Source: a virus (Duplodnaviria > Caudoviricetes). Taken from it: a stretch of DNA of 52,194 nucleotides. The notes under the pieces are model-generated. The model made no database searches, was not told where the DNA came from, and saw nothing but the letters and a program-made list of their open reading frames with translations. Location of the stretch: IMG/VR virus record IMGVR_UViG_3300033141_005196, positions 1 through 52,194 of that record, one strand, 5' to 3'. Below, piece after piece: positions 1 through 52,194 of this stretch. Position 1 is the first letter of the stretch. Every line of letters starts with the position of its first letter. The translations under genes were made by a program, and so were the position numbers.

Positions 1-65
1 AAAAAAAAAAAAAAAAAATCCTACCAACTCCAAACCCATTCCCTCATGCACAAACGTGCTTGCGC

Positions 66-181
66 GTAATTTTACCACCCTTCTCACAGACACAATTGAG
101 AAAACCGGGAAATTGGAAAACTGGAATGATTTCGGGCACTTACGCAGCGAAACCGAGAAAACCAGTAAATTCGGTAACTTA
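66..181. repeat. Left arm of an imperfect ~115-bp inverted repeat flanking the contig junction (partner 51924-52039)
   Basis: acaattgagaaaaccgggaaattggaaaactgg...gaaaaccagtaaattcggtaactta aligns without gaps to the reverse complement of 51924-52013, and the GTAATTTTA half-sites keep the same 26-bp offset. Confidence 0.85.
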
Positions 182-225
182 GCCGGCCGGCCTTAACCCA
201 TTGAAATTACTACGAAAAAAAGTTC

Positions 226-254
226 TTGACAGTCCTCGGCCACTATGCTATACT
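226..254 (+). promoter_or_regulatory. Sigma70-type early promoter
   Basis: TTGACA (226-231), 17-bp spacer, TG-n-TATACT (249-254), upstream of RBS AGGAGG and ATG 297. Confidence 0.85.
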
Positions 255-296
255 TGGGCTATAAAGACAACTGTAGACAATGAGGAGGACAAGCGC

Positions 297-746
297 ATGA
301 AATCGGCAAAGAAGCTGGAGCTGGCTCTCAAGGCTCTGCCACCGGAGCTTCTGGCCACCAAGGAGGCACAAGCTCTGCAAGCAGAGCTGGCCAGGCTCAA
401 GGCCGAGGAGCATAGCTCCCAAAGCATAGCTCCAAGGAGCATAGCTCCGAGGAAGAGACGTCCTGCCAGGAGCATAGCTCCCAAGGAGGATTTTCTCTTC
501 CGGAGATTAAGAAGATTTCTGGAAGAGACCGATGCAGCGAAGCTGCGTCCTTGGGAGGCAAAGATGCTGATCGCAGAGCGGTGTGAAAGGCTGGCTCATA
601 AGGAGCCAGAATACGCATCGCTTTTCCGAGGCTTTGCCTCAAGAGCTATGCTTTGGAATGAGGCAGAGCTCAGGCGAAGCCTAAGTCACTTCCTCAAAAG
701 TGGAGGGCAGTTTCCTCCGCCGAGGATGACGCTGCTTAGGAAGTAA
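297..746 (+). CDS. First early protein, hypothetical, with SIAP repeats
   Basis: RBS AGGAGG then ATG 297; the track's TTG 201 start overlaps the promoter. Confidence 0.75.
   Translation: MKSAKKLELALKALPPELLATKEAQALQAELARLKAEEHSSQSIAPRSIAPRKRRPARSIAPKEDFLFRRLRRFLEETDAAKLRPWEAKMLIAERCERLAHKEPEYASLFRGFASRAMLWNEAELRRSLSHFLKSGGQFPPPRMTLLRK
409..481 (+). repeat. Four copies of AGCATAGCTCC (409, 423, 438, 471), plus an inverted near-copy at 642-652
   Basis: Direct reading. Confidence 0.85.
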
Positions 747-792
747 ACCCAAGGCTGCGATAGCAGCCACACACAGAAAGGAGGACAAGCGC

Positions 793-1074
793 ATGAAGTG
801 TTCAGACTGCGGGGCGGTGACCGCCCCCTCTCCTGTTGTTAGAGGAGATTACCGCGAAATAGAATTGGGGGAGTACACCGCAAGGCTCCTCCATCACAAT
901 GGCTGGGTCACTGAAAATAACTGTGGCTGGAATGGCTACCAGAACGTGACCCGTAAATATATCCTGTGCCCTGGGTGCCAGGCCGCTTTAAGGGCCGAAC
1001 TGGCCCAGCGGCACAGGGAATTTAAGGTAGGCCTGAAGCAGCTTCTTCGGCTGCGCGAAATGATAAAAGGATAG
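793..1074 (+). CDS. Hypothetical zinc-binding protein (CxxC...CxxC)
   Basis: ORF with RBS region identical to that of ORF 297. Confidence 0.7.
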   Translation: MKCSDCGAVTAPSPVVRGDYREIELGEYTARLLHHNGWVTENNCGWNGYQNVTRKYILCPGCQAALRAELAQRHREFKVGLKQLLRLREMIKG

Positions 1075-1142
1075 GAGCCGAGCGTCATCTAGTATCAGGT
1101 TTTTCTCCTGAAAGGAGAATCAATGAAAGGAGGTGACCCAAG

Positions 1143-1433
1143 ATGTTTACGAAATATGACGAGGAGATGTTCTTCCTTGCTAAGAAGAATTACAGAGCAG
1201 GGAAGAAATGTCCCTATTGTGCAGAGGTAATGGCCAGGGAAGACCCGGACTTGAACGACATAAGTTCCGAAGCCTCTGCCTGCTTGAAGTGGTGCCCCTT
1301 CCTGAATTGGGTGAAAACTATCAACCCAGTTCTGGAGAACTCCTACTACATGTGCACCGCTCTCGGGAAAAGAGTCTCAGTCGCCCTGGACACCGGCGAC
1401 TGGAGTAAGTTATTGAAAAGAGGAGGGAAATAG
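1143..1433 (+). CDS. Hypothetical Cys-rich protein
   Basis: RBS AGGAGGTGA; CPYC...C...CPF. Confidence 0.75.
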   Translation: MFTKYDEEMFFLAKKNYRAGKKCPYCAEVMAREDPDLNDISSEASACLKWCPFLNWVKTINPVLENSYYMCTALGKRVSVALDTGDWSKLLKRGGK

Positions 1434-1787
1434 ATGAAGGTTGTTAATCTGACACCGCATGAGATTACCGTTGAGGCAGGGGATGGTACCCGTACCTTCC
1501 CACCCAGTGGGAAGGTGGCAAGGGTTGAGAACGTTGCCGACAAGTTTGGCATCGTCTCCCTGTCTCTGGACAATGAACTCGCCTGGGTTACATACAAGCC
1601 TGGGCGAGTGGAGGGACTCCCCAAGCCGAAACCAAATACCATCTTTTTGGTCTCGGCCATGGTCTTGGCTGCCGTCAAGGGGCGGGACGATCTGTATGCC
1701 CCGGATACGGGGCCGGAGTCTGCTATCCGAGACGAAGCGGGCAGGATCATTGCTGTCCGCCGACTGGTAAAAGGAGGGAAATCATGA
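1434..1787 (+). CDS. Conserved phage hypothetical protein (NLTPH...PSG..ARV...GLP...APDTG family)
   Basis: Motif pattern recognised from recurring phage proteins of unknown function; RBS present. Confidence 0.75.
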   Translation: MKVVNLTPHEITVEAGDGTRTFPPSGKVARVENVADKFGIVSLSLDNELAWVTYKPGRVEGLPKPKPNTIFLVSAMVLAAVKGRDDLYAPDTGPESAIRDEAGRIIAVRRLVKGGKS

Positions 1788-1876
1788 AAACCCGTCGGAT
1801 GACCACGAAACAGCGCGTCATTGAGCGTTCGGGCTTTTTATGAAAAACTTCGCAATGCAATAAGGAGAACAAGCAC

Positions 1877-2500
1877 ATGAGCTACCATCTCGAACGGTCC
1901 GCTCAAGCAGACCCGACCATCCGTGCGATTAAGCACGCGGTAGGGTATTCAGGCTACCGAGTAAGGCTGAGTACCGAGGTTCCGAAGGAGCTTCGCTCCT
2001 ACTGGAGTGGAGGAAGTAGAGACTTCTTCCTGCTCTATGGATTGGAGACCGGAAAGGTATTTCAGCTACCATCAAACCATCCATTCTTCGAGCCTTCGGC
2101 TCCCAGTTCCCTTCGAGAGCTTAAGCAAGGAGTGGCGCTGATCAAGCGCACCTACTTCCAGGGCAAAGACCTCGGCATCACGATCTACGCCAGGGCCGAG
2201 GATCTTGCCCCTCTCCTTCCGGAGAAGCACAATCTCACGCTCGAAGAGCGAATCGTCCTCGCCGCCACCAGAGCGTATAAGAACTCATACGGCGGCGAGA
2301 CGAACCTGCGCTACAAAGAGAGCTACCGCGCAGGTTTCGAAATTTCCTTCGAGGAGTGGCAGCGCATCCAAGACACGCTTCGCGCCAAGAAGCTCCTCAA
2401 CAAAGCCGGCGCAATCACACCCACTGGACGCAACGCAATTGGCTCCGAGGATCACTGGAGCCTGTGCAGGGAGTGGAAGGAGAGGCATGAAAATGGATAA
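1877..2500 (+). CDS. Hypothetical protein
   Basis: 207-aa ORF with RBS AAGGAG. Confidence 0.75.
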   Translation: MSYHLERSAQADPTIRAIKHAVGYSGYRVRLSTEVPKELRSYWSGGSRDFFLLYGLETGKVFQLPSNHPFFEPSAPSSLRELKQGVALIKRTYFQGKDLGITIYARAEDLAPLLPEKHNLTLEERIVLAATRAYKNSYGGETNLRYKESYRAGFEISFEEWQRIQDTLRAKKLLNKAGAITPTGRNAIGSEDHWSLCREWKERHENG

Positions 2501-2720
2501 AAGCTATTGGATCGTGAAGTGCGACTCCAACACCTACCGTGTCTGCTCAGACGCGCTGAAGACGTATGAAGTGCAGACGGGACATAGGTCAAGGTGTTCT
2601 TGTCCGCACTTCACAAATCGCCTCAGGGTTGGCCAAAGATGCAAGCATATCAAGATGTGCTTGTATCTCAAGCCAGACTTTGATCTGACAGATGATTTTG
2701 AAGAGTGGAGGGTAGTATGA
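2487..2720 (+). CDS. SWIM zinc-finger protein
   Basis: CSCPHF...CKHI matches the CxC-x(n)-CxH SWIM motif; start reassigned to ATG 2487 after AAGGAG. Confidence 0.75.
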   Translation: MKMDKSYWIVKCDSNTYRVCSDALKTYEVQTGHRSRCSCPHFTNRLRVGQRCKHIKMCLYLKPDFDLTDDFEEWRVV

Positions 2721-2842
2721 AAATTCGAAGGATGACCTACAGGCAACTAATCGAGGCAAGGAAAAATGCAAGGCTGAATTGTCCAAACTCTCGGTATGAG
2801 AAGCATATCCTCCGAGAGATTGAGAAGAGGAGAAGCAAATGA
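2717..2842 (+). CDS. Small basic hypothetical protein (41 aa)
   Basis: ATGA overlaps with both neighbours; RBS GGAGG. Confidence 0.55.
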   Translation: MKIRRMTYRQLIEARKNARLNCPNSRYEKHILREIEKRRSK

Positions 2843-3348
2843 TGAAAGGACTTTCCTGCAAGCCACTGCAACTGCTCTACGAACAGGCTGCAGAGCGGCA
2901 TCGAGATGCCTTGCAGAGTAGTGAGTATCGCTGCCCATTCTGCAGTCTTGCGATGGCCGCAAAAGACCGCTACAGAGATAAAGAACCATGTGAGCTCTGC
3001 TGGCATGCATCGGCAGCAGGGTTTATCACTCACCTCATCGTAACGACTCCATTAAGTTGTTTGATCACAGGCAAGCTCGCCAGATACTCAATTCACAGAG
3101 GGAGAGTTGAAATGGGGTATAAAGTCTTTGCCGAAGTTATGTACGGAGATAAACAAGTAACCGTCGAAGGTATGGTTCATCCCTCGTCACCTGAAGGGCT
3201 TTATATCGAGGATGTCAAGTTCCTCTGTCCAGAACCGCTTCGCTCGGAGCTGGAAGAGGCCTTCGACAATGACCTACGCTTCGCGGATGACGTCTTCGAC
3301 GCCATCTCGCAAGCAGACGCGCATCCCTATTGGGAAGAAGGAGTGTAG
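2839..3348 (+). CDS. Two-domain hypothetical protein (KGL..KP..LL Cys family plus acidic domain with internal start at 3112)
   Basis: N-half paralogous to 3350 and 13423; C-half paralogous to 4984. Confidence 0.7.
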   Translation: MMKGLSCKPLQLLYEQAAERHRDALQSSEYRCPFCSLAMAAKDRYRDKEPCELCWHASAAGFITHLIVTTPLSCLITGKLARYSIHRGRVEMGYKVFAEVMYGDKQVTVEGMVHPSSPEGLYIEDVKFLCPEPLRSELEEAFDNDLRFADDVFDAISQADAHPYWEEGV

Positions 3349-3349
3349 T

Positions 3350-3604
3350 ATGAAAGGACTCAGTCCGAAGCCTTACCTGCTTCTCTTAGAACAGGCAAAG
3401 CACAATCATCTAACTCCAGCCCAATGTCCATTCTGCGACTTAGGTGGAAACGAGGAAATCTTCTGGCTGGAGCGTGGAGAGGAGATTTATGATGATTGCT
3501 TCGGCTGCTGGCACCGCTCAGTAGCCAGGCAAAACGGTGGCGAGATCGATGCCGACAACTGCGTGTTGTTTGGCATGGGGCTTTGTGTGTTTCTCGGCAT
3601 TTAA
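3350..3604 (+). CDS. Cys-rich paralog (MKGLSPKP...CPFC...CFGCWH)
   Basis: RBS AAGGAG; paralogy. Confidence 0.75.
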   Translation: MKGLSPKPYLLLLEQAKHNHLTPAQCPFCDLGGNEEIFWLERGEEIYDDCFGCWHRSVARQNGGEIDADNCVLFGMGLCVFLGI

Positions 3605-3617
3605 AAAGGAGCGTGAG

Positions 3618-3803
3618 ATGGAAAGTTTAATTGAATCTGCGAAGAAACGGCTCAGAGAGGCTATCATGCAAAACTTCTCCGAAGTTTCAGAACGTGCCCC
3701 GAGACAGTCAGCAGCGATGCAAAACGCGCTCAACAAGCTCTCGCTTCTAGAGCTTGACGCGATGTTTACACTGACCTCCTACCTTCGGGAGCTTCGACGG
3801 TAA
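3618..3803 (+). CDS. Hypothetical protein
   Basis: RBS AAGGAG, ATG 3618. Confidence 0.6.
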   Translation: MESLIESAKKRLREAIMQNFSEVSERAPRQSAAMQNALNKLSLLELDAMFTLTSYLRELRR

Positions 3804-3823
3804 TTTTAGACCGCTAAAATTAC
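3800..3823. promoter_or_regulatory. 24-bp palindromic site, copy 1 (GTAATTTTA-GACCGC-TAAAATTAC)
   Basis: Recurs 7 times genome-wide. Confidence 0.8.
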
Positions 3824-3862
3824 AGACAGGCACAAAGTGCCGCAGACGCGGAGGCAAAAGCC

Positions 3863-3955
3863 ATGAAAACTGCAGACACAGTTTGTTGGATCATTCTCGC
3901 CCTAACCACAGCCTACATCGCCTTTCACTTCTTCGTTTGGCTGTGGAGGTTTTGA
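3863..3955 (+). CDS. Small membrane peptide (30 aa)
   Basis: RBS GGAGG; hydrophobic MKTADTVCWIILALTTAYIAFHFFVWLWRF. Confidence 0.5.
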   Translation: MKTADTVCWIILALTTAYIAFHFFVWLWRF

Positions 3956-3956
3956 G

Positions 3957-4115
3957 ATGAGAAAAATTACAATTGGAGGCGTCACCCTCCTGATTCTGAT
4001 GTTTGGGATGCCAAAGGCTTTGGGAGGCAAGAACTTTTGGCATCCCTGCATCAGGATCAAAGCCACAAATCAGGCGTGTCACGTCACGATCATCTGGATC
4101 GAGAAGAGACGCTAG
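3957..4115 (+). CDS. Small hypothetical protein (52 aa)
   Basis: RBS GGAGG; abuts previous ORF. Confidence 0.45.
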   Translation: MRKITIGGVTLLILMFGMPKALGGKNFWHPCIRIKATNQACHVTIIWIEKRR

Positions 4116-4192
4116 TCAAGCATGTTGACTCGGAAGGAGCACTTCGTGCTCCTCCTGGGCCAGCGTACTTGCTGGAGAAAGTGAGGTGAGAT

Positions 4193-4345
4193 ATGAACAG
4201 CATTCAAGTTCAGCACTATGCTCACCCAATGCATCTATGGTGCCGCCTTCAGGGTCGTGCAAGGATGCTCTGCATCCTCTATGAGCGCACCCTATGGCAG
4301 CTGATTCGAAGAATCCTCAACAGTGAAAGGAGGGTAAAGGTATGA
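4193..4345 (+). CDS. Small hypothetical protein (50 aa)
   Basis: RBS GAGGTGA; ATGA overlap with next ORF. Confidence 0.5.
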   Translation: MNSIQVQHYAHPMHLWCRLQGRARMLCILYERTLWQLIRRILNSERRVKV

Positions 4346-4530
4346 TCAAAACAATTTACCATCTCGCACGTCCTGCCAGAAAGCACGGCGGAGACAGGTA
4401 CGAAACCGGCGATGTAAATGCGCCATGCGAAATTCTTTACATCAATCAAACCTTCTCTCGAGCCAAGTCGAGGAAGCCAGTGGCCGAGATCACAGTAATC
4501 TTCCTCGAGGAAGGAGACAGTGATGAATGA
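4342..4530 (+). CDS. Hypothetical protein
   Basis: RBS AAGGAGG. Confidence 0.6.
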   Translation: MIKTIYHLARPARKHGGDRYETGDVNAPCEILYINQTFSRAKSRKPVAEITVIFLEEGDSDE

Positions 4531-4987
4531 AAGGCAAATTCTGTCCTTCAGGACATCCATCATCGTAAAGGCAGATAAGGACGAGCTGCTTGAGAGATAT
4601 GCATCCTCCAACAAGCGAACCGTTTATGTTTTTCATACGGGAAGAATGATGGATGATGAAGAGCCAGAGGTGCTTGAAGTTCAAAAGCCCCTCTATAATT
4701 ACCAACTAACCAGGCTTCTCAATCTGCTATGTATAGACCATGTCTATGACGCAGAGATTCTCGAAGAAACCATCACTTCGAGCTGGAGCCTGCGGATCGC
4801 AGGCTACGATCTCGCAATCTACTCTCACTCCGATGAAGGCTGTCTAGACCTGAGCTACACCAGCTTTCACGACAACATCGACGGCCACTACAGAGATGTC
4901 AACGAGATCAAAGCACAACTCATCAACGACGGCATCGAGATCGTCTCCGGCTCCTGTGAGCTGGAAGAAAGGAGGAAGTGCGGATGA
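4520..4987 (+). CDS. Hypothetical protein
   Basis: 155-aa ORF in operon context. Confidence 0.7.
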   Translation: MMNERQILSFRTSIIVKADKDELLERYASSNKRTVYVFHTGRMMDDEEPEVLEVQKPLYNYQLTRLLNLLCIDHVYDAEILEETITSSWSLRIAGYDLAIYSHSDEGCLDLSYTSFHDNIDGHYRDVNEIKAQLINDGIEIVSGSCELEERRKCG

Positions 4988-5262
4988 GCAGCGACGCAAA
5001 GTTCAGCATTGCCGAAGTGTTGCTCGGTGATGTGACAATCATCTTCGAAGGAAAAGTTTTTCCGCCATCCTTCGGAGATGAGCACACCTTGCCCGAACCA
5101 TCTCTCGTAGAAGTAACAGGGTGCTATGCACCTGAGGGAACGTTTGGCTACGAAGTCCTCGCTGAGCAACTATTTCTGGAAGATCAAGAATTCGAACAGC
5201 TCGTTCGAAATGAGCTGATCGAAAATGCCGGCTATGGCCGGTGGAAAGGAGAGATGAGATGA
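4984..5262 (+). CDS. Acidic hypothetical protein, paralog of the 3112-3348 domain
   Basis: AEVLLGDVTIIFEGKVFPPS vs AEVMYGDKQVTVEGMVHPSS. Confidence 0.7.
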   Translation: MSSDAKFSIAEVLLGDVTIIFEGKVFPPSFGDEHTLPEPSLVEVTGCYAPEGTFGYEVLAEQLFLEDQEFEQLVRNELIENAGYGRWKGEMR

Positions 5263-5468
5263 AAATTGAACAACTGAAGCTGCATCGAGTCATACTCGAC
5301 TCGAATGAGTTCTTCAACATCGCCCTTTGTGCTGCGGCATGCAAGAACGCCAAGAAGCGACCCGTTCGTGCCGCAGCTAATGCCCTGCTGCAGTCGCTAC
5401 GCGAGGCCGGTTATGGTCTGCTTTGCGAGTCGGCAGAGGAGAAGATTGCTCAAGTGAGGGCGAAATGA
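5259..5468 (+). CDS. Hypothetical protein
   Basis: ATGA-coupled ORF. Confidence 0.6.
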   Translation: MKIEQLKLHRVILDSNEFFNIALCAAACKNAKKRPVRAAANALLQSLREAGYGLLCESAEEKIAQVRAK

Positions 5469-5704
5469 AGCAATGCGTTGGATGTGGCTATTGCTGTAAG
5501 CAGGCACGCTGTATGCTCAGCCTCACCCTCTACGGGCTTGATCCTGAGCTACAGTGTCCTGCACTTTTCTTTGAGAATGGCCGATACTGGTGCAGACTCG
5601 CTCAAGCCTTCTCTGAAGAGTTGTTCATCGGAGTTGGGTGCTGTTCGCCACTAAACTCGGAGAGGAAGGGATATGAGCGAAGTCACGAAGGCCCCTTAAA
5701 ATAA
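5465..5704 (+). CDS. Cys-rich putative Fe-S/Zn-chelating protein (CxxCxxCC type)
   Basis: CVGCGYCCKQARC...CPAL...WC...GCC. Confidence 0.65.
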   Translation: MKQCVGCGYCCKQARCMLSLTLYGLDPELQCPALFFENGRYWCRLAQAFSEELFIGVGCCSPLNSERKGYERSHEGPLK

Positions 5705-5707
5705 CCC

Positions 5708-5736
5708 TTGACAACTTTTACGTTTTGTGGTACAAT
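5708..5736 (+). promoter_or_regulatory. Sigma70-type promoter for the middle/replication genes
   Basis: TTGACA, 17-bp spacer, TG-G-TACAAT. Confidence 0.85.
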
Positions 5737-5767
5737 ACAGGTACACTCAGAGACAGGAGATAAAATC

Positions 5768-6127
5768 ATGAAAGACTATAATGGGATTGATGAGGATGTC
5801 TTAAAAGATGTCCTTGAAGATTTTGAGAAGAGAAAAGGAGAGCATGAATACTCTAATTCAAGAGGCGAAACGGCAGAGGTTATTTATCGCTTCATCAAAG
5901 TCATCATAACAGCAACGAAGCCAGATGACTGGAAAGTAGGACAATGCACTCCAGTCAAGGGAACGATTCTCCTTCCAGACAAGCTCGTTCCGATACTTCA
6001 AGAAGTTCAAAAGTTTGGCATTCCTCTCGATGTCCTTGAGGATTTTTATGCGACGCTGATGTTGGTCCTTGCCCACGCAGGACTTACATTATTCGCCACA
6101 GTCTATAGAGAGGAGTTGGGAATATGA
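5768..6127 (+). CDS. Hypothetical protein
   Basis: RBS AGGAG, ATG 5768 downstream of the promoter. Confidence 0.7.
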   Translation: MKDYNGIDEDVLKDVLEDFEKRKGEHEYSNSRGETAEVIYRFIKVIITATKPDDWKVGQCTPVKGTILLPDKLVPILQEVQKFGIPLDVLEDFYATLMLVLAHAGLTLFATVYREELGI

Positions 6128-6297
6128 AGAAGATATTCAACTCTCCATTTCGCCGATTCAAACTCACCGAAAAAGCAGATCGAGATGTCTTGGCGGGGTG
6201 GATGAAATACTACGAGGAGCGCGGAATTGAGTATGATCTCGTACTCCGAAAGCGAGATCAAGAAGCTGAGCTTCTGGTCGAGCCGCCAGATTGGTAG
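6124..6297 (+). CDS. Small hypothetical protein (57 aa)
   Basis: RBS GAGGAG; ATGA overlap. Confidence 0.55.
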   Translation: MKKIFNSPFRRFKLTEKADRDVLAGWMKYYEERGIEYDLVLRKRDQEAELLVEPPDW

Positions 6298-6403
6298 TAA
6301 GTTCAGAAGATGCAGTCCTGACCCAGACTGCATCTTCGGTACAAGAAAGGAGGTTGAAGAGGGGTCACAAAGTTAAATTCCTACCTCAGAAAGGAGATTT
6401 TTC

Positions 6404-6679
6404 ATGAAAAAGATCACGAAAGAAGTCAAGAGCAAGGGTGAAGTTCTCGGAACGGTGGAGATCGAAGTCTTTGAGAGCCTCGAAGAGGCCGGCAAGTTTT
6501 TCGGCCCCGAGAAGGCAGTTGCGCTGATCAACTCCCAGCACGCCTCGAATAAGATGAACGAGTTTCGCGCAAGCAAAACCCGTCCCAGGAGCGCAATTGC
6601 ACAGCTCGCTCGCCTTGCAAAGCAGAACCCCGAACTTGAGGCAAAAATCGAGGCACTTATCAAGAAAGTCGGGGGATAA
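6404..6679 (+). CDS. Hypothetical protein, probable paralog of 50283-50618
   Basis: RBS AAGGAG; LARLAKQNPELEAKI vs LRAVAKSNPELASEL. Confidence 0.75.
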   Translation: MKKITKEVKSKGEVLGTVEIEVFESLEEAGKFFGPEKAVALINSQHASNKMNEFRASKTRPRSAIAQLARLAKQNPELEAKIEALIKKVGG

Positions 6680-6685
6680 CATGAC

Positions 6686-6716
6686 CGGGAGAGGGGGCAA
6701 GAATGTCCCTCTCCCG
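6686..6716 (+). terminator. GC-rich hairpin after ORF 6404 (terminator or processing site)
   Basis: CGGGAGAGGGGGCA-agaa-TGTCCCTCTCCCG; no strong U-tract. Confidence 0.5.
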
Positions 6717-6730
6717 AATGCGAGGGCAGC

Positions 6731-6955
6731 ATGAGTGAACAAGAAAGTCAACAGCCAATCATGGCATACACACTCCGAGAAGTTCCTCGAGATCTTCACA
6801 GTGCATGGAAAGCGGCGGCTGCTCTGCGAGGGCTTTCTATGAGGGCGTACGCAATCATCGCCCTATCCGAGAAGGTCAAGAGGGACTTCCAGGCGTATAG
6901 GAAGGAGGTCGAGAGTATTGGAGCAGATTCTAAATCTCAGGGAGATGTCCGATGA
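6731..6955 (+). CDS. Ribbon-helix-helix DNA-binding protein
   Basis: YTLREVPRDLHSAWKAAAALRGLSMRAYAIIAL fits the Arc/MetJ RHH pattern. Confidence 0.7.
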   Translation: MSEQESQQPIMAYTLREVPRDLHSAWKAAAALRGLSMRAYAIIALSEKVKRDFQAYRKEVESIGADSKSQGDVR

Positions 6956-7130
6956 GGAGCTGCGGAAATTCCTAGAAGATCTTAGGTCAAGGCGCAAGAA
7001 GGGATATGAGATTGACAGACGCTTCAAGCGTCAGGCAGCTCCGAAAGCTCTTCAGGGCATCTCTGCTGAGATTGCAGAGAAGGTCCTGAAGGAGCTTCTC
7101 AAAGAAGTTGAAGTCGAAGTTGATACTTAG
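6918..7130 (+). CDS. Hypothetical protein
   Basis: RBS AAGGAGG with TTG start. Confidence 0.6.
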   Translation: MEQILNLREMSDEELRKFLEDLRSRRKKGYEIDRRFKRQAAPKALQGISAEIAEKVLKELLKEVEVEVDT

Positions 7131-7191
7131 GTTTCTCTGGAATCTTTGGAAGCTCGTCTCCTTCCTTGCGCTGCTTTACTTCATCTCTAAA

Positions 7192-7229
7192 GTCCTCTTT
7201 TGAGGGAGCTTCAAGCTCCCTCAGAGGAC
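7192..7229. terminator. Long intergenic hairpin
   Basis: GTCCTCT..TGAGGGAGCTT-c-AAGCTCCCTCA-GAGGAC. Confidence 0.5.
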
Positions 7230-7254
7230 AGCCTAACCAGCAGAAAGGTAGAAC

Positions 7255-8103
7255 ATGAGACTATCCTACTCCAGGATTAAGGCGTTCAACGAGTGCCCGA
7301 AGAAATACTACTGGCGTTATGTGAGGCGTATTGAGCCAAAGGAAAAATCAAAAGCCCTCTCCCTCGGGGGCTGTATGGCAGCAGGAGTTGCGGAGTTCCG
7401 AAAGACCTTCGATTTTGACAAAGCCGCCGAGGCTTTTGTCGAGAGGTGGGTTGAGGATAATCGAGTTCTCGAAGAGAGCAAAGCACTTGATCCTCTCCGC
7501 TCAGTTGAGCGAGGATTGGAAATCCTGCATGCTTACACCGAGACCTATCCCGACGAACATATTGTCGAGCCAGAAGTCAAGTTTCTCATCAAGCCAACTC
7601 CTTGGCTGGAGTTTATTGGAATTATCGACGCGGTGATTAAAGATGGATCAACATATTCCATCATCGAAGACAAAACCAGCAGCAGACCACTGACAGAGTA
7701 TTACTTCAGCTCCTTCAGGAATTCATATCAGATCCTCTGGTATATGTGGGCAGCGAAGGAGATGGGACTTTTCTCATTGAACAAAGACAACATTCCAAGA
7801 TGTGTTATCAACGCAATCTACATCCATCCGGAAAAACTTGACTTCCGGCGAGAGCTGATTTCGAAAATGCCACAAACACTTGACATCGCGAAAGGGTACC
7901 TTGTTGAGTGGGCTTACATCATCGAGCTTGCTCATGAGAATAAACACTTTCCCCATGCAGACTCTGATGTCTGTCGAAAGTGGGGAGGGTGTGAGTACCT
8001 CCCCCTCAAGGGCGTTGGAGAAGAAATGCAGGAGAGGCACATTCGGAATATGTACGTCGAGAGGCCGGAGGCCGAGGACGAAATCTTCGAAGCCACAAGC
8101 TGA
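7255..8103 (+). CDS. PD-(D/E)XK (RecB/Cas4-like) exonuclease
   Basis: LSYSRI..F..CP..YYWRY, GIIDAV, IIEDKTS, Q..WY, C-terminal C..WGGCEY. Confidence 0.85.
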   Translation: MRLSYSRIKAFNECPKKYYWRYVRRIEPKEKSKALSLGGCMAAGVAEFRKTFDFDKAAEAFVERWVEDNRVLEESKALDPLRSVERGLEILHAYTETYPDEHIVEPEVKFLIKPTPWLEFIGIIDAVIKDGSTYSIIEDKTSSRPLTEYYFSSFRNSYQILWYMWAAKEMGLFSLNKDNIPRCVINAIYIHPEKLDFRRELISKMPQTLDIAKGYLVEWAYIIELAHENKHFPHADSDVCRKWGGCEYLPLKGVGEEMQERHIRNMYVERPEAEDEIFEATS

Positions 8104-8119
8104 GAAAGAAGGTGAACAA

Positions 8120-8965
8120 ATGGCTAAAGGCAGAAGAGATATCATGCTGGCGAGGAAGGTAACTGATTCGCTAGTAGCGAAGATGGGAAGAGAATTTATC
8201 GTTCAGCCCAAGATTGAGGGCGTTCGATGCCGAGCAGTCTTTCACAAGACAGGCGTTACACTTTTTTCAAGTCAGGGGAACGAATTCGTAACCGTTCCCC
8301 ACATCGTAAACGATTTGCTTGAGCTTGACAGGGGCCATATTCAAGAGCTTGACGGAGAGCTTTATGTGCATGGATGGCCCTTCCAAGATATCATCTCCGT
8401 CGTGAAGCGGAAGGTGATGCATCCAGATTTCTTCAGGATTGAGTATCACATCTTCGACTACGTTTCACACGAGCCACAAATCGATCGTCTTACGTATCTT
8501 CAGAAAAAACTCAAGCCAACAGGGGCCCTGAAGCGCGTCGATTCTACAACCTGCACTTTAGCTGAGCTTCAGAGTTATTATGAGATTTTCCTCAATCAGG
8601 GATATGAGGGAATAGTCCTCCGTGCTCCATTTGCGCCTTATGAGCGAAAGCGCACAAGCAACTTGCTTAAGCTCAAACCGAAGAAGAGAGGATGGTTTCC
8701 TATCATAGGCTACGCTGAGGAGATCTCAATCCACGGTGAGCCAAAGGGAACATTAGGTGCGCTGATCTGTGAAGCTGATGGTGAGAGTTTTCGGGTTGGA
8801 TCTGGGCCTCTCTTCACAAAAAACTCCCGAGTAATACTTTGGGAGGTGCGGGACGAGCTCATCGGCAAAACAGCCAGAGTCAAGTACCAGGGCCTGACAC
8901 TTCGTGGCGTCCCATACTTCCCTGTCGGGACAGCTATTGCAGGATGGGAAGGGAGGTGTGTATGA
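8120..8965 (+). CDS. lig: ATP-dependent DNA ligase
   Basis: QPKIEGVR (motif I), LDGELY, HIFDY, EGIVLR, LLKLK; start ATG 8120. Confidence 0.92.
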   Translation: MAKGRRDIMLARKVTDSLVAKMGREFIVQPKIEGVRCRAVFHKTGVTLFSSQGNEFVTVPHIVNDLLELDRGHIQELDGELYVHGWPFQDIISVVKRKVMHPDFFRIEYHIFDYVSHEPQIDRLTYLQKKLKPTGALKRVDSTTCTLAELQSYYEIFLNQGYEGIVLRAPFAPYERKRTSNLLKLKPKKRGWFPIIGYAEEISIHGEPKGTLGALICEADGESFRVGSGPLFTKNSRVILWEVRDELIGKTARVKYQGLTLRGVPYFPVGTAIAGWEGRCV

Positions 8966-9858
8966 CGTATGATGCAGTCTGTATCTACCATGCCTCTGAT
9001 CTTGATGGCAAATGCTCCGCAGCAATTACTGCGAAGTATTTCAGGGAGCGAGATCTTAAGATTTACTTGATCGGGGCAAATTATGGGGATGAGCCGCCAT
9101 ACGAAAAGCTCTCTGAGCTACTCGATCCTACATGGGGTGGCCTTCTCATCGTTGACTTCAGTTACCCACGGAAGGACATGCTGAAGCTGTGTGAGACGTA
9201 CTTTGTGCATTGGATCGATCATCACATCACCGCTATAGAAGAGATGAAGGGCACCGCTGCTATTGTCGGGATGCGTGACCCGAATTTCGCAGCGTGTGAG
9301 CTTACGTGGAAGTACCTCTTCCCGAAGGAGAATATGCCCTGGGCGGTCAAGATGCTCGGCCGCTACGATGTTTGGGACCACTCAGTCTCGGATGTCCTTC
9401 CATTTCAGTATGGCATGCGCCTGCATCGAACGGATCTTCCATACGCCCTAGATTTTTGGTTTGATCTCCTCTCTAAACGGAGCTATGCGAAGTCGAAGAA
9501 GATCCTCGAAGAAGGGAGAGTGGTTTTGAGGTACATCACTCAAGACAATCGTGTTTATGCGGAGCGATGTGCATTCCATCTGACCTTTGCAGGCCGCAAG
9601 GCTCTAGCGGTGAACAGACTTCTCACAAATTCGAAGATTTTCGATGCGGTGCCACGAGATCGAGATGTCGAGATTCTAATCACCTTTGGATGGATGAAAA
9701 ACACCTGGTACGTATCGCTCTATGCGGCGCACGATGGTATCAACGTCGGAGAGATTGCCAAACAATTCGGAGGTGGAGGCCATGCTGGAGCAGCAGGCTT
9801 CAAAGCTGAAGAGCTGCCGAAGGATTTAGAGCGTGTGCTCAGAAAGGATGGAAAATGA
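8962..9858 (+). CDS. DHH/DHHA1 family phosphoesterase
   Basis: YHASDLDG, IVDFS, WIDHH, GGGGHAGAAGF. Confidence 0.9.
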   Translation: MTYDAVCIYHASDLDGKCSAAITAKYFRERDLKIYLIGANYGDEPPYEKLSELLDPTWGGLLIVDFSYPRKDMLKLCETYFVHWIDHHITAIEEMKGTAAIVGMRDPNFAACELTWKYLFPKENMPWAVKMLGRYDVWDHSVSDVLPFQYGMRLHRTDLPYALDFWFDLLSKRSYAKSKKILEEGRVVLRYITQDNRVYAERCAFHLTFAGRKALAVNRLLTNSKIFDAVPRDRDVEILITFGWMKNTWYVSLYAAHDGINVGEIAKQFGGGGHAGAAGFKAEELPKDLERVLRKDGK

Positions 9859-10649
9859 ATTTTCTATTTATTGGGAGGCCGGGATCAGGGAAGACGACCC
9901 TCGCGACCACGGCCCCAAAACCTATTGCACTCATTGACGTCGACCGCAAGGCCCATGCGATGCAGAATATTCGTCACCTGATCGACGACGGCTCCGTTGT
10001 TCTTTATCCAATTGAGGAGAAGCTCATTGAGGATGATCTCATATTTCGGGCTGAAAATCCGGACAAACCACCAAAGAAAGCTCCACAGGGTTACATAAAG
10101 GCGTTGGAGATTTTTAACAAAATCCTCAACGGAGATCCAGAATTTGACAAGTTCGAAACAATCGTCCTCGATAGCCTAACTCGTCTTGTCGAGCATATGA
10201 AACGATTGCTGATCTACCACCGTGGCCAAGGGAAGTTTGGAAAGAAGAAAAGTACGAGAGACATTGAGGGCGACATGAACTGGCCAAGTTGGGGATCGTA
10301 CCTCTCGAACCTCGAAGAACTCTTCGGCACCGTCGCTGCTTATATGAAACAACACTTCATCTGCATCGCTCACGAGTACGAAGAGGTCGAGCGGGATGAC
10401 ATGACCGGAGTTGAGTTCGTTCGAGGCTATTGGCCGATGGTTGAGGGACAGATGCGAAAGAAGCTCCCAGCATATTTCGATGAGGTTTACTTCATGTACA
10501 ACAAATTCAACAGCCGAGAAAAGCGGATGGAGTATTTCATTCGCACGGTTGGCTCAAAATACTGTGCCAGGACGAGCTTCCCTGTTGAGGCAATTGTCGA
10601 TGCGGACATCTCGAAAATTCTGGCACAGAGTGGAAAGGAGGGAAAGTAG
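9855..10649 (+). CDS. AAA_24 / Sak4-like ATPase (single-strand annealing recombinase)
   Basis: GRPGSGKT, IVLDSLT, ICIAHE, LPAYFDEV. Confidence 0.85.
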   Translation: MNFLFIGRPGSGKTTLATTAPKPIALIDVDRKAHAMQNIRHLIDDGSVVLYPIEEKLIEDDLIFRAENPDKPPKKAPQGYIKALEIFNKILNGDPEFDKFETIVLDSLTRLVEHMKRLLIYHRGQGKFGKKKSTRDIEGDMNWPSWGSYLSNLEELFGTVAAYMKQHFICIAHEYEEVERDDMTGVEFVRGYWPMVEGQMRKKLPAYFDEVYFMYNKFNSREKRMEYFIRTVGSKYCARTSFPVEAIVDADISKILAQSGKEGK

Positions 10650-10694
10650 TTTGAGATGTCCAAACCAAAAATTTATTTTTGAAAGGAGAACGCT

Positions 10695-11063
10695 ATGCCC
10701 AAGATCAACGTAAAGCTTGATGAAGTCGAAAGTCTATTTCAAGTTTATCCCGAAGGTCAGTACCATGTTGAATTGACCGACAAAAGCAAGCCGATGAAGA
10801 AGGAAGATGGATTTCCTTTCATCCTCTGGATCGCTGAGATCAAGGATGAGGAATATGAGGGAAAGCTCATCTCCTGGAGAACATCTCTCGCTCCACAGGC
10901 TCTTTGGAATTTGAAAAATCTCCTCGAAACAATCAACGTTGCATGGGATGAGGACGGCTTTGAGCTTGAGGAGTGTTTCGGTCGGGAGTTGGTCATTGAT
11001 GTAACAAGTGATACTTACAACGACCGTCCTGTCAACAACATTCAGGCGTATTATCCTGTGTGA
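10695..11063 (+). CDS. DUF669-like ssDNA-binding protein
   Basis: Acidic, PEGQYHV...ALWNLKNLL pattern; directly follows the Sak4-like gene. Confidence 0.7.
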   Translation: MPKINVKLDEVESLFQVYPEGQYHVELTDKSKPMKKEDGFPFILWIAEIKDEEYEGKLISWRTSLAPQALWNLKNLLETINVAWDEDGFELEECFGRELVIDVTSDTYNDRPVNNIQAYYPV

Positions 11064-11070
11064 TCACATC

Positions 11071-11106
11071 TACGGAGAGGCGAGCTTGCGTCTCTCCGTA
11101 ATTTTA
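11071..11106 (+). terminator. Rho-independent terminator overlapping palindrome copy 2
   Basis: TACGGAGAGGCG-agct-TGCGTCTCTCCGTA followed by ATTTT. Confidence 0.65.
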
Positions 11107-11121
11107 ACGGTCTAAAATTGC
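11098..11121. promoter_or_regulatory. 24-bp palindromic site, copy 2 (GTAATTTTA-ACGGTC-TAAAATTGC)
   Basis: Directly upstream of the ParB-MTase gene. Confidence 0.8.
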
Positions 11122-11140
11122 AAAGAGGAGCTGAACTACG

Positions 11141-12532
11141 ATGGCGATGATGAAAATTTCTGACATCAAAGTAACAGATCGCGCAAGAAAAGAGCTTGGA
11201 GATATCGAGGAGCTTGCAAAGAGTATTGAGAAGAGGGGACTTATAAATCCAATCTGCGTTGAGCGAAGCTCGGGAGAGCTAATTGCCGGCTTTCGTCGTC
11301 TCGCAGCCTGTCAGCTCCTCGAATTCGATGAGATAGAGGTGAAGTATTATGAGGATCTTGATCCAATTGAAAAGAAGCTGCTAGAGCTTGAAGAAAATCT
11401 CCACAAGGAGTTTACGTGGGACGAGCAAGCTCAGCTCAGAGTCGAAATTCACAATCTCCACTGCGAGTTGAAGGGAAAGAAAGTGAGGGGTCGAAAGACT
11501 GATGGATGGGGAATCGAAGACACAGCTGAGCTGCTCAATGTCTCTCCGGCCACGATTTCTCAGGACATGGCACTGGTTGAGGGAATGAGTTATATCAAAG
11601 ACCTCAAAAAGCTCACGTCCAGAAATCAAGCCCTCAAAGCGCTGGACCGGTTTCAGGAGATGGCGGTGCTTGAGGAAATTGCTAGAAGAGAGCGAGAATA
11701 TCAGGAAGCCGTCGAGAATCTAGATGCAGGCTCAGATGTAGATACAGACTCAGACATTTCACAAATAATCCCAGCCCCAATGCCATACCGGATATTCTGT
11801 GGTGATGCAGTTGAAGTGCTGAAAGAGAAAGTAGATGACGAGACTATAAGTCTTGTGATCTTCGACCCTCCATGGGGCATTGACATCGACGCCTACAAAG
11901 GCGGTATCTCTGCCTTCAAAGCTCAGTATCGCGACGACTGGCACTATGCTTTTGGGCTGATATTTAAAATCCTCGAAGAGCTTTATCGAGTGATGCAAGA
12001 CGATACGCACATGTACTTTTTCTGCAGCCCTACCGATTTCTCACTGTGGCGGGATGTGCTTACTGGAGACTTTGACTACTTGACCTCGCTTGAGCTACTC
12101 TTTCCCAACTCTACAAAATCACTCCCAAAAATCGAAGTTCCTTGGAAGTTTCATGTGCAATCAACACCGCTAATCTGGTTGAAGGATGGAGGAGCGTTCA
12201 CGAACACAGATTATAACTTCATGTCCCGCACCGAAATAATCCTCTTCTGCTCAAAGGGCGTTGGACGAAGGCTCCGTGAACCCAGCCTTAATGTCTTTGA
12301 CATCAAACGAACCCCTACAACTGAGCGACGTCATCCACAAGAAAAGCCCGTAGAGCTGATGCAACGACTGATAAAGCTCTCTACCGTCGAGAACGAAATT
12401 GTTCTCGATCCATGTGCCGGCTCTTTCTCCACAGCGTTAGCTGCAACACTCCTCGGACGGAGGAGTGTTTCGATTGAGAAGGACGAGAAATACTTTGGAA
12501 TTGGGGTTGAGAGGCTTAAGTTTGGAGGCTGA
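11141..12532 (+). CDS. ParB-like N-terminal domain fused to an N6/N4 DNA methyltransferase
   Basis: GLINPI, LIAGFRRLAAC, ELEEN and HTH; then DPPW, HPQEKP, VLDPCAGS (beta-class order). Confidence 0.88.
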   Translation: MAMMKISDIKVTDRARKELGDIEELAKSIEKRGLINPICVERSSGELIAGFRRLAACQLLEFDEIEVKYYEDLDPIEKKLLELEENLHKEFTWDEQAQLRVEIHNLHCELKGKKVRGRKTDGWGIEDTAELLNVSPATISQDMALVEGMSYIKDLKKLTSRNQALKALDRFQEMAVLEEIARREREYQEAVENLDAGSDVDTDSDISQIIPAPMPYRIFCGDAVEVLKEKVDDETISLVIFDPPWGIDIDAYKGGISAFKAQYRDDWHYAFGLIFKILEELYRVMQDDTHMYFFCSPTDFSLWRDVLTGDFDYLTSLELLFPNSTKSLPKIEVPWKFHVQSTPLIWLKDGGAFTNTDYNFMSRTEIILFCSKGVGRRLREPSLNVFDIKRTPTTERRHPQEKPVELMQRLIKLSTVENEIVLDPCAGSFSTALAATLLGRRSVSIEKDEKYFGIGVERLKFGG

Positions 12533-12572
12533 GTCGGTAGGAGTCAAATCCACAGTGAAAGGAGGTGAGAAC

Positions 12573-12980
12573 ATGACGACAGCGAAGGGGAATCAGAGGA
12601 AGCACATTGAACGGGAGTTCGAAACGGGGAAAGATGAGGCGTGGTTCGCCAATGTCAAGCGCATGTACGACGAATACCAACACGAGTCGCTAGAGAGCAT
12701 CCGCCGAAACAGATCTTATGTGGACAAGATCTTACTCGATGCTCAACAGCATGATAATGTTCGTCAGGATATTGCAAATCAGGCCTTGCAGAATGCCGTG
12801 GAAACTGCTAACATGGTGGGCAAACAGGCAGTGCGCCACAGTGATCTTGCTATCGACAGGCAGTGGAATGTCGATGAGCAGAGCTACACGGCAGAGAACA
12901 TTCTCCGTCAACCCTTCTGGCAGGATCTCGCCCAGGCAATTGCGGTTGCGGTTGCTACGGCTCTGAAGGAGGAAGAGTAG
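12573..12980 (+). CDS. Q/N/A-rich helical hypothetical protein
   Basis: RBS AAGGAGGTGA, ATG 12573. Confidence 0.75.
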   Translation: MTTAKGNQRKHIEREFETGKDEAWFANVKRMYDEYQHESLESIRRNRSYVDKILLDAQQHDNVRQDIANQALQNAVETANMVGKQAVRHSDLAIDRQWNVDEQSYTAENILRQPFWQDLAQAIAVAVATALKEEE

Positions 12981-13106
12981 TTAGGATCGGCCAGCAGAAG
13001 GCCATCGGCCTTGGGAGTAAGCACAATAAAGTGGAGTCGGGGTGTGGGTTGCCCTACCTGCTGGCCATCTCAAATTCGCCTTGAATATCTGAGATGAGGA
13101 TCGAAA

Positions 13107-13442
13107 ATGGACACAACAACTGTCTTCAACCTAACTCCCTTCCAAGCAGCAAAATTACATGGATGTTCAAATCCCATAAACAGCCAATACAGGAGCGCAT
13201 TAACTGATAAAAGAGGATGGGAGCTACACGGATGCTTCGAGTTTGCTTCAAGGATCAAGGCTGAAGAGGATTATGACTATATAGTCCACTTCCTCCACGA
13301 TTCTCTCAAAGATGCTATTTGCGTAGGACTTGTTAACTGTTCAGCAGACCGACGCAGATGGGCATTTCTTGGAACGCATAAGATAGGCAAATGTCCGTAC
13401 TGTGAGTACATGGAGGTGAAGAATGAGGGGGCTTACTTGTAA
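13107..13442 (+). CDS. Cys-rich protein, paralog of 14194
   Basis: Shared GC.N...CF.F...AIC...HK.G.CPYCEY. Confidence 0.7.
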   Translation: MDTTTVFNLTPFQAAKLHGCSNPINSQYRSALTDKRGWELHGCFEFASRIKAEEDYDYIVHFLHDSLKDAICVGLVNCSADRRRWAFLGTHKIGKCPYCEYMEVKNEGAYL

Positions 13443-13692
13443 GCCGTTGCAGTTGCTTTACGAGATGAGCAGGTGCCACTACAACCAGAACATTGATGGT
13501 TGTCCATTTTGCGAGGTTGCATCTAGGGAACTGCGGACTATCAACGAACGTTTCAACCAAAGATTTACTAACGTATGTAAATTCTGCTGGCACCGTAGTG
13601 CAAACGGACTAATAGCAGAGGAATTGTTTGACTGCTTCGCAAGAGGTACAACAGCTTCGAATAGGATCAGATTTCCGTTTCATTGGGTCTAG
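13423..13692 (+). CDS. Cys-rich paralog (MRGLTCKPLQLLYE...CPFC...CKFCWH)
   Basis: RBS GGAGGTGA; paralogy with 2839 and 3350. Confidence 0.75.
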   Translation: MRGLTCKPLQLLYEMSRCHYNQNIDGCPFCEVASRELRTINERFNQRFTNVCKFCWHRSANGLIAEELFDCFARGTTASNRIRFPFHWV

Positions 13693-13721
13693 GAGACTAA
13701 AGTGAAAGGAGATTAACACAA

Positions 13722-13895
13722 ATGCTAGTGATCTGCGAAGGAAAAGATACTTGTGATGTGAAGGACTGCCCACATAGAAAACCTCACGTTCCTTGGCCAA
13801 TCCCTGACATGGACGACGCGATAGAATACTGCAACGAGGTAGAGTGTGTTTACTACCATTTTCGCTGCATTGCAACGGGAGAAGAGGGAAGTTGA
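13722..13895 (+). CDS. Small Cys/His-rich protein (57 aa)
   Basis: RBS AAGGAG; MLVICEGKDTCDVKDCPHRKPH. Confidence 0.55.
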   Translation: MLVICEGKDTCDVKDCPHRKPHVPWPIPDMDDAIEYCNEVECVYYHFRCIATGEEGS

Positions 13896-13964
13896 AGATG
13901 ATAAAGAAACGAGTGCTCAATCATATCTACCATGTCAGCTATTGAACTTGGATGCTAGAGAGTC

Positions 13965-14180
13965 ATGATCGAATATCTTCACGCAAAAATGAGCGTTTTA
14001 GGGCCGGCAGATGCGAAGAGACTTTGGCGGCTTTTCCATATGATGATGTTTGTCCTCTTCCTACGATCTGCATGGAAACATCTGAAGCGCAAGAATGCAA
14101 AGATAGCTGCATGGCAATTTCTAGGAGCTTTTAAGTCAATAGGATACATGTTCAAAGAAGCAGGGGAATGGATGGTCTAA
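13965..14180 (+). CDS. Hypothetical protein
   Basis: ORF in operon context. Confidence 0.5.
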   Translation: MIEYLHAKMSVLGPADAKRLWRLFHMMMFVLFLRSAWKHLKRKNAKIAAWQFLGAFKSIGYMFKEAGEWMV

Positions 14181-14193
14181 AAGGAGATGAAAA

Positions 14194-14532
14194 ATGCCAC
14201 TTCTAGTACATGTACTAGCAGCCAGATATGGCTGTCCAAACTTTCTGTTTAGGGCTTACTCTTCAATTACAGCTAACAAGAATGACATAACGCTACAGGA
14301 ATGCTTTGGATTTGAACAAATAGTTAAGGCTACATCACAATTCAATCAGGTTAAACACTTTCTGAGACGAGATGGAACGGCCATCTGTCTCGTTGCCAAG
14401 ACTGACATCTGTGGTCGTCCCAGATTCGCGGGCCTCCATAAAGTCGGGGAGTGTCCGTACTGCGAGTATCGAAATCTCGATCCGGATAAGGTGAGAAGGA
14501 TTCTAGCGAAAATTAGAGGAGATGTCGGATGA
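14194..14532 (+). CDS. Cys-rich protein, paralog of 13107
   Basis: RBS AAGGAG; shared motifs. Confidence 0.7.
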   Translation: MPLLVHVLAARYGCPNFLFRAYSSITANKNDITLQECFGFEQIVKATSQFNQVKHFLRRDGTAICLVAKTDICGRPRFAGLHKVGECPYCEYRNLDPDKVRRILAKIRGDVG

Positions 14533-14744
14533 GCCGACTAGCTGATATAGAAAACGCAGCTTATCGTTATGTTGTGGCCAAAGTAGCTCTTACAAAGTGT
14601 ATGCAAAAACACTTTAGGCAGCTTTGTAATAGATGCAAGCATTATGATAGATGCGACGTCTATGCTACTTATGTTGATAGCTGGATTAATTTACAAAAAG
14701 CGGTGAATTTGAATAGATTGAGAGCTACGTTGGAGAAAACATGA
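14529..14744 (+). CDS. Four-Cys protein, paralog of the C-half of 15909
   Basis: YV..K.A...C......C..C.....C..Y..Y..S pattern. Confidence 0.65.
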   Translation: MSRLADIENAAYRYVVAKVALTKCMQKHFRQLCNRCKHYDRCDVYATYVDSWINLQKAVNLNRLRATLEKT

Positions 14745-14953
14745 AATGGTGGGACGACGACGTAATTAGATATGTTGAATACTTCATCTGCCTCTACTGC
14801 GGCGGCTACGGCATTGTCTTGCTAAACAAAAGCCCAAACGACGCGAGCACATGGGATATTATCGAGCCTGAGGCCAGAGATATGACTGTGTGTCCGCTCT
14901 GTGCGGGCTTTGGTGTGTTTTGGGACTATGTTGACCAGCGGAGAAGAAGATAA
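14741..14953 (+). CDS. DnaJ-type zinc-finger-like small protein
   Basis: CLYCGGYG...CPLCAGFG (two CxxCxGxG). Confidence 0.6.
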   Translation: MKWWDDDVIRYVEYFICLYCGGYGIVLLNKSPNDASTWDIIEPEARDMTVCPLCAGFGVFWDYVDQRRRR

Positions 14954-15333
14954 TGATCGACGAGATTACATTAGCTGATAATCAGATAACGCTTGATATG
15001 ATAAAGCTCCTAGCCAAAGGCGCAAACAGGCTTGTATATGCAGTGCAGACCTGTTGGTGGAAAATAGGAGATCCAATTTACAAGCATCCAGCCACTAATT
15101 TACCATGTGGACCACGAGGCGAGATGTTATTAGAGACAGGTAATCCCACAGGCTTCATAGAACTTGCCGAAAAGAATCCAGAACATTATGGTAGGCATGG
15201 CCTGCGGGCCTTTGTGACTGCCTATCATGGCAACGTGGTAACAAAGAAAGGAAAGCTGCCCACGTCGCTAGTTGGCTGGGAGAGGTATAATGATCTTTTA
15301 GATAAGGAGTTGAGTACCGAGGGGAAGCTATGA
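14953..15333 (+). CDS. Hypothetical protein
   Basis: 126-aa coupled ORF. Confidence 0.65.
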   Translation: MIDEITLADNQITLDMIKLLAKGANRLVYAVQTCWWKIGDPIYKHPATNLPCGPRGEMLLETGNPTGFIELAEKNPEHYGRHGLRAFVTAYHGNVVTKKGKLPTSLVGWERYNDLLDKELSTEGKL

Positions 15334-15533
15334 AAACGATCCTGAGAATTCCTCTATTACGATACACAATTGCATCACTTATATTCTTCATAGACATTTG
15401 GACGGTTCCGTTTCTGTGGTATGTTCTCCGGCCCGAAGATCTTTTCATCTGGTGGGGATTCCCACTTTTCTTTACACTTATTGTCATCTTCGTCGGAGGT
15501 GTGACCTTGGCAGTTTTTATCGCATGCGACTAA
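15330..15533 (+). CDS. Two-TM membrane protein
   Basis: Two hydrophobic segments; C-terminus GG..LAV.IA shared with the next gene. Confidence 0.65.
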   Translation: MKTILRIPLLRYTIASLIFFIDIWTVPFLWYVLRPEDLFIWWGFPLFFTLIVIFVGGVTLAVFIACD

Positions 15534-15559
15534 TATCAAGAAAACCAAAGGAACGTATC

Positions 15560-15766
15560 ATGTCTAGACACATACTTGCAGCGATTATCATCTTAACATC
15601 TTCCCTGTTGATTTATATCATCACACAGCTCTGGAACGAAACGTCTTTGAGTTTTTGGATGCAATTTGTCGTCTTTACAAGCTTGGTATGCATAGCCACA
15701 GGCGGCACGGCACTTGCTGTAATAATCGCTTTTGGAAAGGAGGGTGAGGATGATAAAAATGCCTAA
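15560..15766 (+). CDS. Two-TM membrane protein, tandem paralog
   Basis: MSRHILAAII...ATGGTALAVIIAFG. Confidence 0.65.
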   Translation: MSRHILAAIIILTSSLLIYIITQLWNETSLSFWMQFVVFTSLVCIATGGTALAVIIAFGKEGEDDKNA

Positions 15767-15902
15767 CGACGCAGAAGGTTGGCCGATAGAGGGTGTAATC
15801 AGAAACATTGTCGAGCAGGTGAATTCTTGCCTGATGCAATTGGCAAACGAGGTTGAAGATCACGATCGAAGGTTAAAATCTTTAGAGCATGGTGGGGAGT
15901 GA
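15759..15902 (+). CDS. Small coiled-coil protein (47 aa)
   Basis: RBS GGAGG/GAGG; fills the gap between neighbours. Confidence 0.45.
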   Translation: MPNDAEGWPIEGVIRNIVEQVNSCLMQLANEVEDHDRRLKSLEHGGE

Positions 15903-15908
15903 TTAAAA

Positions 15909-16265
15909 ATGTACAGTCAAATTTCACAGTGTCCGAAATGTGGTGCACCGATCTATGCTACAAATCCTTGGCATGGAACCTGTCCGCCACCGCCTATTTA
16001 CTCCTGCAGCTGTCGCTTTGGTGCAGATCAAGCCACATCCACTGAAAGCGACACACTTCTAAAAACCGTTAAGAGCTACGTCGAAACTAAAGAAGCCATG
16101 CTTCGATGTAGTCTGCATCGAGGAAAGTCCATCTGTAACTTGTGTCAGGAATTCACAACATGCTCCCTCTACTCAAACTATCTCACTAGCTACTTTGAAC
16201 TTTTGGAGGATGTGCGATGCCTCAGTTCGTCATCTGCACAAAATGTTGGACAAAGCGAAGGCTGA
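15909..16265 (+). CDS. Cys-rich two-domain protein
   Basis: CPKCGAPIY...CSC plus four-Cys domain. Confidence 0.65.
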   Translation: MYSQISQCPKCGAPIYATNPWHGTCPPPPIYSCSCRFGADQATSTESDTLLKTVKSYVETKEAMLRCSLHRGKSICNLCQEFTTCSLYSNYLTSYFELLEDVRCLSSSSAQNVGQSEG

Positions 16266-16450
16266 AAAAGTCAGATCCAGATTACAAGCATCCGAAATGC
16301 AAATGCTGCGGAGTTGTACTTCGAATCTGGCCCTGGCAATTTGATTCAGTAGGAGGTGATTTCAATGACTGTTCAGCTCTTTTGGCGACACAAGAAGATG
16401 ATAATCTGCCCACACTGTCAAACCAAAGGCTACGTGTACACGAAACTTGA
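16217..16450 (+). CDS. Zinc-ribbon protein
   Basis: RBS GGAGG; CTKC...CKCC. Confidence 0.5.
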   Translation: MPQFVICTKCWTKRRLKKSDPDYKHPKCKCCGVVLRIWPWQFDSVGGDFNDCSALLATQEDDNLPTLSNQRLRVHET

Positions 16451-16595
16451 CGAGGTTACTAAAGGCATCTCCGGGGGCAAGGCCGTAGGTGGACTGCTTA
16501 CAGGGGGTTTGTCTCTGCTTGCAACCGGTATATCTCGCAAGCAGCAGGTTACACGATGCAAATGCCGAAACTGTGGTAGTGAGTGGATGTTCTAG
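16365..16595 (+). CDS. Zinc-ribbon / glycine-zipper membrane protein (recurring phage family)
   Basis: CPHCQ...KGISGGKAVGGLLTGGLSLLATGISRK...CRNCG. Confidence 0.75.
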   Translation: MTVQLFWRHKKMIICPHCQTKGYVYTKLDEVTKGISGGKAVGGLLTGGLSLLATGISRKQQVTRCKCRNCGSEWMF

Positions 16596-16615
16596 TTGAA
16601 AGGAGGTGAATTTGA

Positions 16616-16888
16616 ATGAATGGCAATGTCGAAGATCTTATGCAAAAATACAAGGTAAAACTCAATGTGAAGAGCAGCTGTGAGATCTGTGGAAAGTCCT
16701 GGCCGGCCTCGCTCATCAAAACCTTCATCTTCAGCCCGAATAGCAGAGCACCAAAGAGGAAGGATGCATGTCCTTTATGCGCATTGAAGCTGAAGAACGA
16801 ATTCTGTAAACTTCCGCCAGATACACCATTCAGTGGAAAGCCGCAGCAAGACCTCTACAAGATCGCGCTTTACTTGAAAGGAGACTAA
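16616..16888 (+). CDS. Zinc-binding hypothetical protein
   Basis: RBS AAGGAGGTGA; CEIC...CPLC. Confidence 0.7.
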   Translation: MNGNVEDLMQKYKVKLNVKSSCEICGKSWPASLIKTFIFSPNSRAPKRKDACPLCALKLKNEFCKLPPDTPFSGKPQQDLYKIALYLKGD

Positions 16889-16889
16889 A

Positions 16890-19163
16890 ATGCACAAATG
16901 GGTCGGACCTTGCGGTCCACTTGATGCACAAATAGTTCTTATCGGTGAGGCTCCAGCCAGGGTAGAGTGTGAAGTAGGTGTGCCATTCAAAGGCTCTGCA
17001 GGAAGGTATTTGGATATGCTCCTCAGAGCTGCGGGACTTCCTCGTGACGCGCTTCGCATCACAAACCTTGTAAAGATGAGAGTCCCACAGGACAAGATTT
17101 CAAAAGTCTCGAAGAAAGAGCTTGCAGTTTGGAAAGAGAAGCTGATTGAGGAAATCAACGATCTCCCAAACGTCAAGGTTATTGTGCCTCTGGGAAATTT
17201 CCCTCTAGAAGCAGTTACTGGAAAGAGCGGAATTACAAACTTCCGTGGCTCACCCTTAAAGCCCATCTCCACAATCAATCACAACTGCATCGTAATTCCA
17301 ACATTTCACCCATCCTACCTCCACTACGGAGGCAATTGGAGTGTGTGGCCGCTCATGGTTGCAGACTTCGCAAAGGCGAAGAGAGTTGCATTTTCGGACG
17401 AGCCTTTCAAATTCCCCACATTTCACTTCACTCTCAAGCCAAGCTTGGAAGAAGTGATAGAAACTGTGGAGATGCTAGTCCGAGAGGCAAGGCCGGCGGT
17501 CATCGATGTCGAAACACCACATAACTTACTTTCCTGCATCGGCCTCGGTTGGAGCAGACAAGATGCAATTTGCGTCCCTTTCTTTATGGGAAATGGCGCA
17601 AATTATTGGACCGAGGAGCAAGAACTCTTCCTCTGGAAGTTTCTCGCTAAGAATCTTCCCAAGCTCGAACTCCGCGCCCACAACTCCCTCTTTGACTGGA
17701 GGGTTCTCTTAGAGCACGGAATTCACCTCAAGCCGCCCATCTGGGACTCGATGTTCATGCATCACTGTCTCTATAGTGATCTACCCCACAAGTTAGATAT
17801 CGTAACCAGTATCTACACAGACATTGCATACTACAAGAGCGACGAGGACGAAATAAAAGGCTCCGCACTTTTTGCAGGACGGGAGCTTGAACACTGGGAG
17901 TATAACTGCATGGACTGTGTGGCCACATTTTGGTGCATCGAAGAACTAAAGCAAGAGCTTGAAGAGGAAGAGATGCTCGGTGTCTATCACGATCTCTATG
18001 TCGAGATGTTCGAGCCTATCTTCAAACTCAACATTCGAGGAACTCCCGTTGATCTAGAAAGACTAGCCGAGGCCAGAGAGGTTCTGAAGAAGCTAATTTC
18101 TCAATACACGCAGGAAATCCAAGATGCCACTGGCATGCTAATAAACGCAAACTCCCCAAAGCAGGTTGCAGAGTTGCTCTATGGCAAGCTTGGAATGCAA
18201 CGGTACAAGCGCGGAGGCTCTACGTCGAAAGATGTACTTAAGCAACTGGCGCATAAGTATCAAACCGACGTGCCCCTGAAGATCATTGACATCCGTGAAG
18301 CCCGCAGACAGCTTGGTCTCTTCTCAGATGAAAATGTTCAAGAAGGCCGTGTGAAGTGTGAGTACTCTCTTACCCGCACTGCCACAGGTCGTCTTGCCTC
18401 TCGAAAGGGCCGTAGAGGAGGAATGAATCTGCAAAACGTAAAACGTGGAGAGCAACGTCGCTTCTTCACAGCTGAGCCTGGAGAGGTTTTGCTCGGAGCA
18501 GATCAATCCCAAGCCGAAGCGAGGATTGTCGCGTGGTATTCGAAAGATCGGAACATGCTAAAACTCTTCGAGAGCGGAGTTTCGATTCACTTGCAAAATG
18601 CGAAGAACGTTTACGGTGAAGATATCTCAAAAAGCGATCCACGTTATACGATAGCGAAGGGTCTGGTGCACGGTGGAAATTATGGCCTCGGACCCAAGAA
18701 GTTCAGCCTTATGACAGGCGTGGACTTTAGCACTTCCAAGTACCTGTTGGAAACATACCATACCAAATACCCAGGAATACGAAAGAACTTCCACAATTAC
18801 GTTGAGAGGGAGATTCAGAGATGCAGAATGCTTTACAATCCATTCGGCCGAAGGCAAGTTTTCCTCGGGAGGCTCGACGACCCTGCAACATTCCGCGCTG
18901 GATATGCATTTCTCCCTCAGAGTACCGTATCCGATGTCAACAAAAAAGCATTGAAGTTTCTAACGAGAGCCGGCTTTAATGTGCTCTTAGAACTTCACGA
19001 CGGAATAATCATCTCAATAAAAGAAAGTGAGCTGAAATTTGGCATTGAGGCCTTTATAGAGGCATACAGCACTGAATTTCGCATTTGGGATTACACATGT
19101 AAACTCCCTATTGAAATCAGCTACGGCCCGAACTGGGCTGATATGGAGGTAGTAGAAATATGA
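16890..19163 (+). CDS. polA: Family A DNA polymerase with N-terminal uracil-DNA-glycosylase-like domain and 3'-5' exonuclease
   Basis: GEAP...PFKGSAG...TFHPS (UDG); DVET, HNSLFD, YNCMD (exonuclease); TGRLAS, DQSQAEAR, K...HG.NYG, LHD (polymerase motifs). Confidence 0.93.
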   Translation: MHKWVGPCGPLDAQIVLIGEAPARVECEVGVPFKGSAGRYLDMLLRAAGLPRDALRITNLVKMRVPQDKISKVSKKELAVWKEKLIEEINDLPNVKVIVPLGNFPLEAVTGKSGITNFRGSPLKPISTINHNCIVIPTFHPSYLHYGGNWSVWPLMVADFAKAKRVAFSDEPFKFPTFHFTLKPSLEEVIETVEMLVREARPAVIDVETPHNLLSCIGLGWSRQDAICVPFFMGNGANYWTEEQELFLWKFLAKNLPKLELRAHNSLFDWRVLLEHGIHLKPPIWDSMFMHHCLYSDLPHKLDIVTSIYTDIAYYKSDEDEIKGSALFAGRELEHWEYNCMDCVATFWCIEELKQELEEEEMLGVYHDLYVEMFEPIFKLNIRGTPVDLERLAEAREVLKKLISQYTQEIQDATGMLINANSPKQVAELLYGKLGMQRYKRGGSTSKDVLKQLAHKYQTDVPLKIIDIREARRQLGLFSDENVQEGRVKCEYSLTRTATGRLASRKGRRGGMNLQNVKRGEQRRFFTAEPGEVLLGADQSQAEARIVAWYSKDRNMLKLFESGVSIHLQNAKNVYGEDISKSDPRYTIAKGLVHGGNYGLGPKKFSLMTGVDFSTSKYLLETYHTKYPGIRKNFHNYVEREIQRCRMLYNPFGRRQVFLGRLDDPATFRAGYAFLPQSTVSDVNKKALKFLTRAGFNVLLELHDGIIISIKESELKFGIEAFIEAYSTEFRIWDYTCKLPIEISYGPNWADMEVVEI

Positions 19164-19480
19164 AAGTAGTCTACATCGCCGGACCCTACCGAGCACGAAC
19201 GGTCTTCGGAAGGGTTTTAAATATTCTCCGCGCCCGATCCGAGGCTAAAAAGTGGTGGGCAATGGGTTATGCTGTAGTGTGTCCTCACATGAACAGTGCA
19301 CTTTTCGACCGCATCGCTCCAGAGACAACGTTCCTCGATGGCTATCTTGAGATTCTGTGTAGATGTGATGAGCTTGTGCTGCTTAAATCGTGGAAGAAGT
19401 CAGCTGGATCAGTAATAGAAAAGCGCGTTGCAGTACAGCGTGATATGAGGATTCACTATGCCGACGGACAGGATCTTTAA
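19160..19480 (+). CDS. DUF4406/DUF1937-like protein (nucleoside 2-deoxyribosyltransferase fold)
   Basis: VYIAGPY, CPH.NS, CD...L..W..SAGS..E. Confidence 0.75.
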   Translation: MKVVYIAGPYRARTVFGRVLNILRARSEAKKWWAMGYAVVCPHMNSALFDRIAPETTFLDGYLEILCRCDELVLLKSWKKSAGSVIEKRVAVQRDMRIHYADGQDL

Positions 19481-20645
19481 AGATGGTTGGTTGCAGGCAT
19501 ATAGAGACTACATCGTCAAGCAGGAATCACCGGACATCTTCCATATGTGGGTGGGGCTGACTGTCTTAGCAAGTACTTTAAGACGAAACGTATGGATGGA
19601 TCGAGGAGCATATCAGCTTCTACCAAACATGTACGTATTCCTCATCGCTCGATCTGGAGTGTGCCGCAAGTCTGTAGCGATGGAGATAGGGGTCGATCTG
19701 CTATCTGCCCTTGAGGCCAAAATCAACATCGTTCGAGGTCGGATGAGCCTAGAGGGTCTCATGGACCAGATGTGCAGGGTGGCTATTACCCCCGAGGATA
19801 AGATCGTACCAGACGGGAGTGTAATGATCCAATCCGATGAGCTGTCGTATCTCTTCGGAAAGGCATCATACATCACAGACCTCCTGACATTCTTGACTGC
19901 CGCATACACCGGCAAAGCAAGTCTGGACTTCCTCACCCGAAATAAGGGCTTGTGCAAGGTTAGAAATCCCTGCCCCTGTGTCCTCTCTGCCTGTACACCG
20001 GAGCAGCTTGGTGAGGTTTTTCCGTCCATGTCCCTGGTGAGTGGGTTCATGGGACGGGTGATCCTCGTCTATGGTGAGCAGACAAGTCGAATTGCAAAAC
20101 CTGAGCTTCGAGAGGAGATGAAGGAAGATTTGATCTTGGATCTCAACACAATTTCAGAACTCTACGGGGAGATAAAAATGACTCCGGAATGCGAAACCGC
20201 CTTTGATCGCTGGTATGAAGCTCTTCCACTTCAAGTCCCATCTGAGCTCAGCTCATTCTATGAACGAAAGCATGACCACGTGCTAAAAGTCGCAATGCTT
20301 TTGTCGGTGAGCAAGTCGAGCAACTTAATTGTTGATCTTGAAATCCTACAACAAGCCATCGCACTTGTTGAGTTGATCGAAGAAAGCCTGCCTCGAGCCG
20401 TTGCTTACATAGGAGCCACGCAGCAAGCCTACGTTGGAGATCTAATCTACGGCTTCGTTGCATCGAGTGACGAGCCAGTTTCACACTCCGTACTTCTACG
20501 TCGCTTTTACAAGAAGCTGAACCAGGGAGCCGGAGAGTTTGCTCAGATCATAGACAGCCTCAAGGAAGCTGGAAGAATCAAAGAAGTCGTGACTGACAAG
20601 GGAATCTTCTACAAGGCTGATCGAAGAAGGAGGGGAAGGTTATGA
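19458..20645 (+). CDS. DUF3987-like P-loop ATPase (putative primase/helicase-associated) with C-terminal winged helix
   Basis: ESP..FH.W, PNMYVFLIARSGVCRKS, DELS, GFMGR; follows the polymerase. Confidence 0.75.
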   Translation: MPTDRIFKDGWLQAYRDYIVKQESPDIFHMWVGLTVLASTLRRNVWMDRGAYQLLPNMYVFLIARSGVCRKSVAMEIGVDLLSALEAKINIVRGRMSLEGLMDQMCRVAITPEDKIVPDGSVMIQSDELSYLFGKASYITDLLTFLTAAYTGKASLDFLTRNKGLCKVRNPCPCVLSACTPEQLGEVFPSMSLVSGFMGRVILVYGEQTSRIAKPELREEMKEDLILDLNTISELYGEIKMTPECETAFDRWYEALPLQVPSELSSFYERKHDHVLKVAMLLSVSKSSNLIVDLEILQQAIALVELIEESLPRAVAYIGATQQAYVGDLIYGFVASSDEPVSHSVLLRRFYKKLNQGAGEFAQIIDSLKEAGRIKEVVTDKGIFYKADRRRRGRL

Positions 20646-20815
20646 AAGAAACAGAAATTGGAAAGGCAGATATATGTGAATATTGCGTTCACCAGGGTTT
20701 TCGTTACATGAAAAAGGAAAAGATAACCTACTGTCGCGTCATACCCGCTATTGACAAGGATGGACATTGCTGGTCATTCCGCAAATGGCCACAGACAAGG
20801 GAGAGTGAGAGATGA
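20642..20815 (+). CDS. Small Cys-containing protein (57 aa)
   Basis: ATGA-coupled ORF. Confidence 0.5.
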   Translation: MKETEIGKADICEYCVHQGFRYMKKEKITYCRVIPAIDKDGHCWSFRKWPQTRESER

Positions 20816-20934
20816 AAGAGCAAGATTTTCATGTATTTGTTCACGAACTCAGACTTCTGCTTGAGAAATTCGAGGCAGGGGCAACAGAAATCCTTAGAGC
20901 ACTTGCAGTGATCTTAAATCCTAAGTCCTCTTAG
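20812..20934 (+). CDS. Small hypothetical protein (40 aa), last + strand gene
   Basis: ATGA-coupled ORF. Confidence 0.45.
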   Translation: MKEQDFHVFVHELRLLLEKFEAGATEILRALAVILNPKSS

Positions 20935-21094
20935 CAGTTCTCACCGCACGGACGAGGTAGCCAATGATCCCACCACAAATCGTTGAGACAATGTTGCTAC
21001 CTTGTCCGCCCCACTTCCAAATAACAACCACACCAATTCCGGTCAAGCAGAGTATACTTGTAACTTCAGTTACTACATCCTTCCAGTCATTCAT
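20921..21094 (-). CDS. Small two-TM protein, holin candidate (57 aa)
   Basis: MNDWKDVVTEVTSILCLTGIGVVVIWKWGGQGSNIVSTICGGIIGYLVRAVRTAKRT; basic C-terminus; end of lysis cassette; absent from the ORF track. Confidence 0.55.
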   Translation of the reverse strand: MNDWKDVVTEVTSILCLTGIGVVVIWKWGGQGSNIVSTICGGIIGYLVRAVRTAKRT

Positions 21095-21426
21095 TTCCCT
21101 ACCTCCTTCATAATCTGTTGCTGCTCGATGCGGAGTTGTTTGAGATCGTACTCAAGCTGCCTCATTTCCTGCTTCACCTCTTGCGGACATTCCGGCTTTG
21201 GAGGACAGCCAAAGCGATCTTGAAGTGACCAGAGTCTTTGTTGCTTCGTCGCAATCACAAAATTGAGCTGAATGAGATCCGACTTTCTAAGAGCCCTTAT
21301 TGCTATGGTTTTAGTTTCTCTCAGCTCTTCTGCTGTGGCATAGTGCTCTTCAAGAAAGTATACGCCCGACACGACAGCTCCAAGGAGTACCAGTACACCC
21401 AAGATCGCATTGATCTTATTCCACAT
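21091..21426 (-). CDS. N-terminal TM plus coiled-coil protein (i-spanin/holin-like)
   Basis: MWNKINAILGVLVLLGAVVSGVYFL then coiled coil. Confidence 0.55.
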   Translation of the reverse strand: MWNKINAILGVLVLLGAVVSGVYFLEEHYATAEELRETKTIAIRALRKSDLIQLNFVIATKQQRLWSLQDRFGCPPKPECPQEVKQEMRQLEYDLKQLRIEQQQIMKEVGK

Positions 21427-21598
21427 CTGGAAGATTCTCCGCCCGATACTCGGGTTGCATGTACTTCGCATCAACATCGACAAGAAACTTCTGATATTCT
21501 TCTGGTGTCATTCCAGCCATCCTTGCATGGAAAATATAAAGTTGAGCAAGGACTTTTACAAGCTCCAGTCCAGCACCTATAACTAGCTCTCCACCCAT
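21416..21598 (-). CDS. Small lysis-cassette protein
   Basis: RBS GGAGG; coupled to neighbours. Confidence 0.6.
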   Translation of the reverse strand: MGGELVIGAGLELVKVLAQLYIFHARMAGMTPEEYQKFLVDVDAKYMQPEYRAENLPDVE

Positions 21599-21599
21599 T

Positions 21600-22004
21600 T
21601 TAACCTCCCATTGCCATAGTTTGCAGGTCGTTAATCAAGTCCAATATCGCTTGTTCTGCATCTGGCGTTGGACTCTGCCCCGCTTTCACAAAGGTTCGAT
21701 AGGTCATGATGACGTGATCTGCATGCTCCAAAAACTTCTTCTTATGTCGAAGTAACTCCTTCATTTCCTCACTTAAGTTTGGCCTGGCGATTTGGGTTTT
21801 GTAATCATCTATCTGCCCCGTGTACAGATTCTGTGCCATCGCGAGCCGATCTTGTGGTGCATCTGGAATTGCGGGGAGATGTACATTCATCGTCTCACAC
21901 GACGTCAATGCCAAGATCCCAAATGCAAATCCAGACAGAATCAGGAACACCCCTAAAACCAAACAGACGAGTATCTTATGCTCTGCCTTTAAATGGATCA
22001 ACAT
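21600..22004 (-). CDS. Putative lipoprotein (spanin-like)
   Basis: Hydrophobic leader ending in lipobox LTS-C; adjacent to the endolysin. Confidence 0.6.
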   Translation of the reverse strand: MLIHLKAEHKILVCLVLGVFLILSGFAFGILALTSCETMNVHLPAIPDAPQDRLAMAQNLYTGQIDDYKTQIARPNLSEEMKELLRHKKKFLEHADHVIMTYRTFVKAGQSPTPDAEQAILDLINDLQTMAMGG

Positions 22005-22506
22005 AAATCCTCCTTCCACTGCGTGACTCTATAGGTCGCAGTTTGATAAAAGCATTGTGCAAGATTGCATCATCTCGACTTCTTACAAATCGTCCACCGC
22101 CACTTGCGCCGATCGAAAATCTACTGTTGTAGCAGATCTCAACATGCTCTGCTCTTCCCTCAACACCCACCCAAAACACGAGACATCCCTCTGACGGCTC
22201 CGAGACAATTCTTCTCTTCCATCTTCTCAAAAGGCCGTCCGCAGTCCAATCTCCACCTCTTGGAAGCAGGCCTAACGCTTTCCCACACTCAACGACCAAA
22301 CCGGAGCAATCGAATCCAGATGGATCATCTCCTCCCCAAGTATACCAAGTCCCCAGCCAACTCCACGCATAGTCTACAAGTAACTCTCGATCAGAGAGGC
22401 GGATTGTCTCATTCAACTCTTTCTCAAGATTTTTGACATTCAACGCACACTTCAGACAGAAGGTACGAACTGTGTGTGCCAAATTGTCTCGATATGCTCT
22501 ATTCAT
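21976..22506 (-). CDS. NlpC/P60 peptidoglycan endopeptidase (endolysin)
   Basis: YTWGGDDPSGFDCSGLV, G.LVFW, HVEI. Confidence 0.85.
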   Translation of the reverse strand: MNRAYRDNLAHTVRTFCLKCALNVKNLEKELNETIRLSDRELLVDYAWSWLGTWYTWGGDDPSGFDCSGLVVECGKALGLLPRGGDWTADGLLRRWKRRIVSEPSEGCLVFWVGVEGRAEHVEICYNSRFSIGASGGGRFVRSRDDAILHNAFIKLRPIESRSGRRIYVDPFKGRA

Positions 22507-22841
22507 AACGTTATTTTATTCTCATCCCCCTTCAACCCACTATGGCCGTGTGCTTCCAACTTCTCAATTCTCTCCGTTATGTGTATCGCACAAGCTTTTT
22601 GCCTCTCTCGACAAAGTTTCTCAAGCTCACACTTCAAGTTTTTGGTTATTACATGCATTTCACTCTTAATACACTTCTGCTCCTTCTTTACCTCAGCTAT
22701 GTCTTTCTTCACTGTAGCAACAGCTTCAGTAAGTATCCTCACTGATGTCATGATATAAGACCTAATTGCCCAAGCCAAGAGCGAAGTACCAAGTCCAGTG
22801 CATCCAGTCAACACAAGCGTGTAGAAGATTCGATCTTTCAC
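22503..22841 (-). CDS. TM plus coiled-coil protein (holin/antiholin-like)
   Basis: N-terminal hydrophobic helix; immediately upstream of the endolysin. Confidence 0.55.
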   Translation of the reverse strand: MKDRIFYTLVLTGCTGLGTSLLAWAIRSYIMTSVRILTEAVATVKKDIAEVKKEQKCIKSEMHVITKNLKCELEKLCRERQKACAIHITERIEKLEAHGHSGLKGDENKITL

Positions 22842-22863
22842 CTCACTATCTCACCTCCCTTCC

Positions 22864-24141
22864 TCAGTCTACCTTTGACTCCTGACCCCACCAGATAATC
22901 TTCTTCTCCAAACTTGGAAGCCACCGAAATCCGCCATAGTTATCAGTGTTTCCAAGTGCGCTGCATCGATCATAGCTTCTATCACACCACGTTTCGGAGC
23001 CGGAGTATTTGCATTCAGTCCCTTTAAACTTTTTCCATCTACAAGATGGCGAATAAGTCGAGAGAGTTCGCTGAGACCATCGAACAAGTTCATCAGACAC
23101 AGTAATTCTAACAGCTTCCTCAGTTAGGCTCCACGAATCAATCTCACCTTGGTGGACGATCACTGCACCTGGGCCAACGAATTCCCCATCCGACAACTTC
23201 GTAATTTCCTCACTACTCGGAGTTCGATCGTACAGTAATATTTGCTTCATCCTGCAATACGAATATCGACTCGAAATTCCTCCGCCAATGTGAACAGAAG
23301 CACTTGTCATATCAGTTCCAGAGCCATTTGCATCATTTATCGCCGAGCCGGCTCCAATGTAAGAACCGTCAACATACAACTTGGCTTTGTTATCGGAAGT
23401 ATCGAAATATCCAACAACATTATACCAGGCATCGTAGTCGGGGATCGAATAGCCCACTGAGGAGATATTCCCCGAACTGTCCTCGAACCTGATGACTATC
23501 TTATTTGGCGATGTGTCATATCTAAGATACAAACCAAACTTTCCACCGATGTGCTTCGAGCAGGCAATGTGATAGAGAGTAGCTGAGCTCTGCTCAGAGA
23601 TTGGCTTGATCTGCGCTACAAAGCACTTAATCGAGTCGAGATCCGACGCGTCTGGCACCTCTATGTACTCATCTGTTCCATTAAACTGAACTCTGTTGTA
23701 ATTCCAGTCGCTTTGATCTAAGTTGTAAGCGGTGCCAATATGACCGTTTCCACTTTCGTCACGAAGTGTGTCACCAAAACCATCATCACAAGGCCAGTAT
23801 GCCACTGGCCCTGTAACCTGAGCCACGGGCTTTAAATCGGAGTCTAGAGCTATGAGTTTAAGCGTAACATCCGTCTTCTGTGGCGTTCCGCCGACAAAGT
23901 AGGTTGTCAGGGCTTGATCAAGATTCGCAACCTCAACATCCATCGTCAGCACAAGTTGATCTGCACCGTAGGTGATTGGTTGAATTCGATATGGATGCGG
24001 AGTGTAGAGGTTTCCGTCTACATAAAGTGGAATGTCACAATCAGTGAAATACGAACCGCTTACCTCAAGATAAAGCAGGGAGAAGATTCTGATCTCTTCG
24101 TTCTGAAGTTGATCAAGAACTCTAGCATCTAGGTATCGCAT
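22864..24141 (-). CDS. Tail-tip protein (DUF2163/BR0599, lambda gpL-like) with inserted LamG domain
   Basis: N-terminal FTDCDIPL, C-terminal C...C......CD....C...N..NYGGF; central AYWP.DDG...FNGTDEYI...LYVDG...LYDR LamG motifs. Confidence 0.8.
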   Translation of the reverse strand: MRYLDARVLDQLQNEEIRIFSLLYLEVSGSYFTDCDIPLYVDGNLYTPHPYRIQPITYGADQLVLTMDVEVANLDQALTTYFVGGTPQKTDVTLKLIALDSDLKPVAQVTGPVAYWPCDDGFGDTLRDESGNGHIGTAYNLDQSDWNYNRVQFNGTDEYIEVPDASDLDSIKCFVAQIKPISEQSSATLYHIACSKHIGGKFGLYLRYDTSPNKIVIRFEDSSGNISSVGYSIPDYDAWYNVVGYFDTSDNKAKLYVDGSYIGAGSAINDANGSGTDMTSASVHIGGGISSRYSYCRMKQILLYDRTPSSEEITKLSDGEFVGPGAVIVHQGEIDSWSLTEEAVRITVSDELVRWSQRTLSTYSPSCRWKKFKGTECKYSGSETWCDRSYDRCSALGNTDNYGGFRWLPSLEKKIIWWGQESKVD

Positions 24142-24162
24142 CTGACACAGCCTCGTATTTTG

Positions 24163-24186
24163 GTAATTTTACCGCGTTAAAATTAC
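24163..24186. promoter_or_regulatory. 24-bp palindromic site, copy 3 (GTAATTTTA-CCGCGT-TAAAATTAC)
   Basis: Direct reading. Confidence 0.8.
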
Positions 24187-24381
24187 ACTGTCTGCCTTAT
24201 TTGATAGTTATACTTACATCTGTAATGTGGGCCCGTGCAGCCCATCAGTATCCCACCATAGAAAATCTATCGAACCAGATTGTTGCCACCTCCTTGTGCA
24301 TCTCAATGCTTTTGTTTTATCCTCCATTTTTATTCTACCACCAGAAACCAAATCCCCAAAAACCAGTCTCCCAGCTCCACT

Positions 24382-24720
24382 CTATTCTTTCGACAATCTT
24401 ACCCCGCCCGGTTTCCCAGGAAGTCCTTTGCTGAAAACGAAAGGGTCAGACCACTCCGACTCGCCCCAAATGTTGACAGCCTTGGCTTTGGCCGTGAAGT
24501 CACCATCCGGCAGCACCTGTTCGTACAGATCGACCTTGAAACCGTACTTGCCGGTAGGGTCTGGTTCAACATGGTTCAGAACCCTATTGCCAATCTCTAC
24601 TACATAGTAATCAAGCTGCTCACCTGCCTGTGGTGGATCGCAGACGAGAAATGGGGCAGACCAGACGGCTGTGGTCAAGGCCAAAAACACAATTACCAAG
24701 AACAAGACTTTCACTTTCAT
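24382..24720 (-). CDS. Signal-peptide protein with FN3/Ig-like domain
   Basis: MKVKVLFLVIVFLALTTAVWS-APF; AKAVNIWGESEWS FN3-type C-terminus. Confidence 0.7.
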   Translation of the reverse strand: MKVKVLFLVIVFLALTTAVWSAPFLVCDPPQAGEQLDYYVVEIGNRVLNHVEPDPTGKYGFKVDLYEQVLPDGDFTAKAKAVNIWGESEWSDPFVFSKGLPGKPGGVRLSKE

Positions 24721-26369
24721 TGTAGCGATACTCCTATCAGAGTGCAACCTTTTAGCATCTTCTGTCCTGCATTCAGTGGATGCGGATAGGTATATGGAGT
24801 ATAGTAAAGTGTCCATGTATTGGTTGCCGTACATTTATATAAGACTCCGTCTGCACCATTTTGCTGAACACCATATGGATTAGACGAACTTTCATTCCAT
24901 GAGCCCTGATCCGTGGCAAAATAAGCCACACCTTTGGTGCATGTTGTCGGTCTGTTTGCCAGAGTACCCCAGCCAACGCCGGAAGTGCCATCAAAGGGGT
25001 TTGTCTGTGATGTCTGGACGCCACTTGCTTGCTCGTAATAGTCTCTATCTGATTGCACCCTGTAGCCACTAGTAGTATCTGTCTGGTTTTTATAAACCGC
25101 CCCTCCCCATCCGGCCACAACACTGATGTTGTTATTCCAGGTATATACTGGTTCCAGGGCTTGATTCGGCCAATCTATGCCGTTTGTCGTGTCGTTTATC
25201 TTATTTGGAAAGTTGCCAGTAAGAAGATCGCCTTTTCCTCTTCCAGGCTGGTCTAGGCAAGCATAACCAGTACCAGCACTTGAGTTTTCATCCCAGTCGG
25301 AACCAGTGCCATTGAAGTCTGTCCCGCAATAGCCCCATCCATTCGGAGTAGCTGTTTGCGAATAGGTGGTATCATCTTTTCTGGTAACCCTAAAAACTAT
25401 TCCATTTTTGTAGCAGTTTACTGCTTCATTGCCCCAGACAAGAGCCGTACCTGATTGGAGTGAGAGAAGAGTAAAATTAGGTCCATTAGGAGCGTTCAGT
25501 GCAGCACTGCTCTCTGTAGATTTATTGCCATAGCACTCAACTGCCCTTACGCCACGGTCACCACCAGCATGACCTGTCCCATGCTCCTCCAGAGCACAGC
25601 TATCGTGGAAGCTGTTGAATCGTATCACTGCCCTAGCTGCAGACCACCCATCAAACAACCGTGTTTCATAACCACCAGAGGTGCTTGGATAGCCATTTAC
25701 CTGATTGTCTTCAAAAAAGAAAAAATCACTTGTGCCAAAGTCGGTATCAGCCGCCCAAGTATTGTTCCCTTGACTATCTGTGCCAGCTCCATTGAAGACA
25801 TACACTGCACTCGCACCATAAAGGTCTAGGATACAATGGTCTATTACCCCATAAACTCTGTCACCTATCACTACTATTTTTTGTGATCTAGCCGGGCTGT
25901 CTTGCGTATATGACCTGGTGTCAAAATGACAATGGTCTATACGAACCGTTCCTGGGCCAGTGAAAGCTATGACTCCATTATCTTTCAATGCCCCAGAAGA
26001 ACCGCCTTTAAAAGTTATTCCGGTCATGCGAAATGTACCGGTTGATGAAACAGTAATCTTTAACAACTTAGCGTTAGCATTGTAGTCATCTACGATAACA
26101 GTCTGGTCACCACCACCAACGGCTGACGTTCCGGCCCCCTTCAGCGTCACATTTGCTGGTGCAGTCCATGAAACCTGTGTAGTCCACGAAGTGCCGCCAC
26201 TACATGCAGGAATCACGACAGTATCGCCAGCACTGGCGGAATTCATGGCGGTCTGCACATCTGAAGCGGAGCAGCTCGAAGCATTGATTGTTGCTGCCAG
26301 TGCCTCTTGATAGTCGCACAAGACACATAGTAGGATAATTAAGAAAAGATAGTGCAATTTGCTCATCAT
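24717..26369 (-). CDS. Signal-peptide parallel beta-helix (pectate-lyase-like) protein
   Basis: Leader ending ALA-ATINASSCS..DVQ.A...A.AGDTV.IP; RIDHCHF, GVIDHC, FEDN repeats; C-terminal YTPYTYPHPL. Confidence 0.75.
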   Translation of the reverse strand: MMSKLHYLFLIILLCVLCDYQEALAATINASSCSASDVQTAMNSASAGDTVVIPACSGGTSWTTQVSWTAPANVTLKGAGTSAVGGGDQTVIVDDYNANAKLLKITVSSTGTFRMTGITFKGGSSGALKDNGVIAFTGPGTVRIDHCHFDTRSYTQDSPARSQKIVVIGDRVYGVIDHCILDLYGASAVYVFNGAGTDSQGNNTWAADTDFGTSDFFFFEDNQVNGYPSTSGGYETRLFDGWSAARAVIRFNSFHDSCALEEHGTGHAGGDRGVRAVECYGNKSTESSAALNAPNGPNFTLLSLQSGTALVWGNEAVNCYKNGIVFRVTRKDDTTYSQTATPNGWGYCGTDFNGTGSDWDENSSAGTGYACLDQPGRGKGDLLTGNFPNKINDTTNGIDWPNQALEPVYTWNNNISVVAGWGGAVYKNQTDTTSGYRVQSDRDYYEQASGVQTSQTNPFDGTSGVGWGTLANRPTTCTKGVAYFATDQGSWNESSSNPYGVQQNGADGVLYKCTATNTWTLYYTPYTYPHPLNAGQKMLKGCTLIGVSLQ

Positions 26370-27091
26370 TGCCACGATACATAAACCTTCACATTATCAA
26401 TATAACAAGTATTTCCAGATGCATTCGCCGGAGCAACCAATGTCGTGTATGTTCCACTTACAGGGGTAAACGCCGTTGACCCATAAGTGGTGGTACCATC
26501 CACATCAAGTGCCATATAGTTTCCACTGTGATCTGTTGTATCCCACTTGGCAGTTATACTGACCTTACCGCCAGTGAAAGCGTTCGCCGCAGAAGCGACG
26601 GTCCATGTAGTGCCCCAGTTATGTCTTATCTGGAAATAAACTTTGTTATTGTCGGAGTATACCATGATGACTTTAACGTGATCGCCATCGACATCTCCGA
26701 TGTATACGGCGTTCTGGGTAGCAGTATAAGAACTGCAATAAATGTCAAATGAGATAGTTCCTTTGTTTTTGTCCCAATTAAGCGGAAAAGTGGTATTACC
26801 AGTTCCAAGTGCAAGTGAATGAGTACCATCTGAAGGCCAGTTGGTTGCCGTTTGCGTCGAGATAGAGGCATCAGAGCCTAACGTAAGGCTTTTGCTAGCA
26901 TTGTCGGAACAGCCACAGGGAGTACCAGTTTCACAGTCTACATTTTCGAGGTGATGAGCAAGTGATAAGTCACCACTACAGTCATCACAACCAGATTGCG
27001 TATTGACCACAGGCCCACGTACGATAATAGTCGCTCCGGTACAAGCGAAGAAAACATACAACAAGGCTAAAAATATTATGAATTTTTTCAT
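26366..27091 (-). CDS. Signal-peptide beta-sandwich (LamG/lectin-like) protein
   Basis: MKKFIIFLALLYVFFACTGA; KGTISF, LDVDG, YIDNVKVY. Confidence 0.65.
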   Translation of the reverse strand: MKKFIIFLALLYVFFACTGATIIVRGPVVNTQSGCDDCSGDLSLAHHLENVDCETGTPCGCSDNASKSLTLGSDASISTQTATNWPSDGTHSLALGTGNTTFPLNWDKNKGTISFDIYCSSYTATQNAVYIGDVDGDHVKVIMVYSDNNKVYFQIRHNWGTTWTVASAANAFTGGKVSITAKWDTTDHSGNYMALDVDGTTTYGSTAFTPVSGTYTTLVAPANASGNTCYIDNVKVYVSWQ

Positions 27092-29703
27092 TGGCTTATC
27101 CCATAGCGAATGGTTAACGGCCCACTGTATGAGTCAACCGTTGACGAGTCATTCGTGCCATCGTCCCCATCTCTGGCAACCCTTATCACCCAGAGATTCC
27201 CGGCAGTGAGGTTGCTCTTCCAATTGGTGAGCGTATCGCCGCCTGCCGTCTCTACGTCACCGTCAGCACCGCTTGCATCGGCGGTATAGCTGAGGTTCAC
27301 AGCATTACCTACGGTGCCTGTGTAGTCAGCGGAATCGGCAACCGAGGCCATAGAGATCACATAGTCGTGGTCGTTTGTGTCAGCCCCGCCAAGTCTGAAT
27401 TTGAACCAAGCGACGAGGTCCACACTTGTATCAATGTCCCGTGGAACCTCAAGGCGATATTCGACATAGTTTGTGGCCTCGTCCGCATCATCAGCAAACT
27501 TGGCTTGGCCATAATATTCGTTCGTATCCGTGGTATCGAGTCCGGCTTCAACGCCGCTTCCGACCATATGCGGGTGGGTGAGTTGAATGTAACCGTACAT
27601 CTTCACGGTGTTGCCAGTCGCGTTGGCGTCGAGGGTTGTATTTGTCAGAGTCTTTGAATCAGAAGCATAGTTGGTAAGCTCTGTCTGCACGTAGGCAGTC
27701 GTGGCAACGCTCGTGTCATTATCATCAGCTGCCGGGGTTGTAGCAGTGGCTGCGCCGATTGCTGGGGTTGTAAGCGTCGGTGAGGTTGCAAGGACTATAG
27801 AGCCGCTACCAGTTGTGCCATTGGAGAGGTTTGAAGCGGCTATCTGCGAGCCGTTGATCTTGTAGTTCTTGCCCGAGGCTAGGTTGATGTCCTGAGCTAC
27901 TTCGAGGTTCCCATCAGCGTCTATTTGCATCATGGTTGTGAGGTTGGAATTGACCTGCGTCTGGAAATAGATGTCAATGTCCTCACTCCCAGCGTTCGCA
28001 TCCGAGGCATCAACGTAGATTTTGGCGTCAGTAGACTCTGAGGCGGAATCTGAGTCGTCAAAAGTCATGGCTGGTTGCGCTGATGCACCTGTCTGCACGC
28101 CGTTTGTAGCAGTAATTGTACCCGCACAGGTAAGATCACCTTCTGTATCAAGAGCGAACAACTCCGTGAAGTTGGCGTCGCCATCATCTTGGGCACCTCG
28201 ACCGATCTCAAATATTTCCTGATTGGCAGGGACTCCGGCATTGCCAGTATCGACAGCAATCGTGACCATCGCATTGTCGGTACCGGACGAGGCGGTCTTG
28301 GCAGTCTGGATGCTGAGCGTGTCCTCGTCGGCTTCCTCATAAGAAAGAAGCCAGTCTGCGTCTGTGCCAAGAGCTAGACGGAAATCGTCTGCCAATTCTA
28401 TGTTGGTATCGTCATAGACGAAACTGCCTATACCGCCGAAGCTGCCACCATCGTTATACTGAATCTGAGTGTCGGAGCCGCCCGGTGTCCCTCCCGCACC
28501 ACCACCATCATCATCTACCTCTTTCCAGGTGTTAGTCGAAACGCAGATATAGAGCGAACCATTTGTATCCGCGTCAGTGTCAACGTACAGCTCTCCCGTG
28601 GTGCAACTCGCAGGAAGTGAGGTGCTTGAACCAGTTTGGAGTGTATCGCCTGGCTCGTAGAATTGACTCACATCCGACAAGGCCGAATAGAGTCCTGCCT
28701 CGTTGGTAAGCGTCCCCTCCTTTGCATCAAGCTGGGTCTGGATTGCAGAAGTCACGCCGTTTAAATACTGAAACTCGGTGTTTGACACCGATCCATCCGC
28801 GATCTTGCTTGCGTCAATCGCAGCGGAGGCATTGATGTCTGCATTAGCAATAGTACCATCCAGAATATGTGTCGAGGTTACATCCCCCGTTTCCAGTGCG
28901 TCTTGTTTGCCATTGAAAGTGTTCCAGTCAGTAGATGTTAGAAATCCTTTGGCTGTGCTAGATGCTGCCTGACCATTAGCGTAGTCTATGGAAATGTTGC
29001 CCGAGGAAGAGTTGAAATCGTTCGCGTCAAAAGAGGCAATTCCCTTGGTGCTGCCGTCCGCCACCGCGTCTGTACCAGCGATGCTAGTAGTAGAGATTGA
29101 CAGACCAGTGCCAACAGTCAACCAACTTACATTGCCAGCAGAGTCATCCCAAAACATGATGCGGTCAGCGTTCGGATCGCTTAGACTTGCTCCGGTGCCG
29201 CCGTCATCCAGTGCCACATCAGCACTACCGGGAGCATAATAATCAGTGCCAGGAGTAGCTGCTGACCACCCACCAGAACCGTCACCCTTTCCGATCCCAT
29301 TCACAGACTCAAGTCCGGTCACAACAACTTCATCAGTCAGTGTCGCATCTGATTGATTCACGTAATAGTGTGCATCTGATGGTGCTCCGCCAGCAGTAGA
29401 ACTTAGCGTGGTTCCACTAATTGATAGTCCCGTGCCAATATCCAGCCAATCAACTTGCCCGGTTGAGTCATCCCAGAAAAGTATTCTGTCGGCATCAGGA
29501 TCACTCAATGTAGCATCGGTACCACCCGCCCCCAGATCTATATTTCCATCCGCATCAGTGTCATATGTTGACTTCTTCATGTCTCCAGTGCCAGCTCCTC
29601 CTGGAGGGGCACCATATGGTGAGCCTGGATACTGCGCCTGGACGCCTCCAACAAAGAGGAGTGCACTGACTAAGCTGATAAGAAGCAGTTTTAGTTTTTT
29701 CAT
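27088..29703 (-). CDS. Tail-fibre-like D/T/S/G-rich protein with N-terminal signal peptide
   Basis: MKKLKLLLISLVSALLFVGGVQA; fibre-type motifs (LNGVTSAIQTQLDAK, GGSDTQIQYNDGG.FGG, TGSGSIVLATSPTL, ATTAYV); 45-aa internal duplication. Confidence 0.75.
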   Translation of the reverse strand: MKKLKLLLISLVSALLFVGGVQAQYPGSPYGAPPGGAGTGDMKKSTYDTDADGNIDLGAGGTDATLSDPDADRILFWDDSTGQVDWLDIGTGLSISGTTLSSTAGGAPSDAHYYVNQSDATLTDEVVVTGLESVNGIGKGDGSGGWSAATPGTDYYAPGSADVALDDGGTGASLSDPNADRIMFWDDSAGNVSWLTVGTGLSISTTSIAGTDAVADGSTKGIASFDANDFNSSSGNISIDYANGQAASSTAKGFLTSTDWNTFNGKQDALETGDVTSTHILDGTIANADINASAAIDASKIADGSVSNTEFQYLNGVTSAIQTQLDAKEGTLTNEAGLYSALSDVSQFYEPGDTLQTGSSTSLPASCTTGELYVDTDADTNGSLYICVSTNTWKEVDDDGGGAGGTPGGSDTQIQYNDGGSFGGIGSFVYDDTNIELADDFRLALGTDADWLLSYEEADEDTLSIQTAKTASSGTDNAMVTIAVDTGNAGVPANQEIFEIGRGAQDDGDANFTELFALDTEGDLTCAGTITATNGVQTGASAQPAMTFDDSDSASESTDAKIYVDASDANAGSEDIDIYFQTQVNSNLTTMMQIDADGNLEVAQDINLASGKNYKINGSQIAASNLSNGTTGSGSIVLATSPTLTTPAIGAATATTPAADDNDTSVATTAYVQTELTNYASDSKTLTNTTLDANATGNTVKMYGYIQLTHPHMVGSGVEAGLDTTDTNEYYGQAKFADDADEATNYVEYRLEVPRDIDTSVDLVAWFKFRLGGADTNDHDYVISMASVADSADYTGTVGNAVNLSYTADASGADGDVETAGGDTLTNWKSNLTAGNLWVIRVARDGDDGTNDSSTVDSYSGPLTIRYGISQ

Positions 29704-30026
29704 GGCGCGTACTCCACTGTTACCTGAATAGTTCCATTTGATCCATTCGTCTTATTAATAAATCTGAACGACTGAATCGCATCTGTTCCAGTTAACTTCA
29801 AAGACTGATCTGCATACAAAATATGTCCTACACCAGAAACGCCCTGCGTAGGATTTACTCCACCCAACGCAAAGCGAATATCACTGCCTTCACAGGTGAT
29901 TAACACCCCTATAACCGGATTTGCAGAATTTAAGGTTACTTCATTAATCAGCACCTTCACGGCATCTCCTGCAACTATCCGTTGGGTCTGTTCTGGCTGT
30001 CCAGTCAAGCCTATGTAATATCTCAT
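29700..30026 (-). CDS. Small beta-rich virion-associated protein
   Basis: RBS GGAGGT; tail-fibre region. Confidence 0.65.
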   Translation of the reverse strand: MRYYIGLTGQPEQTQRIVAGDAVKVLINEVTLNSANPVIGVLITCEGSDIRFALGGVNPTQGVSGVGHILYADQSLKLTGTDAIQSFRFINKTNGSNGTIQVTVEYAP

Positions 30027-30038
30027 AAGCCTACCTCC

Positions 30039-30386
30039 CTAGTTACTCTTCTTCCACTTCGGTACGGTGTATGGTATTTGAACCGACGTAACAGGAACAA
30101 ATACCAACTTGTAAATAACCAGCTTCCTCGGAACTGTGGCAGGATCGGAGTTTTCGTTAACAAAGTCTAGAACCTGCTCTAGCGTCAACTTCTTACTTGC
30201 ATCCTTCTTATCCCTGAACAAAACGAAGCTCTCAACTGGAAAGCGCAGGGCTATGCCATCTTCGCCATAGACCTTATCCTCGATAAGATTGAGCCTGATT
30301 GCATAAAGCGGATCGGCACTAGCCTTCGTCACGATCACTCCGGAGCTTACGAACAACAGGCTGAGAACGATCACGAGCCACTTCAT
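30039..30386 (-). CDS. Signal-peptide hypothetical protein
   Basis: MKWLVIVLSLLFVSSGVIVTKASA-DP; RBS GGAGGTG. Confidence 0.65.
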   Translation of the reverse strand: MKWLVIVLSLLFVSSGVIVTKASADPLYAIRLNLIEDKVYGEDGIALRFPVESFVLFRDKKDASKKLTLEQVLDFVNENSDPATVPRKLVIYKLVFVPVTSVQIPYTVPKWKKSN

Positions 30387-30750
30387 ATACATCACCTCCC
30401 TCCAAGAATTTCCGTTCCTCAAGAACTGCTGCGAACTTCGCCATTACCATCACGGCTTGTTCCATAGAAAGCAGTAGATTGCCAATTGCCTCAACCTTAC
30501 CACTCAAATCTGCAAAGCAGCTATTGTTTTTGTGCACATCACTCTGCAATCCCCGAAAGGCAGCTTCCTGATGATAAAGCTCTTGCACCCAAAATGCAGG
30601 CAAGAACACTTTCTCCTTCCGAAGCTCAGGTGCAGCGAGAGGCTGTCCTGTTTCTTCACTACGACGCTTTTCCCAGGTGATCTCAACCGTTAGTGCCTTG
30701 ATTACCTCATCTCGTACAATTTGTCTTAGCTTCTTTTCACTCAGAATCAT
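30319..30750 (-). CDS. Hypothetical coiled-coil protein
   Basis: 143-aa ORF in operon. Confidence 0.65.
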   Translation of the reverse strand: MILSEKKLRQIVRDEVIKALTVEITWEKRRSEETGQPLAAPELRKEKVFLPAFWVQELYHQEAAFRGLQSDVHKNNSCFADLSGKVEAIGNLLLSMEQAVMVMAKFAAVLEERKFLEGGDVYEVARDRSQPVVRKLRSDRDEG

Positions 30751-30752
30751 AA

Positions 30753-31400
30753 TTAAATATCCGGATAAATTAAAATCCCTGTTGCAGCCAAAGGCCTCCA
30801 GCCGGCAGTGTGAGAGACAGTGTGTGTATGTGACACGCTCGTTGTGTAACTATCAAAATTCAGTTTTCCTTCAGTATCACCACTTGCTAACATGCCAAGA
30901 GGATTCTTTGCCGATTTGCTTATGGCTACTTCAGATCCTCCACTGTCGTATGTCTTATCGGCCGCCGAAGAGCCACCGTACTTGTACCACTGATGCACAT
31001 GCCCTCCACCAGAGGAGCTTAAGCCTGAGATAGTCCAACTTCCCTGAGAAGCATCTCCACCAGTAACATAGGTAGATCCGCCTTTCAAGCTCAGGATTAC
31101 ATCGGTAACCGAACTATCCCTTGCCCAACCTTCAATTGCAGAGTTAGCGTAGATCCAGATTTTCAGGTTAGAGCTTCCAGCAAGAAATCCATACCAAGTA
31201 TTTGATCCACCATTATACGCATAAAACTTCACCAAGTGCTTTGTTGTATCATACCACTGCTGCCCCAGGACTGGAGAGCTTGGAGTGCTGGTTCCCGAGA
31301 ACGTAGTTCTCAACGTTTCAAACATCAACTCAATATTCGACATCGTCGTATCAACAACGGTTGAGGTTGTGTAAACATTGCTAGTCCAATCTTGAGACAC
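30753..31400 (-). CDS. Short tail-fibre/collar-like protein
   Basis: FSGTSTPSSPVLGQQWYDT and H.H motifs; GTG start with RBS GGAGG. Confidence 0.7.
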   Translation of the reverse strand: MSQDWTSNVYTTSTVVDTTMSNIELMFETLRTTFSGTSTPSSPVLGQQWYDTTKHLVKFYAYNGGSNTWYGFLAGSSNLKIWIYANSAIEGWARDSSVTDVILSLKGGSTYVTGGDASQGSWTISGLSSSGGGHVHQWYKYGGSSAADKTYDSGGSEVAISKSAKNPLGMLASGDTEGKLNFDSYTTSVSHTHTVSHTAGWRPLAATGILIYPDI

Positions 31401-31413
31401 CTTCTACCTCCCC

Positions 31414-31437
31414 GTAATTTTACCGCGTTAAAGTTAC
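31414..31437. promoter_or_regulatory. 24-bp palindromic site, copy 4 (GTAATTTTA-CCGCGT-TAAAGTTAC)
   Basis: 23/24 identical to copy 3, same orientation. Confidence 0.8.
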
Positions 31438-34352
31438 GTTCTCCAATATGCCGTAAAGTGCTTCACCTTTGCATTGGTTGACCAATCAGGGTCAATGATC
31501 CGAATCTCGTACTGAAAATATCTCGCGGTGACTATCGCAGACAAAACCTCCATTTTCTTTACGATACTTGTCAAGTTCCCTGACGTATCACCATATCTTA
31601 GCTGTATTTCAACTTGAGAAGCTATATCACTTTGCACCAATCCTCCCCAAGTGCTCGTTTCAGCATTGATATCCACCCATGTCTCTGGATCTGGAGCAAT
31701 ATCTCCCCAAGTATTTCCAGCTCCAACAAGGACAACAGAGGTGTCGATGTATACAAGATATGTATCCGATGTCGTAAGATCATACTCAGGACTGATATAC
31801 TTTCCAACTAGCCAATCAACCCTAATCAAACAGCATGAAGTTGTAGCTTCATGCCACGAGCTATCATAATACCACCTAGATTCGTCCCAAGTCGTTGAAG
31901 CATCTGTCCTCCAATTTATCGTATTAGTATAGTCACCAGTAAGATCATTACCGTCAAGCACTACGTAATACTTCGTATCTTCCGTCAGATCAATTGGAGT
32001 GCTGAAGCTAAACTGAACCCATCCAGCAGTGGTACTGATATTTGATACATCTTTAGCTGTACTCTCCCCAATGGAAGTATTTGGTCCAGAACTGTCATCG
32101 TAGATATATGCCTTGAGATTACCACTTGGTGATCCCACTCTTTTTATCTTCACTTTGAGCTTGTCGAGACTAATATCGCGAACTGCATGAAAAGACTGAG
32201 CGCGAATTAATGCTACATCTGAAGAGTTATGCAATCTTATACCACCATCATCCTCAGTAATCCCTCTCGCCGCCTGGAGATAATCTGTCGAGTCGTAAGT
32301 TACATGTTTGGTATTTCTATGCGTTCCTACACCATCATAATCACAAGTCTGCGTTGTAACGCTCGTGCCCCATGCCTTAGGAGTTGGAACTGTTACCGTT
32401 CCAGACCGAGGTGTCGATCCATAAACCCCGGCAGAGGAGAGACTATTCAGAAAGAAAGTATGCTCACCAGGTCTTACGCCATAAAGGTACAAATTTGGAG
32501 ATGAAAGTCTTGCAAGAAGAACACCTCCAGACCACGTAGATCCCCACCTGCACTCATACGCGACGATGTCGGGATCTGAAAGCTCCGGAGCGTATAGCGT
32601 AACCGCGTTGTCATTTACCACGATGGACACTTCATCAAGAGAGTTTGGATTATTAGTTGATATTCCAACAATCGTTCGAGAGATCTTTGGAGCGGTCTCA
32701 AAAGTTTCAGCGACATCATAGATAGAAACAGCTTGCAAGACTACATAGTAAGTTTGACCCTCTTCTACAGGATCGAGGTAAAATGATGCATTAGTCGTGA
32801 ACTGCTGCTTAAAGTCCACGTTGTCCAAAGATACCCAAACTCGAATCTCTTTAATTGGCACTCCATCAGAAGGCAGGTCGAAGTCGATGTACCATCGGAT
32901 GTAAGTCCTTCCTCTGTAGTCATATGTCTCCTCAGTATCTGCATCGATGTTAGTTACTGACTCAGGCTTCTCTTTTGGATCAGGCAAAGTGCAGTTGTAA
33001 ATAGTTTGTGTTGACACATTGTAGTCGTCATCATAGAGCGATACATCCTCATACATCATTGTAAGATTGACAGTCTGCCCAACGCCTTTCGAAACTTCAG
33101 TAATTCGCATCAGCTCATTAGAAATCCCGAGAGCACTTACACTCAAGTTGATGACATCAAAGGGCTCTAGCTTCAGACACTCAATTGCAAATGTTCCACT
33201 GACAATCCTATCCAACTGCAACCGCTCAAGACTGTAAGTGCCAATCTGGCCGGCCTGAGTACGACTCGTACATCCTACAAGACTCAAAACCTTCGTAACT
33301 CCAAGAGTATCACCGACTGTGATTTTATCGACCGCATAGTTGTTCTCTGCATCAATATACTCAACCTGCATAGCATCAGGCTTCTTAAACAACCCTGGCT
33401 GCGTTACAGTTATTTGCATCTTACCACTTGTGTCTCGTACAATGTGATCGTCATCAATATCCATCACAGTTGCTTCGTAGTTGACGTCCAAATATCTCAG
33501 CACATACTTTCCATTTGATCGAACCATAGAGCCATGAAAGTGAGACAAAATCGAATCAATCACATCTTGCCCAGCTCTACTACCTTCAAAGACTGCATTC
33601 AACTCCCAACCTTTCAAGTCGCAGTAATTTGCAGCCGAACTCCAAGAGGCAAGGTCAATCTTGTCAGAGTCAATACCCATACCGTAGCGATCGTTAGTCA
33701 TGTAGTCATATAAACAAAGTACAGGATTTGCAGACCATGCAGTCGTGTCGTCCCGAAAGTCATAAACCTTCAGCCCCTTCAAAATGACAGTCCGTCGAGG
33801 GTATGAGTTAAAATAATCTCTGTCAAGTGTTATCTTCCAAACAATGTAGCACAGGTTTATTAGTGGATCTGTCCACTCAGAGAATGCCGAATTCAGCGTA
33901 GAATCGACACTCTGCGTGTTAGTGCCACTATGGAACCAGTAACTCACATTGCCTCCAAACTCAGTGTAGATAGTGTCATCTAGAAAGACCTGATCTACAC
34001 CATCATCTTGCAGAATACCTTCACACTCTCCTTCACACAGGCCCTGGACTACGTACATGTGATGATTGTCATGTCCCCTCGTATTTACATAAACATCATT
34101 CCCACCGATCTTTTGTGTTCCATAAACTACTCGAACATACTCCTGTGTAGATCGAGTATTTATCTGCAGTCCACGCTTAGCCGCGTCACTGAGTGGAGAC
34201 ATGTCCATATCTTCCTGGAGAATGGCATTGACTCCACCAGCTAGTAACGACGTTCCGATGAGAATGAACGGTGCAAGTGCCGGATTCGTATATGCAGCAA
34301 TAGCACCAATAACACTAACAGCTGTAACTAATGCTTCTCTTGCCTCTGGCAC
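31434..34352 (-). CDS. Tail tip / central fibre protein (lambda gpJ-like, Phage-tail_3)
   Basis: VVYG...IGGN, LCEGE, KGLKVYDFR, WSANPVLCLYDY....YG.G; FN3-like C-terminal half. Confidence 0.88.
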   Translation of the reverse strand: MPEAREALVTAVSVIGAIAAYTNPALAPFILIGTSLLAGGVNAILQEDMDMSPLSDAAKRGLQINTRSTQEYVRVVYGTQKIGGNDVYVNTRGHDNHHMYVVQGLCEGECEGILQDDGVDQVFLDDTIYTEFGGNVSYWFHSGTNTQSVDSTLNSAFSEWTDPLINLCYIVWKITLDRDYFNSYPRRTVILKGLKVYDFRDDTTAWSANPVLCLYDYMTNDRYGMGIDSDKIDLASWSSAANYCDLKGWELNAVFEGSRAGQDVIDSILSHFHGSMVRSNGKYVLRYLDVNYEATVMDIDDDHIVRDTSGKMQITVTQPGLFKKPDAMQVEYIDAENNYAVDKITVGDTLGVTKVLSLVGCTSRTQAGQIGTYSLERLQLDRIVSGTFAIECLKLEPFDVINLSVSALGISNELMRITEVSKGVGQTVNLTMMYEDVSLYDDDYNVSTQTIYNCTLPDPKEKPESVTNIDADTEETYDYRGRTYIRWYIDFDLPSDGVPIKEIRVWVSLDNVDFKQQFTTNASFYLDPVEEGQTYYVVLQAVSIYDVAETFETAPKISRTIVGISTNNPNSLDEVSIVVNDNAVTLYAPELSDPDIVAYECRWGSTWSGGVLLARLSSPNLYLYGVRPGEHTFFLNSLSSAGVYGSTPRSGTVTVPTPKAWGTSVTTQTCDYDGVGTHRNTKHVTYDSTDYLQAARGITEDDGGIRLHNSSDVALIRAQSFHAVRDISLDKLKVKIKRVGSPSGNLKAYIYDDSSGPNTSIGESTAKDVSNISTTAGWVQFSFSTPIDLTEDTKYYVVLDGNDLTGDYTNTINWRTDASTTWDESRWYYDSSWHEATTSCCLIRVDWLVGKYISPEYDLTTSDTYLVYIDTSVVLVGAGNTWGDIAPDPETWVDINAETSTWGGLVQSDIASQVEIQLRYGDTSGNLTSIVKKMEVLSAIVTARYFQYEIRIIDPDWSTNAKVKHFTAYWRT

Positions 34353-34732
34353 CGAAACACCCCAACGATTTCATACATCCCTAAAGAGGTCTTGACAATT
34401 CCCTCGTTCTCAACACCAACAAGTACTGAACCGTGTCCTGCATCCACCCCAAGAACCACCCGCGTCCCTCGTTGCATCACGAGCACATCTCCAGCAAATC
34501 TCTGACTCGGAGAGATTTCCTGGAGATACACTCTTAAAAACTCAAGAAGCACTCGCTTCGACAAGGTCGAGTCAAGCCTCTCGACGTCAGCTCTACTTAG
34601 ACCCATGAACCTATCAGGAACCTCAATACCCTGATTCCGCATCAACTCCAGCACCATATCCAAGCACGGAACGCTCGTGCCAGGCCTGAACCTACGTAAA
34701 AAGTTTCTGGACATAATCGCCAAGTTACTCAT
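34328..34732 (-). CDS. Tail-associated NlpC/P60-like protein (gpK-like, probably degenerate)
   Basis: Position between Dit and tip genes; CL..V, GDVLV, LGV..G.G; catalytic His not evident. Confidence 0.6.
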   Translation of the reverse strand: MSNLAIMSRNFLRRFRPGTSVPCLDMVLELMRNQGIEVPDRFMGLSRADVERLDSTLSKRVLLEFLRVYLQEISPSQRFAGDVLVMQRGTRVVLGVDAGHGSVLVGVENEGIVKTSLGMYEIVGVFRCQRQEKH

Positions 34733-35300
34733 TCAACAACCCTCGTAACTGAAGTCCAGTTGTAGCAAGGAATCTGTAAAAGACGTCAAAGTCCATATTG
34801 TCATCAGCAAATACAGCTCTGATCTTAAGATTCCCTGTGAAGTCGATGGTTATGATTTCCCCGCTTCCTGGAGCGCTAGTGAAGGTCAAGAGATCGGCGC
34901 CATCTGCACCTCCTCCAGAGCTAATCGAGTATCCTGAACTCTGTGTCACACCATCAAGTTTAACCGTGAAGCTGCTGCCATTCCTACAAGGTAGGTTGAA
35001 ACTTGTCGTACTTCCATCTCCAGTTCCAACATACTCATCCTCATAAGAGGACGAATATGGATAGAAGAAGTTAAACGCCTCGTAAGCCCCGCCTCTCGCA
35101 ATGTAAAACTCCCAAAGAGTCTTTATGTCCTCTAACTTCTTCTTGTCATAAACAACTCTGGGATTTCGTCTCGGATAAGTCCACTTCTGCCGTCGTTGTT
35201 CAGATCCAGACTCAAACTCCACCCTCATAGTTTGAAAGGATATTTGATCCGACAAAGGTGTTGAGATTTTGACTGATGTCTCGTCAGGAAATTTTGCCAT
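34725..35300 (-). CDS. Distal tail protein (DUF2460-like)
   Basis: SGSEQRRQKW..P, FY.ARGG....F.F, GTGDGSTT.F.L. Confidence 0.8.
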   Translation of the reverse strand: MAKFPDETSVKISTPLSDQISFQTMRVEFESGSEQRRQKWTYPRRNPRVVYDKKKLEDIKTLWEFYIARGGAYEAFNFFYPYSSSYEDEYVGTGDGSTTSFNLPCRNGSSFTVKLDGVTQSSGYSISSGGGADGADLLTFTSAPGSGEIITIDFTGNLKIRAVFADDNMDFDVFYRFLATTGLQLRGLLNE

Positions 35301-38074
35301 CAGAGTACACCCCTCATAGTATTTCTCATCCTCCGATTCGTCTTCATAAGATCCAAAATCGGACCCAAGAATCCCTGTGGATTTCTCCTGGCAAACTCGG
35401 CAAAAGATTGAGAGTCGAGTGCATTTATTATCACATTGTAAGTCGGTACAACCTGAGGCTCCACACCTCTCGGAAGCACCGTCTCCCCTCGCTGCAGAAT
35501 GGCCGGAAACTCATCGGCCCTCAAACCATTGTGCAACCGGACGGCAGAGGCAAATGCCTCTGCGGAGATCATACGAACTGGAAATACGGTCTCCCCAACC
35601 ACCCCGCCGGCGTGCATCTTAGAACCGGCAGCAAGCCCACCATAAGCTCCACCCTTTGTTAAAAATCCCGGCTGCTTCACCGAACCCTTGCCTGGGAACC
35701 ATCCAATAATTGTCATCATGCTCTGAAAAAGCATCATTCGAATCGAAAGCTCGGTGAGCATCCTAAGCACAGACTTCGCAAAATCTGCAAAGCTATTCTT
35801 TCCTTCAAACACGAAGTCCGCTATCGCCGAAGACATTCCATCAAATGCGCTGGTAAATGCACCTTGAATGCTCTTCGAGACATTCATTACATCCTGCTTA
35901 ATTTCATAAAGACCATTCTTCAATCCATCAACAACCGCATTCCAGCCATAGAGCAATCGCGGCCCCAAAGCCTTGTTTATTGCATCCATCAGCGCATTGA
36001 CTTCATTCTTTGCCTTCTCAGAAAGCTCCTTTCCATAAATCGTTTCTTGCAAAGAACGCCGGTAAGCCTTCGCAAGCTCCATCTGCTTCTCTCGAAGCAT
36101 CGCAGTCCCAACTCCGTAGATTCGAGTCAAGTTACTCATCTCTCGCTTGAACGCATCTCGAAGCTCACGCAACGCGTCAACAGAAACATCCCTCTGTCTT
36201 TGGATGACAGGTAAAAGGCCCTTATACGCTTTTGCAAGCATGCTAGTATACTTGTTAAACTCTTCAGCAGACAGCTTTGGAAACTTTACGCCCTTAAAAA
36301 TGTGAGTCAGAAACTTCTCAACAACACCTCTAACGACCTTGGCAGATACCTCAATGTTGCTATTCAAGTTTGCTAGAAAATCTTGAGCAAAATCCTTCCC
36401 CTCACCAGCAACGAATTCCCGGGCCTTCTCCCAGGCCTTTGTCAGGCCAGATACAACTGCATCCTCACCCTCCTTCAAAGTCCCCGAAATACCGCCGTAG
36501 AGATTTCTCAGGCCATTGTTTATAGCCTCCGCGCTTCTCTTTGAGGCCTCAGATACCTCCCACTCGGTCGGAAAGATTTTATCAGCAACTTCCTTACTAA
36601 CGCCGAGCTTTCTTGCGATCATATTGAGACCACGACTCATCCACATCATGAACTCGTTGACCTTCTTTCCTGCGGCCGCAATCTCCTCATTCCAGCTCTT
36701 CCACTTGTCCTTAAAGCTGTCCCAGATTTTATTAACCTGCTTTTGAAACTCTGGCATTTTTGACTTAATTTCATCAATAGCATCTGAGAAAACCTTAGGC
36801 AGGCCGCGTAAGTGCTTCTCCAAAGTCTGAAAAGCAGTCACCGCGAGGAGCACAATCCCCGAAACTCCCGCGAGCCTTCCTATCCACTTCCCTGTAGTAA
36901 AGACCCACAAGCTCTTCAGGCCCCGCCCAAATCCAACAAGTAGCTTGTTTATCACCTGAAGGATCATGAATGAAACGAAGACCTGAAGCAGTGGCTTCAG
37001 CCTTCGATATAGCTCCTGTGCCGCGATGGAAATCAGCCCAAAATTTCGAAGAAGAGCCTCAAAAGCTCCAAGGGCTGCATCAAGAATCTTATTCAAGTCC
37101 TCAATAAACAACCCCAATGCGGAGAGTTGCTCACGAGAAATTGTCCTTCTAAAGCGCTCGGCATGCTTGACAAATGTCTCCGCGAAGATATTCCTCAAGC
37201 CCTTAGACTCAGACTTAAGTGAAATTGTCTCGCGAATTATCGCCCTCAGCGACTTTTCCCAGAACTGTAACGCTTGTGCGGGATCAGCCCTCAAGATCAC
37301 ACTCTCAACATCCCGCCAATACCCTGAAATACTCTCCGCAACACGCGTTAGAATCTCAGAGGTATTCACCATATTCCGAAGGTCTTTAATATCCTCCTTA
37401 CTTAAGATTCCGAGCCGCTTCAAAGTTCGAGCTAAGATATCTGTGGTCTTGATCTGCCCCTGCGCCAGGGCTTGAAATTCCTGTCGAATCTGTCGAGTCG
37501 TGGAACCTGTTGTCTGAGCCACGAGTTTTGTGAAGGAGACCAGATCTGCAAAGACCTTCGTATTGCTAGCACTGACGATCAGCCCCGCCTGTCCAAGCTC
37601 GTCAAATCCTGTCGTTAGCTCTTCAAGGGAGCTAAGCGAATGCACACTAGCATCAGCAAGTGCCCTCATATTCACGGCCGCCTTGCCCATGACTGTGCTA
37701 AAGCTCTCACCAGTTCCAGAAAGCATCTGATACCACATGGAGAGCTTTGCCTGATAAGATGCAAGCTCACCGCTCTCACGAATTGCATCACCAAACGTAT
37801 CGACGAGCTTCCGCAGGAAGGCTTCAAATGCATTCATCGCACGATAAGCAACGGTGAAGCCAAGAGCCACAACTCCAAATCTGGCCCACCAACCTTCAGA
37901 AATTTCTTTCGAGGCTTTGGCATTTGTCTTCGCAAAACGGTCAATTCGATTTCCCATCTCCTTAACCGTCTTGTTCAACTGACCATGAGCCTTACTGAGA
38001 TTACCAACAAAGTTGGTGAGGTTTAGAAGGAGTTCAGCCTCAATGTTTGGCCCTTGGATTGTTCCTTCTAGCAC
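35300..38074 (-). CDS. Tape measure protein
   Basis: ~924-aa helical protein; C-terminal F.DFAKS.L, MHAGGVVG, DEFPAILQRGE.V; GTG start with RBS GGAGG. Confidence 0.9.
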   Translation of the reverse strand: MLEGTIQGPNIEAELLLNLTNFVGNLSKAHGQLNKTVKEMGNRIDRFAKTNAKASKEISEGWWARFGVVALGFTVAYRAMNAFEAFLRKLVDTFGDAIRESGELASYQAKLSMWYQMLSGTGESFSTVMGKAAVNMRALADASVHSLSSLEELTTGFDELGQAGLIVSASNTKVFADLVSFTKLVAQTTGSTTRQIRQEFQALAQGQIKTTDILARTLKRLGILSKEDIKDLRNMVNTSEILTRVAESISGYWRDVESVILRADPAQALQFWEKSLRAIIRETISLKSESKGLRNIFAETFVKHAERFRRTISREQLSALGLFIEDLNKILDAALGAFEALLRNFGLISIAAQELYRRLKPLLQVFVSFMILQVINKLLVGFGRGLKSLWVFTTGKWIGRLAGVSGIVLLAVTAFQTLEKHLRGLPKVFSDAIDEIKSKMPEFQKQVNKIWDSFKDKWKSWNEEIAAAGKKVNEFMMWMSRGLNMIARKLGVSKEVADKIFPTEWEVSEASKRSAEAINNGLRNLYGGISGTLKEGEDAVVSGLTKAWEKAREFVAGEGKDFAQDFLANLNSNIEVSAKVVRGVVEKFLTHIFKGVKFPKLSAEEFNKYTSMLAKAYKGLLPVIQRQRDVSVDALRELRDAFKREMSNLTRIYGVGTAMLREKQMELAKAYRRSLQETIYGKELSEKAKNEVNALMDAINKALGPRLLYGWNAVVDGLKNGLYEIKQDVMNVSKSIQGAFTSAFDGMSSAIADFVFEGKNSFADFAKSVLRMLTELSIRMMLFQSMMTIIGWFPGKGSVKQPGFLTKGGAYGGLAAGSKMHAGGVVGETVFPVRMISAEAFASAVRLHNGLRADEFPAILQRGETVLPRGVEPQVVPTYNVIINALDSQSFAEFARRNPQGFLGPILDLMKTNRRMRNTMRGVL

Positions 38075-38333
38075 GCAGCTCCTCCCATTGCTTATCAATC
38101 TGCTCTTGCGTCATTGGCGGCCTCCACTTGGCCATGATCCTCCGCTGATCTACCTCAGATACAAGAGCAAAGCTTGAAGCCTCAAGCATCATATAAAACC
38201 TCTTCCGCTCAAGATTCGCAGTCTGCTCAAGGTACATGAAGAACTGCCGAACAGTCAAGTTCAGAATTTCCTCATGTGTCCATCCATAAGTTGATGCCAC
38301 TGCAGCGAAGCAGTAGCCCCAATCTAAGGGTTT
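38040..38333 (-). CDS. Tail assembly chaperone, -1 frameshift extension (gpGT-like)
   Basis: YGWTHEEILNLT..QF..Y motif; no own RBS; reached by -1 slip at AAACCCT. Confidence 0.75.
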   Translation of the reverse strand, partial: KPLDWGYCFAAVASTYGWTHEEILNLTVRQFFMYLEQTANLERKRFYMMLEASSFALVSEVDQRRIMAKWRPPMTQEQIDKQWEELRARRNNPRAKH

Positions 38334-38632
38334 CCATCTTCTGTCTCCGCTGCAGGCATCGTGTCAGTTACCCATTTGCTGATCTCATTAAGTGCTACTC
38401 CTGCTCCTTTAAGCCCCACCTCCTCTTTTAAATCCTTGGCCGGCACTCCGAGGAGTGCAGCGAGCTGGTCATAGACCTTATCGGGAGCCGGTTCACTCTC
38501 ATCAGATATTTGCTTCAGAGCTTTCATGTAAGTTCTGAGTTGTATATCTTGGAGCTTATACTCCCTACCGCCTAAGATCAAGCACAACTCGTTTTCGGCC
38601 AAGATATCATCAATATTCACCACCTTCTTCAT
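38324..38632 (-). CDS. Tail assembly chaperone (gpG-like)
   Basis: Between major tail and TMP genes; ends in slippery A-AAC-CCT-TAG. Confidence 0.8.
   Translation of the reverse strand: MKKVVNIDDILAENELCLILGGREYKLQDIQLRTYMKALKQISDESEPAPDKVYDQLAALLGVPAKDLKEEVGLKGAGVALNEISKWVTDTMPAAETEDGNP
38327..38333 (-). promoter_or_regulatory. Programmed -1 frameshift slippery heptamer AAACCCT
   Basis: X-XXY-YYZ in frame just before the stop; the -1 frame is open into ORF 38040. Confidence 0.7.
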
Positions 38633-38634
38633 AA

Positions 38635-39162
38635 CTAACTCCCACTCTCTGCAGCAGTCTCATCACCAATATAATACAGCACATCGTTAGAATCCGGATA
38701 CGCTGTAAACGTCACTTCGATGACTCTCTGCGTTGCTGCGTCATATGGAATGTCAAAAGTTCCAGTCGGTGCTGCTGATGGAAAGCGAATCCAATCATCT
38801 TCATCGGTAGACGGAACACCGTTCACGTACTTCTTGATTAACAAACTCTGAGCTTTTGCAGATTTCAAGAAAGTACCAGTAAGCAAAGAACCCTTGATCC
38901 CCTTATCACCCCCATAATCCAATGCCGTCTGATTCAAGGCAATTGCAAGGTTTTCCACAGAGTACTCGGCAAGTGGCACAGTTACTGTTGCTCCTTGGCC
39001 GGTAATGGCCTGATCTTCCGGAGCAGTACCGAACTGATCACTTAAAAGATCAGCCACCGAAGTATTGAAGCTAACAGTCACACCGCCTTGAGTTTTGCCG
39101 AGATCTGTTTCACTACCCGCAGTACCAAAAAGCACCTGACAAGGCCCAAGTTCCAACGCCAT
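38635..39162 (-). CDS. Major tail (tube) protein
   Basis: LGP..V......DLG.T.GGV, acidic 175 aa, upstream of chaperones and TMP. Confidence 0.85.
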   Translation of the reverse strand: MALELGPCQVLFGTAGSETDLGKTQGGVTVSFNTSVADLLSDQFGTAPEDQAITGQGATVTVPLAEYSVENLAIALNQTALDYGGDKGIKGSLLTGTFLKSAKAQSLLIKKYVNGVPSTDEDDWIRFPSAAPTGTFDIPYDAATQRVIEVTFTAYPDSNDVLYYIGDETAAESGS

Positions 39163-39176
39163 ATAGTCTCACCTCC

Positions 39177-40724
39177 TTAAACTAATTTTAGCGCGTTAAA
39201 ATTACGAACAGACGAAACAAACGTCTCAACCACCTTCTCAGGAGTACACTCTCGCGTGCTCATAGGAAAATACCATCTACCTAAGCTATCCGGCGGACAG
39301 GCGTTCTTCCAAAAACTTTCTGGATAGTAATGATGCCACAGCATCACAGTTGGCTTTCTGAAGCGAACTGACATAATTGTATTCCCGCCCGGATACCCAA
39401 TACATCCAACAGCGCCTCTAAAGAGGCCAAAGAATTGATCGAAGTTTGTCTGTCCAACAAGGTACTCCGAAAATTCCCTCACATTAGCATAAAGTGTCTG
39501 ATTTAGCAGATTATGATCCCATGACCCTCCAGTGAGGATCACCTTAAAACCCGTCTCCTTATGCAACAGCTTCAGCATCTCGATAATTTGGCCAACGTTG
39601 AACTCTTGCAGCCAGCGAGTATGAAATCCCGAATCAGTGAAGAACACAACCACGTACTCTCCAAATGCACTCTTAGCACCCTCTTCAAACATTATCTCAT
39701 CCAACGTTCTAAACATCGAATAATACCAATCAGTCTCAATTTCTGGATGAATATCATCCAAACTTTTTCCATGCCACGTCAAGGGGCCGTTAACAGACAA
39801 GAAGAAATCCAAATCACTTCCTACATCCTTGTACAAACACCTCTTACCCGTTACCATCTCATACCACTTATCCGGCGGAGGCGCATACCCCGCAGCCTCT
39901 ACAAAGGGAGCCCTTTTTACAAACTCAAGTGCACGATCATAAGAAGAACTCACTACATACAACTTCGGCAAATCTCCATTTGAAAAAACTTTCTTACAAA
40001 GCAACCAGTAAATGTCGCCAATTCCACTAGGTACCAAGATCCGCCTTCGAAGCATCACACTTCCAAGCTTCCTCGCATAAAAGGTGAGCTTCCCTGGTAT
40101 CGGAGCTTTAGTCTCAAGGATCTCAAACCCTGCACTCCGAATCAACCTTGCAATCTGCTCTTCACTGAGAAGCCAGAGATGCTCAATTTTCTTCCAATGA
40201 TGCAAACCCTCTGACACAAAAAAGTTTGGAAATTCGACGATCAACATCCCATCATCTCTGAGCACTCTCCAAGCCTCTTTCAGTACTTCTCTCGGATCGA
40301 CGCAGTGCTCAATAACATCGTGCATCGTAATAGAACCGTAACCTCCAGACGGAAACAGTAGCTCTTCAAAAGCCCCGTGGTAAATATCAGCTCTAGAATT
40401 GCGAAGATCACATCCATCAATCAAAATCCCTTCTCTCTTCACAGCTTCTAGAAAGCCACCATTTCCACACCCAACATCAAGAACCGGCTCCTGCAGATAC
40501 TCTCCGTGCTGCTCAATTCTTTTCTCACCAACCTCCAAGTCGTGCTCCCTTGTGTGAACATACACCCTCGGATACTCTCTCCGATACCAATCACGGTATT
40601 CATCTATCTCCATCCGCACTTCCTGATGCATAGCGCCACACCCTGAGCACACTCTAACAGGAAGCCCATTCTTAACAGTACTCGTGAAGTCACAGCTCCT
40701 ACAGAAGCACTTCTTTACAACCAT
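39177..40724 (-). CDS. Class I SAM methyltransferase fused to a GT9-like (GT-B) glycosyltransferase
   Basis: Zn ribbon CFC/CSGCG, VLDVGCGNGGFL, HDVIEH..DP; then GIGDIYW, VILTGG, LVGQT, G..GGN, KPTV. Confidence 0.8.
   Translation of the reverse strand: MVVKKCFCRSCDFTSTVKNGLPVRVCSGCGAMHQEVRMEIDEYRDWYRREYPRVYVHTREHDLEVGEKRIEQHGEYLQEPVLDVGCGNGGFLEAVKREGILIDGCDLRNSRADIYHGAFEELLFPSGGYGSITMHDVIEHCVDPREVLKEAWRVLRDDGMLIVEFPNFFVSEGLHHWKKIEHLWLLSEEQIARLIRSAGFEILETKAPIPGKLTFYARKLGSVMLRRRILVPSGIGDIYWLLCKKVFSNGDLPKLYVVSSSYDRALEFVKRAPFVEAAGYAPPPDKWYEMVTGKRCLYKDVGSDLDFFLSVNGPLTWHGKSLDDIHPEIETDWYYSMFRTLDEIMFEEGAKSAFGEYVVVFFTDSGFHTRWLQEFNVGQIIEMLKLLHKETGFKVILTGGSWDHNLLNQTLYANVREFSEYLVGQTNFDQFFGLFRGAVGCIGYPGGNTIMSVRFRKPTVMLWHHYYPESFWKNACPPDSLGRWYFPMSTRECTPEKVVETFVSSVRNFNALKLV
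39182..39205. promoter_or_regulatory. 24-bp palindromic site, copy 5 (CTAATTTTA-GCGCGT-TAAAATTAC)
   Basis: In the last codons of the MTase-GT gene, just upstream of the major tail gene. Confidence 0.75.
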
Positions 40725-41596
40725 TCTCTCAGCACCTGCAGTACATCTCCCACAGTTACGCTTCTCATGCAAATAGGATCTCCACACAAATTAAAAAGCG
40801 AACTTTGGAAACACGGAGCACAAGAAATATACCTCCTCACGACTCGATAAGGTGTAAGGAGTGGATGATTCTTCGAAAGTGGCATCGGCCCCTCAATCAA
40901 AACAACTGGCACCTGCATAACATCCGCAACGACACTCAGCCCCGTCGAGGAGCAGACTAAAAAATCGCACTGCCCAAGCACATGTGCCGTCTCAAACAAG
41001 CTCAGCTTTCCTACAAGATCATAACCATCGCATCCTCTTAGCTCATCTCCCGCTCCAAGAAGATAAACATCACACCCAAGCTCCACGAGCTTCCTTGAAA
41101 GCTCAGGAAACTTGTCCCATCGCTTCTTCGAGGCGACGTTATGTACCGAGCAGTTCGCCAGTGCAATTCGCACCTCAGCTCCATTTAGCTCCGGCCCGTC
41201 AGTCTCCGGCCAAAATCCGTAGAGATCATTAAGGTCAAGGTCATCATTATCGAGACCAAAAGCCTCAAGATACTCTTGAATTTCATGGATACCTTCTTCA
41301 CTCCACGCAACGGCCTTCAACTTTCGGACGTTGAACCGATTCAAAATCGCCTTTGGCATTGACCATCTAGCCCACAAAACTTCATCATACAGCCTCGGCC
41401 GACACCTCGTCCGAACTTCATCGAAGACGAGCGAAGCGAGCATTCGAATCGTCTCATAACTTGTCGTATCATCATCCGTCAAAAGTGTCAGCCTATGCCC
41501 TTGCCTCTTCAACGGCCACGCAGCAGCCATAAAGAAGAGGAAATTTCCAATTCCATTCGAAAATCCAAGAGCTAGGTTCGCCAAATCAGCCCCCAA
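40715..41596 (-). CDS. Glycosyltransferase family 9 (heptosyltransferase-like)
   Basis: GIGN, KRWDKF.EL...L, LVGKLSLFETA.VL..C, STGL, VPVVLIEGP, CAPC...C...CM..VT...V. Confidence 0.85.
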   Translation of the reverse strand: MGADLANLALGFSNGIGNFLFFMAAAWPLKRQGHRLTLLTDDDTTSYETIRMLASLVFDEVRTRCRPRLYDEVLWARWSMPKAILNRFNVRKLKAVAWSEEGIHEIQEYLEAFGLDNDDLDLNDLYGFWPETDGPELNGAEVRIALANCSVHNVASKKRWDKFPELSRKLVELGCDVYLLGAGDELRGCDGYDLVGKLSLFETAHVLGQCDFLVCSSTGLSVVADVMQVPVVLIEGPMPLSKNHPLLTPYRVVRRYISCAPCFQSSLFNLCGDPICMRSVTVGDVLQVLREWL

Positions 41597-41952
41597 AGGT
41601 CCTCAACTGAAATCTCATCCAACAACCAATGTACCAGCCTCTCAAGCCGACCTGGAAGTTCTCCGACCCAGATAACCGAAACGTCATAATTTTTACAAAA
41701 AATCATTGCATTGATGTGCCTCTGTTCAAGTTCTACATGCCAAAACACAACTCTACCTGCGTGACAGAGGACACTTAAATCCCCACCCTCGTAAACGAAA
41801 CTGCTAAAGCCGAGCTCAGTGCCATACTCGAACAACCTCGGATCTGGTTTATCAACAACCCAAGCAATTGTCGGAGCCTCATAAGAAGCCAAGAAGACTG
41901 TTCGAATCTCCGTCAATCTACTCGCAACGCTGGACTTCGAGACAAAGGCCAT
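41572..41952 (-). CDS. Hypothetical protein of the glycosylation insert
   Basis: Translationally coupled on both sides. Confidence 0.65.
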   Translation of the reverse strand: MAFVSKSSVASRLTEIRTVFLASYEAPTIAWVVDKPDPRLFEYGTELGFSSFVYEGGDLSVLCHAGRVVFWHVELEQRHINAMIFCKNYDVSVIWVGELPGRLERLVHWLLDEISVEDLWGLIWRT

Positions 41953-42326
41953 TACTTCATCCTAACAAGCAAGGAGAAAGAGCAAATAAACGAGCCCCGG
42001 GAATCTCGATCAATAATAGCTGGAGTGTAGAGCACGTCCACGTAGAAAATGTCCTGTAAGGATACATCAGAAAATCCGGGCTTGTGAGCCAGCAGGTCAT
42101 ACACCGTCCCTGCAAGAGTTTTTGCATCCTCTGGAGCCAAATCCTTCGCAAAAACCTGAACCGAGTATTGCTTCACCCTCGATTCATTATCAGTTCCATA
42201 GTTCTCAGCCACAATTACGCACTTGGATGGTGCATCATACACACTAGCCTCAACGAAGAGATCAGTATCAACAGTCAAGCTGGTCTGAGATGCAATGTAA
42301 TTCACAAGATCAAGTACAAGACTCAT
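41952..42326 (-). CDS. Tail terminator / minor capsid protein
   Basis: Size and position; DLF.....AP..C, VQV, DRD.RG..I.S. Confidence 0.75.
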   Translation of the reverse strand: MSLVLDLVNYIASQTSLTVDTDLFVEASVYDAPSKCVIVAENYGTDNESRVKQYSVQVFAKDLAPEDAKTLAGTVYDLLAHKPGFSDVSLQDIFYVDVLYTPAIIDRDSRGSFICSFSLLVRMK

Positions 42327-42745
42327 CGTCTAAAAGCTCTCCGTAGCTTGTCTGAAACCTTCCTCGAAGCAGTTCTGTAATATTTCTCTGCAAGCGTAAC
42401 TTGCTTAATCTCAATCCATTTCGCTCCCGTTCCAGGAGTCTTATAGGTGATAGGTGTTCCCCATCGACTTACACCCTCATGTACAACTCTAGCATACGGA
42501 ATCCCCACCACCCTCACACCTCCCACATAAGACCATCTGCCCTGTCGCTTCACGAACCACTCATGCGCATCCCTCAACGCACCAGTTGCATATGGCACCT
42601 TTGGATATACATTCAAGCAATCGCTCAGAAACTCCTTTGCAGCAGCTTCCAGACCCTCTTGGCTTCCGATAAGTGCCGCACTCGTCGCGCTTCTCTGAAA
42701 CTTTTTAAAGTTCTTCAGGCCCTTACTGAAGTTCAGTTCAGCCAA
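42323..42745 (-). CDS. HK97 gp10-like tail completion protein
   Basis: VPYATGALR, PYARVVHEG, PGTGAKW; TTG start. Confidence 0.8.
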   Translation of the reverse strand: MAELNFSKGLKNFKKFQRSATSAALIGSQEGLEAAAKEFLSDCLNVYPKVPYATGALRDAHEWFVKRQGRWSYVGGVRVVGIPYARVVHEGVSRWGTPITYKTPGTGAKWIEIKQVTLAEKYYRTASRKVSDKLRRAFRR

Positions 42746-43040
42746 GCTCCACCTCCAGGTGGTGATCTGCACTCAAGGTCTTCAGCTTCCGAATCTCCAC
42801 AACTGGTCTCGTCACGCCGTCGACTATGATCTCATCTCCAACATTGATGCTCACCGTCGGCTCAAGAAACACAATAGTTCTAGTTCGTCTTTCATCACCC
42901 CCGCCACTCAAGATACGCTCAGTCTCATACGTTACCCAGGCAGCGACTCCAGATGTCGTACTAGTCGTCCTGCTACCTTGACTCCTCGTAACGGAGATAA
43001 TATCAACAGTATCAGTTAGATACTTCCGAACATCACTCAT
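42738..43040 (-). CDS. Head-closure (stopper) protein
   Basis: 100-aa beta-rich protein, I.VGD.I.VDG, HHLEV. Confidence 0.75.
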   Translation of the reverse strand: MSDVRKYLTDTVDIISVTRSQGSRTTSTTSGVAAWVTYETERILSGGGDERRTRTIVFLEPTVSINVGDEIIVDGVTRPVVEIRKLKTLSADHHLEVELG

Positions 43041-43432
43041 GTGTAGTCATGCATCCCTTTCTGAAACTTACTCGCCACAAGGCTGTCATCATCCTCAACG
43101 GCGTCCTTATCATCCTGATAAATTGCGCCGCTCCATGGCACAGACGATCTTGCCTCATACTTCTTCGCAAGGCTGAGGTAGTGATCTCTCAAGCTTCCTC
43201 GATCCTCCCTCAACCTCCCGATTGTAAAAGAGTACGAAGTATGCACGAACTTGGAGGCGAGTAGGCGGAAGCACCGAGCCACGCGGGAATAGAAGCCCGA
43301 TACTTCCGCTATGATCTGATTGATCTCCTCGTCCTGTAATAGCACATTATCTTCGTCTGTATCGCCAATTTCGAGTCTGATACGATACAAAACCGAGCTA
43401 TCCAGTTGCGTTTCGTCGTATGTGAAGCTCAT
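43037..43432 (-). CDS. Head-tail adaptor protein
   Basis: RIRLEIGDTD....LLQDEEI; follows the capsid gene. Confidence 0.8.
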   Translation of the reverse strand: MSFTYDETQLDSSVLYRIRLEIGDTDEDNVLLQDEEINQIIAEVSGFYSRVARCFRLLASKFVHTSYSFTIGRLREDRGSLRDHYLSLAKKYEARSSVPWSGAIYQDDKDAVEDDDSLVASKFQKGMHDYT

Positions 43433-43444
43433 AACCCCTCCGAA

Positions 43445-44455
43445 TTAGGTGAGGGTTCTACCACAAGCTACAGCATCATCGAAGAACACGCCACAATCGG
43501 AGCAGACGAGTTTCTGATCCTCCCAAATACTTCCCTCAACTCTCTCTCCCGCAAGCTCTGTCATCTTCCACCTTCGGATCGTGGCTTCGAGCCTTTCACC
43601 CTCTCGGCCTCCAACCTTCGGTCGAATCCAACGGAAGGTATATCCGCCCGTCGGGCGATACCTAGATGGCGCCGGAGCAGCATACACAAGCAGAGCACTG
43701 TATTCATCAAGAATATACGAGGTGCTTTCACTGCCCTCAGGAGATGCAGCGAAGATGGCAGAGGCTTTGAAATAGTTATCAACCTCAAAAACCTTCGCCA
43801 GCAGCTCCTCAGTCATAATTCCAGCCTGTGTGTACTTGAACCGATCCACAATGTCAGGGTGCTGTTTCAAGGCCATATGCACACGTTCAGAAACCACGAG
43901 CGTGTTCGGCAACAGACCCGTAGCCTTCCTCACAATCGCCTTGGCATCCTCAATATCTGAAATCGGAGTCGAGTTGCTGTAGTCATCCCACACATAAAAC
44001 TCATTAGAGCCTGGACTTGCAGTCTGACCTGTAAGATCAGTCCCCCAAATGCTTGTGGCAAAGTACTTTGAGGCCCAATCAGCCTCTCTGTAGATCCTCA
44101 ACTTCTCGACCACATACCTTGCCGCATCTTTCCTCAGATCAAACACATCGTCAGCATTTGCAATGTCATCATCTGCGATGTCCTGATGGAAGCTGATCTC
44201 ATCACAGAAAAAGGTTCCGGGAGTATCTACTCCAAATCCGCCACCGCGACTAGGAGTAAGCGGAGCCCTCGGTCCTGCCTCGTTACGAAGCCAATCATAC
44301 TTCGTATACTTCGCAAACTTGTTTGACTGCTTCGTAGTCTTCACCACAGGGAAAACCCGATCCGCGATATAGGATGACGGCTCGTTCAAATACGCGATAC
44401 TGATATTACTCAAAAGCGAATCAATATGAAGATCGCTACCAGTAGGTTCTGGCAT
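43445..44455 (-). CDS. Major capsid protein (lambda gpE-like)
   Basis: HID..LSNISIAY.N...YIADRVFP.V, W.DY.NSTPI.DI, PNTLV, LK.HP.I, GYTF. Confidence 0.9.
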   Translation of the reverse strand: MPEPTGSDLHIDSLLSNISIAYLNEPSSYIADRVFPVVKTTKQSNKFAKYTKYDWLRNEAGPRAPLTPSRGGGFGVDTPGTFFCDEISFHQDIADDDIANADDVFDLRKDAARYVVEKLRIYREADWASKYFATSIWGTDLTGQTASPGSNEFYVWDDYSNSTPISDIEDAKAIVRKATGLLPNTLVVSERVHMALKQHPDIVDRFKYTQAGIMTEELLAKVFEVDNYFKASAIFAASPEGSESTSYILDEYSALLVYAAPAPSRYRPTGGYTFRWIRPKVGGREGERLEATIRRWKMTELAGERVEGSIWEDQKLVCSDCGVFFDDAVACGRTLT

Positions 44456-44480
44456 TCTTATTCACCTCCTTCACTTATCA

Positions 44481-44858
44481 TTACGGCACGTAACCAAATT
44501 CCATAACAGCGGAGACGGTATCTCCTGAATCTCCACCCTCAATGGCAATGGCACAATACCTGTTGTTTGATGTGGTCGTCTTGATCAGTTTGCCACTGGA
44601 GTCTGTAGTCAATCTGTCTCCAGCGGCCACAGTTCCGCCAAGTACAACCTTTGAAATCCCCACTTTCCGAACGGATGCAGATCTGCCCGCAGCCGCTGGC
44701 TTGTTCTGCAAGATTCCAATAAGCGCTGCATCTGCGGCCCCTGCAGTAGTAACGGTAAAGTCCGCACTGACTTTCATGCCATAATACTGCTTCGCACTCA
44801 AGTCCCCTGCAGCCTTCATCGGCATGTCAAAGATATTAACCTCAATAGCCAAAGTCAT
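44481..44858 (-). CDS. Capsid decoration/cement protein (DUF2190-like)
   Basis: GILQNKP.AAG..A.V...G.SKV..G..VAAGD.LT.D..G. Confidence 0.8.
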   Translation of the reverse strand: MTLAIEVNIFDMPMKAAGDLSAKQYYGMKVSADFTVTTAGAADAALIGILQNKPAAAGRSASVRKVGISKVVLGGTVAAGDRLTTDSSGKLIKTTTSNNRYCAIAIEGGDSGDTVSAVMEFGYVP

Positions 44859-44867
44859 CACCTCCTT

Positions 44868-45644
44868 TTAGTTCTGTGAATTCAAATATTCCTTATAAAG
44901 CTCTGGATTTTGCTTCACAGCCCGCTCCCAGGCAACATCCTCAGAAACCTTATCCTTCTCCAGGATCTCATCCTTAGCCTTCCTCAGCCTCTCATACGCA
45001 GAGTCGGCTCCAGTTCCGGCTCCCGAACTTCCGATCTCCGAGAACACACCGGCAGCCTTCAAGGCAGCACCAGCCGCTTCGAGATTCTTCTTCATTTCCT
45101 CAAAAGCATCCTCACTGGTCTTCTCCAGGGTCAAGAGCACCTTTGCAGTCTTCTCAGCATCACCAGGAGCACCAAAGTCCTTAACCATCGTGATCAACTC
45201 TCCGAGACGCCGTGCATCGCGCTCCTTCTCAAGCTCAGCCTGCATTTCTTTGATCATCTTCTGAGCCTCTTCAAGCTCCTTCTTCAATGGTTCAACCTCC
45301 TTCTTCTCTTCCTTCTTCTCCACTTTCACACCCACAAACTTGTACTCAGGAACCTTTGCGATGTCCTTAAACAAGCCCTCCGGAAGTTCATCAGCCTTTG
45401 TGGCCATGATCCCCAAACCGAGCTTGACGACGGCGCGGGCTTCATCAGACAGTTTTGCATCCTTCAAAAGCCCCTCGATGTACTCACCCTTCTCAAGTGC
45501 AACTTCCTCACACTTCTCAAGTTCCTTCAGAAGCTCCTCATATTTCATATCTTTCACCTCCTTTTTCATGATAAATCTTCTCTTGTTTGCTGGTTCGTAT
45601 GCAAGAGAAATTTCCTCAATCAGCGGTATTATCCTCTTTGCCAC
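44868..45644 (-). CDS. Scaffolding protein with N-terminal protease-like EISL..PAN segment and internal start at 45548
   Basis: E/K-rich coiled coil; C-terminal FSEIGS, NPELY.EY; two AAGGAGGTGA RBSs. Confidence 0.75.
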   Translation of the reverse strand: MAKRIIPLIEEISLAYEPANKRRFIMKKEVKDMKYEELLKELEKCEEVALEKGEYIEGLLKDAKLSDEARAVVKLGLGIMATKADELPEGLFKDIAKVPEYKFVGVKVEKKEEKKEVEPLKKELEEAQKMIKEMQAELEKERDARRLGELITMVKDFGAPGDAEKTAKVLLTLEKTSEDAFEEMKKNLEAAGAALKAAGVFSEIGSSGAGTGADSAYERLRKAKDEILEKDKVSEDVAWERAVKQNPELYKEYLNSQN

Positions 45645-45660
45645 TCATCTCACCTCCTTA

Positions 45661-46578
45661 TCACGCAAAAGTTTTAAAGCCTCCAGCAGAAAAACCCTTG
45701 ATCTCTCCACTTTCAATCTGCCTCCACAGCTCATCATCCTCAACCTTCATTGCCACAATCCACGTGCCCTCTTTAATCGTCAAATCTCGAAAGTCCATAT
45801 CAATTGGAGCAATATAACTCTCCACGATATACGCATTCTTCAGCAGCTCCTGATGTGACCTACGAACCTTCTGGTACTTTGCCATATACAAATGCGCAGC
45901 TTCTTCGATGTCCTCTTTCGCCACATACTCTCCATGTGCATCTTCAAAATCTGGCTCAAAGACAATTCCATACACGATCTGCTTCGCGGAGTCTTTCTTC
46001 AGAAACTCAAACTTAAGATCCTTATTCAACATATCCATCAAGCTCCCCGCAGCATTGAAAACTTCCGTCGCTCCCTGCTGAGCGGCCCTGGTTCTGATAG
46101 CCCTCACCGCCGATCGATACACCTTCCCATTCTTTCCAAAAGGATACTTATAATACTGTCGCGTTTCACTATCCTTCGTTGGATCAATTCCGAGAAACCA
46201 CTTTCGATACTCACTCCAGTCATTATCTCCTAAAATCTTATTTCCATCCGCTGCACTAAAGCTCCAAGACGAAGTCGAGTCTACCTTTCCGGCTCTTATC
46301 AGGGCTTTAGCATGCGCAAGCCCCTTGCTGTTGAGGCTCGTCTCATTCTGCAGAGCCGGCTCAAAAGATCCCTTTCCAGCACAATAATGTCGTGCCTCAG
46401 ACTCAGACCAAATGCTCTTCGGAAATCTCAATGCCTGCACCCTGCTCTTGCCGTCCTTGATCCCATAAATTACATCTATCTTCTTCCCCTTATGCTCTCT
46501 TGCATCATTCTCCCTCGCAAATCGATCGAACTGATCAGGACTTTCAAGCCTGCACGAATGTTCGTTAGGATATGGCAT
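45661..46578 (-). CDS. Prohead protease (XkdF-like) with two N-terminal accessory domains
   Basis: QIVYGIVFEPD..DAHGE, IEEAAH.Y, VESYIAP, GTW, W..I..GEIKGFSAGG. Confidence 0.85.
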   Translation of the reverse strand: MPYPNEHSCRLESPDQFDRFARENDAREHKGKKIDVIYGIKDGKSRVQALRFPKSIWSESEARHYCAGKGSFEPALQNETSLNSKGLAHAKALIRAGKVDSTSSWSFSAADGNKILGDNDWSEYRKWFLGIDPTKDSETRQYYKYPFGKNGKVYRSAVRAIRTRAAQQGATEVFNAAGSLMDMLNKDLKFEFLKKDSAKQIVYGIVFEPDFEDAHGEYVAKEDIEEAAHLYMAKYQKVRRSHQELLKNAYIVESYIAPIDMDFRDLTIKEGTWIVAMKVEDDELWRQIESGEIKGFSAGGFKTFA

Positions 46579-46592
46579 TAAATCACCTCCCT

Positions 46593-47798
46593 CTACGAAT
46601 ACTTTTCAACCTCGCTGAACTCGCTTAGGCGAGCATAATACTTCAAATAGCTTCTAAGCGCGTCATCTATCTCTAACGCATCGGCACCAGTCAAAGAGCT
46701 AACATAGTACGCCATATCCCTAAGTCGCATCTTTCGAACCGGTGCATGTACAATATACGGCAGCGGACGACCAACTACTCCATTCAATGCGAAGAGCTTC
46801 GGAATTGCCTGGTAATTAAAAGCCGATGCGATTTTGTTGGCCCATCCCTCTAAACACAAGTAGAAAAGATCAGTTTGCTCCTGCGCCAGCGCATAACTTC
46901 CCGTCCTCTCCATGCCTAGCATCACAAACTGTGCTAGCACGGTTACAGAGATTTCTTTGTTGTATCGGTTGATTACTGACACGGTATCGAACTGTCTCTG
47001 TCCCTCTGAGGCCAGCAGCCTCAAATTCCACCCGTAAGGCAGGAGTATGCCATCTTGCTCATCTCTTCGAATGGACGTCAGCAACGTTTTCGCGGCTGTA
47101 ACTTGTGCCGCATCATTCTCATCATCCGATCCCGGGTCCAGTCCTTCAGGAAGTTCGATAATGGGCAATCCCGCCAGATCTCTCTCAATCCCAATCGCCT
47201 CGATCTCCTCAATCGTCTTCTTGAAGAACCATGGCCGGAATGCATTTCGAAGCAGACTTCGGCCCTCTGGATTTTGCAAGATCGAACTTGTTGTCAAGTG
47301 CACGCACTTATTTATCGGAAGGTAAATCAACTCAAAATTTGGCTCTGGTCTTTGCCAAACGCCTCGTGTTTGGCCGTACTCATCAATATCCCACATCTCA
47401 ACGGCACTCTGCGCCCTTGGGGCAAACTTCTTCCAAACAATCTTCCCATCAGATCGTCTCATGTATACCTGCTCAAGGATGGCGAAGCCGTATTCCATCA
47501 TCGTCAGTACTTCATCCATCACACATGACCAGGGATACATCAGACCATTGATGCACTCGTTTAGAAAATCGACATCTCCTTGTTCCCCTCCCTCCGCTAC
47601 TGTCACACTCCACCGCACTTCCTTCAGAATCTGCTTAATCGCATAAAGTACAGCTCCGACGATTGCATCATTATCCGACATCTCCCTGAACACCTTAAGG
47701 CCCTGCAGCCCCTGGAGAGATGACAGAAATTCCTCATAAACAATCCCCGAATAATGCTTCAGCCCCGTTCGTCCAATTTCCAATCTTGGCCTTGCCAT
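46593..47798 (-). CDS. Portal protein (DUF935 / Mu gp29-like)
   Basis: EIG.TGL, NPEGRSLLR.A...W.FKK...EIEAIGIERDLAGLP, GSYALA. Confidence 0.9.
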   Translation of the reverse strand: MARPRLEIGRTGLKHYSGIVYEEFLSSLQGLQGLKVFREMSDNDAIVGAVLYAIKQILKEVRWSVTVAEGGEQGDVDFLNECINGLMYPWSCVMDEVLTMMEYGFAILEQVYMRRSDGKIVWKKFAPRAQSAVEMWDIDEYGQTRGVWQRPEPNFELIYLPINKCVHLTTSSILQNPEGRSLLRNAFRPWFFKKTIEEIEAIGIERDLAGLPIIELPEGLDPGSDDENDAAQVTAAKTLLTSIRRDEQDGILLPYGWNLRLLASEGQRQFDTVSVINRYNKEISVTVLAQFVMLGMERTGSYALAQEQTDLFYLCLEGWANKIASAFNYQAIPKLFALNGVVGRPLPYIVHAPVRKMRLRDMAYYVSSLTGADALEIDDALRSYLKYYARLSEFSEVEKYS

Positions 47799-47806
47799 AG
47801 AATCCT

Positions 47807-49273
47807 CTAATGAAGCATCTGAAACCTTCTAAGTCCGCTGGAGGGAATGTTTAAATCCCACCTCGATGTCTTTCGAAACTCCTCATTAACCTTCGTAAGA
47901 GTTCCAACAAAGTTAGGAGCATCCTCCTGCTTAGCACAAAGCTCTGCACGTAGAAAAGCGTACATGAGCGAGTCCGCGTGGTCTGGCGAAGTGCTCATAC
48001 TCTCTTTCGGAGGCATTTTGATCTTGCCATTTGCCATCTGAAACTTCAACGTCCCCAACTCCACGAGCAGTTGATCCGGCCACGAATTGCAGTAAAGGTG
48101 AGGAATTATGTTCCTCAACTCCCAGTAACCCTGTGCCCGAAGGTTGAGGTAATTTCTGGCAAATTCGCCCTCAGGACTCGCAGAGCCATAAACGGCGTAT
48201 GTAATTGCTGGATAGAGACGCTTTACGTAGTCATAAATCGGTGCTCCGAGCCCCGTTGCATCAATCTTAATTGCCGTTGGGCGGTATGCTTGAGCATGCT
48301 CCACAATCCAATTGCCGATGTCAATTGCATCGTCCACCTTCCCCACATAAGCATGCACATCGATCTTAAGTACCTGATTTCCTCGCCTCACAGTCAGAAC
48401 TGTCCTGTTACTCGTCCGCCCGATATCAACTCCGAACTCATGTCCGGCCCCGTCATATGAAACCACACTCCGGTCGTTATTCACCATCTTCTCAAGATAA
48501 TCCGGAGGTATGAGCAAGTCTCCAATTGACCCTGGAAATTCACCGAGCACCTTGATTTTGTAAATTGGGTGATCCTCTCCATACCTCGCTTTCATCATCT
48601 TAATCCACCGCTCCGACACGAACTTCGAATCGAGGCCGGAGACGTGAATGAGATGATACAACCCATGCATGTTAATATCGTTAAAAACGCTGTGAAAGTA
48701 GCCTGCATCTCGAGTTGGATTTGAGGCCAAGATACAGTATGCATTCGGCCCCGTAAATGCCCCTTCAATTGCCGGATAGATCGCATCGGGAACACCAGAT
48801 GCCTCATCAACAATAAACAAGAGGTTATCCTCTGCATGAAACCCCTGCAAACCCTCAGCCACCGTGCCGTCTGGCGAAACTCGTGCAGTACGTGCTACTG
48901 CGTACCAATTCGGCTCATGACCTACCACTCCAATTTTCGTTTGCTTCCATCGAAGAATATGCCCCAGGTACTCGCTATTCGAGATCCACTTATAACACTC
49001 AGCCCAAAGCAGGTCAAAAAGCTGATGTTGAGATGGAGCTGTACACGGTACTCTAGAATTTGGCCGAGTGGCCAGGAACCAAAGAAGTGCAAGGGCTAGG
49101 AAAACCGTCTTACCAACGCCCGATCCGGACCGAATCGCTACGAAGTGATCCTTCTGCAACGCCTCAAAGGCATCGATCTGCCACTGATCAAAATCAACCC
49201 CGTCCACCAAGTCTTGCAGGAACTCTACAGGATGATCAACATAATAGCTCAACGCTTCTACGCTCAAGTTCAC
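47807..49273 (-). CDS. terL: Terminase large subunit
   Basis: RSGSGVGKT Walker A, IVDEASG Walker B, SNPT, GVDIG, IDATGLG, SPDHADS. Confidence 0.95.
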   Translation of the reverse strand: MNLSVEALSYYVDHPVEFLQDLVDGVDFDQWQIDAFEALQKDHFVAIRSGSGVGKTVFLALALLWFLATRPNSRVPCTAPSQHQLFDLLWAECYKWISNSEYLGHILRWKQTKIGVVGHEPNWYAVARTARVSPDGTVAEGLQGFHAEDNLLFIVDEASGVPDAIYPAIEGAFTGPNAYCILASNPTRDAGYFHSVFNDINMHGLYHLIHVSGLDSKFVSERWIKMMKARYGEDHPIYKIKVLGEFPGSIGDLLIPPDYLEKMVNNDRSVVSYDGAGHEFGVDIGRTSNRTVLTVRRGNQVLKIDVHAYVGKVDDAIDIGNWIVEHAQAYRPTAIKIDATGLGAPIYDYVKRLYPAITYAVYGSASPEGEFARNYLNLRAQGYWELRNIIPHLYCNSWPDQLLVELGTLKFQMANGKIKMPPKESMSTSPDHADSLMYAFLRAELCAKQEDAPNFVGTLTKVNEEFRKTSRWDLNIPSSGLRRFQMLH

Positions 49274-49713
49274 GATCCGTGCCCCTCGTCAGCATGGCAG
49301 CTTTGCTGCTGCCTCCTCCGATTGTACGCCTCAGTTATCAGTTCCGTGATATCCGCATGAACACTCAAGTGCTTCTCCACAGCCTTATTGCCGGTGCGAT
49401 CAAGAATATCCCAACAACTTTTCAGCCTCAAGGCCAATGGAACATCTTCATTTCTCATCATCCCCACATTGAATTCTGCAGCCTCCGTAGCGGCCTCTTC
49501 AAGCACCTCCATCGCGGTAACGCGTTCTGAAACATACTTTGCCTCAACAACATCCCGCACCTCGGCCAGGGCTGAGGCAAATATTGGATCTCGCTTCAGC
49601 TGCCCGATCCTCTGAGGCGAAATGCCGAGACTTCGGGCGATGCTGGTCTGATCCTCACCCTTTACAAGTCGGCGGATAATCTCCCGATGCCGATCCGTAA
49701 TTCCCTTCAGCAT
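49270..49713 (-). CDS. terS: Terminase small subunit (HTH)
   Basis: N-terminal HTH (QTSIARSLGISPQRI), DILDRTG.K; directly upstream of terL. Confidence 0.8.
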   Translation of the reverse strand: MLKGITDRHREIIRRLVKGEDQTSIARSLGISPQRIGQLKRDPIFASALAEVRDVVEAKYVSERVTAMEVLEEAATEAAEFNVGMMRNEDVPLALRLKSCWDILDRTGNKAVEKHLSVHADITELITEAYNRRRQQQSCHADEGHGS

Positions 49714-49850
49714 TTCCGAAAACTCCGAAAAGAGTTTGCGAGGAGGCTACGCTCGTTGCGCTTCTCGCGCTCCTGCGTTGTCGCCTTCTTCTGCTCCTGA
49801 ATCAGCTTCTCAAGTCGATTCCATTCACTGCGTTTGATCTTCGGCTCCAT
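49707..49850 (-). CDS. Small basic protein (47 aa), first gene of the late operon
   Basis: RBS AAGGAAGG; overlaps the terS start; absent from the ORF track. Confidence 0.5.
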   Translation of the reverse strand: MEPKIKRSEWNRLEKLIQEQKKATTQEREKRNERSLLANSFRSFRKC

Positions 49851-49888
49851 ATCGTCCCTTCCTTCGTATGTTTCGGCCACCCTACTTT

Positions 49889-49917
49889 ACCCTACCACAA
49901 AACCTCGGTTTTTGCAA
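49889..49917 (-). promoter_or_regulatory. Candidate late promoter (weak sigma70-like)
   Basis: TTGCAA, 17-bp spacer, TG-G-TAGGGT; shares GTTTTGTGGTA with the 5708 promoter. Confidence 0.5.
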
Positions 49918-50084
49918 GGATAAACTTTTGGTGGGATTGCAAAGGGTAGCTTCGCTGCTCGCGACATCTTTGATTGTTGAGTCTGTATCTTGGGCGCGTT
50001 TCGAGAAGTCGTAACACAATTCATACCAATCTAATATCTTGCATAAAAATATCTATTAATTTAATATAGATTAAGCAAGTAGGA

Positions 50085-50155
50085 TGGCACAGAGTTTGCA
50101 TGTGGCACAGAGTTTGCATATTGCAAGTATCATGCCATATGCAAAAGATATACCA
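50085..50155. promoter_or_regulatory. Sigma-54 site cluster A (4 sites: 50085+, 50103+, 50122-, 50140-)
   Basis: TGGCAC-AGAGT-TTGCA x2, TGGCAT-GATAC-TTGCA, TGGTAT-ATCTT-TTGCA; all GG-N10-GC. Confidence 0.8.
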
Positions 50156-50183
50156 CATCAAATCGGTAGGAATTGGATGATGT

Positions 50184-50215
50184 AAAAAAGCAGAGCATGT
50201 TCTGCTCTGCTTTTT
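50184..50215. terminator. Bidirectional Rho-independent terminator
   Basis: AAAAAAGCAGAGCA-tgttc-TGCTCTGCTTTTT. Confidence 0.85.
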
Positions 50216-50282
50216 GGGTTAAGGTATCCAGAATCGGGTGGCGGATTCTGGACTAAACGCGGGCGTCACTCCGCACAAGCCG

Positions 50283-50618
50283 TCAAGATTTTTTCTTGAC
50301 GGGCTTGATGGCCGATGCTTTCAGCTCAAGCCCGTGAACCGAAAAGCTACGAGCCTTATGAGCTGAAGTATCCGCTTCTTCTGCCAAGCGGCTCAGCTCC
50401 GAAGCCAACTCCGGGTTGCTTTTAGCAACTGCACGGAGTTTGTCTCCGGGCATGGGCAGAGTCCTAGCAGCGTTCCTTACATCCGTAAAGAATTGACGGA
50501 TAGCAAGGTCTGCCACTACCGGATTATCTGCCTTCAGCCAGTCCGGCAGAGTGACAGTCACTGTGCGACAATACCCCTTGGGTATTGTGCCACCTGTCAC
50601 TGTCAGCGTCTCTTTCAT
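50283..50618 (-). CDS. Isolated hypothetical protein (111 aa), probable paralog of 6404
   Basis: RBS GGAGGTGA, ATG 50618, terminator downstream. Confidence 0.75.
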   Translation of the reverse strand: MKETLTVTGGTIPKGYCRTVTVTLPDWLKADNPVVADLAIRQFFTDVRNAARTLPMPGDKLRAVAKSNPELASELSRLAEEADTSAHKARSFSVHGLELKASAIKPVKKKS

Positions 50619-50665
50619 ATTTTCACCTCCCTCCTGCCACCACGTGATATTTGCCCATGATATAA

Positions 50666-50681
50666 TGCAACACACGTGCCA
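50666..50681 (-). promoter_or_regulatory. Sigma-54 promoter for ORF 50618
   Basis: TGGCAC-GTGTG-TTGCA, correctly oriented ~48 bp upstream of the ATG. Confidence 0.75.
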
Positions 50682-50743
50682 GAAAACAATCATTATTGCA
50701 AAAATATTTCTCAACAATATTCACCACTTAGAGCACTCCCGAT

Positions 50744-50800
50744 ATAAACCGGACATGATAAACCGGACATACCGGACATTCTGGCCGGTTTATGGCCGGA
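50744..50800. repeat. (ATAA)ACCGGACAT x3 plus inverted variants
   Basis: Copies at 50744, 50758, 50771; inverted ATAAACCGGCCAG at 50781-50793. Confidence 0.75.
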
Positions 50801-50893
50801 TTCACGAGACAAATTTCCAAGTGAAAACAGCAACTTGCGGTATTCCGGCCATGTGGCCAAGAAACGTGTCCGGCAAAGATTTGCAGCATTTCA

Positions 50894-51068
50894 TGCAAAA
50901 AACATGCCAAGTGCGCCGGAGACGCTTGGCACAAACTTTGCAATGGCAAATCATATACCACAGTATTCCTATAGGTTTAGTATGAATTCCCTCTGGCACG
51001 ATACTTGCTATAGCAGAAACCGTACCAGCGCATGTGGCGCACTTCTTGCAATTGCAATATGCGTGCCA
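50894..51068. promoter_or_regulatory. Sigma-54 site cluster B (7 sites: 50894-, 50927+, 50945-, 50994+, 51012-, 51035+, 51053-)
   Basis: All TGGYRY-N5-YTGCH with GG-N10-GC. Confidence 0.8.
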
Positions 51069-51088
51069 AAGTAAATCATACAAATCCA

Positions 51089-51187
51089 ATAGACACCGAG
51101 TTAATAGATATTGAATTGATAGATATTGAATTGATAGATATTGAGACAATAGATATTGAATTGATAGATATTAAGTTAATACCTATT
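51089..51187 (+). repeat. AT-rich 15-bp-period tandem repeat (ATAGATATTGAATTG)
   Basis: ATAGATATT at 51104, 51119, 51134, 51149, 51164; degenerate units at 51089 and 51179. Confidence 0.9.
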
Positions 51188-51241
51188 AAATCTGTATGAA
51201 TAAAGTATATTATCATACTAGTCTTTCCTCACCCCACGTGT

Positions 51242-51593
51242 TGTCGCAAGTCGATATGTCGCACGGCAGTGTATGTCGCAGGTCGGTTCGCGTTATGTCG
51301 AGGAGCCATCATGGTCGATGTCCTGCACCGCAGGTGTAGAGCATCAGTCCCGCTCTACATTGTCGGTGCACAGTATGTCGAGGGATCATCCATGTCGAGG
51401 GAGCACGGCTCTTCAGGAGCACAGAGGAGAGGATCATGTACATCAAAGATGACAACAACCCTTCCTGCAGCTGGCTTTGTCGCATGTCGATGTTGTCGCA
51501 TGATGCCATAGTCGAAGCATAACTCCCTCGGTATCTTTGGAGAGATCATCTTAATGTCGGACCATGTATCGACCGGATCATGTATATGATCAT
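51242..51593 (+). repeat. Strand-polarised TGTCG (11x) and GATCAT (5x) motif field
   Basis: Direct count; no CGACA on the + strand in the interval. Confidence 0.75.
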
Positions 51594-51646
51594 CCCAGAC
51601 TTCAGAGAGCCGAGGATTGGATGATTTGATGTACACATCAGGACCA

Positions 51647-51698
51647 TGGCACGCTTCTTGCAATAGCAATCCGCAGGCCACATGCAAGTCTCGTGCCA
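51647..51698. promoter_or_regulatory. Sigma-54 site cluster C (3 sites: 51647+, 51665-, 51683-)
   Basis: TGGCAC-GCTTC-TTGCA, TGGCCT-GCGGA-TTGCT, TGGCAC-GAGAC-TTGCA; 18-bp period. Confidence 0.8.
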
Positions 51699-51809
51699 AA
51701 GCTGCGCTTCATGCCACCTGCGCCAGAGGCGCGACTGCGCCACACTGACGTGAGGCAGATGCTCAATTCCCGGACAAGCGCACTGTCCTGCAGAGCAGGC
51801 TGGTTGTTT

Positions 51810-51833
51810 GTAATTTTAGTGCGGTAAAGTTAT
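51810..51833. promoter_or_regulatory. 24-bp palindromic site, copy 6 (GTAATTTTA-GTGCGG-TAAAGTTAT)
   Basis: Direct reading. Confidence 0.75.
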
Positions 51834-51872
51834 TTTTGTAAGGAAATCCAGTACTTAGGAAAAGGCTAATGA

Positions 51873-51885
51873 AATCAATAACTTA
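51873..51885 (+). promoter_or_regulatory. IHF consensus site (AATCAA-TAAC-TTA)
   Basis: Exact WATCAANNNNTTR; one-mismatch sites at 51845, 51963 and 194. Confidence 0.55.
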
Positions 51886-51923
51886 ACTCGGCCAAACTGT
51901 AAGAATCGTTCTTAAAATCGCTG

Positions 51924-52039
51924 TAAGTTACCGAATTTACTAGTTTTCCTTTTTTGCCTTTGTAAGTCATTGAAATTACACCAGTTTCCCAATTTCCCAG
52001 TTTTCTTAACTGTAGCTCTCGACAGCCCACTAAAATTAC
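51924..52039. repeat. Right arm of the imperfect inverted repeat (partner 66-181)
   Basis: Reverse complement aligns without gaps to 66-181. Confidence 0.85.
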
Positions 52040-52112
52040 AAACAGGACAAGAACGCGCCTGCGGCGTGCTGCGCCTGCGGCACGAAGTGCTTGCACACCT
52101 CCGCGTCTGTCC

Positions 52113-52136
52113 GTAACTTTAGCGCGGTAAAATTGC
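52113..52136. promoter_or_regulatory. 24-bp palindromic site, copy 7 (GTAACTTTA-GCGCGG-TAAAATTGC)
   Basis: Lies between the two inverted-repeat arms if the contig is circular. Confidence 0.75.
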
Positions 52137-52194
52137 AAACAAGCGCGGAGACGAGCGAGCGCATGAGCACAGGCGCGCATGTATATTAAAAAAA

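Follow-up and report, generated by a model that had tools for sequence, protein, structure and literature searches.

Mirror-paired arrays of sigma-54-type sites between the early and late operons of an uncultivated tailed phage and its relatives

The virus record IMGVR_UViG_3300033141_005196 (Duplodnaviria; Caudoviricetes) was analysed over its positions 1 to 52,194, a stretch of 52,194 nucleotides that is rated 61% complete and is hereafter called the window. The head of its late operon (47807..49880, minus strand) comprises a small ORF at 49707-49880, a TerS-like protein with a helix-turn-helix (HTH) at 49270-49713 and the large terminase at 47807-49273, followed by the portal gene at 46593-47798. 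A control region sits between this operon and the divergent early operon. A first-pass annotation made from the letters alone had described it as a non-coding stretch; this is not entirely so, since a gene for a 111-aa protein occupies 50283..50618 on the minus strand.

The same annotation had listed 15 sites of the sigma-54 (-24/-12) type in this region, and all 15 are present, each with its GG and GC doublets at invariant spacing inside TGGCAC-N5-TTGC. Given as 15-mer coordinates, six lie on the plus strand (50085+, 50103+, 50927+, 50994+, 51035+ and 51647+) and nine on the minus strand (50123-, 50141-, 50667-, 50895-, 50946-, 51013-, 51054-, 51666- and 51684-); the minus-strand starts had been placed 1 base lower because one extra base was counted per site. 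Fourteen sites fall into three clusters, as was claimed. Cluster 1 (50085..50155) is mirror-symmetric and consists of the four sites 50085+, 50103+, 50123- and 50141-; cluster 2 (50895..51068) has seven, the single 50895- and the pairs 50927+/50946-, 50994+/51013- and 51035+/51054-; cluster 3 (51647..51698) has three, the pair 51647+/51666- plus 51684-. The start-to-start step within pairs is 18-20 nt.

The array lies far above chance expectation. In 1000 dinucleotide shuffles of 49881-52194, perfect TGGCAC-N5-TTGC occurred with a mean of 0.009 (maximum 1) against 8 observed; with at most one mismatch the count is 11 (mean 0.148) and with at most two it is 15 (mean 1.06). The remaining 49.9 kb of the window contains no perfect copy, 2 with at most one mismatch and 18 with at most two. 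Of the looser form TGG-N8-YTGC the window has 30 copies (shuffles: 14.9 +/- 4.2). Within 50085-51698 there are 16 of them, namely the 15 sites above and a chance-grade one at 51312+. The shuffles rule out a chance origin of the array, and the differing spacers rule out simple tandem duplication, 50085 and 50103 being the only exact 18-bp tandem duplicate among the 15. Shuffles and spacer comparison thus agree with the earlier view that selection maintains the boxes while the N5 spacers vary.

Enrichment and fit to an extended consensus also uphold the identification of the motif as the RpoN -24/-12 element. This extended sigma-54 consensus was matched by eye to the E. coli ChIP motifs of PMC4591121. 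Among 62 sites from the present phage and its relatives, TGGCAC is followed by a purine in 59 and TTGC by A or T in 60, both at positions that were not searched on; in the TTGC box the second T is present in all 62 and the first in 53. ChIP-verified E. coli sigma-54 sites resemble the present ones, and promoters such as pspA, glnK and nac have the same ten-base GG/GC spacing and the form TGGCAC(R)-N4-TTGC(W) (PMC4591121). Unlike those E. coli sites, there are here 15 in 1.6 kb of phage DNA, many of them in mirror pairs that share a centre, and no cognate enhancer-binding ATPase was found. Plus-strand sites are perfect in five of six cases, compared with three of nine on the minus strand.

The nine minus-strand sites all point the same way as the 111-aa gene and the terS-TerL-portal operon. 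One of them, a perfect match (50667..50681, minus strand), precedes the ATG of the 111-aa gene by 48 nt, and a GGAGG ribosome-binding site stands between the two. A sense-oriented site precedes the gene of this family in four of four phages, at 48, 54, 114 and ~300 nt. The direct repeats ATAAACCGGACAT with an inverted CCGGTTTAT arm (50744..50800), at ~-90 to -145 relative to the start predicted for this gene, are candidates for an enhancer or operator. The protein belongs to a small uncharacterised family with a nearly invariant NRQxxTDxRN, detected in only three relatives. It has no match in Pfam or PHROG and only sub-threshold tropomyosin coiled-coil matches in PDB; there was no usable neighbour in the Atlas, and a word-indexed search returned only the protein itself. 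A ribbon-helix-helix fold was our first guess and was dropped as unsupported.

The site 50667- had been taken as the only one with a credible gene downstream, but the minus-strand sites of cluster 1, which point to the late operon, also precede its first gene, by ~230-280 nt (50123-/50141-). Upstream of the late operon, matches to promoters of the sigma-70 type do not exceed chance, at 4 against 4.2 expected. Between cluster 1 and the 111-aa gene lies a terminator-like hairpin (50185..50215) with a perfect 13-bp stem, flanking A/T runs and a fold z of -4.6, which could be read on both strands. A dyad, TCCAGAATC-N7-GGATTCTGGA (50227..50253), precedes the starts predicted for the late operon by ~100-140 nt and is an unproven candidate for either an enhancer site or a 3' hairpin. 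With a site 48 nt from a gene that has a ribosome-binding site, and candidate dyads at ~-100, the arrangement is like that of bacterial sigma-54 promoters. The word CCAGAAT, with 7 copies in the window (9.4 expected) of which three are in the control region, is only suggestive of a shared enhancer word. An Rfam scan yielded a sub-threshold miRNA match only. For the six sites on the plus strand there is no credible coding target.

The sites had been judged too opposed to be ordinary promoters, an objection that loses its force once start positions are considered. Transcription from a sigma-54 promoter starts 12 nt past the C of GC (PMC4591121), so that a face-to-face pair has the geometry of a divergent bidirectional promoter: the two predicted starts of a pair are separated by 18-19 nt here and, in 99 of 107 pairs elsewhere, by 16-20 nt, and transcription would run outward with no collision. 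In cluster 1 both positions, 50111 and 50129, are predicted as starts for either direction. By sigma-54 geometry each face-to-face pair is therefore predicted to be a pseudo-symmetric bidirectional promoter. The gap between its members varies from 3 to 7 nt. Pair loci have divergent flanking genes in 39 of 84 classifiable cases compared with 125 of 637 in the background, counts that remain rough under stricter limits, as crude ORF calls put many arrays inside spurious ORFs, and that are not independent, as many loci come from one phage group. Pseudo-symmetric sigma-70 promoters of E. coli are bound in two mutually exclusive orientations and have divergent starts less than 20 nt apart (PMC12825309). 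A symmetric element is common to both systems; theirs consists of overlapping -10 hexamers, whereas the present pairs consist of two full -24/-12 elements separated by 3-7 nt and would need an activator.

Perfect mirror pairs were found in at least 120 viral contigs compared with 1 in the reversed control. The pattern was seen in none of 401 bacterial genomes from the phylum of one metagenome-assembled genome (MAG), a sample too small to inform. In 182 viral loci, selected because each has one or more perfect pairs, face-to-face or back-to-back, the sites form a lattice: face-to-face steps are 18-22 nt, back-to-back steps peak at 25 and 35, chains reach 12 sites and those of at least four sites occur in 80 of the 182 loci. 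Five loci (L032, L115, L122, L125 and L146) have a regular array period of 41-54 bp. Such a lattice is more than plain promoters need, and whole holoenzymes could not occupy every site.

The lattice bears on the proposal of the first-pass annotation that the sites are a decoy or sponge. On this reading, extended to docking, stable closed complexes that are rarely or never activated would draw RpoN away from host regulons on replicating genomes, or would form a reserve of poised polymerase in the control region. Long chains and the regular period would suit such an array, as would the 15 sites present here, far more than there are genes to serve, the lack of a coding target for the best-matching sites, and the absence of an enhancer-binding ATPase from nine of nine phage records. 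In E. coli most bound sigma-54 sites are transcriptionally inactive (PMC4591121), a state that would equally befit a decoy. A sponge would not need a fixed face-to-face geometry, however, and could hardly be provided by relatives with two sites; the distances of sense sites from a conserved gene and the late operon are those expected of promoters. Its capacity would also be smaller than the site count, because neighbours 18-25 nt apart exclude full occupancy by holoenzyme. We consider this explanation improbable; it stays alive as a minority reading and is not the best one.

A look upstream of terS in related phages, which the first-pass annotation had proposed, shows that the arrays recur there in metagenomic relatives. 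These relatives, all metagenomic, were found by means of a TerL alignment profile; a single TerL sequence as query gave none among viral contigs. In relatives with 46-54% identity in TerL, the clusters precede terS/TerL by 0.25-3 kb and share no DNA similarity. At least one site is aimed at terS in eight of nine array-bearing relatives, as are both sites of L010 and L021, which have only two each. Across the 62 sites orientation has no bias, 28 pointing towards the late operon and 34 away from it. In four whole records (G003, G004, G007 and G008), 35 of 36 sites with at most one mismatch fall in one stretch of 1.2-1.6 kb. With the window, G007 and G008 have no protein in common (0 of 84 ORFs at E <= 1e-4), yet they have the same arrays and pairs.

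Arrays are also found just upstream of terS in an unrelated group, which makes up 50 of the 122 loci with pairs. Together with the like position in the clade of the present phage, this could point to sites for a phage protein, the array being a cosB- or pac-like element bound by TerS, or a set of operators for the 111-aa protein, with the likeness to sigma-54 sites coincidental. In phage lambda, cosB lies between cos and terS and has sites for the small terminase repeated in both orientations, and the cosB-Nu1 layout is similar to the present repeated sites directly upstream of terS. The palindromic four-box units and their lattice resemble protein-binding arrays, and TerS has an N-terminal HTH. 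In L007 additional TGGCA half-sites without -12 boxes stand beside the array; such half-site repeats would fit a phage protein and hint at another reader.

Against such a protein, and in contrast to cosB, the motif is common to phages without a detectable common protein and matches a host sigma consensus, which even the unconstrained positions obey. Arrays do not co-vary with TerS: the motif occurs in phages that share no detectable protein with the window, homologous TerS of the same family occurs without arrays in the available upstream DNA of L017, L026, L033, L036 and L072, and the N-terminus of the TerS-like protein is an HTH here and, as judged by eye, a basic GRP-repeat stretch in the other group. 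The 111-aa family is confined to three relatives, and a gap range of 3-7 nt is loose for a rigid dimer. Cultured Pseudomonas phages of the genus Pakpunavirus, with conserved boxes amid diverged spacers and flanks, have the motif in a neighbourhood of small hypothetical genes as well as in the terminal repeat, away from the terminase genes; the Ab02 genome has 10 distinct sites, 8 of them in two non-coding places. The window itself has no DNA match among cultured phages. A phage protein as the reader seems to us unlikely, and a host factor is the likelier one, because the arrays occur in protein-unrelated phages and in cultured Pakpunavirus.

Sigma-54 is the sole bacterial sigma factor that holds polymerase locked on DNA until an ATPase opens the complex. 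The domain of such ATPases (Sigma54_activat, PF00158) was not found in the window or in eight other array-bearing phage records, two of which are rated 100% complete. Nor does the window encode a copy of the sigma-54 DNA-binding domain or any tRNA gene, and a Pfam comparison of 34 early and late ORFs of the window revealed as regulator-like matches only a weak ribbon-helix-helix at 6731-6955 and the HTH of TerS. Since an ATPase is required and the phage encodes none, a host activator or a phage factor of another kind would be needed. Pakpunavirus infects Pseudomonas, which has rpoN. One MAG with a relative's contig carries a sigma-54 DNA-binding domain, although binning is weak evidence of a host.

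AT-rich repeats adjoin two of the clusters. Six to seven copies of a 15-bp iteron (ATAGATATTGAATTG) at 51089..51193 stand next to cluster 2 and resemble a replication origin, inverted copies at 50033..50074 stand next to cluster 1, and a (T/A)TGTCG(C/A) repeat family covers 51241..51505. Origins made of a promoter and an AT-rich stretch are known from phages T7 and T4, and on this precedent the bidirectional sigma-54 modules flanking the iterons might act more in replication than in gene expression, with transcriptional activation or R-loop priming of an origin as the means. The stronger sites aim into the iterons, L032 likewise has AT-rich iterons (of 9 bp and 20 bp) beside its arrays, and the cumulative GC skew of the window has its minimum at 50-52 kb. 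The skew also tracks gene direction and so is not independent evidence of an origin; L030 has no iterons of such kind, and no initiator protein is linked to those of the window. We regard a primary role in replication as doubtful. It overlaps with the explanation that we prefer.

That preferred explanation, to which we give about an even chance, draws on the observed motif, enrichment, conservation, position and geometry of the sites and holds that the 15 sites of the early/late control region are genuinely promoters of, or places bound by, the host RpoN. From these features we infer RpoN binding, transcription and an activator. The sites would be recognised by RNA polymerase-sigma-54 holoenzyme between the leftward late and the rightward early operons, and each pair would be a compact bidirectional promoter at which polymerase bound one way blocks binding the other way. 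Leftward transcription from 50667-, perhaps also from 50895- and the minus sites of cluster 2, would serve the 111-aa gene and terminate at the hairpin 50185..50215. Leftward transcription from 50141- and 50123-, past this hairpin terminator, would serve the terS-TerL-portal operon. Rightward, 50085+ and 50103+ would produce an RNA of ~105 nt ending at the hairpin, and other plus-strand sites would give transcripts that run to the early genes through the AT-rich iterons, a possible origin. To open, these promoters would depend on an enhancer-binding ATPase, with either a host activator or an undiscovered phage factor in play.

A broader idea, which we hold to be possible though not probable, is that the activator-less, lattice-like arrays of mirror pairs in control or terminal non-coding regions of many unrelated phages form a new class of cis-element that docks host sigma-54, as holoenzyme or free, in a poised or closed state. 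We know of no systematic use of parked sigma-54 polymerase by phages. In the open-access full-text literature that was searched, neither arrays of sigma-54 sites in phages nor sigma-54 promoters of a paired or bidirectional kind are described, and an RpoN sponge is not described either. The only precedent found is phage YuA, whose record (NC_010116) lists, within structural genes, three promoters as active and of the '-24/-12 consensus' and which is described as dependent on sigma-70 and sigma-54 (PMC10914365). Common to YuA and the present phage would be sigma-54-type promoters, reported for YuA, that serve structural genes with no enhancer-binding protein from the phage. The few YuA sites are weak: its promoters are single, scattered through structural genes and poor matches, form neither arrays nor pairs, and the first 50 kb of the genome contain no site with at most one mismatch. 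The present sites are near-perfect, clustered and mirror-paired, and their position is conserved without conservation of sequence.

Should the pairs prove to be bidirectional promoters of the sigma-54 type, they would be the first such found in the literature searched, and late genes would be timed through a signalling ATPase of the host or through a phage activator yet to be discovered. If the arrays instead serve docking or titration, they would be a new viral route to the takeover of host regulons: RpoN would be withheld from regulons that serve host defence, envelope stress or motility, or alternatively the docked complexes would mark a control, origin or packaging region, with promoter firing secondary. 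The question is directly testable in Pseudomonas.

All 15 sigma-54-type (-24/-12) elements that the first-pass annotation had placed at 50085-51698 are present in the window, and their enrichment over 1000 dinucleotide shuffles is clear. Perfect TGGCAC-N5-TTGC was found eight times in 49881-52194, against a shuffled mean of 0.009, and not once in the remaining 49.9 kb; with up to one mismatch the same stretch holds 11 sites vs 0.148 in the shuffles, and with up to two mismatches 15 vs 1.06. This confirms and extends the earlier observation. As to its interpretation, motif identity and selection on the motif stand, whereas the argument from opposed pairs to a sponge does not.

The sigma-54 consensus has a purine after TGGCAC, an A or T after TTGC and a second T in TTGC that is firmer than the first. 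We compared it with 62 sites from the window phage and its relatives, collected with up to one mismatch and with GG and GC fixed, and the unsearched positions behave as this consensus predicts, in agreement with the RpoN assignment made initially. A purine follows TGGCAC in 59 sites, although that position was unconstrained in the search; A or T follows TTGC in 60; the second T is invariant (62/62) vs 53/62 for the first; and the two bases preceding TGG are T-rich (35/62 each). ChIP-verified E. coli motifs in the table of PMC4591121 agree by eye. From sequence, we consider it very probable that sigma-54 reads the motif. Since the motif is common to phages that otherwise share nothing, the putative reader is more likely a host factor: whole phage records G007 and G008 both carry sites and have no protein in common with the window (84 window ORFs, E <= 1e-4).

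In relatives with TerL 46-54% identical, site clusters lie 0.25-3 kb upstream of terS/TerL in otherwise unrelated DNA, and 35 of the 36 sites with up to one mismatch fall in a single 1.2-1.6 kb stretch per record in the four whole records scanned, G007 and G008 included. The clearest case comes from the cultured Pseudomonas phages of Pakpunavirus, where 134 phage records contain a 281-bp non-coding stretch that holds a single site plus a pair; the alignment of four diverged members keeps the boxes while N5 spacers and flanks are altered, as expected if selection acts on the motif. In Pseudomonas phage vB_PaeM_C2-10_Ab02 (Ab02; G006, pieces L272-L276) eight of ten distinct sites occupy two non-coding places, namely the direct terminal repeat (137-1075, repeated at 92820-93758) with five and a gap at 80808-80993 with three, one single and one pair; just two further sites with up to one mismatch occur across its 93.8 kb. 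Conservation of the boxes of its pair extends to a P. protegens phage.

Some observations on individual phages should be recorded. Contig L071, from a relative and with eight sigma-54-type sites, is binned in a Bathyarchaeota MAG in which no sigma-54 DNA-binding domain was found; it most probably derives from a bacterial phage and was binned wrongly. Adjoining the array of L007, an unrelated phage, are four direct TGGCAA(A) boxes and three inverted GTGCC ones, all lacking a -12 element (5455-5545); they could be degenerate sites or an enhancer, or could point to another protein that reads TGGCA. Several TerL relatives (P0014, P0033, P0042 and others) measure ~845 aa rather than ~495 aa and match PF14528, suggesting that an element has inserted into the terminase gene.

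The 'convergent' pairs had been judged too opposed to be promoters, a misreading of their geometry, as predicted transcription diverges. PMC4591121 counts 19 bp from the centre of its 17-base motif to the downstream start, which puts the start 12 nt beyond the C of GC. On that basis the face-to-face pair 50927+/50946- has predicted starts at 50953 rightward and 50934 leftward, and the 5' ends of the predicted transcripts overlap by 20 nt before the two diverge. Since the predicted starts run apart, such a pair would be a pseudo-symmetric bidirectional promoter, engaging polymerase either way round and never both at once, a putative sigma-54 equivalent of the E. coli bidirectional sigma-70 promoters described in PMC12825309. 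Perfect face-to-face pairs (gap 0-14 allowed) occur at at least 120 viral loci in IMG/VR (numbered between L085 and L268), vs one locus for the reversed control pattern; the pair loci are phylogenetically redundant and not independent, as 50 of the 122 listed share one terminase family. These ~50 are one phage group with the array between a peptidase-like gene (a label read by eye from sequence) and terS/TerL. ORF calls in loci outside the window are crude. A further 90 viral loci hold back-to-back perfect pairs. The gap is 3-7 nt in 99 of 107 parsed pairs and 0-2 nt in none, and predicted starts are therefore 16-20 nt apart. Among 182 loci selected for at least one perfect pair, neighbouring sites form a lattice, with steps of 18-22 nt for face-to-face neighbours, 26-28 nt for same-direction ones and peaks at 25 and 35 nt for back-to-back ones; chains of at least four sites occur in 80 (longest 12 sites), and several loci have tandem arrays of 3-4 pairs repeating every 43-54 bp.

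The window, a virus record of 52,194 bp from IMG/VR, is rated 61% complete, and some early genes may be missing. Its array lies between the heads of a rightward early and replication unit (~0.3-21 kb, +; PD-(D/E)XK nuclease, ATP-dependent ligase, ParB-methylase, family A polymerase, DUF3987 protein) and a leftward late unit (49.9 to 21.6 kb, -; small ORF, HTH small terminase, large terminase, Mu-type portal, onward). Early genes need not depend on sigma-54, because a near-consensus sigma-70 promoter (TTGACA-N17-TATACT, 225-253, +) precedes the first early ATG (298) by ~45 nt. Upstream of the late operon no sigma-70-type promoter above chance was found, and the first late gene begins ~230-280 nt downstream of sites 50141- and 50123-. 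A site faces terS in eight of nine array-bearing relatives (the exception is contig L018), as do both sites in the two relatives carrying just two. Within the array stretch, 48 nt separate site 50667- from the downstream ATG of a gene for a 111-aa protein (50283-50618, -), with a GGAGG ribosome-binding site between, and transcripts of this gene would be expected to end at a strong two-way hairpin terminator (50185-50215, both strands; fold z = -4.6). A nearly invariant NRQxxTDxRN motif marks the small family to which this protein belongs (49 representatives at E <= 0.001), for which Pfam, PHROG and PDB gave no match; in each of the four phages found to carry the family gene, a sense-oriented site precedes it, at 48, 54, 114 and ~300 nt. 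We give about an even chance to the reading in which sigma-54 promoters, organised into bidirectional modules, control both the late operon and this small conserved gene.

Some features sit outside this promoter reading. No enhancer-binding ATPase domain was found in the window, nor in any of eight further phage records with arrays, of which two are rated complete. Plus-strand sites fit the consensus better (5/6 perfect vs 3/9 on the minus strand), and the six have no coding target: 50085+ and 50103+ would give a ~105-nt RNA terminated at the 50185-50215 hairpin, and the others point into AT-rich iterons. Orientation is unbiased: 28 of the 62 sites face the late operon and 34 face the other way. 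These features, together with the lattice and the abutting iterons, therefore keep three other readings alive. An array for decoy, docking or titration, close to the sponge first proposed, seems improbable to us. Recognition by a phage protein is similarly doubtful, and its terminase-site version is weakened since the presence of the motif does not follow that of the TerS family.

The third reading, a mainly origin-linked role, draws on six to seven 15-bp AT-rich iterons, ATAGATATTGAATTG, at 51089-51193, with inverted copies 1 kb away at 50033-50074; both sets abut a sigma-54 cluster, as AT-rich iterons also do in the relative L032. The iterons resemble a replication origin, and the cumulative GC skew minimum of the window falls there. 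We nevertheless regard this role as unlikely beside the bidirectional promoters preferred here. Between the clusters lie two further repeat families, (T/A)TGTCG(C/A) at 51241-51505 and ATAAACCGGACAT, with an inverted arm, at 50744-50800. A 90-nt inverted repeat (92-181 vs 51924-52013, 78% identical) brackets both record ends, and the record begins with A18 and finishes with A7; the contig break probably falls inside the control region, in a low-complexity run. The relative G004 likewise terminates in an (AAT)n run.

Single sigma-54 promoters have already been described in a phage. Phage YuA, whose record annotates three active '-24/-12' promoters, is the precedent (see also PMC10914365); unlike the window sites, these are weak matches by the same scan and are not arrayed. 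No description of phage sigma-54 site arrays was found in the open-access full-text literature searched; within it, an activator-less layout of arrayed mirror pairs, and its recurrence in unrelated phages, appear to be undescribed. The Pakpunavirus Ab02 offers a ready experimental system.
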